Shown in pieces: positions 1 through 64,000 of a stretch of 64,000 bases of DNA. The DNA lies in the NCBI RefSeq assembly GCF_009914755.1, contig NC_060928.1. The stretch is one strand, 5' to 3'. The notes beneath the pieces were generated by a model. That model saw nothing but the letters and a program-made list of their open reading frames with translations. It had not been told where the DNA came from and made no database searches. The DNA comes from the human T2T-CHM13v2.0 reference genome, Homo sapiens. Position numbers and translations under genes: made by a program. Each line of letters starts with the position of its first letter. The first letter of the stretch is position 1.

Positions 1-112
1 GAGAGAGAACTCTTTTCAGATATGCCTCTCAAATTGAAAAACTACCTTATTATATACCCTACTAGCATGAAGAAAGGTCAGCATCTGGCAGAAAGACTCC
101 TTTTCCAAGAAT

Positions 113-1093
113 TCCGGGAGGGTGGGCAAGATGGCCGACTAGATGCAGGCGGGAAGTGCTGCTCCTACGGAGAGACAACGGTATTTCAACCAAATCAACA
201 TAATTTGAACAGATCTTTGGAGAGAAAATGCCAAATGTGGACGAAGAAAAGATACAGATGCTGAAGCTGAAGAAGGAGGAAGCTGGGAACCGCATGTGGA
301 GTGCCTGAATGCTAGGGTTGGGTTTGACTCCTGGGAAATGAGTCAGTGAAGGAACTGAGGGAATGCCTACTCTCACCATGGACCTCTGGCATCCTAGCTG
401 CAGGGGACCCCACAGTCCTCACAGATGTTTGAGCTGGTATAGGGGGATCTTCCTGGAGATTAAATGAAGACAGACATATAGCAGGCATGGAGCCAGGGAC
501 CTTTGTGCACAGGACAGCTCCAGCAGAGCCAGGCCGTAAGTGTCCATCCCCGGGGCTCTCCGTCTCCCTCTGAGAAGTTCTGGCCCCAGCTAACCACCAT
601 GGAGAAAGCAGTGCTGGCTTCCCTGTTGGACTAGGGCATGTGTGCCCTGCAAGCCCACCTGCCCGCCAGCCCCTCCCAGGGCTCCTGCTTGGCTGCCCCA
701 AAAGAGTGTGTACGCAGTGCAGCCTCTGCTGCCCAGCATGGGTGCTTTGCTCCAGCTGAGTGCATTCTGGCAGCTTGGGAGCCCTTTGGATTCCCCAGCA
801 CACCTGGAACTCAACTCCCTAGGTCTGAAGGAGGGGACCAAGAGTAGGTCCTATTCCCCCAGGTCTACCACCCTTGGTTTGGCAGTGTCAAGCCGAGATC
901 TATGCCCAGCGCTGGAAGTTGGAGAGGAGGAGGCCACACTCTCAGAAAACTGAGAGAGCTGAGTCACACAGGTTTGCGGGCTGGTTTGGGACCCAGGCGT
1001 GCCTCCCTCCACAGGCTGGTCTTGTAAGGGCGTGGCCTATCTCTCGGCCGGACCTCTGCCCAAGGGAGTCCCGCAGGCCCCAAAGAGCAAATA
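113..1093 (+). mobile_element. Old LINE-1 5'UTR fragment (L1PA13-16/L1PB-like)
   Basis: Begins GGGAGGGTGGGCAAGATGGCCGACTAGA, an L1-type 5' end with YY1 core, followed by GC-rich 5'UTR-like sequence. Confidence 0.55.
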
Positions 1094-1105
1094 AAAACAG
1101 TTGCA

Positions 1106-1416
1106 GCGGGCACGGTGGCTCACGCCTGTAATTCCAACACTTCGAGGCTAAGGCGGGCAGATCACCTGAGGTCAGGAGTTCAAGACCAGCCTGGCCAACA
1201 TGGCGAAACCCCGTCTCTACTAAAAATACAAAATAGTAGCCAGGTGTGGTGGTGCAGGCCTGTAATCCTAGCTACTCGGGAGGCTGAGGCACAAGAATCG
1301 CTTGAACTCAGGAGGCTGAGGTTGCAGTGAGCAGAGATTGCACCGAGCAGAGATTGCACCATTGCACTCCAGCCTGGGCAACAGAGCAAGACTCCTTCTC
1401 AAAAATGAAACAAAAC
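1106..1416 (+). mobile_element. Alu (AluS-like) with internal 16-bp tandem duplication
   Basis: Alu dimer; TSD AAAACAGTTGCA at 1094-1105 and 1417-1428; GAGCAGAGATTGCACC twice at ~1329-1360. Confidence 0.95.
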
Positions 1417-1434
1417 AAAACAGTTGCAATAGTT

Positions 1435-1690
1435 TTGTGTTTAAAAATGTGTGGCAACTTCTCCCTACTCTCTCTCTTGCTCCCACTCTTGCCATGTGAT
1501 AGATACATCAACTTCCCCTTTGCCTTTTGCCATGCTTGTAACTTCGCTAATGCCTCTCCAGGAGCCAAGCAGATCCTGGCACTATGCTTCCTGTACAGCC
1601 TGTGGAACTGTAAGCCTGTTAAACCTCTTTTCTTTATAACTTACCCAGGCTTAGGTGTTCTTAATAGCAGTGCAAGAATGACCTAACACA
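1435..1690 (+). mobile_element. MaLR LTR 3' part (MST-like)
   Basis: TATGCTTCCTGTACAGCCTG...TTAAACCTCTTTTCTTTATAA...CTAACACA is a typical MST LTR end. Confidence 0.75.
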
Positions 1691-3527
1691 AATTCTTTTT
1701 CTGGTGTTTAATATATTTTCTTATTGCTGGAGTCTGTTATTGCAGAATTATTGTGTTCCTATGAAGGTGACATGTTTCTTCCTTTTTCATGTTTGATATG
1801 TCCTTTTTTTTTTTTTTTTTTTTTGCATCTGGTGAAGGAGTCACCTCTTCCAATTTTATTTAGCAGGTTTTGTGGAGAAAGACGTATTCCTATAGGTGAC
1901 TCTTGATGTGTCAGCTGGGTGGAGTGCACTGGCTTTGGTTCTAGGTAGGCAAAGTAATATAGTATCTCTGTGCAGTTTCTTCAGCTATAAACCATACTGG
2001 TGATGTTTGCAAGTGTTTCAGTGACTATGCGCATTTGTGGAGGCAGTGTAGTACAGTTTGTCTACCAGTAGCAGGCCCACTGGGCTGTTTCTTAGGCTCT
2101 GGGCTCAGGCACATGATTACTTGGCCAGCCTGGGAGTGGGTCTATCAGGAATGGACTTCCAGGATGTTTCTCAGGTCCTGGGCACAGGTGCAGGGCTGCT
2201 GGGCAGTCCTAGGAGTGTGTCAGCTGGCAGCTGACCAGTGAGGGAGTGGTCAGCCCATGTCCACAAGTGAGTGAGTGGTCATGTGCCAGTGTCCAGAGCC
2301 TGAGAAACAGCATTGTGGGCCCATCCCTGGCACACACACCTCTAGGCTGGCTGAACAGCCATGTGCCCTAACCACAGGCCGGAGTAACAGCCCTGTGACC
2401 CCAACTCCAGTGAGCCAGAGCTCAAGTTTGCCAACCCATTGTATGCATAGGTTGTATGCAGGCCTGGGAGTGTATCGGCTGGGGGCGGACCAACTGAAGT
2501 GTTTCTCAGGTCTTGAGCACAGAAACATAGCCACTCTACTGGCCGGGAGTGGGGGGCATTTTAGCTGCTAGACAGCTTGGAGGCCACTCCTGCTTGAGGG
2601 AGGGTGCATGGCAGTTTGGCCAGCTGAAGGGCGGGTTTGCCATGGGCAGGTCTACCAGACTGTTTCTTTGGCTGGGACTACAGGTGCACACCACCATGCC
2701 CAGCTAATTTTTGTATTTTTTGTAGAGACAGAGTTTCACCGTGTTGCCCAGGCTGGTCTTAAACCCCTGAGCTCAAGCAATTTGCCCACCTCGACCTCCC
2801 AAAGTGCTGGGATTACAAGCGTAAGCCACCACATCCAACAGAGGTTGGTTTCCTGGCCATGCAGGACCAGAGCCACAGCCTGTCCTGGGCCCAGGCTCCA
2901 TGCAGCCAGGGTCACGTCGTTGCAGTCACCCATGTGGCTCTATACCACCATGTGGTCTTAGTGGAAGAGACACACAGCCTCATGGCTGGAGATGTTCAGC
3001 GGCTACTGGCTCCCAGAGCAAGGTGCACTCCAGAAGTGTCTCTGGTCTCAAGATGGCACCATACTGCAGCAGCTTAGGTCACAAGGGTTGAGAGTGAAGG
3101 CGGGAGTTGGGAGTGCACACTTTGTGCTCTTAATCTGGAGCAATGTAGCTGTATAAATTCCTAGCAGCTCCCTAAATTGGGCTCAGTGCTTGTGAAGACT
3201 ATGGGATCTCTTGTAGTAAGCACTGTAGGTGTTTGCAACAACAATGAGGGCTCATGAGGTTCTTCTGCTTACCTTCTTCCCACAAGGGAAGTCCCTCCTA
3301 CCTCTGGGCCAATCCAGCCTGGGAAGATGGAGCAGCAGAGATCGAGTGTCTCCATGCTGCCCTCCTGCGCTTTTTAATCACCACAGGCATCTGTTCACTT
3401 ACCTGTTGCACTCCAGCACTCTCCCTTTCAGACTCCTGTCAAATCGTAGCTGTTTATTCATTGCTGTGGTCCTTTCCTGGGGGATGGGGGTGGTGGCAAA
3501 TGCCACATGTCTCTAGTCACTCTCTTT
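1691..3527 (-). mobile_element. Old L1M 5'UTR/ORF1-start fragment
   Basis: Reverse-strand L1M-type ORF1 start at 1720-1800 and L1-like 5' end near 3500-3527; GC-rich UTR between; interrupted by an Alu fragment. Confidence 0.5.
2671..2839 (-). mobile_element. Partial Alu (AluJ-like, no tail)
   Basis: GCTGGGACTACAGG...CCCAAAGTGCTGGGATTACA antisense Alu left arm and linker. Confidence 0.9.
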
Positions 3528-3766
3528 ATTCCACTTAAAGACTACTTTTAAAGTTTGTTTGCATGATCACAACAGTAACATTAGAAAATGTTTGGAAAAT
3601 ACAGAAAAAAATAATAATTTCACCACACATACGTAATCTCTGTTAACAATTTGTTGTATTACACACACACATACATAGACACACACACATACAGTTGATA
3701 CATAGTTGGGATAATACAGAGTATATGGTTTTATTTTGTCTATTTCTACTTAAAAATGAAACACAG

Positions 3767-4059
3767 GCAGGACATGGTGGCTCACACCTGTAATCCCAGC
3801 AGCTTGGGAGGCCAAGGTGCACGAATTGCTTGAGCTCAGGAGTTTGAGACCAGCCTGGGCAACATGGTAAAATCTTGTCTCTACAAAAAGTACAAAAATT
3901 AGCCGGGTGTGATGGTGTGCACCTGTAGTCCCAGCTACTTGGGAGGCTGAGGTGGGAGGATCTCTTGAGCCTGGGAGTAAGCCACGATCATGCCACTGCA
4001 CTCTAGCCTGAGCAACAGAGCCAGACCCTGTCTCAAAAAAAAAAAAAAAAAAAAAAAAA
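3767..4059 (+). mobile_element. Alu (AluJ-like)
   Basis: Alu dimer with poly(A); GAAACACA on both flanks. Confidence 0.95.
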
Positions 4060-4879
4060 GAAACACAACTATCCCAAAGGAGTATACACAACCTTTCTAT
4101 GTGATCACTTTTGCAATAACATAATCTGTTTCAAGAAGTTCTTTGTAAATTCTAATAAGTAAGAATATACTTAACAATTCATCAAACTTTGAACTTTTAT
4201 TAAAGTTTTATTTTTATTAAAGTTTGTTAAAGCTAGAAAACCTTTTTACAAATAAGTTAGCCAGAGAATTTTTTACTCGTAATAAAGAATTCCTATGAAT
4301 TTGAGACCTATATTTTCTCTTCCTTTCTTAAAAGGGCACAAGGCAAGTGGTGTATTCCTGCCCTAATTTATGATAGTGACATGGCATAGAAGTTTAAACA
4401 TCTTTAATAACAACCTTACAAGTTTATTGAAAAAAAATTTAAAAATCAACTGGCTTAATGGAAATTAAAATGTCCTTAGCATGATATTTTGAAAATTCAT
4501 AACACTACGAATTTAGAACAGTAATTTTCTAAAAAGTAGAAAACACTACTTTTTGGAACAGTAATTTTTGTTCCAAAGATACCAAAGGTACCCAAAGATA
4601 CCTTTTCTGACATTTTGCTGAATATTCATTTTTCTATTAAAATGTTTAAAATAATAATCACACATTTGTCTCCTGAATTTTTAGCTAACCTTATGAAACT
4701 TTAAAAACCCTCTATGTAATTTAAAAACATTATTTTAATAACATATCTCTCATATAAATGTATCATAATTTAACTACTTGCCTATTACTCAATATTTTAC
4801 AATTCCAAGGTTTTTAGCAAAAGTGAACAGATTTGCACAGAAAGCTTTTTCTATATTTATGCTTATTTCTTTAGGTTAG

Positions 4880-5236
4880 TGTAATGGTCTTTTGATATGT
4901 CAACCTGGCTAGGCTACAGTCCCGTTATTCAAACACTAATCCAGGTGTTGCTGGAAAGCATTTTGTATTTGTGACTGTGAAGTCCATAATCAATGGACTT
5001 TGATAAGGAAAACTATCCTAGATAATCTGGTGGGCCTGACTGAATCAGTTGAAAGGCCTTAAAAGGCAGAGTTGAGGCTTCCCTGGAGAGGAAATTTCAC
5101 CTGTGGACAGCCTGCCCTACAGATTTTGGACTCGTATAGACAGTTTCCACAACCCATAAGCCAATTCCTTACAGTAAATCTCTTAATACATACCTCCCAT
5201 TGGTTCTGCTTCTTTGGTTGAACCCTGACTGATACA
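4880..5236 (+). mobile_element. ERVL solo LTR (MLT2-like)
   Basis: TGT...ATGTCAACCTGGCTAGGCTA...GAACCCTGACTGATACA; near-TSD GTTAG/GTTAT. Confidence 0.8.
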
Positions 5237-5671
5237 GTTATATTTTCAGAAGTATACACACTAGGTCAAAATGCTTACCCTATTAAAAAGGCCACAATAG
5301 TATTACTGTTGGGTTTTTGTTATAACTTTCTCCATGATGTTTAAAATATTTAGATGATGTCCTACTTGCCAACTGATTTCACATAGTCTAAAATTGAGCA
5401 AATTGCTAAAATCATGTTTGACTGAAGACCTGTTTTACAGCTAAGTTAAGAAAAATTACACTCAGAAGAAGCAAAATTGGTGGCATTTGTTCCATTTGTA
5501 TGCTAAACAAAGTATACCAAGACTTGGTCCAAATCCTTCCCCAAAAGTGTTGGCATTTGTGCAAATTGTCTCAACTAACACTTTATTTTCCAGGCAATCT
5601 AAAGACTTCTATGATACCATTCTCTTCTTGGATTGATTTTTTGAAAAGACTCAGCTCCATTCATAATGTAA

Positions 5672-6047
<376 letters not shown>

Positions 6048-7216
6048 AACAGACACAACCTTTTAAATGTTCCTTCCTTCCTTTTAAATAAATAAGACTC
6101 ATTTTGTCTTATATGATCCCTTATGGTTTATCGATTATTCTTTATAATCTCTTCAGATATTTTCTAATTTCATATATAAAGAATTATTTAAATGACTTTA
6201 GATTGACAAGAAAATGCTATAATAATTAAATAACAATTGCACACTGATGAAGCATATGTAAGCTGATATTTAAAATGTCACATGTATCATTCTTATTCTA
6301 GAAAATTTAACAGGATACTACCATCAGAGCAAGACCTAATCAGTTTACTGTCTTTCCACAGAGTGTACACAATTGGCTACATATTCAGGTCACATATGCT
6401 ACTGCATCTCTACTACACTACATAAGAACAACCACAGATTTGAGGACAAGGTTTTCAACAGTCTAACTATAAAACTGACCTCAAACAAAAGAATTGAACT
6501 ATTACAAGGTGACTTCTCTCTTCTAAGGTTAATGCTTCTGTGCATCCGAAATTATTATGAAATGAATAGGTTTCTCCATCTACATAAGATAATGAGAAAA
6601 ATTTTTAAATGACATGCCACAAGATGTTTTATAAATGTGATTCTTCCAGAGTCGCAACTTAGGTAGCCAACAGGAAGACACAGTTAAGGGAGTCTAAGTA
6701 TCTCACCACATTGGAAATGCCCATGTTGCCCACGAACAGCTATGTAACTGGGTGAGAAATTTAGACCTGAAATGCAAAATTGAGGTCAACAGAACTATAA
6801 TTACTTAAAACATGTCCACGCAAGGTAAAGTGGACATGTTTTAATGTTTGATATGCCAAAAGTCATGATCTGCAGACAACAGTAAATGTGCTGAATGAAT
6901 GAATCTTTTTTTATGCATAAAAATCCTCTGGATAAAAACAAAAAGAACTAAAGAAAAATATATAGGCATACCTTGAAGATATATGCCAGTTTGGTTCCAG
7001 ACCACCATAATAAAGCAAATATTGCAATAAAGTCAGTCACACAACTGTTTTGTTTCCTAGTGCATATAAGTTACCTTTATACTATTTTGTAGTCTATTAA
7101 GTGAGCAACAGAATTATGTCTAGAAAAACAATGCACATTCCTTAATTTTAAAATACTTTATTACTAAAAATTGCTAACAATCATCTGAACTTTAGCAAAT
7201 CATAATCTTCTTTCTA

Positions 7217-7719
<503 letters not shown>

Positions 7720-9152
7720 GACAACAATGAAGTTTGCTGTATGAATTGACACTGCCTTTCATGAAAGATTTTTCTATTACCAGTAATGATGTTTGATAGC
7801 ATTTTACCCACAATAGAACTTCTTTCAAAATTGTAGGCAATCCTCCTAAACCCTGTTGCCACATTATGAACTATGTTTATGAAATATTCTAAATCCTTTG
7901 CTGGCACTTCAACAATGTTCACAGCCTCTTTACCAGGAGTAAATTCCATCTCAATAAACTACTTTGACCCCCACATTCCCAGGGCTGAGCAAGAAGCTTA
8001 GTCTACTGTGCATTCCACAAACCAGCCCGTTGTCTGAGATAACAGAGAGCTTCTCCCAGTAAAAAAGGACCAGGTATATACCCAGCTTCATTGGCTGCAG
8101 CCAGCTCTTACCTATAAGCACCATCTACTGGCCTGTAGGTTGAACTGCACAGCCCAATATTAAAGCTGCCAAGAGAAGTGCATGAGGCTGCAAGGTCAAA
8201 AGACCCTATCCTGCATTCTCTACAGCCACACCCTTTAGGGAGGAAGGAGAAAGGGAAAAGGAAAGAACAAAAAGTATCATAGGGAAAGAAGAAAAAATTC
8301 TACCTGCACTAAAATAATTACAAAATTTTGAAGTGCCAGCTTATCCAGATGAGAAGGAACCAATGCAAGAATTCTGGCACCATTAAAAATCTGAATGCAG
8401 TGACACCACCAAAGAATCACACTAGCTCTCCAGCAATGGTCCCTGAACAAAATGGAAACTCAGAAATGACATATAAATAATTCAAAGCATGGATTGTAAG
8501 GAAGCTCAATGAGATTGAAGACAAGGTTGAAAACAACACAAATAAACTTCTAAAGCAATACAGGAAATGATGGAAGAAATAAACAGTTTCAAAAGAAATC
8601 AATCAGAGCTCTGGAGCTGCAAAACTCACTTAAGGAATTTCAAAATACAATTGATAGTTTTATTGATAGACTAGACCAAGCAGAAGAAAGAATTTCAGAG
8701 CTTGAAGACTGGTCTTTTTAACTAACCCAGTCATACAACTATAAATAAAAAAAGAACTTTAAAAAAAATGAACAAAGTCTTCAAGAAATATAGAATTATG
8801 TAAAGTGACAAAACCTACAAAGTATTGGCATTCCTGAGAGAAATAAAGGAAACAACCTGGAAAACACATTTGGGGGGAAAAATTCAAGAAAATTTCCTTA
8901 ACCTTGCTAGAGAGGTAGACGTTCAGATATAAACAATCCAGAGAATACACATAAGATACTTTACAAAAAGAACATCACCAAGGCATGCATTCACCAAATT
9001 GTCCAAAGTCAGTACTAAAGAAAAAGTCTTACAGGCAGCTAGAAAAAAAGGTCAGATCAGGTACAAAGGAAACCCCATCAGGCTAACAACAAACTTCTCA
9101 GTGGAAAGTTTACAAGCCAGGAGAGATTGAGGGCCTATTTTTAGCATTCTTA

Positions 9153-9790
<638 letters not shown>

Positions 9791-10046
9791 TTATATCTCA
9801 CCAAACTAAACTACTTAAGCAAAGGAGAAATAAAATATTTCCTAGAGAAGGAAAAACTAAGGAAATTTGTTACTACTATACCAGCCTTACAAGAGATCCT
9901 TGTGGGGGAGGAGCCAAGATGGCCGAATAGGAACAGCTCCGGTCTACAGCTACCAGCGTGAGCGATGCAGAAGACGGGTGATTTCTGCATTTCCATCTGA
10001 GGTACCGGGTTCATCTCACTACGGAGTGCCAGACAGTGGGTGCAGG

Positions 10047-10355
10047 TCAGTGGGTGTGCACACCGTGCGTGAGCCGAAGCAGGGCGAGGCATTGCCTCAC
10101 TTGGGAAGCGCAAGGGGTCAGGGAGTTCCCTTTCCAAGTCAAAGAAAGGGGTGACGGACAGCACCTGGAAAATCGGGTCACTCCCACCCGAATACTGCAC
10201 TTTTCTGACGGGCTTAAAAAACGGCGCACCACAAGATTATATCCCTCACCTGGCTCGGAGGGTCCTATGCCCACCGAGTCTTGCTGATTGCTAGCACAGC
10301 AGTCTGAGATCAAACTGCAAGGTGGCAGTGAGGCTGGGGGAGGGGCGCCCGCCAT
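10047..10355 (-). CDS. LINE-1 ORF0-like antisense ORF (102 aa), expression unknown
   Basis: MAGAPPPASLPPCSLISDCCASNQQDSVGIGPSEPG matches the primate L1 ORF0 N-terminus. Confidence 0.5.
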   Translation of the reverse strand: MAGAPPPASLPPCSLISDCCASNQQDSVGIGPSEPGEGYNLVVRRFLSPSEKCSIRVGVTRFSRCCPSPLSLTWKGNSLTPCASQVRQCLALLRLTHGVHTH

Positions 10356-10811
10356 TGCCCAGGCTTGATTAGGTAAACAAAGCAGCCGGGAAGCTCGAAC
10401 TGGGTGGAGCCCACCACAGCTCAAGGAGGCCTGCCTGCCTCTGTAGGCTCCACCTCTGGGGGCAGGGCATAGACAAACAAAAAGACAGCAGTAACTTCTG
10501 CAGACTTAAATGTCCATGTCTGACAGCTTTGAAGAGAGCAGTGGTTCTCCCAGCACGCAGCTGGAGATCTGAGAATGGGCAGACTGCCTCCTCAAGTGGG
10601 TCCCTGACCCCTGAACCCCCGAGCAGCCTAAATGGGAGGCACCCCCCAGCAGGGGCACACCGACACCTCACACGGCAGGGTATTCCAACAGACCTGCAGC
10701 TGAGGGTCCTGTCTGTTAGAAGGAAAACTAACAAACAGGAAGGACATCCACACAAAAAACCCATCTGTACATCACCATCATCAAAGACCAAAAGTAGATA
10801 AAACCACAAAG

Positions 10812-11828
10812 ATGGAGAAAAAACAGAACAGAAAAACTGGAAACTCTAAAAAGGAGAGCGCCTCTCCTCCTCCAAAGGAACGCAGTTCCTCACCAGCAAC
10901 GGAACAAAGCTGGATGGAGAATGACTTTGACGAGCTGAGAGAAGAAGGTTTCAGATGATCAAATTACTCTGAGCTACGGGAGGACATTCAAACCAAAGGA
11001 AAAGAAGTTGAAAACTTTGAAAAAAATTTAGAAGAATGTATAACTAGAATAACCAATACAGAGAAGTGCTTAAAGGAGCTCATGGAGCTGAAAACCAAGG
11101 CTCGAGAACTACGTGAAGAATGCAGAAGCCTCAGGAGCCGATGCGATCAACTGCAAGAAAGGGTATCAGCAATGGAAGATGAAATGAATGAAATGAAGCA
11201 AGAAGGGAAGTTTAGAGAAAACAGAATAAAAAGAAATGAGCAAAGCCTACAAGAAATATGGGACTATGTGAAAAGACCAAATCTACGTCTGATTGGTGTA
11301 CCTGAAAGTGATGGGGAGAATGGACCCAAGTTGGAAAACACTCTGCAGGATATTATCCAGGAGAACTTCCCCAATCTAGCAAGGCAGGCCAACGTTCAGA
11401 TTCAGGAAATACAGAGAACGCCACAAAGATACTCCTCGAGAAGAGCAACTCCAAGACACATAATTGTCAGATTCACCAAAGTTGAAATGAAGGAAAAAAT
11501 GTTAAGGGCAGCCAGAGAGAAAGGTCGGGTTACCCTCAAAGGGAAGCCCATCAGACTAACAGCGGATCTCTCAGCAGAAACCCTACAAGCCAGAAGAGAG
11601 TGGGGGCCAATATTCAACATTCTTAAAGAAAAGAATTTTCAACCCAGAATTTCATATCCAGCCAAACTAAGCTTCATAAGCGAAGGAGAAATAAAATACT
11701 TTACAGACAAGCAAATGCTGAGAGATTTTGTCACCACCAGGCCTGCCCTAAAAGAGCTCCTGAAGGAAGCGCTAAATATGGAAAGGAACAACCGGTACCA
11801 GCCGCTGCAAAATCATGCCAAAATGTAA
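10812..11828 (+). pseudogene. L1 ORF1p, disrupted by TGA at codon 49 (10956-10958)
   Basis: Downstream 248-aa ORF is near-consensus ORF1p (RPNLRLIGVPE, YPAKLSF). Confidence 0.93.
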
Positions 11829-11891
11829 AGACCATTGAGTCTAGGAAGAAACTGCATCAACTAACGAGCAAAATAACCAGCTAACATCATA

Positions 11892-15717
<3,826 letters not shown>

Positions 15718-15994
15718 ACAATGAGATCACATGGACACAGGAAGGGGAATATCACACTCTGGGGACTGTGGTGGGGTGGGGGGAGTGGGGAGGGATAGCA
15801 TTGGGAGATATACCTAATGCTAGATGATGAGTTAGTGGGTGCAGCACACCAGCATGGCACATGTATACATATGTAACTAACCTGCACAATGTGCACATGT
15901 ACCCTAAAACTTAGAGTATAATAAAAAAAAAAACATTTAAAAAAAATAATAATAAATAAATAAAAAAATAAAAGTGCTGAAAAAAAAAAGAAAA

Positions 15995-16598
15995 AAACAT
16001 ATGGAACAAGAATATAAAGAAAGAAAATATTTTCACAGCTGTACAATGCGTTTGTGTTTTAAGCTAAGTGTTATTACAAAAGAGATCATAAATTTAAAAA
16101 AATTTAAAAGCATATAAAGTAAAAAAAAAGTTACAGTAAGTGAAGGTTAATTCATTTTGAAGAAAGAAAAATATTTTTTATACATCTAGTGTAGCCAAAG
16201 GGTACAGTGTTTATAAAGTCCTCAGCCCTCACATTCACTCACCACTCTCTCAGTCTCACTCAGAACAACTCCCAGTCCTACAAGCTCCATTCATAGTGAA
16301 TGCCCTATACAGGTGTACCATTTTTACCTTTTATACCATATTTTTACTGTACCTTTTTTATGTTGACATACACAGTGGTTGTAATTGCCTAAAGTATTCA
16401 ATACAGGTATGTAGCCAAAGAGCAATAGACTATACCATATAGCCTAGGTATGTTGTAGACTATACCATATAGCCTAGGTATGTTGTAGGCTATACCATCT
16501 AGGTTTGTGAACATACACTCCATGATGTTCATGCAATGGTAAACTCACTTAGAGCATTGCTCAGAATGCATTCCCATTGTTAAGCAATACACAACTAT
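15995..16598 (+). mobile_element. Tigger3/Golem-like DNA transposon terminal fragment
   Basis: CAGCTGTACAATG..TTTTAAGCTAAGTGTTATTACAAAAGAG..TATACCATATAGCCTAGG; 30-bp local duplication at ~16428-16487. Confidence 0.8.
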
Positions 16599-16641
16599 AT
16601 TAAACTAAAATAACATTTAGATAAGAAAAACACAACGTAAG

Positions 16642-16945
16642 TGTCTTAGTCCATTCATACTGCTATAACAAATACCATCAACTGGATGGCTCATAAACAA
16701 CAGAGGTTTATTTCTCATAGTTCTGGAGGCTGGGAAGTTCAAGATCATGGTTCCAGCATGGCTGGGTTCTGGTAAGTGCCCTCTTCCAATTTCTCACTGT
16801 GTTATATGGTGGAGGGGGCAAGGCAGCTTTCTGGGGTCTCTTTTACAAGGGCACTCGTCCAATCACCTCTAAAAAGCTTCACCTCCTAATACCAGCACTT
16901 TGGTAACTAGGTTTCAACATATGAATTCTGAGGAGACACATTCAG
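16642..16945 (-). mobile_element. MaLR LTR (MLT1A-like)
   Basis: TGTCTTAGTCCATT..GCTATAACAAATACC..GTTCTGGAGGCTGGGAAG. Confidence 0.75.
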
Positions 16946-17313
16946 AGACCCTAGGAATAGGTCCATAGGAATATTTTATGAGCTATATTTACACTTGAAG
17001 GCAATTGTCATAGAACCTGGTATAATAAATAGGTAAAGTACCTTTAAACTCGTATTGTGAACTTTATTAAAGAGATATGATAAAGTCCTGAAGAAGCTAT
17101 TTAACTGAGATCAGAAAACTTGAGTCTTAATCACTGTTCTGCCACTAACCTGCTGTAAAACCTTGAGCAGTCATTCAACCTCTTTGTCATCTCATAAACT
17201 GAGGAAGTTTGGAAAAGGTGATTCTGTGTGATTCTGCCCAGTTTCAAAACACTATATAATCAACACTATACTTACAGTCTGAGGAAATGACTATTGAGAG
17301 TTATTGAATTTAA

Positions 17314-17635
<322 letters not shown>

Positions 17636-17855
17636 AGTCTCGCTTTTTAAAACATATTGTTGGTAATATTATGCCAAAATTGATGATCAGGCACATACCA
17701 AGCCCCTGAGAATTATATCATTCCAATACAAAACATAAGCTACTTTATAACAATCTATTTTATAATATGGTTTCCAGAAATGTGTTATGTTGAAAATCAA
17801 TCTTTAAAATCACCCCACATTATCAGAAAATAATTCAAAAAATATTTTATTTCTG

Positions 17856-18166
<311 letters not shown>

Positions 18167-18194
18167 TGAAAAAATAATACTATACACCACCTCT

Positions 18195-18292
18195 GTGGCC
18201 CAGCTACTCGTGAGGCTGAGGTGGGAGGATAACTAGAGCCCAGGAGTTGTGGTACAGCCTGGGCACCATAGCCAGATTGTCTCAAAAAAACA
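18195..18292 (+). mobile_element. Alu monomer fragment
   Basis: CCCAGCTACTCGTGAGGCTGAGGTGGGAGGAT...CAGCCTGGGCA...A-tail. Confidence 0.75.
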
Positions 18293-19455
18293 AGACAAAA
18301 CTTGGATTAAGATACTCTTCTGTCCTCAAGAACAGAATTCAAGAAAAATATAAAATAGCTTTAATATAAGGTAGGTCTTAATATAAGACCTGGTAAAGGC
18401 ATAAGCTGAGTGCATAATTCAGGGGGGGAAAGGGATGTGACATCCAAATGAGAACAGGGAGGGCGTAACCAAGAACTTGGCATCTAGATGTATCTGGAAG
18501 ATGGCTTGAATTTTTACAGATGAAAATGAAAAAAAGTATTCCTGGTGAATAGAACAGCAAGAGAAAATGTGAAAAGTTGAGAAAATGTAGCACATTTTCA
18601 AGAAAAAAAAAGCAAATTGATGAGTTTGACTTGAGTGTAGAGAATAAAATAAGTCATGAGAGGTTATACAGAGACAGCCAATTATAGAGGGTCCTAAATA
18701 CCAGGCTGAAGGATACATACTCAGTTTGAAATATGCAAGTGGGTCTCTGAAGATGTTGATCAGGGGATTACAAGACAGAATGTTTTGAGGGAAAAAAGGA
18801 GAAAGCTAAAGAAACTGTGTGTAGCAAGGCCTCTTGACAGTGAAGAGTCAGGCAGGCAGGCTGAGGGTGAGGCAGGTTCCAGATAATGTCAATAGCTTAA
18901 GGGGAAGACAAAATATTGGAGCAGTCAAATGTCAGTGGAAGCAATTAGATATGGACTGTAGGATTGCGAGGAGTATGGTGACATGAAAGTTTCTTTCACT
19001 CTTTCAAGGTCCCAGAGACTCTCAGGATTCTGTGACAGAAGCTCCCCTGTCGGTGAATGCTGTTACCCTAAATTCCTCACTTTCTCTGGTAGTTATCAGA
19101 ACTAGGAGTTGCTCAGCATATTAGCAAAATTAAAGGGGAAGAAAAAAGTTCTAGATGTGCCCTATTTCCAAAGTAAATATAGTCCCTCCAAAATGTGGGT
19201 AAATAAAATTTTTAAAGATCAAATTATGTGCTATATATCCAGGAATCTTGGAGTACAAGATTTCCTTTTGCAAAACAAAGGATCATTTTGTGCCAAAAGT
19301 AGCTGCCCAATAATTTCTATCTTTCAACCTTCTTTTAAACCTACTGCCTCTTTCTAATAAATCTAAAAATCTCAGGCCCTTTTTAAATGTTATTCAAACT
19401 TTCAATGTAAAATGATTAAGAACACATCAAAGTAATTATACAATGAAATGTGCTT

Positions 19456-19674
19456 TTTTTATTATTATACTTTAAGTTCTAGGGTACATGTGCACAACGT
19501 GCAGGTTTGTTACATATGTTTACATGTGCCATGTTGGTGTGTTGCACCCATTAACTCGTCATTTACATTAGGTATATCTCCTAATGCTATCCCTCCTCCC
19601 TTCCCCCACCCCATGACAGGCCCTGGTGTGTGATGTTCCCCAACCTGTGTCCAAGTGTTCTCATTGTTCAAAGC
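19456..19674 (-). mobile_element. 5'-truncated L1PA 3' end (~220 bp)
   Basis: TATACTTTAAGTTCTAGGGTACATGTGCACAACG; TSD TGAAATGTGCTT at 19444-19455 and 19675-19686. Confidence 0.92.
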
Positions 19675-20483
19675 TGAAATGTGCTTCTTAAAACAATATA
19701 TGCTCCTACTGATTCTGATGTCACCACCAGCTACCTCCCAGAATACACCCTTATCCCACACCAAAAGACCTCTACAATATTTGAACAAAAGCACTGACTC
19801 TAAAACAGAGTCATTGTTTGCAAAAAAAAAAAGATACACCATTTGAACTTTGCTGTCTCAGAGCTAATTGCACAATCAAAAGAGGGCAAGTTTATTAGTG
19901 AAACTTCCTAATTATCTTTACACTAAAGAAGCTAACTACAAACAGAAAAAAAAAGAATACTCCAAAAGTCATATATTTTTTGGAATGCTAATAGATTTGC
20001 TTTTCTAATTATGTTTAATGTAACTTATTATTGCATTTCCTAATCCCACACTGACATAACATAGGAGACAGATCACAAACAGTGCGGATTAGAAGAAGCC
20101 AGTGAAAGTTTCAAAATGTGTTGGAAAAACCCGTAAAACAGAAAACTCATACAGTATCTTGAGAACCAAGATACAGTAAGGGCAGTGACTTAAAAGACCT
20201 GTAAATAGTCCTTCACAATTTTTTCTGTCATCATCTTTTTAGGTTGGTAGTGTTACATTACAATTGAAAAATTCATTCCTATCGTTCTATAATTTTTTTA
20301 AATTTCATGTGGTTTTTTTCCTTGCTTTTTTCTTTCTTGCTCCTCATATGGTTCCCCACCTTCTGCAGCACCTAGACACGATCCATCAGCTAGATAGTCA
20401 TTTCTCAGGAAAGTACTGATGCAAAAAGGGAGGAAAGTCATCAAATGAGTTGTCGTTTTCATTTTTACAGATGAAAACACTGA

Positions 20484-20886
<403 letters not shown>

Positions 20887-21180
20887 AAAATTTACTTAAC
20901 TTTTATTAGATAATTTTATCTAAAAATGGGTTCATGAAGGCAGGGGAGAGATATGCTAAGATTCATATTTGTGATACTTGCATTTTTTTAAATTCCACAT
21001 ATAAATATAAAAATTAGGGGTAAAAATGTTAAGAAAACACTTGCTTTTTTAGGTTTTCGTTAAGCCATGTGGTTTTATAAAGTTATCTATAAAATTGTTC
21101 AGATTATTTTACATAGTTTGGTCTAAACTTAAGCCAATAAGAATATTTAGGCAGATGTCCAGTCTAAAATAAACCTATCA

Positions 21181-21563
<383 letters not shown>

Positions 21564-22517
21564 TCATGAGGATTTGTTCTTACTCAAATTATTTGAGCAT
21601 ATTTTGTTGTAGCATATACACAGTATTTTGAGAATTACAAACCCAAAGCAATGCATAGAGAATGTGCCCAATAAGAGAATTGAATGCATAAATAAGTTAA
21701 ATTGAATAGACAGCAAAAGGATAGGTAGGTGTAATAAGAAAACTTGAGAATGGAAATAGAAGCAGGATAATTTCAGTGATATCTTATAATAAAATGACAA
21801 TTGGGAAATGAATGATTTAACTCATTGATGCTTCTACATAATTTATTTGTGTTTTTAAATTCCAGGTGCGTTTAAAATAAAGGTAAGTCTAAAATTATAT
21901 CAAGATTTTTTGTGCGCTAGAAATGCTAAAAACTTGATATTTTGTATTATTTGTTGACTTATTTTAAGGGAAATTAAGTCACATTAAAGATTATTTAAAG
22001 ATTTGTTTCCAATATGAAAAATTCGATATTCTTGTGCCCTGTGACCTACTTATCCACTTTTTGGTTTTTGTTGTTTCAGTATTCAATAATATGCTGAGAT
22101 ATTTTAGAAAATGAAAATTTTCATACTTAATTTCTCAAGCATATTAACAAATTGCATCACATATGAACAGCTGCATATAAAGTGGACCAATGTCTTTGAA
22201 CAAAGCAGTGAATGCCCTCTAGTGTTTCTTGCTAGAATATCTGTTTTAATAACAGAAAGATAAATTATATATTTAAATGATATTTTTATAACTATTTAAA
22301 AAGTAAATTATAAAAAACAGAATCTGAATATGTAAAATGTCTCAAATGTAATAAAAAATAAGAGTAGCAATACATATTGTCCAATCTAAACAACAGATAT
22401 TATTGTAATGTATACATAATGGTGATAGAAATCAGAGATTTCCTGAGAGTTTTTCAGATGTGAAACATACATCAAGCCTCATTTCTAGTACTAATTTTCT
22501 AGCTAACTCTAAACTAA

Positions 22518-22777
<260 letters not shown>

Positions 22778-24866
22778 TGAAAGAAGAAGTCATTCTCAAA
22801 GCAGCAAATACACATATTTTGTCCCAAAAGCCATACCTGTGCCCTGTCCATGAGCATGCATACACAGAGCTTCTATCTCTAGAAGATAAAACACTATTCC
22901 CACGGGCATCTGCTGCCTCTGCTCAAGTCATCCTGTTAATAATGGCCATAGGGAAGCAGTAAAGAATACCATTTACCTGGACACTCGCCAAGCCTGCAAT
23001 TTTCCAGTGTGCCTTGACTTAACTTTACACGGCAGCAATCATTTCAAGAATATACAATCCCAAGAATAAAAAAATACCAATACCTCAGTGATAAGCACCA
23101 GTGCCTGGTCTATCTAGTGTAGCATTTGCTTAGAGAGAAGAAACGAACATCAAAAACCATGTTGGTGAATATCTGAGCTTGTCATGACTTAACAGATAGT
23201 GCATGTCATCTTAGAAACTAAGGAAAGTGATTATAACTGTCACAAATGAAAAAAGTCATTGGAAAATATTTGAGTTGACTACATCAAGTAGTGAGTATCT
23301 GTTATTTTCTTGCCCAGCATCCCTTCACTTTCTTTTGGGGACCACCCCTCTTGTATTGCACAAAACTGGCATTTCACGGAAGGTATTTTACTTTCTTCAG
23401 GACCAAGGAATGGGCTCAGAGTGCAACCTTACCCAGACTTTAACTTAAGGAGTATCTTAGGCAGAGCAAAGAGGGGATGAAAAGTTTCTCCCTAGACCTC
23501 AGAGCCTCCTGTTCCTGCACTTCCCAAGGCCTAGATGTTCAGCTTTTCCTTGGAGTCTGTGTGAAATATCAGTAGCTCATTTTTTCCTCTTTTTGCTTAA
23601 GTTAACCAGAATAAGGATGCCTAATTAAACTACTTCATAATAACAGTGTTATACTTATCACAGTTAAGTGGTTGCATAAAGCATGAAGAACAAAATTAAG
23701 TGGAATAATTATTTTGTATTTTAACTACAAATGAATAATTTATGGACAATATTTTATCATGTAAGAACATTATCAGCTATAGTTTTAAAACAGGATTTGT
23801 GGAGATGTTACATTATTAATTTACTTTCATGAAAACCTATAAAAGAGCACAATAAAAAAATTAAAACAAAAATATTATTCATTGCTCAGGTCTACAGATA
23901 AACAAAGATGTCTTCTTTCATTCTGTGCTTTAATTGTCAGGTTCTATAAAAATGTGTTTCCTCCACCACTGCCTCAAAAATTGAAGGGAGAGAATTAACC
24001 TCTCTGTCTCTCCAGATCTTTCATGCAATTCAAATTTACACTTAGTTTTGTTTCCATTTTTAACCTACCAAAAGGTAGCTAAGTTATAATATTTGTCTTT
24101 ATTAGTAAATAATCTATGTATTTTACATGAAAGAAGCAAAGCAAAATAAGATCTATTTTAAAACATATTTGTTTATTTAAATAGTTGTTTCAGAAAATTT
24201 TTACTTAAATATCTTTACATGTACTATAAATGTCAAAATTCCTATGAAAGATCAGAATACCTACTTATATTTTTAGCAGATAATTTTATTAGAAATACAA
24301 TTAAACTATGATTATATAAACCTTAAAAATGCAATGTGCTTTAGTTTACTGAGTGTTCTCAAGTGGGTTATTTCATTTAAGCCTTATGACCATGTGAATG
24401 GGAGTCAGAGAGTTATAGCCCCATCTTACAGATAAGGAAAGGGAAGTTTAACGAAGGTAAGTGGCTTACCCAAGGTAAGTGAAGCCAAGACTCAGATGCA
24501 GATATTCTACCTCCCAGGCTATGGTTTCTTTCCATTCTCTTATACTACAAAGTAATCTGAGGTTTTATTTTCCTAGAGTTGCATTAACCTCTTAGTGTAA
24601 ATATCAGTGAGATAGAAGCAAACCAAGCACATGGAATGACACAAGATCCCTGGGCAGTTTCCAGAAATCGCAAGTTACTGGTGCTTATTGCCTTTCTATC
24701 AGGAACTGAAGTGTCTTTCACTTCACATAGTTGATTATTCTCTAGGATACTCCAATAATGTATATCCCATTTCAATGAGAGCCAACAAATCTGAATATGC
24801 ATTTGCATCATCACCAGCACTTAATATTGAAAAATAACACTAAATATGATTTGTTGTGTGGGTTAA

Positions 24867-25198
<332 letters not shown>

Positions 25199-25814
25199 TA
25201 GAAGCGATGTTGGATTTGCATTGATTTATCATCACTCTTGTCCAAAAGCCCTTGTGACTAGTGCAAACAATAACATGCTGACTAAATTAAGTAATTAAGT
25301 ATATTATTTTAATATACTTTGGTCAACTCTATCAGTTAAAAATTGGAGGCTTTTGACCCTATCTTTAATATTTTTATTATATAAATTTATTTATATTTAT
25401 TAATCCTGTCTTTGCATCTGTTTCTCTGAGATCCTGGAGAATTAAAGGATCACAGAGAGCCTTTATACCTTATATGGTATATAGTTATATCATGTAAATA
25501 GTATAATTACTTTGAATTTTAACTATAACATCCTTTGAGATCTTATAGTTAAAATACAAAATAATTATACCATTTTATTTCATTCTTCATGCTTTGATGC
25601 CATGGAGCATCAAAGTGTCAAGTGGTTCCCTAGGACACATGAGCTTTTCCACACCATGCACTAATTAGCAAAGCTCAAAGAGACCCGGACCTGAGTTTAA
25701 GATTTCAAAATCTAATTTAATGCATAAGAACCAAATAGTAGATCACCCAGATATTAGAAAATAAGATCAATGTCTCCACTTGCTCATTTTTCATAAAAGT
25801 TCCAGAAGGGAAAT

Positions 25815-26225
25815 TGTGTTAGCCCAGGACCTCAGAGAAACAGATACAAAGACAGGATTAAATATGTCAGGATTTTAATAGTGGGAAATGCCTGTGTAAA
25901 AAGAAATAAAGAAGGAGCTAGGAAAGGCTGGGACAGCTGTCGGACTGCATCCAAGTCTGACCCCAGGATGAGGGAGAGAAGGTTGAATGGAAGAATCCTA
26001 CACTACTCTGCAGTCTAAGGATTGTTTGTCAAAGCCATGGGGAAGTACTCCAGCCTAAGCGGTGGACAAAGGAGCCCCACCTGTCTTCCGGGACTAAGAC
26101 GGCCTCAGTATCGCCACAGCATTCAGTCAGTCCATTGGTAACAGCAATGAATGGGAGGTGTGGCTGACTTCAAAGCACAGCAGCTGGGTGCTCTGTCTGT
26201 GAGGTGCATTTTCATGCCTGCCAAA
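25815..26225 (-). mobile_element. Old ERVL-class LTR (LTR16/LTR33-like)
   Basis: TGTGTTAGCCCAGGACCTCAGAGAAACAGA..GGATTTTAATAGTGGGAAATGCCTGTG pattern. Confidence 0.5.
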
Positions 26226-28514
26226 GATAGGATGAAGGGAAGGTGCATGAGAGAAGTTTCTCTAAAATCTTTTAAAATGTTAAAGGAAACATTTTTTATC
26301 AGACATACATTAATTACTTCATAAAAGAACTAAGTCCCTGTAATTTTGGAACAATATCAATAGCATTACTATAAACAGAAAATCGAGAAAAGCATTTTGA
26401 ATTTCAATTTTTAGAAAATGTAAAATCATCAAATCATTTTAAAAAGTCTATAGTTTCATTCAACACCAGGTGGAGCCCTTTTGCTTTTCAAAACTAAAAG
26501 AGGAAACTTCTTCATTTAATACAGGCTTAGGCTGATTATTTCACAACTCTTAAGTCATCATTTTAAATCATTTTAAGACTTTTGCATTATATTTATCACC
26601 ATTGTAAACCTGATTTTTTTCCAAATACCATGGACTAGCTAAAACTGCAATGTTAATATAAAGCAACCAATTCCAATATTGTTAAATATCTAAAATAAAG
26701 TTTTTAATAATATTGTTTTAAACATCTGTATACTTTTAAAGGAAAGAGTAAAATGTGATTTAAATTTCATATTCAATACTTAAACAAATTGAACTACTTA
26801 AAATGCTCTCCCGAATCTCTAACTTGCTACGTCATCATTCTTTTTATCCAAAATACCTTCTCTATAGAAAATGTATTGCTTTAAAACAGGTTTCAGTTAG
26901 CAAGCAATGAGTTTCTGAAAATATATATATTTAAAAAGCAAAAAAAAATTAAGTTTAAAAAACACGTTTCAGGTTATAAAGTATAATATTTTTAATATCT
27001 GTCCTGTGCCAATCAGAAAGTATAGGATAAAAATAACAATGTTTATAAAGTAGACATGCTTTTTCCAAGTAAATTGTAACAGCAAGGAGGCATTATTTAT
27101 TCTGTGTCTATGCTTCAGAATTCTGTCCTTCTCATTGCAGGGAAATAGAAACAGATAAATATAAATATATTTTTGTAATAAAAATGTTAATGATAGGGTT
27201 AAAAGCCCCCAATTTTTAACTGACAGAGTTGACAACAGTATATTAAAAGTGTATATTTAATGGCATAGTTCGTATACATTTTTATTTATTCATCCATCCA
27301 AGAAATACTTACAGAGATCTTGCTATATGCTGAAGAGACAGGAATAAATAAGACATTCATAGTACCTGCCCTTGAAAGTTCAGAAGGCATTCAATGAAGC
27401 AAGCATTATAATAAAAGCTATTGTAATTAAGGAAATACACAGTACTCTGGAAGCACCCAGCAAGGGAACCTAAGGGCTAACCTAATCTGGGGACACGGAA
27501 GACCTTCCAAAGAATTGAAATTTAAGCTGAGACTCCTCAGTAGGAGAGAATGAGGCAAAGAACAAAAGGCAGGGTTGGGGTTTTTATGCTTATTTTATTT
27601 TTATTGACATATAATAATTTTACATAGTTAATAGGGTACCACACGATATTTAGATACATGTATATATTGTGTAACCATCAAATCAGGATAAAAGGTAGGG
27701 TGTTTAATGTGAGCAAACAGGTTTTAAAAGGCCTTTGGGTGAGATAAAGTAGGTCAAATTCTAGAAGGTAAAACCATTTCAACATAGCTAAAACACAGAG
27801 CTCTAGAGGAAGGGTGAAAATAGAAGACCTGAAGAGATTTGTGAGAACCAAATTGTGGAGGCTCTTTCAACAGAATCAGGAAATTTGGATTTTATCCAAA
27901 AACAATGGAAAGCATAAATCAAGGTTCTGAGTTAAAACATGAAAGAAAGCATGTGATAACCAGATTTAGAAGTGTTTAGTGTCTACAAGAGCAGTATATT
28001 TGATGAATCATCAGTACCTCTACCAAAGTAAACTACTTACTTAGACATGATAATTTCAGCTTTTCTTATCCATTAGAATAGTAGCATTGAAATACAAGCT
28101 CAGTTTATATAATGATTGTTGATTTCAATGACATTTTTACCATCATACCTCTTGAAAAGTTATACTGACTTTCACATTATCTGGGTTTTTTTTTTTCTTG
28201 TTATAATTACCTTTCCCAAAAAAACATGCTAAGTAGATTTACTGTAAAAACTGATATTTCAATATTACAATTTTAGAAAAAGTCACCATTTTACTCAATA
28301 CATTTCTAGTCAGGAAATTTCAAAATGGAGCAAATTTGAATTGAGTTCCACGTCTGGATGGTCCAAAAATATTTTTCTGTGTGGACCTATGCCAACAGAT
28401 CTATGCTCTGCAGTTTGCGCTACACATTAGCTATTTCCGTGTGTTTCAAAGCACTGTAATGTCTACCCTGTATTTTTCTTTGAAGGCGGCCTTAACTGTT
28501 ATAAACTTTATTTT

Positions 28515-28545
<31 letters not shown>

Positions 28546-28784
28546 TTTTGAGACGGAGTCTCGCACCGTCGCCCAGGCTGGAGTGCAGTGGCGCGATCTT
28601 GGCTCACTGCAAGCTCCGCCTCGCGGGTTCACGCCATTGTCCCGCCTCAGCCTCCCGAGTAGCTGGAACTGCACGGGGTTTCACCATGTTAGCCAGGATG
28701 GTCTGGGATCTCCTGACCTCGTGATCCGCCCACCTCGGCCTCCCAAAGTGCTGGAATTACAGGCGTGAGCCACCGCGCCCGGCC
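28515..28784 (-). mobile_element. AluY with internal deletion and (TTTA)n tail
   Basis: CpG-rich antisense Alu lacking the linker; TSD TATAAACTTTATTTT. Confidence 0.92.
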
Positions 28785-29787
28785 TATAAACTTTATTTTT
28801 AAGTGTAATTTGAGTGCAAATAATTGTGATCTCCCTAAAGTCAAAAAAATTGATGAAGATCATGCAGAAAAAAAGAATGCACCTTTCAAAGAATGACTCC
28901 CCAACCCCCCACATCCTCCTTCGCCACCCACTATGAAGCCATTTCTTCCTCCTTTGGAGAATATAATAAATCTTCATCATGTTACATTTTATGTATGACC
29001 TGTTTATTTACTTTCAAGTTGTTTTTATTACTTATATTTATATTATTCAAATGACCTTTTTTCTATCTGTGAAAAGTGTTTGGTTATCTTGGGTTGAGAC
29101 GGCATACACTGTAATTTTCCTGTTAAGTTTCACAGAAAGAAATTTTTTAAAAATTTAAATTTATGCCATAATTTTAAGGCATATCATTAAAGAGTATTTA
29201 TTTATCTGTCTCTTTTTTAACTGCCTGCTCCTGTCTTTTCATTTTTCTTTTGGGGTTTTAGTCTCTTTTCACTCCTTAATTTTTTAAACTAAAAAAAGTG
29301 TTATTTAGCTATAATTGACATACAATAAGTGGCACACATTTAAAATATTTAACTTGATGAGCTTTGACATATGCATATGTATAACAATCACACCGATTTC
29401 CCCCCACATGAAAAGATGCATAATTTCACATATAATTAGAAATGCCAAATACTAACACAATTTTTCACGTTTTAGATAGGCAAAAATTCAGGAGCTTTTC
29501 CATACACACCATTAAGGAGAAATGAACAGGGCACTCTCAAACTTTTTACATGGCACTACAAGATGATGTAATCTATTAGGAGGGTATTAGCAAATTGCAT
29601 GTGCATTTATTCTTTGTTCCAGCATTTTTACTTCTAGGAATTTACCCTGAAGGTATACCTCACCCAAAACAAAAGGTTATTCAATATGGCATTACTGATA
29701 ATAGTAAAATATTAGGAACGATCAAAATGCCCATGCATAGGAACCTGGTTGAATAAACAAGATGCAGTATTATGCAGGTCTAAAATT

Positions 29788-30074
29788 GAACAAAGAGCTG
29801 GGACTCCCTCCCTCACAAGGTGCACAGAAATGTGAGAGACCTGCACAGAACTGTCTCTCTCCCAACACCCAGATCTTGGTGTCTAAATACCACCCCTTAC
29901 TTTTAAATAAATACACAAATAATTTTTAAAATGAATTTCTTTGATAAACAGTTGATTATAAATTTGGAGCAAGGAAAGTTCAAGGTGAATTTGAAATATT
30001 GTACTGTGTTGGAAAGCAAAAGAATCCTGAAAAATTGATGGAGATGTTCAAAGGAACACTGGAGTCAGAACAAT
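29788..30074 (+). repeat. Copy 1 of ~286-bp dispersed direct duplication (copy 2 at 30907-31191)
   Basis: Near-identical sequence read directly. Confidence 0.95.
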
Positions 30075-30484
30075 ACCAAATTGGTAACATAATCAGAAAA
30101 AAAAGAGAATTGAAGTATCTTTATAGTACAGTAATGTGACTGCATCTTGGGTGTGATATACTGTAAGGACAAAAAAAACTGCAAACAACTACTGAACTTA
30201 TAATGACTTTAGCATAATAATTCTAATCCCAATTTATATGAAAGGCAGGAAAGAGCAATTGTGTGAATATATTGATATTCTTAGGAACTGGGGCTCTCTC
30301 TGTTGGAGAAGGGAGATGTAAATATGGATTAGGGGAAGGAGAGGAAGAACTTAATGGCATTGTTTTGAAATAGGAGTTGTTAGTATCAACTTGTGATTTT
30401 TTAAAAATATATTCCTAGTTTTCTCCATTGAAAAGGCATGGAAGCAATGATACATCAGTAGCAGTAAACACACCCATTCCCCAG

Positions 30485-30986
30485 TGTCAAGAATACAGAG
30501 TCTGAGATTTTATCCTACTTGAAACCTGACAAGCTAGCCTGCCAGTTTCATGAATGCCAGCAGAACACAAGAAACTCCTGGGTCAGCAACAAAGGACTTT
30601 ATTATTCGTGGAAATAGAGTTCCCAGAGTACAGCATTTGCTCCTGTTCTCCAACCTCAATTCCCACAGAGCAACGTGAAAAGAACCAAGTGACGTCTGCA
30701 CACGCAATGGGTTCTGTTATAGGAAAAAAACCCTGAACTTAGCCGAATCTTGTAGAATGGGAAGGCTGTCTGACATTTGCCCCAGAGAGAGACATTATCT
30801 TGATTACACTGGACAGTAAACAAACCTGGCCTTTGTTATGGAGAAAGACATTATCTCTATCTTCCAAGGCTGTTCACTTCACAAACACCCTGGAAAAAGG
30901 AGTCCAGAACAAAGAGTTGGGACTCCCTCCATCACAAGGTGCACAGAAATGTGAGAGATCTGCACAGAATTGTCTCTCTCCCAACA
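30485..30986 (-). mobile_element. Solo LTR (ERV class, subfamily uncertain) inserted in an old L1MC-like element
   Basis: TG...CA ends; 5-bp TSD CCCAG at 30480-30484 and 30987-30991. Confidence 0.75.
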
Positions 30987-31656
30987 CCCAGATCTTGGTG
31001 TCTAAATACCACTCCTTACTTTTAAATAAATACATAAATAATTTTTAATGAATTTCTTTGATAAACAGTTGATTACAAATTTGGAGCAAGGAAAGTTCAA
31101 GGTGAATTTGAAATATTGTATTGTGCTGGAAAGCAAAAGAATTCTGAAAAATTGATGGAGATGTTCAAAGGACCACTGGAGTCAGAACAATTTAAGCATC
31201 AAAAAGAATAACTATGGAATGGATTTTAACACATTAAAAATAGAAAAAGAATCTGCAAGGCAACAGTGATCCTTTAAAAAGGTAGAGGGAGTTCATCCTT
31301 AAAAGAATGCCAGCTAATAATATAAAAGCAATGAGAGAATGAGAAAATAGGTATGAATCTTCCATGGACACCAAAACTCTTGGTTAAAAAGTTATTGAGG
31401 AACACAGACTCCAAACATCACTCCAAAGATTGTTTATTGATTACAAATGGGAAAAGTTACTATTACAGTGGAGAAATCTAGCAGACACCACCTTAACCAA
31501 GTGCTTAAACTCATCATTACCAATGATGAGGCAAGTTGACATTATATGCAACCTGGAGGGATGCATTGAAAGCAGTATCACCTACGTATTATTCATATTA
31601 AAACATGTTTAACCTGATACAGTCATAAGGAAACTATAAGATAAATCCACATCATG

Positions 31657-31928
31657 GGCCAGGCATGGTGGCTCACATCTGTAATCCCAGCACTGTGGAA
31701 AGCAAGGTAGATCGCTTGAGCCCAGCAGTACAAGACCAGACTTGGCAACATGGCGAAACCCCATCTCTAATAAAAATGCAAAATAAATTAGCTGGGTGTG
31801 GTGGCACATGTCTGTAGACCCAGCTACTGGGGAGGCTGAGGTGAGAGGATTGCTTCAGCCTGGGAGGCAATGGTGCAGCAAGTCGAGATCGCGTCACTGC
31901 ACTCCAACCTGGGTGACAGAGACCCAGT
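31657..31928 (+). mobile_element. Alu (AluJ-like) with (TA)n tail
   Basis: Alu dimer. Confidence 0.92.
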
Positions 31929-32599
31929 ATATATATATATATATTTTTTAAATCCAAATTGTGGCCTATTCTACAAAACAACTGGCCTAGACTTTTCATA
32001 GATGTCAATACCAAAACCAGAAAAAAAAAGGACTGGTAGTATGTTTAAAATGAAAGATTAAAGAGACATGACAACTTAATGCACAAATAATTATTGATTG
32101 GCTTCTAGCTTTTTTAAAAAAATAACTAAAATATTATTGAAAAATTTGGAAATCTGAAAATGTGGACCATTTATTAGATAACACTAATGTGTCAGTCATA
32201 TTGTGATAATAATATTGTGGTTACATAACAGAATGTCTTTTTTCTTTGGAAACAGATGCTAAAGTATTAGGAAAAAAACAATGTGACCTCCGCAACTTAT
32301 TTTCAAAGAATTTGGAAAAACGGAGATTATGAATGTAAAAAATGCTCATTGATGAATTCTAGGTGAAGAGCATATAGATGTTCATTTCAACTTCTTTGAG
32401 GGTTGGCAATTTTTCAAAATAAAAAAGTTGAGAAAAAATTAATAAATCACATTCCCTGGTCATCTTTCCAACCTGTATTCCTGATCTCTTACAAACGTTC
32501 AGCCCACCCATTTTTAGGATCATTTAAATTACCTCTTTGGAAACATTTTCCTATTTTCTTATTATCTTATTATGGAGTCTATTAAAACTATGCATGGAA

Positions 32600-33250
32600 T
32601 TTTGCTATCAGAGCACATGACTTTGACCTAGGGTAGATGATAACCTTTATTTTGTATCAACATTTTGTTTAAAATCTTGAATTTCTAGGCTGTCGACACT
32701 GAGATTACACCTTAACTGATTTTCAGGTCTTTCACCTGGTCCATAACTGATAACACATAGATAAATCTAATTTGGATTAATTTTTCATATATTTTCAATC
32801 ACTGAAATTAATATGCCTTTTTTGTCTATTCATGTAGTTACCAGTTTATTCCATAGTCATTAAAATTCCCAAAATAGCTTAGCAACAAGCAATATCTTCA
32901 AGTATGTCACTGCCTATTCTGACTTTCTAGTATTTATAAGTTGTTAAACCCATCCAGTTCTACCTTTCCTTTTGGAGGCCTCTATTGATGACAATTCTAT
33001 TCCCAGAGACTTTTCATTTTATGTCTCTAAGACTTTTTACACCTTTTAAATTGTCTACCCGCTTCATCTTTTCCCATTGCAACATTGATGGAAAATTTTG
33101 TGAAAGGCTTTTTGAATGATAAAACAAATTATGTCTATTGTTTCTGTGCATCCTTATTCATATATGCCCCCAAAATTAATATATGAGCCAGACACGATAA
33201 CTTTGAATAAATTGTGCTGTCTTTCCCCTACAGAAGGCATTTGCTTGAAG
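32600..33250 (-). mobile_element. Ancient L3/CR1 LINE remnant
   Basis: Minus-strand IDIICFIIQKAFHKI at ~33093-33140 resembles the CR1 RT motif VDIIYLDFxKAFDKV. Confidence 0.5.
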
Positions 33251-33765
33251 TTACCAAATTCCCTTTAGTCCATTAAAGGTCAGAACACTGATTTTTTGTG
33301 CAACCACTGCCTTATCTCCTCTTAGGTTTCCTCTCACTTCCTTAATTCTCAGTTATGTGAACACACCATCCTTATTTTTACAACTTCACTGTGTCATTAA
33401 TTATATCTGGACCACAACAGAATAAAAGACACTTAACAAAGGCACCGCGTCTTTGTAGCATTTCACTGTCTATTCCTACCTCCTACACAGGTTCTTACAC
33501 ATTCTTATGCTTACCTTTCATCCGTGTGATGCCATTAAAAGGAGAGTGAAGGGTGATACCATGCATTATGAGACAGCATTACTGTTAGCAGCTCACACAA
33601 ACACACAGCATCCAGTTGAATGTTCAAAACACACTCCCGTACTCTAAGACTGAGTTGTATCTTTCAAATGAAGAAGTCAGAGGTTTCACCGCTGGTGCTC
33701 TATGCCATTTAACGAATTTCCAGCTCCTGAAGAGGGAGGCATATGCCAGGCCCCAGAGAGAATAG

Positions 33766-34137
<372 letters not shown>

Positions 34138-35207
34138 AAGCAAATAAAAGTTTATCTACATATCTGCCTATCATCCTATTTATCTGTCACTCCACACACA
34201 TATTATTATTCAATGATGAAAACACCTGAATATGCATTCAGGGGTCCAGGAAATGGCAAGAGTTTATCAATTGGGTATCAGATGGTGGTGGTATAAATGC
34301 TCCTGCTATGTTCTAGAGTGACAGCAGTGGGACAGCCTGAGACAGGGTAGAGCTTGGTACATCAGAGCTGAAAACTAACTCCTGAGAAAGTGGCCAGGAT
34401 CCCTAACCCTGGAGGATGCCAAAAATCTAACAAGATGCCTCATCTGGTTAGGAAGATAGAACAAGAACCAAGTGATATAGGACATTAAAAGCATTTTTAA
34501 TGGATGATATAGTGATTCGCATTTAATAATATTCATTAAATATTTGTTAAATAAATAATATGCATGAGGAAAAGTCAGAAATGCTAAATTGTTATAACCC
34601 TGCTGTTATGCCTCTCAATGTCTGGAAGAGTATACACATATAGAACATTACCAAAAAGAACAGTCTTATCAGAATCCTATCATGAGCACAGAGTTCAGCA
34701 GGTAAAAAACATTTCTTTCCCGCCTACGTTACACAGGCTGGTGTGTACCCAGAAGCTCTGTCTTCCGTATTCCTTCTCAGCCCCTACCTCACCTCCCACA
34801 TATTCCAGCCTCGCCCTGCCAGATGACCCACCATTCTGGTGTCTTTTGTGGGCAAGGTCCTTTGAAGTCGACTTTTTGTTCCATTTTCCAGTGCAATGAT
34901 GGATTCTCAAATTCTTCAGAAGGCTGAACCTAACTAAAAAACAAAACTCTTTATAGATAATTGATAATAGCTCTAACCCATTTTTAAGCTAAAAGACTCC
35001 TCCTAAATAACGATGTGTAAATAGAAATAGAGAAGCCTGCTCTGCCAACTATAAAAACTGAAGAAAGTTACTCTTTCTAAAGGAGTAATGACTAGATTAA
35101 GATATTTCTATAATTTTAAAAATCTAGACCTCCTATGTGCAAAGCAGTTTCACTGTGCACTAGTTATTATTTCAGCCCACTGCATCCCGGGCTGCACCTG
35201 TACTACT

Positions 35208-35955
35208 TGTGGGAGTCCAGTGAGACAAAACACTCACACATGTTAAGAAGGTACATGCAGGTCGAGTGCAGTGGCTCCTGCCTGTAATCCCAGCACTTTG
35301 AGAGGCCGAGATGGGCAGATCACCTGAGGTCAGGAGTTTGAGATCAGCCTGGCCAACATGGCGAAATCCCATCTCTACTAAAAATACAAAAATTAGCTGG
35401 ATGTGGTAGCACATGCCTGTAATCCCAGCTACTCAGGAGGCTGAGGCAGGAGAATCGCTTGAACCCAGGAGTGCAGGCTGCAGTGAACCAAGATCGCACC
35501 ACTGCACTCCAGCCTGGGTGACAGAGTGAGACTCCATCTCAAAAAAAAAAAAAAAAAAAAAAAAGAAGTTACATGAAGCATATTTATTACTCACAGATAG
35601 TCAGCAAAGGACAACAAAAGCCTAGGATTCACGATGAGCCAGTCCCCCAAGACTCAAGAAAGCTACCCAAGGCTGATGGAGTCTCATCTCCATGTGCCCC
35701 ACTTAAAATGCAGCTGAAGGACCCCAGGAAGCAGCCCATTCTGGGTTTTATACCCTGGCAGCTACAGGACGCAGTGGGCTAAAGTGTTGGAGGGCATTCT
35801 GTTTCTAGGGCTGACTGAGCCGTTGTGGCCAATTCCTCCTTATCTCAGGCTACTGCATTCCTAGCACATTCTACGATTATTCTTGAGAACTACATGTGAG
35901 AAAGGAGGGAGAACTGGGCCAGTCCAAGGCCACCTGGAGAACTTTCCTGACTACA
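35208..35955 (-). mobile_element. Solo LTR (subfamily uncertain) interrupted by Alu
   Basis: TGTGGGAG..start, TTTATT and TTTATA signals on the minus strand, ends ..CTACA. Confidence 0.55.
35270..35562 (+). mobile_element. Alu (AluSx/Sz-like)
   Basis: Alu dimer; TSD AAGAAG(G/T)TACATG. Confidence 0.95.
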
Positions 35956-36324
35956 TATGTACTGTCCTGAGGGTAGAAGAACACAATTAAATCCAATGTG
36001 TCAAGGGTAGTCAAGTATTAATATATCATTCCATACTTTGACTCATGCTATATCTTCTTCCTAGGGCAGAGAGCTCATAAATGGTCACTACATTAAAGCT
36101 GCAAGAGTGAGCCAGTGTTGGAATGGACACCTGTAGCCACTGGAAATGCCAGAGAATAAAAAGAATTTCAGAAATTCTCTAAGGACTCACACTCCACTTC
36201 ATTTTTCTGTTCAATACTAGATTCCACTAGTGCAACATCCTTGCCAGGGGTCCTGCAACCTCTACTGACGAACCCCTTTAGTGACATAGAGCCCCATCAC
36301 ACTGGTGCATCTTCTTTTACATCG

Positions 36325-36765
36325 TGTTAGATGCTGTGGAGCACATTGATCTCCGCCCCTTTCATCCCCGCCTTTAGGAGGCAAGCATTCATTCTTCCAC
36401 CCAGCTGGGAATGTTGACAGCTGTGATTCTCAGCTGAGTTCCTCACCAATAACTTCCTTCAGCTGAAGATAATTACCTTGCCCAAGGTTATGCCTCTTTT
36501 CTAGTTTAAATGACTGGTTAAGAGGTTACAAGGACCTTTCCCTCTTGCTTCAACTCAGAACAACTCTGAGGGACCATCTCATCTGAAGCACATGGGGTCA
36601 GCTGAGGTCTTTGTTAAGCCTGCGTTACCATTCAACAGCTCCCTCTGCCCAGTCCTTCCTTCACTCCCCTATAGTTATTGATCCTAAGTTTATTGTGATC
36701 AATAAACTTCCTATATGGAAATCTCTATCTCAGAGTCAGCTTCTCAAAAAGCCCAACTTGCATTA
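36325..36765 (+). mobile_element. ERVL LTR (LTR16-like)
   Basis: AATAAAC..AAATCTCTATCTCAGAGTCAGCTTC LTR16-type end. Confidence 0.6.
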
Positions 36766-37104
36766 TATAGTAAGTATAAATCTGCCCTCATATAAAGTCT
36801 ACTTGTCCTAATTCTAACTTCAGAATATATACTGAATAAGACAATCTCTGTTCCACATGGTGGCCTTTAAGATGTTTGAAGGCAATTACTAGATATGTGA
36901 CTTCTGGTGAGAGCGCCAACCTTTAGAGTTTGGGAGAAGAGGAACCAAAAAATGCAAAAGAACTATAGTCAGAAGAATATGGTGTCTTGGAAATTATGTC
37001 TGCATCAGAGCTGCCAAGCACTGCTAGAGATTATTTTCATCCACAGGGACTACTGGGTGGAATTGTTCATAGTCCATTGGCCATCACCATTCCTGAAAAT
37101 ACCC

Positions 37105-37679
37105 TGTATCAGTTTTCCATTGCTACATTTAAAAAATTGCCACAAACTTAGCAGTCTTAAACACACTCATTTACTAGCTCAACATATTGTAGGCCAGAAG
37201 TCCAGGCAAGCTCAACATGGTTCTCTGTTTATGGTTTTACATGGCAAAACCAAAGATTCAGCAGGACTAACCTCTTATCTGAAGGATCTGTGGAAAAATC
37301 TTCTTCCAAGCTTATCCAAGCTGTTGGCAGAATTTAGTTCCTTGTAGTTGTAGGATTGAGGTACCCTTGCCAGCAGTCAGCCAGGGGCCACTCTCTGCTT
37401 CTAGAGGCTGCCCCTCCATCTGCAAATCAGCAATGCCCCACAGAGTTCTTCTCAAGAGCATCTCTCTAACTTCCTCTTTTGCCATCAGCTGGAGAAAGCT
37501 CTCTGCTCTTCAGGGCTCATGCAATTAGATCTTTCCCACCCAGATAATCTCCCCATCTTAACATCAACTGTGCCATATAATATCAGATCATTACAGGATT
37601 GATACCTCAGCCCATTCTCAGGTTCTGAGGATTAGGGTAGAATGTCTTTTGGGGGCCATTTTAGAAATCCTGCTGACCA
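37105..37679 (-). mobile_element. MaLR LTR (MLT1E/F-like)
   Basis: TGTATCAGTTTTCCATTGCT..CCACAAACTTAGCAG..GGGGGCCATT. Confidence 0.7.
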
Positions 37680-37858
37680 GTGCCCTGAACATGCCAGACA
37701 AGTTCTTTACATTTATTACACTGGTCAGCCCTGTCTTCCTCTCACTACATCAGCGTGATCTTTTCCATGCTGTTTTCAAACCTCCATCCCTACCTGCCCT
37801 CTCATATTTAGCAGATGATCTTGTCTCCCATTTTACACACCCAAAAATAGAATCCAGC

Positions 37859-38345
37859 TGTCTTAGTTTCCTAGGGTTGTCATACCAAATTAATACAAAC
37901 TGGGTGGCACAAAATGACAGAAATTTATCTTTTCACAATTCTGGAGGCTAGAAGCCCTAAATCAAGGTGATGAAAGGGCCATGCTCTCTCTGAAGGTTCT
38001 TGGCAACAATGTGTCGCATGCCTGCTCCTAGCCTCTGGTGCTGGCAGCAATCGTTGGCATTCCTTGGCTTATAGATGAATCACTCTGATCTCTGCCTCTG
38101 CTGTCTTATGTCACTGTCTTTCTGTGTCTTCCCATTGACTTTCCTCTGTGTGTGTGTGTATGTCTCTCTTCTCCTCTCTCATAAGGACACCAGTTATATT
38201 GGATTAGGACCCACCCTAATTCAGTGTGACCTCATCTTAACTTGATTACATCTGCAAAGATACTCCTCCAAATACAGTCACATCCAGGTACCAGGGGTTA
38301 GGATTGCCATGTATATTTTGAGGGGACATGAACCAACCCATAATG
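37859..38345 (-). mobile_element. MaLR LTR (MLT1B/C-like)
   Basis: TGTCTTAGTTTCCTAGGG..ATAAGGACACCAGT..GACCTCATCTTAACTTGATTACATCTGCAAAGA. Confidence 0.75.
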
Positions 38346-39224
38346 CCCCCTGACTAGAAGACTCCATCTTCAACCATTTAACTTACAAACCTTCACACCT
38401 GCCCTGATTTGTTGTCCACAGGATACCAGAGAGCAGTAACCCCTCTTCTCTGTAAGACAACTCATTTTTCTTCCTTTTATGCTCAGCCTCTTCCTCTCAG
38501 TTATTTAATAGATTATCCTCACAGTTATTTTAACCTTACTCAAGCCTCTGACATTATAATAAGGTAAGGGAGGGAAGAATAGAGGAAGGAAGGAAGAAAT
38601 CTGCCTTAACACCATGTTAACCCATAACTAATTCTCTTCTGATGCAAACTTTGCAGAAGAGCTATTTCTGCTCTTTGCCTGCACTTCCTCCCCTCCAACT
38701 CACTCTCCCAGCTGTCTCAATACATCTCCCCACCACCACTACTCCATACAATCAGCACTCACTAATGAACTTCTTGTGCCTAACTTCAAAGGACATATTT
38801 CAGGCTTCATCATCCTTGACTTTCCAGCAGAAATATTAAGTTCCCTTTGCTTCCGTGATTTAAGTCCTTTCTTTCTCTGGCCACTTCTGTGTGTCCTTTC
38901 CAGGCATATATTCTTCTATCCTGCCATTAAATATTGCTGTCCTTCAAGACTCACTCCATTCTAAAGGCAATGACAACAACAACTAAGACTCATTCTTGGC
39001 TATCCATTCTTCATAGACCAAACCAGGGTGAATTTTTTAAAATAGCTCACCATGTCATCATGTCAGTCCTCTACTTAAAACTCTTCAATGACTTTATTTT
39101 GTTGCACTGAGGATAAAGACCATAATCTTTAAGGCAGTGTATATAATCTGGCCCCTGCTTGCCATGTATACCTAGAGACAGAAGTTTGAAAAAGAGAAAA
39201 AAAATTTAAAGATGTGCCAGAAAT

Positions 39225-40300
39225 TTCTATTATTAAAAAATCAAAAAAAAGCCAATAGATATTGGAAAGGATGTGAGGAAAAGGGAATACTTTTATACTA
39301 TTGTTGAAAATGTACATTAGTAAAATCTCTGTGGAAAACAGTATGGAAATTTCTCACAGAACTAAAAATAGAATTATAATTCAATCCAGCAATTCCACTT
39401 GTAGATATCTATTTAAAAAAATGAAATCATTATATCAAAAAGATACTTGGACTCAAATCTTTATCACAGCACTATTCACAATAGCAAAATCATGGAATCA
39501 ACCTAAGTGTTAATCAATGGATGATTAAATAAAGAAAATGTGGTATATATACACCATGGAATACTATGCAGCCATAAAAAATGAAATTATGTGTTTTGCA
39601 GAAATATGGGTAGAGCTGAAGGCCATTATCCTAAGTGAAGTAACTCAGAAACAGAAAATCAAATACCACAACTTCTCACTTATAAGTGGGAGCTAAGGGA
39701 TGGATACTGTATTAGTCTGTTCTCACACTGCTATAAAGACATACCTGAGGCTGGGTAACTTATAAAGAAAAGAGGTTTAATCACTTCACAGTTCTGCAGG
39801 CTGTGTAGGCTTCGTCTGAGGAGGAGGCTTCAGGAAACTTACAATCATGGTGGAGGGCAAAGGGGAATCAGGCAAGGTCTTCACATGGCTGGCAAGAGAG
39901 AGAGAGTGAAGGGGTAAGTGCTACACACGTTCAAACAACCAGATCTCATGAGAACTCACAATTATGAGGACAGCAAAAGGGAAATCCAACCTCATGATGC
40001 AATCACCTCCCATCAAGTCCCTCCCCCAACATTGGGGATTACAATTCAACATGAGATTTGGGTGGGAACACAGAGCCAAACCATATCAGGTACACATGGA
40101 CATAGAGAGGAGAATAATAGACACCAGGGATTCCAAAAGCAGGAAGAGTGGGAGAGGAGTGAGGATTGAAAAATGACCTATTGGGTACAATGTTCACTAT
40201 TTGGTTCATAGGTTCACTAAAAGCCCAGATTTCACCACTACACAGTATATCCATGTAACAAAACTGCACACATACCCCTTAATGTATAAAAAAGAAAAAA
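39225..40300 (+). mobile_element. L1PB/L1MA 3' end, interrupted by MST LTR
   Basis: ORF2 C-terminus remnant (IFITALFTIAKSWNQPKC) plus 3'UTR and A-rich tail. Confidence 0.8.
39708..40088 (-). mobile_element. MaLR solo LTR (MSTA-like)
   Basis: TGTATTAGTCTGTTCTCACACTGCTATAAAG...CAAACCATATCA. Confidence 0.85.
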
Positions 40301-40719
40301 ATGATGTGTCAAGAATTCTTGGACAATGCTACTGAATTAGTTTTTTCCTAACCACCTTTCATGTAGCAATGCTCAAGTATTTCCAAGAGGGTGATGGACC
40401 ACAGAAGAAAGTAAAAACAGGAGATTTATGACAGATTGGTGGGTTTGATGGATCCTAATCCACTCCCCTAGCAACAATGTGTTTGTTAAAATCTGGTACA
40501 CAGAAGACAGAAATTTATATGGTACTTGAGTAGTGTACGATGGTAGCCACTTTAACACTGTTCATATTGCAATTCAATAATTTGCCTGCATCTTTTATGC
40601 TTGAATGGCTGCTAAGCCTGCTTGTTTTCCTTTCCTGATCTATTATAATTATTTTTTAAATATGTGCAAAAATACACACACATACCTTTTCCTTTTCGAG
40701 TTAGGGTTTCCAGACTCCA

Positions 40720-40910
40720 GAAATTTTGTAAGAGCCAACACATTTCCAATTTTTCATCCACTGCAATTTTGGCAAGCATACTTTCCCTATTTTCATTAAA
40801 GTCATTAATTAAATTATCAAATAGAACTAGGTCAAGTATAGAACCCTGTAGCGAGCCAGTGAAAACAGCTCTCTCAAACTTCAAGTCAATATTGAGTTGA
40901 CCCAGGATTT
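40720..40910 (-). mobile_element. Ancient L3/CR1 RT remnant
   Basis: LQGSILDLVLFDNLINDF..MLAKIAVDEKL resembles CR1 PQGSVLGPVLFNIFINDL..KFADDTKL. Confidence 0.65.
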
Positions 40911-41811
40911 CACCTTCAGAAGCAAGCATGATCCAGGATGCAGTCACTCAACATATATGGATGCTTGAGGTCAAATCATGTACTACCTAATAGATTCTAA
41001 AGCCTCTTGACATCATTTGACCTCAAAAAGCTTTAGAATCTATTAGAGGAGATCAGTTAATTCATGATGCATTAAAAAATAGTACCAATATTCTATGAGC
41101 CTAAAACTAGGGTGGGTTTTTTCTTTTTTATAAAGGTATTTATTTCTCTAAGGCAAAAGTCTAAAAATCATTATGGAAACCATTATTGATAAAGGTCAGA
41201 AAGGATAAGGACACCTAAAATTAGTGAAAAGGTATGGCTCTGTCCTGATTTCTCTGGTAGCTGTCAATTTTTATTTAAAAATCTCTACTATGAAATGCAG
41301 AAAATTATGGTAATAATAATAATGAAGTGTGCCTCTTCTAGTCCAAGGCGAGACCTCCAGTTGTGCACTAATATACCATTTTCTCCTAACTCTGGGACTT
41401 GGCAGTACCAATGATCTCGTTTTTCTTTTGCATCATCAACCTCTCCCTCTGTAAAGGTTGTTCATCTCCAAATACATGTTGCAAATATTTTATCTTATTT
41501 TCCTTATAAGTTGCTATAAGGAAAGTATGATTGAAACAATCCAATTAATATACAAACATAAAAACATGGTGAGAATCTTTAAGTGGTAGAAGTTTCCATG
41601 TTAAATGAATTATTCTGTTATGAGATATAAGTTGTCATTGTCTAGAATAAATTTGAACGTATAGAATATTTTCTTGCCCACAAGTAGCTATAGATAAATC
41701 CTACTTTAAGAAAACGTAAGTAAATGAAGATTTATTTTGAACACGTAATTGAATAGCGGTTTATAACATCATAAACTTTTCACACAAAACATTTTTAATG
41801 TTTACTACTGA

Positions 41812-42068
41812 CTTCTTTTTCAACTGTTATTTTACATTCAGTCAGTACATGTGCAAGTTTGTTACCTGGGTATATTACCTGATGCTGAGGGTTGGGATAA
41901 GAATGATCCCACCACCCAGGTACTAAGCATAGTACCCAACAGTTAGTTTTTCAACCCTTGCTCCCCTCCCTCCTTTCCCCGTCTAGTAGTCCCCAGTGTC
42001 TATTGCTGCCATTTTTATGTCCATGAGTACAACATGTTTAGCTCCCACTTGCAAGTGAGAACATGGAC
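41812..42068 (-). mobile_element. Old L1PA 3' end fragment
   Basis: GTACATGTGCAAGTTTGTTAC..TTTAGCTCCCACTTGCAAGTGAGAACATG. Confidence 0.8.
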
Positions 42069-42365
42069 TTTTCACAAAATCTGAAGTCAGATGGAAAACT
42101 TATGTAGTAGTTTCAAACAAAAGATAAATTATTATAGTAAAAAAAAACATAGCAAATATCTGATTTACAAAATAACTATTCTCTATATAAAAGATTTGTA
42201 ATGGTCCTTTTTTAAAATGTAGGCTAACCTTGTACCCTTAAATGATAAAATATTTTGCAAAACCACTTATGTATATCTGAGAATGGTAATCTGAAATAGA
42301 TAATAATTGGAAATTATTACCCACAAATTCAGTTGCCACCAACTATTCTTCAAATCAATCTGGAT

Positions 42366-42478
42366 TTTGTTTTGTTTTTTGTTTTTAAGAGAGGGGGATC
42401 TTGCTATGTTGCCTAGGGTGGTTTTGAATTTCTAGGCTCAAGGTATCCTCCCACTTCAGCCTCCCAAGTAGGACTATA
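42366..42478 (-). mobile_element. Alu monomer (FLAM-like)
   Basis: TCTTGCTATGTTGCC..CTCCCACTTCAGCCTCCCAAGTAG. Confidence 0.75.
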
Positions 42479-43799
42479 AATCATTCTTTTCACACATTTA
42501 CATTCCCACAATGGATTGAATACATTCTGATTAAAAAATAATATATATTTATTGTAAAAAATGTAACATGGAAAACTACAAGAAAAAAAATCATTCATAA
42601 TTTTACTTCCAGATATAATCATTTTTAAGATTTGGTGCGTGTCCATCCAATCAATTTCCCAATTTTTACATAGCAACAAAAAACTGAATATACAATTTTG
42701 TCTCCTGAATATTTACTAAAGTTTAAGTCATAAATATTTTTCTTATGCCATTAAGCATTTTATTTAAACTTCCTTTTAATAAATATATATTAGATCACTG
42801 TATGAATGAACTTTAACCTACGTAGGTAGTTATATTAATTTGGGACATTTATACCTTTCATATTTTTGCTGTAATAATGTACTGCAATGAACATCACGAC
42901 CCTCACTTTTTATCATTTCCTTGGGGTTAATTTCTGAATCAAAAGACATGAACATTTTCAGATTCTTGATGCAGTGGACTCAAGAACACAGGTACAGTGT
43001 AGACCAGGGGTAAGGCAACTTACTGAAAAGAGAGGAATTAAGTAAAAGTCTATATGCTAAGAGATGGGGCCTCCATCATTCACCCTCTTAACCCACTTGG
43101 CAGCCAGAAAGACATCCCTGATTGGAGAAATGGACCTAAGAGAAAAGATCGGCAGATAATGACATTTAGAGGTCCTACAGTAAGTAGCCAAGTCCCAGCT
43201 AATTACCCTAAAGTTTAAAGTTAATCTATTACCATTTATCATTAATCTGTAATCTATAACCTATGATAGCTCACATTTTAAACTATTACGCTCCAGTTTC
43301 TCCATTTATTCTCCTTCAGTGGTTCCCCTTACCATTCTGGCCTGTTCTGACTTAGGGACAGTCTACAGTAGGAAGTCACACACGCGTCACTTTTCCCACG
43401 ATGGAAAAACCACCAAGCTAATTTTGTCTTCTCTTTGACCACAGGCCATAGAATAGTTCACTGAAATACCTAATGCCCTAGAGTAGAGACTGTCTCCTGG
43501 GGTCAAGTATATTTTAAAGCAAATAAATCCCCCCAAAAGAGAATAAAGCCACACTAGACAAGTCAGAGTCCACCTTTTATTCACTCTTGTACCTCCAAGG
43601 ACTAGAACTCGGCCTGGCACATAGCAAGTGGTAATACACATTTGCACGGACGGATGAATGTATATGGCTTCTTTAGGCTGAATTAAAACTCCCACCAAGA
43701 GCAGACAACTACCTTGCCTCTTCCCCACTCGTTTTCGGGTCTTCCACAGAGCAGCCAGAGCCTCAGAGGCCCTTGAGAGTTTCCTCCACTCCTCCCTTG

Positions 43800-44900
43800 T
43801 TTGCAGCGCTAGAAGCTGCAGGTGGTAGTTCCTACACTGGGGGCGGCGCCTGGACGCGGGTGTCCCTGGCCAAGGCGGCCTCGCTGTCCTGGAAGGGAGG
43901 GTGAAGAGCTGCATCCCGCACTAGGCGGCGAAAGAGGGCAGCGCCAAGCGGCGGGGTCCGGAGGCGCTCGACGGCTCGCGCCCAGCGCCGGAGACGGGCT
44001 GTGTGTTGGGCCAGTGGAAGACACCGGAGAAACCCAGACGTGGAAGACCGGGCAGCCTGGACTTCGCGAGCCCTGGTGGGGCTGGCGGCCCACAGAGCCC
44101 CCACCTGCCCCGAGCTCCCACAGCGAGGAGTGGCCGCGCCGCCCGCCAGTGCGCCGGGCTCCGAGACCGGCAGGGGAGCACGCGGGCGAAGGAGGGGCCG
44201 CCGTCGCTGACACCACCGCCTTCAGCCCTTGGCTTCCGCGCGTCGGAGGCTGGCACCTCCAGGTTCACCGCGGCGGCCGGAGCTGTGCGGGGGCCAGACG
44301 GTTCGGCGGGAGCCGGGGCTGGGACGTGGGTGACCTGTCGTCCGCCCCTGTAGCGAGTCTCCAGTGGGCATGTTTCAGGTGGGCAGGTCCAGCATCCCCA
44401 AACCTGCCCCCCGCAGCCTGGAGGACCTGGACTCAGTGCAGCGTGTCCTGTTACACAGGTCAGTGCAGGGCCCCGGGACGCGGGGCGAGACCGTCCTCTT
44501 GCCCCGGGAATGTTGGCGAGGGAGGGGCCGCTTTTCTTTCTGGGGTCTTTCTGGAAGCATCTGACTTGGGATTCGCCTTAGTGCGGCGCTGGCCGCGAAG
44601 GGCCGTTGGGACCTGCACCCCACCCTTTCCAGAATCGGGTGCCAGCGATCCACCCTGTCCCGCTGCCGAGACTGGCCCCGCGCGGGTCCCGGTCACCCAT
44701 CTCCTCCGGAAAACGCTACCTTAGGAAGAAGAGAAAGAAAGATTAAGCGAAGCTGTCCCTTAACACCTCCAGGCTTCTTCCAGCAAGCTAAGAGTTTTGT
44801 TTGAACTTTAGTTGTGACTGGAATGGAAAAGAGCTTCTTTTCTAACAAATCTAATTCTACCCCACCCCCCCAACACGCGCGCGCATGCGCTTGCGCCCAC
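43800..44900. promoter_or_regulatory. CpG island; candidate distal INTU promoter
   Basis: Unique GC- and CpG-dense block in AT-rich surroundings; GC-box-like CCGCCCC at ~44342; NRF1 palindrome GCGCATGCGC at 44881-44890. Confidence 0.85.
44370..44458 (+). CDS. INTU: Candidate alternative first coding exon of INTU (MFQVGRSSIPKPAPRSLEDLDSVQRVLLH, phase 2)
   Basis: GGCATG start, 89 nt, donor CAG|GTCAGT at 44459; same phase as canonical exon 1. Confidence 0.55.
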
Positions 44901-47900
44901 ACACCAAAAACTGCACAAAAGAAATTTAAGAGTTTCTCTAGGAAGAATGAGAACCCTAACTTTCTGTAAGCTGCTAGTGCATTAATTTTCACTGCTGGTA
45001 CTTTCGTCCAACCTTATCCTTTATGCAAAATAGACTAACAAATATTAAATCCTGTGGTTACAGTGATGGGTTTATAGAAGAGAAAGAAATAGTCCACATG
45101 AAGAGCAAATTGTCTTTCAATTTTAAGAGAGGATGGATGAAATACCAAGCAGTTAATGCTGCTTTAGTTCTAGGAAGGCCTGGCCTTCATAAGACGTTGT
45201 AGGGAAAAAGAACTCTTAGAAATATATCTAAAGTGTCTCTTGAATACGTTTGTGGCGAGAAAGAGTAAGTGGCGCTTAGTAAATATCTGTCAGGGGGAGG
45301 TTTATGTGAGCCCTCTCATCTGTAAACGTTTCAAGTGGCCCTTTTAAGTCTTTGTACAAAACCATATGAGCTGTAGAAATCCTGTTCTATTGGAAGTGTG
45401 AGTAAAAAAGAAAGTGTGCAAGGGAGAAATTGGGTGTCTGCGATTTCAGAGCTGTCTTCTGAAACCTGCAATTTTCTGCAGTTGGTTTCCCCCAACCCCC
45501 AAAGAGCCCCTGCCATATAAAAGAAAATATTATTAAACGAGCTGTGAAAAGGATATTCTGCTAAATTCCCAAAGAAAATTCCCCCTGCATTTGATAAAAT
45601 TATAGTCCAGGAATAAATCCCAAGAAGCATTAACTAAAAACACATTCACAGCATGACTTTGTTGTAAAGCCGGGAGGGGTGCTAATTTTAAAAGCTTAAG
45701 ACCTTGCTGCAACAGAATTTCTTTATATTTCTCATGTTTTAAATGTCAAGTGCCAAAAAATTTCAAACTGATGAACACTTTAGGGTTTCAGATCCAAGGC
45801 ACAAACCTGTCCGAATAAACCAGGCAAAAGAATATGTTTAAGCTATAGTCATCAAGACTGAGATGATTATTTCGGAAGTAGTGGAATATTTTTAGAATAA
45901 CCTGCTCAGTATTACAATGAAAAACTACTTTATCTGAATTACAAATAACTGCTCCCATATGCTGGAGGAACCAATGGAATCTGGAACTATAAATATGTTT
46001 GTCAGTATCATGGCTAACAGTGCTTTCTTTTTAACATTATACGAAAATCTTTTTGCTACTGCAATGCATTACTCTTATTAGTGGTTATTTATTATTTAAT
46101 GTTTTCAAACACGCACTTAAAAAACTTAGACATCTGTAGAGGTTTCTCTTTCATTTAATGCATCTGTGTTTCACACAAGTTCACATCTAATCAAATGTCT
46201 TTTGCTTGTATATATACAGATTTGTTTAGGCATAATATTATAGAAATTAGGGAGATTTGATAACCCTTAAATCATACTTGTACTTATCATAGTTCTCATG
46301 AAGTATATCAATGCATGGCCTATTTTAAAAGTATTACTGTTACAAAACTTTTATGTTTTTCCTTTAAAACATCCATCGTAAATTATATACAAAATTTTGG
46401 CAATTGCATTAAAGAGACTAGTAGCCATGTTATTAAGAGAAAATAACAGACTGTTTTATTTTAACGTGTTACTTTAAAGGGTAAGTCTTGTGAGTGTGTC
46501 CTTTTTTAAATTACTTGTATATTTTCCATTGCAAATATGGTTTTTAAAATGTAAAGCATTAAATTGCTGTGCTTTTGAAAAAGATACTTCAGCCAAACCA
46601 AAATTAAAGCAAAGCTGCAAACTTTTCTCTGCATGAGGTGCTAACTTCAAAATGTCAATTGTAAAATAACAATAGCTCAGCAAAATAAATTTAACTATTC
46701 TGCTTTTTGAAAAAAGTTACACATAAGTTGTCTGAGTCAAGGAAAAGCATCAGTATTGTATTTCTCAGTTACTTAAGTTATTTTTCTGTCATCTTGATTA
46801 TAAGAAATAACCAAACAATACTATTAATACTCAGTATTTTGCAAATTTTTTTAAAAAAACATATGCACAATACTATTGCAAATTAATCATTTCCTTGGAG
46901 TCCTAATTCCTCTGTTGCACAGTAGTTGTGTGACTTGGCAAGACTTTTAACTTATTTATATTTTCCCCTGTTCTTTCTGTAATATAAAGGGATAATACCC
47001 ACCTCACAAGGTGTTGGTGTGAATTTCTGATGATATGGAAGTGCTTTATAAAACTAAAGTTCTGTCAAATATAAGGGATTATGGTAACAACTGTTCTATA
47101 GTAAAAAACTAAAACAAAACACAAAATGATAGTTCCTAAAGATTCTGAGAAGATTCAGCCTGGTGACTTTGCCCAAGGCCTAATAGCTAATGAATGGTGC
47201 TGGTCCAGGCTGGAGTGCTGGTTTTTTGACCCCTAAGCCAATGGAGAGAGTGAACTAGAGGTGATTCTCAAAATTTTTGACGACCCAAATTTCATACTCT
47301 TACCAAAGGTGAAAATATGCAAATTCAAAATACCGCAACTATCCAGAATTCTCAGGGGGTATGCCCAATTAAGTAATATTCCTGTTAGTAAAAGAGTATG
47401 TAATATCTTTTTAAGATCTAAAAATAAAAACTAAAATGAATAATTAAAAAAAACAGCTTTTGAAAATATAATATAAAGTACACACTGCTCTGTTTCTTAA
47501 GGTATAAGGCATTAGATTTCAAGGGTTATCTCATTTGATTTTCAGCAACCCTATAGAGTAGGCAGAGATTATTATTGCTGCCTTCAGATGAGGAAACTGA
47601 CTTTGTCCACTTCCACTTGGTTATTGGTGCCAAAATCAGGATGAGAACTTGGATCCCCTGACTGGAGAATGCATGGCACTTACAGATTATCAAGTGTTTT
47701 TTACAGTCGATGTCAAATTATTGTAGGATTCAACAATGCTGTGAATTTTTTTGTTTTAGGTGCTACTTAGGTCATTTGGCAGTTATTTATAAACTATGGT
47801 TTTTTGTTAATTCTCATGTCTGCCTTTTGTTTTCTACTTTCCTCTTCATCAGCAGATTGTCAGCCATCAACAATTTCCAGGGTTGTTGTATTCCTGTTTT

Positions 47901-49630
47901 AAGGGAGCCTTCTTTCCTTCTGATTGGCAGCTATTGATCTATAGTGGTAGAACAGCTTGCCAAACTTGTTATAATTTGTAAATGAAGATCTAAAATGAAA
48001 AGAAATAGGAGTAAATGAATTGGGTTTTGGGCTTGAGCTTTGTGCCATCTATTTTAGTCTCACTTGTGCTTCTGGATTCTCATCTGTATTCCATTACTAT
48101 TCAAATGTGGAATATATGGTCTTATTGCAGGTAAGTTGTATGCATTTTAACAAGTAATTCAACTTTTATAGAGGGAAATGAGAATTTTAGACCATAATGC
48201 AATTCTGTACCTTTAGGATTGCTGAAATGTTATTTTGATATATAAACTCTGAAATCTGAAATCTTCTACATAATAAAGTCTCACTTTCTAAAATGCTATT
48301 TTGTTGGTCTACCAAGTTATTTATTCATATTTTAAAAATAATTATGGCTGTCATTATTACCACATAGTTCATAAAGTATTATTATTTCTGTGTTCACAAT
48401 TAAGGCAATATTAGTTTCTAACAAAACTCTTACATAATTTTTACCTTGTAGTTTAAATTTTTAATGAATATGACCTCATGTGGCCCTATTTTCATTTACT
48501 TCTCATTGCCAGCTTCTATTACTACTAGAGAAAGAGCTCCTGAACCTGCTAACGATACTAAATATTTAATTATGTCCTTTTCTGGTGTATTTTATGTCAG
48601 AATTGTATTGTTCGCCTAATCAAGATGGTAATCTATGGAAATAAGGATGTCAAGTCTCATTTGCATTAAATTAAACATATTTGGGCTTCAGAAGATGGCT
48701 GGTCATTTTGTAGTGGAAAAGAGAAAATGAAAATATACCCCAGTCTAAATCTCTTAAATCTTCTTGCAATTGCTAATTATGAAACACACAGAATATTCTT
48801 ATAAAGGCCCTGAAAATGGCATCCTATTCCTTTCCTTTCTTCATCCTTTCAAAAATATCTAAGCTTATTAAATATTAGCAAGGTTAGTAGAAATATGATA
48901 TGTAAATTTAGAAATATGACTAATTGATACTACAACCTGAAAATTAAAATAAGGATAAAAATGATTGCTATTATTTCTTCTTTGATGAAAGATAAAGCGA
49001 GGTGGTAAATTTTGTTGTTGCTCACTTTTATCCATTTAACTAACACATGGAAGTAAATTAGCCAAGGGAGTTAACGTAACTCAGGAATATAGCTAACGTC
49101 CTAGCAGGTATACTTTCATGTGGCATTTTTTGCTCCAGTTCAACCTTGTGACAAGTGAAAGACTGAAGAGAAAAAAAAAAAAAAGACCCAGTCAGGTTCT
49201 CCAGGAGATTGTCATTTGGTGGCAATGATAGATGTATTCCTATTTAATTTAGATATAAGACAGACTGATATTAGTTATAACCTAATTTTATGGGATAGAT
49301 TATGAGGAAAGAGTAGAAAAAGGAATTCTTACTGAGGTAGGAGATGTGTCTAGGAGGGCTTTTGGGAAAAGGTGCTGTTTGAATTGGATCTTGAAGAAAG
49401 GTGTAGTATTTCAACAAATGAATTTTGGGTAAGTATCATTCCACAGTAAGAGAACTGTGTGAGTAAATGAGATAAAATAGCTGTTTTATTGATGCTTTAT
49501 GTGCTAGGTACTTTACATGCATTAACTCATTAGATTCCAAACAGTCCTGTGAAGTAAGTACCATTTTCTGAATTTACAGATAAGGAAAGTGAAGCTTGTG
49601 GAGGTCATTTGCTCAAGGTTACGTGGATGA

Positions 49631-49892
49631 TGGATTCTAGAACAGGGAGAGAGGTCTGTCTGCCAGGCTTAAATTCAGGAGGTGGAAGTGGGTTCCGGCC
49701 TATTCAGGGAATGACTAGTGGGCCCGTATGCATGAAGCACAGAACTGAGGGAAAGTTTAGGGCAGTTTCTCAAGTTTGCTGAATCACTGGGGGCACTTGT
49801 TTAAAATAGAGATTTCCAGGCCCCTCTCCTGGAGATTCTGATCCTGTTGATGTGGAGCAGGGCCTCAAAATCTGTATAACAAGCTCCAGTTG
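49631..49892 (+). repeat. Source copy of 262-bp dispersed duplication (copy at 52163-52424); includes a MER5-like fragment
   Basis: Direct sequence comparison. Confidence 0.92.
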
Positions 49893-50717
49893 ATTCTTTT
49901 GAATAGACAAGTTGATCAGCTTGATTAACTTACGATGTAACATGGAATAAACCATTTAATTCTGAATTGGTGTTCAATTGTTTGTAGAATTGGAGAAAAA
50001 AATTTAAAAGAAGCTACACAGTTTGGACTTTGTTCTCTATTTAAGGAGGTGCCATGCAAGGTTTATGAGGCAGGGTATGAAACTACTAGATGCTTACAAA
50101 AAAAAAATTGATGAAAAATTTGTAGGAAGAAAATGTGATATTTTCCTAAAATTTGTAAATGTCCTTTTTTAATTTCTTATTTTATTTTTTACTTCCAATA
50201 AGTTGCTTTTAAAACAAGGAAAGGTTAACTTATTAAAGAGGTAACTAAAGCACTTTTTATTTTGAAATGGAATCTTAAATCATTTCTAATGTTTAAGATT
50301 GTGGTGAAAGTAAGCATATATATTTTACCATGAAACTCAAAATAATGAGTATAGGGACTCCAGCTTTTTAAAATAATATTGTTTCTCTGATTTTAAAAGT
50401 AATACATTTTTTGTTGGATCTCAATGCTAATGGAAATATTTGTTTCCCTTCCTTCCTGTCTCCACTTTCTTCAAACTTCCGACCCCATTACTTCCTCCAT
50501 CACGTTCAGCTGGCAAGGTTGCAGCCTACTTACCAGACGATAAACACTGTCACATGGAGACTGCCTCAGCTTCCTGCCTGAAACTGGCAAGTCACCATCC
50601 ACACCAGCACCCTTCTTTGGCTCTTTCTTCTAGTTTTAGGGAAGAGGTGTCCAGGGAGGTCATATCCCTCCTTCTGTGCCTTGGATGCTATCCCCTCCTA
50701 CCACCTCAAGGACCTCC

Positions 50718-51375
50718 TGTTACCAGAAAGGGGTCCCAATCCAGACGCCAAGAGAGTTCTTGGACCTTACCCAAGAAAGAATTCGGGGCAAGTTCATAGA
50801 GTAAATTGAACGCAAGTTTATTAAGAAAGTAAAGGAAAAAAGAAGGGCTACTCCATAGGCAAAGCAGCGGCATGGGCTGCTTGACTGAGTATACTTATAG
50901 TTATTTCTTGATTATATGCTAAACAAGGGGTGGATTATTCATGAGTTTTCTGGGAAAGGGGGAGTAGTACCCAGAACTGAGGGGTCTTCCCTTTTTTAGA
51001 ATATATTAGATAACTTCCTGACATTGCCATGGCGTTTGTAAACTGTCCTGATGCTGATGGGAGTGTCTTTTAGCAACTAATGCTCATTATCCTCACTGCT
51101 CACTGTACTCTAATTATGATTCGCGTATAGTGAGCAGTGAGGATGACCAGAGGTCACTTTTGTAGCCATCTTGGTTTTGGTAAGTTTTGGCTGGCTTCTT
51201 TACCGCAGCCTGTTTTATCAGCAAGGTCTTTGTGACCTGTATCTTGTGCCGACCTCCTATCTTGTCCTGTGACTAAGAATGCCTAACCTCCTGAGTAGCA
51301 GCCCAGTAGGTCTCAGCCTTATTTTACCCAGCCCCTATTCAAGATGGAGTCGCTCTGGTTCAAATGCCTCTGACA
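50718..51375 (-). mobile_element. MER41B-like ERV1 solo LTR
   Basis: Minus strand starts TGTCAGAGGCATTTGAACCAGAGCGACTCCATCTTGAATAGGGGCTGGG; 4-bp TSD CTCC. Confidence 0.9.
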
Positions 51376-51653
51376 CTCCTTTTGCCCATTACCCCTTTAC
51401 AAACTCCTCCTCCTGTTCTTCAACTTTAGTAACATATAGACCTCTTTTAAGGAAAAACTATTGTGGATTTCCATGGATGACTTAAGTTTTTTAATTATAA
51501 TTTTAAATAAATGAGGTATAAACTGTGCTTTATAGCTCCTATATAAGATGAAAACAATTTTATGAATTAATACAAATAAATTACAAAATGTAATCGCTGT
51601 TATAACACTATAAAAACACATTTAGAAATTAAAACAAAACCATAAAACCTAGG

Positions 51654-51746
51654 AAATTCAAATGTATATAGTTTAATGTACATTTGTACATGTAATATAC
51701 AAATTCAAATGTACATAGTTTAATGTATATTTGTACATGTAATGTA
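51654..51746. repeat. ~47-bp AT-rich tandem duplication
   Basis: AAATTCAAATGTAYATAGTTTAATGTAYATTTGTACATGTAAT twice. Confidence 0.85.
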
Positions 51747-51812
51747 CAGTTAATGTAAATACAACTAAACTTCAGCTTAAAAGTATAAGCTGCATACTGC
51801 AGCTTGTTTGGC

Positions 51813-52519
51813 TGTGAGGAAGGTAAAATATACTATCCTGGCCATTTAAGTTTAATACACTTGAAAAACAGCAAGTGCCTTTGTGCTGCTTCTTAAAAGC
51901 AACAGATGAAGCTCCCATGTGAAAGACACCTTCCCTATACTAGAAAAATGTAACATTCTTATTCTCAAGGGCATAGAAGTGAAACCAAGAGAATTCTGTA
52001 CAGACCTTGTTAAAAAAACTTATCTTTTAAGCTTCCCAATTTAGTTTAGTTGCTTCTTCACAACTAACTATTCTTTGTCCAATCCAGTATATAAGTTAAC
52101 TGACTCTAACTGCTTCTTTGGGTCTTCATTTCTTTATGAGGGCTCCCCTGCCATGTAAAACTTGGATTCTAGAGCAAGGAGAGAGGTCTGTCTGCCAGGC
52201 TCAAATTTGCGAGGTGGGAGTGGGTTCCAGCCTATTCAGGGAATGGCCAGTTGGCCTGTATAGATGAAGCACAGAACTGAGAGAAAATTTAGGGCAGTTC
52301 CCCAAGTTTGCTGAATCACAGGGGGCACTTGTTTGAAATAGAGATTTCCAGGCCCCTCCACTGGAGATTCTGATCCTGTTGATGTGGAGCAGGGCCTCAA
52401 CATCTGTATAACAAGTTCCAGTTGCTTTTCTTTTGTTAATCTATTTTAGGTAAGTTTAATTCTCAGGCCCAGCTGGGACCCTAAGAAGATGGAGGTAGAG
52501 TTTTTCTGCCCCTGCAACA
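51813..52519 (+). mobile_element. ERV1 solo LTR (MER34/MER39-like) carrying a 262-bp foreign insert
   Basis: TATATAAG box, CTTCTTTGGGTCTTCATT..TAAAACTT, resumes GCTTTTCTTTTGTTAATCT..CCCCTGCA. Confidence 0.65.
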
Positions 52520-53699
52520 GCTACAATTCAGGTTCCTTTGAGTTCTCCATGCATATACCCATACCGGCCATGTGATGACTCATCTCCCATTACTCTTTCT
52601 CTGTTGGAACCATGCCATAATAACAATATAAATTAATACTTCCTCTAAGAAATTTGTCATGGCCCCACGTATACTACTTTGGTTTTTTCTGGATATTCCA
52701 TTAGAACCTTGTATTTATTGTAATACTTATCACTATGTTATAATTGCCCATTAGAGAATCCCCAGCACCCAGCCTTTTAGATCATAAAATAACATTATAT
52801 CCTTTTTTTACACGCTGCAACATGAACATTTCCCCCATGCTTTACTCTTTGAACACATTCTAGTTAAAATCATAATCATCATATTTTATATATATTTAAC
52901 TTTTCCCCCATTATTTGACATTTTAAGATTGCTTTCAGCTTTTCACTTTTACAAATTTTATAAATTTGCATCCTTTCTCAGAGTAGATATCTAATAGTTG
53001 AATTACTGGGTTCTGAGGGAGGAAATTTCATGTAATGGTTATTGACTTAGGTTCATTTCTTGGTTGACTTTGTTGACTGCTAGCCATGTAACCATTAGTA
53101 AGATGCATAACTTCTCTAAAGCTTAGTTTCCTTATTTAATATAGAGAAAATATTTACTTCATAGTATGTGAATGCTCAGCATTGTATATGAATAAAGTGA
53201 GCAGAGCCAAGGCTGACTCTCAATCAATGCTAGCTGTTATTTTTGTACTTAAAAAATACTTGATATAGGTATTCATAAATAACAGGTAGATTTTACCTGT
53301 TTACACTTCCAACTTTAATAATGAGAACACTTAATTAGATTATAAAATTTTGAGTTAGAAAATGAACATGAAGTTGATTCCACAGGATTGCCACTCATTT
53401 GTGGCACTCTACAATACCCACTTGGGATAACCGTGAAAATGTTTGCAATTGCGAAACAATATGAAACCCATAAAACAATGGAGCGTATTTACATTAACAC
53501 CTAGATCGCGTTGCTTAAAAGCGTCCATTACTTGCACGGATGAGGTCCTAAGGAAAGGTAAAGTGCGGTTTCCTTCACCTCGAAGGAAATCCAGGCTGAC
53601 CGACAGCTGTTAGGCATTAGAAACACAGGACAAAGAGCAAACTGGATATCCAGCACTGGAAGAAAAAGGTGAGAAGCCCAGTGCATCTCCGCCTGTTTT

Positions 53700-53945
53700 A
53701 ACAGGTTATGCTGCTCTAAGGAATTGCGTTCCGGAGAGCGTAAGCGGTGAAGTTTTAGCTATTTCTATCCTTCCAACTGAGAAGCCCTCCTGGAAGTTTC
53801 AGCCCATTGGCTGCTTTCTGTTCTCCCTGTTTCTTCTGGGAAGCTTCTCCGTCTCCCTGGCAACGCGACCTGCCACCAATTGCAGCTAAGGATTGGTGGT
53901 CACATGGCCTCTGCCCCTTCCCAAGCAGAGGCAACATGGCGGCCT
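53700..53945 (+). promoter_or_regulatory. INTU: INTU proximal promoter: RFX X-box, CCAAT boxes, TISU/YY1 motif
   Basis: GTCTCCCTGGCAAC 53851-53864; ATTGG 53806 and 53892, CCAAT 53876; CAACATGGCGGC 53932-53943. Confidence 0.8.
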
Positions 53946-53971
53946 TAGCAAGCTATAGCTGCGAGATTTGA
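53936..53971 (+). other. uORF MAALASYSCEI*, in frame with INTU
   Basis: AACATGG strong context; TGA at 53969-53971; ATG lies 69 nt before the main ATG. Confidence 0.65.
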
Positions 53972-54151
<180 letters not shown>

Positions 54152-56624
54152 TAAGGTTTTCAAAGAGGGACAATTAATCCCATCCCATCAATCCAGAGAA
54201 TATACACGTGGGCTGGGGAAACTGCAAGGGTGTTGGCGTGGTTGGAATCGAGTATTTGGGGTTCTATAATAAGTGGGATTTAATTGCACCACGTTCCATT
54301 GTATGGTGGTGTGAGCAGAAATGACGATGCCATTCTTTGCTACTGTAGGTTGTTTTTTGTTTGTTTTGTTTTGTTTTTTCAATGATTCTTAGATGAGGAG
54401 AATCTCCTCTTTTTGGTCATGGGCTCTGTCTAGGCCATAGGAGGATATATCTGTAACAGCGTTCAAAAAACTCTGTTTCGATCGCAGTGTCTTGATTCTT
54501 TGGTGTGACCTTTGTGGCTTAATCTCTTTAGTATTTGGAGTGGAGAGACACCCTACGCGTTTTATAAGGCAGTTGTTAAATTTATGTAGATTTTTTCTGT
54601 TATGGAAATGAATAGCTATATAACAGAAGGAACGCCCACCCATAGTCTCACCATCAAGGACAACCTCTCAGCACTTCTGGATATTTCTGCTGTATTTTCC
54701 TATGCATCTCCATGATTTTCTTGTTTTCCATTTTACGTCATAATTTAATTTTTAAAAATACAGATACCTAAAGGTTTCACTTTCTTAATAATGCCATGAA
54801 AAGGTTATTTTGATTCACAGTATTCAGTGCTACTTCATTTTTAAGAAAAATCTACCCCTTACTGCTATGGATTAAGAACTTTAGAAAAGTCAACTAGCAG
54901 TAGCTTGAAGAGAATGACTAATCGTGAAAAAGTTTTGGTGCCAAAATGTCAACTAACCCAGTAATGGACAACCATACCTGGTCAGTTTTAGGATGACATT
55001 TTATGTGTATTTAGGAACAACAGTTACAAATCATTTATATGTATGTAGGAGCAACTGTTATTTGGCAATTGTTTTTACCTATCAGTATGTAAAAGATTTT
55101 TATCATTGCCTTTAAAAGTATGGTGGGGAAACCTGTTTAATACATTCTTGAAGACTTAAACAAATTTTAAAATATCGTATTTTTTTGTAATCTGCTGTAG
55201 GCATTAAAAAAATAATTTTAAAATTCATGATTATTACACAAGGCTGCTGGAAGGAAATATGAATTACATAGAACCTTATTTGGTCTTGGTATGTGAAGCC
55301 ATAGACAGTGTAAGACTCAAACTCTTGGCTTCTCCACATTTTAGAGTCGCATACTTTTAGCCCAGAAAGAATCTATGATTCATGTATAGTTGCACAGCTG
55401 AGTGTTGTCAGTGTGAGAATTCAAGACGCCTGATACCTAATGGGCCACCATGACTTTGATGGGATTAAAATAGTGAACTTTGTTTCCTAGGAAATGACCA
55501 ATCTGAGGACCTTGTGATAGGAGAACTTGTCACTTAAAAGAATAAAAGTATTTCATGATTCAAAATACATGTATGTATGTTATATTTTAGCTTTTAAAAA
55601 ATGATCATTAAGCTTTTCACATGTCACTAATCACGCCACATGTTCTAGTGTCTTTATCCTCCTAATAATAAAAGTATAGAAAATCCCTATCATAAGATGT
55701 TTTGCTGGTCTGTATTTCAAGTCCTACCAAGTTTCAAATTTTAAGTCTGTCCCTTCTTGATTTGTAGGACATGAGGGTTAATTTGCTGAACTTACCAGGA
55801 AGGCTTATGTTCGGTTCTTCCCTTATGGTAGATGTTTACTTCCCTAAGCTGCAGTCATCATTACAAACAGTGGCCTTCCCAACTTGTACAGAACCACTCT
55901 TTAATCAAAGGCACAGGAATGCCAACCTTAGTCTTTCTCATTAAAGCAAAGACATGAATTTCCTATTGTATTTCATGGACTACGTGAAGCTTACTAAGGA
56001 AGTTGTACTGCATATTGACTCACATAAAGTATCCTGAATTTTCAAGGTTTTAGTTAACTGCGTGTTCTTTTTAGAAGTTACTGTTTCATACATGCTTTGT
56101 ACCTGAGCTGTATGTGATTGTCAATATAGAATTTAAAAGTTTATCATCTTGGAGATAAAATTACATTATGGTAAATTCTGGTAGAGTTCTTTTAATAGGT
56201 TTGTTTTAGGTTTGTTAGAGAATAAGAGTTTATATTGCTGCAGTATGTCTTAAGTTGACACATGGGCACATACCCTGGGAGGCTTCCGAGATAATACTGG
56301 TGGGTTGGTTGGGTTGAGGGAGCCATTAGCTAGTTTTAGCATTAAGATAACAGAAATCACACATTCACCTGCAACAATGCCAAGTTACCAGCTAATATGC
56401 CTAGTTCATGTTACAGAGAGTTTGTCAATGTTGTGACTTGGATTTTTAATTTTTCAAAGTGAATTTTTTGTTGTTGTTACATCAGTTTTAAAACTGGCTG
56501 ATGGAGAGAAACAGGAATCATTTTAAATGAGATATTAGCTGTTAAAGCTAAGGAACTTCCACCTAAAACACAAGGATTGGCTGGAGAAGGGAGGTATGTC
56601 CTTTAAATTTTTTTCTGGGACTTT

Positions 56625-56955
56625 AAAAATAGCTTCATTGAAGGATAATTTATATACAAAAAACTGCACATATTTTTAATGTACAATTTGATGTTTTAAC
56701 ATGTATACGTCTGTCAAGAAAATGAACATATCCATCTCGCCTAAGAGTCTCCCCATGTACCTACTTAAGTCCATTTATGCCTCTCCTGATAACCATTTAT
56801 CTGCTTTTTGTCACTCTATAGGAGTTTGTAGTTTCTAAAGTTTCATAAAGATGGAATTGTGCAGTATGAATGTTCTTTTTTGTCTGCCTTCTTTTATTCA
56901 GCATAATTACTTTGAGATTCATCCATGTTGTTGCCCCCATTAATAGTTCATCTCT
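56625..56955 (-). mobile_element. Old L1M 3' end remnant
   Basis: TTCAGCATAATTACTTTGAGATTCATCCATGTTGTTGC. Confidence 0.65.
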
Positions 56956-56956
56956 C

Positions 56957-57249
56957 GGCTAGGTATGGTGGCTCATACCTGTAATCCTGCTTTTGGGAGC
57001 CAACGCAGGAGCATTGCTTGACACCAGGAGTCAGAAACCAGCCTCGGAAACATAGTGAGACCCCCATCTCTAAAATAAAAAATAAAAAAATTAGCCAGGC
57101 ATGATGGTACGTGCCTATAGTCCTGCAACTTGGGAGGCTGAGGCGGGAGGATCACTTAAGCTCAGGGTTTCAAGGTTGCAGTGAGCTGTGATCACACCAT
57201 TGCACCCCAGTCTGGGTGACAGCAAAATTTTGTCTGAAGAAAAAAAAAG
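56957..57249 (+). mobile_element. Alu (AluJ-like)
   Basis: Alu dimer. Confidence 0.9.
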
Positions 57250-57306
57250 TTCTTTTTTTTGGTACAGTGAAGCCTTATCACCATTGTACACTAAAGACCT
57301 ATTCTG

Positions 57307-57664
<358 letters not shown>

Positions 57665-59957
57665 TTACATCATATCCCCAACTCAATGATGTGTAGAAAT
57701 GCTGACTTTCCTCTCTTTCTTGAATTTTTAACATGGGAACATACTAGTTGTGAAGAATCAAAATATTTCATTTAGACTCATGATGCCATACTGTTAACAT
57801 CCAATTTAGGATAATATTTCCTACTTTTTCTTCTGCTCTGAACCCTGACTCCTTTTTACTTTTAATTTAATACAGATTAAAAAGGCACATGGTATATAAC
57901 TAGGTTTATGATGAAAAATGGTATTACCCTGCTGTCATCTCTACTTCCAGCTCAGTGTGTGAAGATAATTCATTGTCTTCCATTTCTCCTCTAAGGCTAC
58001 CCATCTCATTTACTGACATCATTATCTCCTTACTCTTGTCTTCAGATCTGATGTCTCCAGTACTATTGACTTCCTTCTCTGGTTTTCTCTTCTCCATTCT
58101 CACAGGCACTGCCTTACTTAAAAGGTTGCCTCTTGCCTCTTGCCTGTTTCCCATGCACCAGTGGAGTTGCCTCCTAACTAATCTGCATGCTTCTGATTTC
58201 TCCTGTCTGTGGTCTTTCTTCCATACCACTGCCAGTTTGCTTTCTAAAACACAGTTCTAAATCATTTTTCTACTCTACTCAAAAGTTTGGTGGCCTTCCA
58301 AATAAATTCTAGGTTCCTTAGGATGATTTTTAAATTTTAGATCTGTCCCAAGTCTTTCTTGTCTCATTTCTATTGATCTCCCTGTTCATTATTGAAAATG
58401 ATTATCCACTTATTCTCAAATTGACCACTTGCTTTCACACCTACACCTTTATGTACTTTGTTGTCTCTGTTTGAAATACCCTTTCTTCCTATCTCTACTT
58501 GTCAAAATCATTCAAGGTCCCACTTAAGTTCTACCTTCTCCTAGAATCTTTTCTGGTCTCTCTTAGACTATCTCTCCATCCTGTACTCTAGTCCTATAGC
58601 AGTCTTTATTCCTGAGTGTTGGCACTTGCATTTCAGCCATTTGATTCTCTGTCCCATCTGACATCTTTAAAAGTACAGTAAAGTCCTATCAGAAAATGTT
58701 TTGTTGATGTATGACTTTTGTCCTGCCAGGGTTAGATTGTATCACTAATTTAGTGATGCATAGGAATGCCCTGTTTAGCTGAGGGGGCAGGTGGTAGGAA
58801 ATGTGACCCGGGGAATGAAGTCACTATTAGATGTGTTCCTGATGTAGAAATGTATTACCTGCAGTGAATGAACAGTTATGCATTTATTGACTGATCCCTT
58901 TGCCTTCTTTGACATGCTTAACAGTTATTCTAATGTTGCTTAGCAAGAAGAGCTTCAGCTCATCTGAGACTCCCTACCCCTAAGCTGCTATATCATCCAG
59001 CATACATGTTAATGATTGAAATTCATGGTGTTCCTTTAGTAAATGATCAGAAGACCATCAAGAGTGAAAATCAGATATTGTTGGTAGACAGAACACAGAA
59101 AAGAAAACACAGAAAAGCATAGGCAGGCAAGTGCTTACTGAATAAGTGCCGGATAGAATCCATATTAATTTGTCACAGTGTTTTTATTGTGTGTGGTTTT
59201 TCTCTGTTCCTAGAATTGTCCTGTTATACCTATTAGCACCACATAACTATATGTGTTGACCACTTCGGTAAAGTGCATTGTGCTTTGCCCACTAAGAAAA
59301 AAAGAAAAAAGTATACTATAACAGATTTGGAATAGTAGCAAGTGTTTATTTTCCTTAACTAAGGAAATGTGCCAGTGGGGCTGGCTGTTTTATAACTCCT
59401 TTCTTGTGGTAGTTAAGGAAATTGCTGTACTATTGCAAATGATGAAAAATGCTGGCATTAATGCAAATAAAGACCTGAGAGATTCAAATAACTATTAGAG
59501 GGGTATTAAAAGATGTAGTGTTGACCTAGATATTTTTGAATACGTCAGGAATGAGACAATTATTAGCATTATCTGAAGTTCATTTTCTTTAATATATTTA
59601 TGTTACAGCTTATGCAAGTGAACTTGCTTATTTGCAAATTAACAAGTCTTTCTTTGGGAAGAAGGGCTCTACTCCTGTTTACCACATCATTTAGGGCCTT
59701 GAATACCAATTAAAATGCCCTAAAACGTTGCTGGCAGGCTATAAACATACACTTATTCTGCTTAAAGCAAAGCAGAATAAACAAAATAAGACTCATTGAA
59801 AGAAAATTGAAAAACATTTACACAATAATTATGCAGCTTGTACTATAAGGTCTTAGAAAATTTTGAAGGCGTATTTATATTAGTGCTGAAATATGACCCA
59901 TGTACTACAAAGATCTGAATTAAAACTGCTAGATTTAATTCCTTCCATTAATTTTCT

Positions 59958-60430
59958 TTTTATTTTTGAGTAAGTTTAGATTTACACAAGAGTTCCAAAG
60001 ATAGTACAGACTTCCCATAAATCCTTCACCCACTTTCCCCTGATGTTAACATCTTACACAACTATTATGCATTTGTCAAAACAAGACATGAATATTGGTC
60101 ATTTCTGTTAACTAAACTCCAAACTTTATTTGGCTTTCACCACTCTTCCATTAATGTTCTTTTTCTATTCCAGGATTCAATCCAGAATATTGTATTGTCT
60201 GCTTAGTCTCCTCTGGTCTGTAACAATATCTTAGTCCTTTCCTGTTTTTCATTACCTTGATCACTTGGTTATGTAAGGTAGTGTCTGCCAGGTCTCTTCC
60301 CTGGAAAGTTACTATCTTTCTCTTTCCATACTCTGTTCTCTGGAAGAGTATAGTCACTAAGTCTATACTCAAGGGGAGGAGGGATTAAACTTCATCTCCT
60401 GGAGTGGGGATTATCTATATGTATTGATTT
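59958..60430 (-). mobile_element. Old L1MB/MC 3' remnant
   Basis: TTTAGATTTACA..ATAGTACAGA..GTTAACATCTTACA. Confidence 0.6.
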
Positions 60431-60594
60431 CTTTAATTTAGGGAAGTTGTAGTGAAAGGTTAGGTTTTTGTGGGTTTTTTGTTGTTGTTGTTGTTAACAC
60501 ATCCCCTTTCTTCTAATAGGGCTAGAAGAACTAGTTTGGGACAACAGTCATTAGAATTCTATTAAAATTTCTTAATACACTAATCATTTATCCT

Positions 60595-60880
60595 CTTTTT
60601 AAAAAATTGACACATAATAATTACACATATTTGTGGAGTATAATGTGATGTTTCAATAGACATATACATTGTATAGTGATTAAATCAGGGCATTTGGCCT
60701 ATTTATCACCTCATATGTTTATCATTTCTTTGTGATGAGAACATTCAAAAATCCTCTGTTCTAGTAATTTTGAAACATACACTATAATATTGTTAACTAT
60801 AGTCTCCCTACTGTGTAATAGAACACCAGAATTTATTTCTCCTATCTAACTGTAACTTTGTACCCGTCGACCAATCTCTT
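60595..60880 (-). mobile_element. L1MA 3' end remnant
   Basis: TTGACACATAATAATT..GTGATGAGAACATTCAAAA..CTAACTGTAACTTTGTACCC. Confidence 0.75.
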
Positions 60881-61508
60881 GATGCTTACCTAACTCGGAA
60901 CTATTCCTCTGGAGTAGAAATAAAGAACCTTCCAGGAATATTGACCTGTAGGGTCCTTAAAGGCAGTGCCTCGCTTTGCTTCTTGTGTCACTATCACCTA
61001 CCCTGAAACCTGGCAAACTGAGATCATTAGAGACACCTTCATTTAATGCCAGTTAGAAAAATACAGAAACACAAGAGTTATATCTAGTAAAAGCAAGAGG
61101 AAGGGAACTGATATTTATTTGGAACTTAACCATGTCAGGAACAACATTATTGTATTTTCTATTGACAAGAGTCCTGTGAGGTAGCTATAATCTATTTTCA
61201 AGAAGAGGAAAACTAAAGCAATCAGTCAATCTTAGAAAGGTTAAAATCATAATAGAACAAAATTTGAACTCAGCTCTTCATGATTTCTCAGTTCATTTGC
61301 TTTTCAGTATAAGTTGCCCTTCTGTGTGGGGGTCTCTTATTTACACTTCCCTGTCTCTACCTCTTTATCTTCCTTTTAGTTTCTTCCTCTTTTTAAAAAG
61401 TGTCTTTCTCTTCTTAAAATGATGTATATTTAGAAATCTAGACATTAAGAGAGTGGATCCCACACATCGCTAGTGAAAATATAAATTGGTATAGTCTTTT
61501 GGGTAAAG

Positions 61509-61512
<4 letters not shown>

Positions 61513-61559
<47 letters not shown>
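61513..61559. repeat. (TA)n microsatellite
   Basis: Uninterrupted AT dinucleotide run. Confidence 0.97.
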
Positions 61560-61565
<6 letters not shown>

Positions 61566-62533
61566 AACACACATGTGTATATTGATGGTTCCTATAACTT
61601 TGTGGTGGAAAAACAAGAACTGAACACAAAGCTTATCAGTAGGTGAATGACCAAATGTCCTACATCCTTGATATTGAATATTATGCAGCCACTAGTGATT
61701 TCTAAGCTGTATTGTTAAGTGAGAAATTATATATGTACTTTATATAGGTACATATATAATGATTCCACTTTTTCAAAACAGTGACAGAATAACCCTATAT
61801 GTGTTTTTATATGATTATAAAGCATGGATTTTTTAACAGTGTTCATGTGAGAGAGAGGTAGTAAGAGAAGTATTAAGATTGTGTTCCCATGTATTACAAT
61901 GAGTCTGCACATGGGTACTCACAAAAGGATGCATGAAAGTATAGTCACCAGCTAGAAATCTAGTCAACATGAATCCCTCTCTCTCTCTCTCCCCACCTAA
62001 TCAGTCTCAAAGTTCTGGTGATTTTCAAGAGTTTCTCACATATTTTTCCTACTTTCCATGTCTTCTACTATTGCTTTATTTGTCATTTTTGCTTCAGCTA
62101 CTGAAACAGCCCCCTGACTAGCCCTCCTGCCTTGAGTCTTGTCCACCTCAAATCCACCAACGATTTACTTGCCAAAGTAGACCTATCCAGGGATATCTAA
62201 CATGTAAACTCTCTACTTAAAACTCTTTGTTGATGCCTTCTTACCTGCACTACAAAAGCCAAACCCCTTAGGGTGATCTAAAAAGCCTGGCAAAACTAGG
62301 GCTTGACCACTTCTGTCATTCCCCACCTTCCGCATTTACTCTGACAACTGCAGACTGCCAGTGGTTGTCCGTCTAGGCCATGGGGACTATCCTCAGGTCT
62401 TTGCTTATGCTGTTACTCCTGTTTGAAATCCTCTTCACATCTTTCCCTTCAGCTCCCCACCTCTCTCCCTCCTTCATTTATCCTTTCAAACTGGTTTCTG
62501 GGGTCTCCCTGATCTCCCCTCAACCTCCAGCTA

Positions 62534-62611
62534 GGCTAAGCTGGGTGACTCTCCCGTATGGCTAAGCTGGGTGACTTTCCTGTATGGCTAAGCTGGGTGA
62601 CTCTCCTGTAT
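62534..62611. repeat. 26-bp minisatellite, 3 copies, within an L2-like remnant
   Basis: GGCTAAGCTGGGTGACTYTCCYGTAT x3. Confidence 0.93.
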
Positions 62612-64000
62612 GCCTCTATCTTGTACTTACCCTGTGTACTGTCATGAATTCTTTCTCACTTTCTCTTCTTTACTAAGCAAGGGCGGGAACTGACATTCTC
62701 GTCATTATAATTCTGGTACTTACCATAGTTCCTGGCACTGTTTAGTTGCTCCACAATTGAATGCCAAGATGCTATCCCCTTGGCCACCACGTGCATGGAT
62801 CTTTGAATCATAACCAAAAGTGATTTCACATTCAAACTTTAGAGATTGAAATGAATCATCTTCATATTTAGTAAGTGGAAAAGATGTTTCTTTTATATAT
62901 CTCTAATACAAATAACTTACCAGGTTAAAAGGGTGAGATAATAAGGCTGATACACTTTATTCATTGTTTAAATTGATATATATATATATTTTTTAAATTG
63001 ATACATATGTTTTTAAGTAATTAATGTGCAATCATGGTATTTACACTGTAGCAATTAAAATTAAGGTAGCTTTGTTACTAAATGATTATGGTGGGGATAT
63101 AGTTATTTAGACTCTCAAGAGTAGAACTGCATAGTTATTTAAATATTGATTCTGTGGGTACAGATAGGTATTGTTGAAATAAGTGATATTTGGTTGATAA
63201 TCTGCAATAAGTGAGGCTTAGTGCCTATGATGATGCCACACACTGGGAACCAACAAGTCCCAAAGAAATGTTAGTTTTGATATTTTCAGCTTGTTAGGCA
63301 TTTTTAAAAATGACTCATATGTAGCTGAAAATTCTGTATTAATGACCAGCCACAGACCAGGGCAGTGGTTAGTTTGAGTTGAGTAATAGAATAGTATATT
63401 TTGGGGGCTAATTTTCAAAGTGTTTAGAAAGAGACATTTGACTTTTAAGTTAAGAGAACTGGAGTTGCTAATAAACACTGCAGAAAACAGAAATGTCTTC
63501 TATCTGATTTAATGATTACAACACAAATTATACTCTTTCAGGCCGGGATATTACAGCTCATGTTTCTGAAAAGACTCTCTACATGTTAATTTTTCCACTA
63601 TTACTAGTTTCACTTTAAAGAATAGCAGTTTGAAAGGTAAACTGTTCATAACATTGAACAGGGTAGAGTTTAGGTTTGTTACCATGAGTATTTTTGCTCC
63701 TTAATGCTATTTCAATCATTTTAATAGCAGTAATTTTGTTTTTTTTTTCAGTGGCATACTTCCCAGTTAAAAATATTTTTTATAATCACGATGAATTATG
63801 TAATATGTGCTTTTTTTTTTCTACTACAATTTTTCATAAAAAGGAGTTTTATGGAAATTATAGACAGTAAAGTGATCATTACTATATTAACTGTGATTAT
63901 AAATGGGTTGTTTTCAGGACAGATTTTAGTTCATGGTGAAGTGAATGTTTCTTTTTTGAAAACTTATGTAAAAGTCTGTTAAAGCTGGCTTTAGCTTTCA

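What the first reader, a model, noticed from the sequence alone, without database searches (positions are those of the whole stretch)
44370..44464. Phase-compatible alternative coding first exon of INTU in a CpG island 9.6 kb upstream
Seen: ATG at 44370 (G at -3) opens 29 codons plus AG (MFQVGRSSIPKPAPRSLEDLDSVQRVLLH), then a good donor CAG|GTCAGT. Its 89 nt give phase 2, the same as canonical exon 1 (146 nt, phase 2). Inference: splicing to exon 2 (outside the window) would swap the acidic, Ser-rich N-terminus for a shorter Pro/basic one. INTU would then have two promoters, a CpG/NRF1 one and an RFX/CCAAT one, each with its own N-terminus. This may already be annotated as a minor isoform; I cannot check that here.
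Basis: partly seen in the sequence, partly recalled or inferred. Interest (0 to 1): 0.8.

Follow-up and report, generated by a model that had tools for sequence, protein, structure and literature searches.

The report
Conserved upstream first exon of INTU
A short coding exon in a CpG island 9.6 kb upstream of the annotated human INTU start matches the first exon of INTU protein isoforms in many other mammals and more distant INTU proteins, so it is a real alternative start of this cilia gene that human RefSeq does not list.

Summary
ATG 44370 opens 29 codons plus AG, followed by the donor CAG|GTCAGT, inside the window's only CpG island.

On its own the pattern is not rare: ten similar ATG-to-donor ORFs occur in the window. 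Comparison with other species decides it.
- 37 non-human proteins carry the same peptide, 29 or 30 residues long, on average 91% identical to human.
- 14 of them join it directly to INTU exon 2 (H|SD[LV]EPEW). 13 of these are named "protein inturned" or isoform X2/X3, from 11 species. One is identical to the presumably mouse chain 7q3e_B.
- Unnamed full-length INTU proteins only 62%, 59% and 37% identical overall also begin with this peptide. The N-terminus is therefore old, and it is better conserved than the RefSeq exon-1 peptide (69-79%).
- Human exon 2 starts at window 64483 and the junction reads in frame, AG|T = Ser.

Human transcription, splicing and translation could not be tested, and RefSeq lists one transcript only. 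The NRF1 site lies downstream of the exon, not in its promoter.

Verdict: a real, orthologously annotated alternative first exon. The kind is known; the interest is moderate.

The parts
43501..44950 (.). CpG island, the only one in the 64-kb window. Presumed promoter and leader of exon 1a.
   Evidence: 1450 bp, GC 0.61, CpG observed/expected 0.74, 100 CpGs. GC 0.62-0.77 across 43700-44700. No TSS data were available.
43667..44369 (+). ATG-free stretch upstream of the start codon. Any TSS within it gives an mRNA whose first AUG is 44370. The true TSS is unknown.
   Evidence: + strand ATGs in the island are at 43654, 43658, 43664, 44370, 44510, 44823, 44885 and 44947; an in-frame TGA lies 13 codons upstream of the ATG in human.
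44370..44458 (+). Coding part of alternative first exon 1a of INTU: 29 codons plus AG, ending in phase 2. Its splice partner, INTU exon 2 (536 nt), lies outside the window at window-equivalent 64483-65018, which is G000:C4:130946483-130947018. The acceptor reads ttctctctttcatag|TGATCTTGAG.
   Evidence: Orthologous peptides in 37 non-human proteins. Human peptide against distant INTU P0058: E 6e-13, 20/29 identical, residues 1-29 to 1-29. Exon 2: match at G000:C4:130946472-130947023; L002 positions 1512-2047, where window coordinate = 62971 + L002 position.
44459..44464 (+). Splice donor GTCAGT. With the exon end it reads CAG|GTCAGT.
   Evidence: 8/9 to consensus. 19 of the 37 sequences are read-through ORFs that continue R-S-V, as expected if AG|GTCAGT-like sequence is kept.
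44881..44890 (.). Perfect NRF1-type palindrome GCGCATGCGC at the 3' edge of the island, downstream of the donor and so inside the intron of exon 1a.
   Evidence: 2 matches at up to 1 mismatch, against 0.12 expected. The motif was recalled from memory.
53927..54150 (+). RefSeq first exon (1b) of INTU, coding 54005-54150. It is the mutually exclusive alternative to exon 1a.
   Evidence: Hub annotation. Donor TGA|GTAAGG matches 5/9; Kozak context is A at -3 and G at +4. An in-frame TGA at 53969 stops any reading from upstream into 1b.

Best explanation
Positions 44370-44458 are the coding part of a conserved alternative first exon (1a) of INTU. The surrounding CpG island would act as its promoter. 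The mRNA's first AUG is 44370. The donor at 44459 is spliced to the acceptor of exon 2 at window 64483, skipping the RefSeq first exon (1b). The predicted product is a 923-residue INTU in which the 49 acidic, Ser-rich N-terminal residues are replaced by MFQVGRSSIPKPAPRSLEDLDSVQRVLLH-S. The rest of the protein is unchanged: the PIP-binding region, the PDZ-like domain and the three longin domains.

Shown here: the sequence features, frame compatibility, the human acceptor, orthologous isoforms in other mammals, and the presence of this N-terminus in distant INTU proteins.

Inferred: that the human island fires as a promoter, that the human junction is used, and that the protein is made. The function of the conserved L-E-D-[LFI]-D-S-[VI]-x-x-[VI]-L motif is unknown. 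My guess is a short amphipathic helix or docking motif that regulates the flexible N-terminal arm of INTU.
For: - Sequence.
- 30 of 30 listed hits (56 candidates) carry the peptide; 3 of 3. One search adds 4 more (P0055, P0082, P0085, P0090).
- of these 37, 34 have 29 residues and 3 have 30, an in-frame insertion. Identity to human is 21-28 of 29, mean 91%.
- The next residues are SDL or SDV plus EPEW (that is, exon 2) in 14. 13 of those 14 are named inturned or isoform X2/X3. The species are Lynx canadensis, Panthera onca, P. pardus, Neofelis nebulosa, Prionailurus iriomotensis, Oryctolagus cuniculus, Cavia porcellus, Erethizon dorsatum, Jaculus jaculus, Microcebus murinus and Rhynchocyon petersi.
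- P0055, a 268-residue form, is identical from exon 2 onward to PDB chain 7q3e_B, which is presumably mouse.
- In read-through ORFs, similarity collapses right after H-R-S-V. The conserved block therefore ends at the donor.
- Distant full-length INTU proteins begin with the same peptide joined directly to LEPxW. P0058 is 62% identical overall and matches the human peptide at E 6e-13. P0062 is 59% identical, E 3e-4. P0079 is 37% identical, E 0.031. They carry the Intu longin domains.
- Human exon 2 acceptor and frame.
- The exon 1b peptide is only 69-79% identical between human and the 10 lemur, colugo, bat, camelid, cetacean and deer sequences examined.
Against: - No human transcript, CAGE, Ribo-seq or proteomic data could be consulted.
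- The RefSeq table supplied lists INTU with 1 of 1 transcript and no predicted model using this exon, although human is the best-sampled mammal. It lists no functional element at 44 kb.
- Most supporting isoforms are computational models (X2, X3, Ensembl-derived). These can copy each other by homology and are not independent transcript evidence.
- All 19 ORFs from unnamed contigs read through the donor. No spliced 1a contig was seen, whereas spliced 1b contigs identical to human were (P0032 and P0033). Clustering at 90% could hide spliced 1a forms.
- The Kozak context is moderate (T at +4).
- No human or ape protein with this N-terminus appeared. Clustering could hide these too.
- Nine full-text searches found nothing in print.
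- The match to the 37%-identity proteins is weak (E 0.031 for P0079; no BLASTP alignment to P0089).
Confidence: 0.8

Rival explanations
1. The exon is a true INTU first exon in other mammals but is silent or negligibly used in human. The human frame is intact only because any loss of use was recent, or because the DNA is kept for promoter or enhancer reasons.
For: RefSeq lists only one human transcript (hub annotation). No human or ape protein with this N-terminus was seen. Spliced 1b contigs identical to human were seen (P0032 and P0033), but no spliced 1a ones.
Against: The human ATG, frame, donor and exon-2 acceptor are all intact. The island keeps a CpG observed/expected ratio of 0.7-0.9. 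By general knowledge, that requires absence of germline methylation. A strepsirrhine primate, Microcebus, has the isoform annotated. Clustering at 90% identity would hide human isoforms that differ only in 30 residues.
Confidence: 0.13
2. The exon is transcribed and spliced but serves as a non-coding leader or promoter-associated RNA. The open frame would then be conserved as DNA, not as protein.
For: CpG-island promoters and 5' UTRs can be conserved at the DNA level. The 8 or so codons upstream of the ATG are also similar between species (...CSESQVG-M). AlphaFold2 gave no confident fold for the N-terminal 211 residues (mean pLDDT 40).
Against: Length differences come in whole codons: 3 of 37 sequences have +1 residue, and none is frameshifted. 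The peptide is recognisable in INTU proteins only 59-62% identical overall, exactly at residue 1 and joined to exon 2. No nucleotide alignment was available to test how much DNA similarity survives at that distance. No other ATG precedes it for 700 nt.
Confidence: 0.05
3. It is a chance ORF next to a chance donor-like 9-mer.
For: Ten comparable ATG-ORF-donor configurations occur in the window by the crude scan.
Against: 37 orthologous copies with a preserved frame, 14 of them annotated as or spliced into INTU.
Confidence: 0.02

Closest known systems
Predicted 'protein inturned isoform X2/X3' (NCBI) and Ensembl-derived UniProt entries of other mammals, e.g. Microcebus murinus isoform X2 (923 aa, P0024), Lynx canadensis A0A667GVB5/A0A667GVA6, Cavia porcellus A0A286Y4T7
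   Same: They share the 29-residue N-terminal peptide (27-28 of 29 identical to human), the same junction (H|S-D-L/V-E-P-E-W) and the same downstream protein. The predicted human product would have the same length as the Microcebus isoform, 923 aa.
   Different: The human version has Ser where most species have Asn at residue 16. It is absent from the RefSeq annotation supplied with the window. I could not see whether GENCODE or UniProt list a human equivalent.
RefSeq INTU NM_015693.4 (first exon 1b, 53927-54150)
   Same: It uses the same gene, the same acceptor (exon 2) and the same phase (2). Both exons are first exons with their own ATG.
   Different: - Exon 1b encodes 48 residues plus a split codon, an acidic Ser-rich peptide. 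It is 69-79% conserved outside anthropoids, against about 91% for 1a.
- Its promoter is not a CpG island. It carries CCAAT/ATTGG boxes and an X-box-like site.
- It has a stronger Kozak context but a weaker donor, 5/9 against 8/9.
- All solved INTU structures found carry 1b (7q3d, 7q3e, 9rs8/9rs9).
Distant full-length INTU proteins, unnamed representatives P0058, P0062, P0079 and P0089; probably non-placental vertebrates (inference from 62-37% identity)
   Same: They start with MF..., carry the L-[ED]-D-[FI]-D-S-[IV]-x-x-[IV]-L-x-[HY] block, and continue directly into LEPxW...GELFYLE.
   Different: The linker between MF and the block varies in length and sequence. The human peptide aligns to them at E 6e-13 (P0058), 3e-4 (P0062) and 0.031 (P0079), and not at all to P0089.

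Membership tests
Alternative first coding exon of a protein-coding gene (alternative promoter use) | Own start codon, with an open frame up to a splice donor | tested here: met
   ATG 44370, 29 codons plus AG, donor CAG|GTCAGT.
Alternative first coding exon of a protein-coding gene (alternative promoter use) | Phase compatible with the shared downstream exon, so that the common reading frame continues | tested here: met
   89 nt and 146 nt both leave phase 2. Human exon 2 starts T GAT CTT GAG at window 64483, giving AG|T = Ser and then DLEPEW.
Alternative first coding exon of a protein-coding gene (alternative promoter use) | Mutually exclusive with the other first exon, with no in-frame serial use | tested here: met
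   an in-frame TGA at 53969 lies upstream of the 1b ATG. The only in-phase AG sites inside 1b lack pyrimidine tracts.
Alternative first coding exon of a protein-coding gene (alternative promoter use) | Own promoter / transcription start site | tested here: inconclusive
   CpG-island criteria are met and GC boxes are present. No TSS data (CAGE, ESTs) could be reached with these tools.
Alternative first coding exon of a protein-coding gene (alternative promoter use) | Observed transcripts that join it to the downstream exon in this species | not testable with these tools
   No human RNA data were accessible. Orthologous joined models exist in 11 named species, plus a protein identical to the presumably mouse chain 7q3e_B.
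INTU (inturned) protein N-terminus | The peptide sits at residue 1 of proteins that carry the Intu longin domains PF19031, PF19032 and PF19033 | tested here: met
   One search gives the precomputed Pfam columns. One search covers P0024, P0058 and P0079. Searches give the sequences.
INTU (inturned) protein N-terminus | Conserved as protein: frame kept, indels in whole codons, conservation ending at the exon border | tested here: met
   34 sequences of 29 aa and 3 of 30 aa, mean 91% identity, with similarity lost after H-R-S-V in read-through ORFs. Nucleotide-level dN/dS was not testable because no orthologous DNA was available.
CpG-island promoter | At least 500 bp with GC of 0.55 or more and CpG observed/expected of 0.65 or more | tested here: met
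   43501-44950.
   the only perfect GCGCATGCGC is at 44881-44890, downstream of the donor; none in 43500-44460.

The most novel reading that the evidence does not exclude
Exon 1a, not the RefSeq/MANE exon, may encode the ancestral INTU N-terminus, a docking motif L-E-D-Φ-D-S-Φ-x-x-Φ-L that goes back at least to the divergence of the 37%-identity homologs. The 1a motif and the acidic Ser-rich 1b module may once have lain in tandem in one N-terminus, as the distant protein P0087 seems to show by eye. In tetrapods or mammals they would then have become mutually exclusive first exons with separate promoters: a CpG-island promoter, and an RFX/CCAAT-type, cilia-coupled one. The two INTU proteoforms would then serve different programmes, for example general trafficking or planar polarity versus ciliogenesis. 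All structural and biochemical work found so far has examined only the younger form, and variants in exon 1a are invisible to RefSeq-based ciliopathy diagnostics.
Probability: 0.2. Interest if true: 0.6.

Novelty: already known. Interest (0 to 1): 0.4.

Why it matters
INTU is a subunit of the CPLANE complex and, with Fuzzy, a Rab23 GEF (abstracts listed); CPLANE proteins are mutated in ciliopathies (abstract of PMC9012472). That INTU itself is a ciliopathy gene is recalled, not shown by a call.

If the 1a isoform is made in human:
- The reference protein used for variant interpretation, antibodies, constructs and structures lacks the most conserved part of the N-terminus.
- Start-loss or donor variants at T2T chr4:130,926,370-130,926,464 would be classed as intergenic by RefSeq-based pipelines.
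- Two promoters of different type would offer a simple handle on how one gene serves both ubiquitous and cilia-specific programmes.

The N-terminal ~300 residues of Intu are unresolved in the cryo-EM maps. A 47-267 construct of mouse Intu suffices for PIP binding (PMC9012472, passages read). The swapped segment therefore lies outside what has been mapped.

Tried and rejected
- **Literature.** Nine full-text searches found nothing on an upstream INTU exon, promoter or this peptide:
  - INTU with alternative promoter;
  - the 29-aa peptide;
  - coordinates recalled from memory (only noise);
  - INTU with CpG island and hypermethylated (listing only, papers not read);
  - four peptide pieces;
  - CPLANE, inturned, isoform (listing only);
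  - CPLANE cryo-EM;
  - INTU with alternative first exon;
  - Intu with exon 1a and exon 1b.

  The word 'isoform' occurs 0 times in PMC9012472 and PMC12383261. Supplements were not consulted.
- **Structure.** AlphaFold2 on the 211-residue guinea-pig 1a fragment, with a 13-sequence alignment (A1), gave mean pLDDT 40.4 and pTM 0.18, with only a 6-residue helix at 23-28. This is uninformative. No fold search was run on it.
- **Serial use of 1a then 1b,** as in the Camelus ferus model P0013, is rejected for human because of the in-frame TGA at 53969.
- **Deep homology of the acidic 1b module.** By eye it resembles the N-termini of P0073 and P0081 and an insert in P0087. BLASTP does not align them at the right place, and the 1a motif in P0087 scores only E 0.29. 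The tandem-ancestor idea therefore stays a speculation.
- **Retrocopies.** Genome search for retrocopies of the exon found only the locus itself (in one search no other match covered query residues 1-33).
- **RFX box.** It is not significant as a motif count.
- **Not used:** Complex prediction, the protein atlas and RNA tools, because no claim here needs them.

Full report
**1. The observation**

- ATG at 44370 sits in the context gtgggcATGtt.
- It opens 29 codons, MFQVGRSSIPKPAPRSLEDLDSVQRVLLH, with AG left over.
- The junction then reads CAG|GTCAGT, with the intron starting at 44459.
- The 89 nt end in phase 2. So do the 146 coding nt of the RefSeq first exon (54005-54150).

The exon lies in the only CpG island of the window: 43501-44950, GC 0.61, observed/expected CpG 0.74. 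It is the only ATG on the + strand between 43664 and 44510. Its donor is the only site on the + strand of the island that matches 8 of 9 consensus positions.

As a bare pattern it is not unusual. A crude scan finds five ATG ORFs of at least 20 codons open up to such a donor on each strand of the window, and three of the five on the + strand are phase 2. The raw observation alone could be chance.

**2. What it is**

*Search results.* I searched the 64-residue read-through ORF (44370-44561) against the large protein database.
- Among longer proteins it returned 30 hits from 56 candidates. All 30 contain the peptide.
- Among proteins of similar length it returned 3 of 3.
- A search of the representative library with the guinea-pig fragment P0021 added four more.

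*The 37 non-human sequences.*
- 34 have exactly 29 residues from M to H. Three rodent-like ones have 30, a whole-codon insertion.
- Identity to human is 21-28 of 29, mean 91%.
- In 14, the peptide is followed by S-D-[LV]-E-P-E-W-L-D..., which is INTU exon 2.
- 13 of those 14 are named by their sources as protein inturned or inturned isoform X2/X3. They come from five cats, rabbit, guinea pig, porcupine, jerboa, mouse lemur and an elephant shrew. That covers Laurasiatheria, Euarchontoglires and Afrotheria (taxonomic placement from general knowledge).
- The fourteenth, P0055 (268 aa), is identical from exon 2 onward to PDB chain 7q3e_B. The paper behind 7q3d and 7q3e solved human and mouse complexes. 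7q3d_B carries the human exon-2 sequence. P0055 is therefore presumably mouse.
- 19 are ORFs on short unnamed contigs that read through the donor as H-R-S-V, as AG|GTCAGT would give. Their sequences then diverge at once. The conserved block stops at the splice site.
- Four continue differently. Two of them, Camelus ferus P0013 and Galemys P0030, are odd gene models that still reach INTU exon 2 further on. The other two are the Rangifer fragment P0019 and the unnamed P0090.

*The human junction.* A six-frame search of the window's own genome with the mouse-lemur isoform found all INTU exons. These included exon 1a (130926370-130926468, E 1.4e-7) and exon 2 (130946472-130947023). The exon-2 acceptor is ttctctctttcatag|TGATCTTGAG at window 64483, which is 483 nt beyond the window end. 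The exon runs to 65018, 536 nt in all.
- Exon 1b gives GA|T = Asp.
- Exon 1a gives AG|T = Ser, then DLEPEW.

This is exactly what the other species' isoforms show. The predicted human product has 942 - 49 + 30 = 923 residues, the length of the Microcebus isoform.

*Serial use of 1a and 1b.* This is excluded in human. An in-frame TGA lies at 53969 upstream of the 1b ATG, and no credible in-phase acceptor exists inside 1b.

**3. Age and constraint**

The representative search also returned full-length INTU proteins much more distant than any placental sequence.

| Protein | Identity to mouse-lemur isoform | Human 29-mer by BLASTP |
|---|---|---|
| P0058 | 62% | E 6e-13, 20/29 identical, residues 1-29 to 1-29 |
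| P0062 | 59% | E 3e-4 |
| P0079 | 37% | E 0.031 |
| P0089 | 37% | no alignment; HMMER's stretch with the guinea-pig query covers residues 15-62 |

All four begin MF..., carry L-[ED]-D-[FI]-D-S-[IV]-x-x-[IV]-L-x-[HY], and run directly into LEPxW...GELFYLE. P0058 and P0079 were scanned and carry the Intu longin domains. The library gives no names. That they are non-placental vertebrates is my inference from the identity levels.

By contrast, the RefSeq exon-1b peptide is only 69-79% identical between human and the ten lemur, colugo, bat, camelid, cetacean and deer sequences I compared. The 'alternative' N-terminus is thus the older and more constrained one.

Two other distant representatives, P0073 and P0081, start with acidic Ser-rich sequence of the 1b type. 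One, P0087, seems to have a 1a-like motif followed by an acidic Ser-rich insert. These resemblances are by eye only. BLASTP does not support them.

**4. How it most likely works**

*Shown:*
- A start codon that would be the first AUG of any transcript starting in the 700 nt upstream.
- A consensus-like donor: 8/9, against 5/9 for exon 1b.
- A shared acceptor in the right phase.
- Orthologous isoforms in other species.

*Inferred:* the CpG island is an alternative promoter, and its transcripts skip exon 1b and give a 923-residue INTU.

*The promoter labels need correction.*
- The perfect NRF1 palindrome is at 44881-44890, about 420 nt downstream of the donor. It may mark a further start site or an intronic element.
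- Upstream of the ATG I found only GC boxes and one ETS-core match on the opposite strand (CTTCCG at 44233).
- The 1b promoter has CCAAT/ATTGG at 53806, 53876 and 53892. It also has an X-box-like GTCTCCCTGGCAAC at 53851-53864. The X-box count is not above chance.

*Function of the peptide.* This is unknown.
- The N-terminal ~300 residues of Intu are invisible in the cryo-EM maps. PIP binding maps to residues 47-267 of mouse Intu (PMC9012472, passages). [quoted passage not shown] The swapped residues lie outside everything mapped so far.
- All solved INTU chains found carry 1b.
- AlphaFold2 gave no confident structure.
- The spacing of hydrophobic residues (L-x-x-L-x-x-V-x-x-V-L-L) suggests a short amphipathic helix or linear docking motif. 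That is a guess.

**5. Against the reading**

- No human expression data could be reached.
- The RefSeq table lists one INTU transcript only and no element at 44 kb.
- The supporting isoforms are largely computational models.
- No spliced 1a form was seen among unnamed contigs, whereas spliced 1b forms identical to human were (P0032 and P0033).
- Clustering of the databases at 90% or 50% identity would hide human or ape 1a isoforms inside 1b clusters. Their absence is therefore weak evidence.
- I could not check GENCODE or UniProt human entries. I have a vague recollection that Ensembl INTU models extend upstream of the RefSeq start, but no call supports this.

**6. Comparison and novelty**

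The closest known things are the predicted inturned isoforms X2/X3 of other mammals, which share the peptide, the junction and the rest of the protein. The kind, an alternative first coding exon with its own CpG-island promoter, is commonplace.

I file the finding as already known in kind and in orthologs. Two modest new points emerge:
- Human RefSeq lacks the exon.
- The missing N-terminus is the ancient, better-conserved one.

Nine full-text searches found no paper on it. Supplements were not searched.

**7. Verdict**

- Observation confirmed. Interpretation supported, with the promoter motifs corrected.
- Confidence 0.8 that this is a functional alternative INTU first coding exon in human as well as in other mammals.
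- Interest 0.4. It is useful for annotation, ciliopathy variant interpretation and CPLANE biochemistry, but not surprising in kind.

Noticed in passing
window 44881-44896: A perfect NRF1-type palindrome GCGCATGCGC sits at the 3' edge of the CpG island, about 420 nt downstream of the exon 1a donor. An overlapping 1-mismatch copy follows it. This is 2 matches against 0.12 expected. It could mark a second start site or an intronic element.
   Followed up: partly
window 53806-53896: The RefSeq INTU promoter is not a CpG island. It carries CCAAT at 53876, ATTGG at 53806 and 53892, and an X-box-like GTCTCCCTGGCAAC at 53851-53864, 63-76 nt upstream of the RefSeq start. This fits a cilia-gene promoter, but the motif count is not above chance.
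   Followed up: partly
P0087 residues 55-150 (unnamed distant INTU homolog): By eye this protein has a 1a-like motif (LQDFDSISLIVKYS), then an acidic Ser-rich insert resembling exon 1b (DSESSGSFYSDDESD), then LEPVW. The two human alternatives would thus lie in tandem. BLASTP gives E 0.29 for the first motif and nothing for the insert.
   Followed up: partly
P0013 (Camelus ferus model); window 53969: One camel gene model joins exon 1a to an upstream-extended exon 1b by reading through the 1b promoter. In human that reading is closed by an in-frame TGA at 53969.
   Followed up: yes
window 44427-44441 and L002 1533-1547 (window-equivalent 64504-64518, outside the window): The pentapeptide LDSVQ occurs in both exon 1a (E-D-LDSVQ-R) and exon 2 (E-W-LDSVQ-K). 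In the 1a isoform the two copies would start 17 residues apart (residues 20 and 37). This could be coincidence or a small internal repeat.
   Followed up: no
window 43387-43914, minus strand: A 175-codon ATG ORF on the minus strand crosses the 5' edge of the island. Minus-strand donor-like sites (7/9) lie at 43712 and 43332. Divergent transcription toward the lncRNA LOC105377412, whose annotated start at 39167 is 4.3 kb away, is possible but untested.
   Followed up: no
window 44459 vs 54151; 44370 vs 54005: The two first exons have opposite signal strengths. Exon 1a has the better donor (8/9 against 5/9 consensus positions) but the weaker Kozak context (G at -3 and T at +4, against A at -3 and G at +4).
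   Followed up: yes
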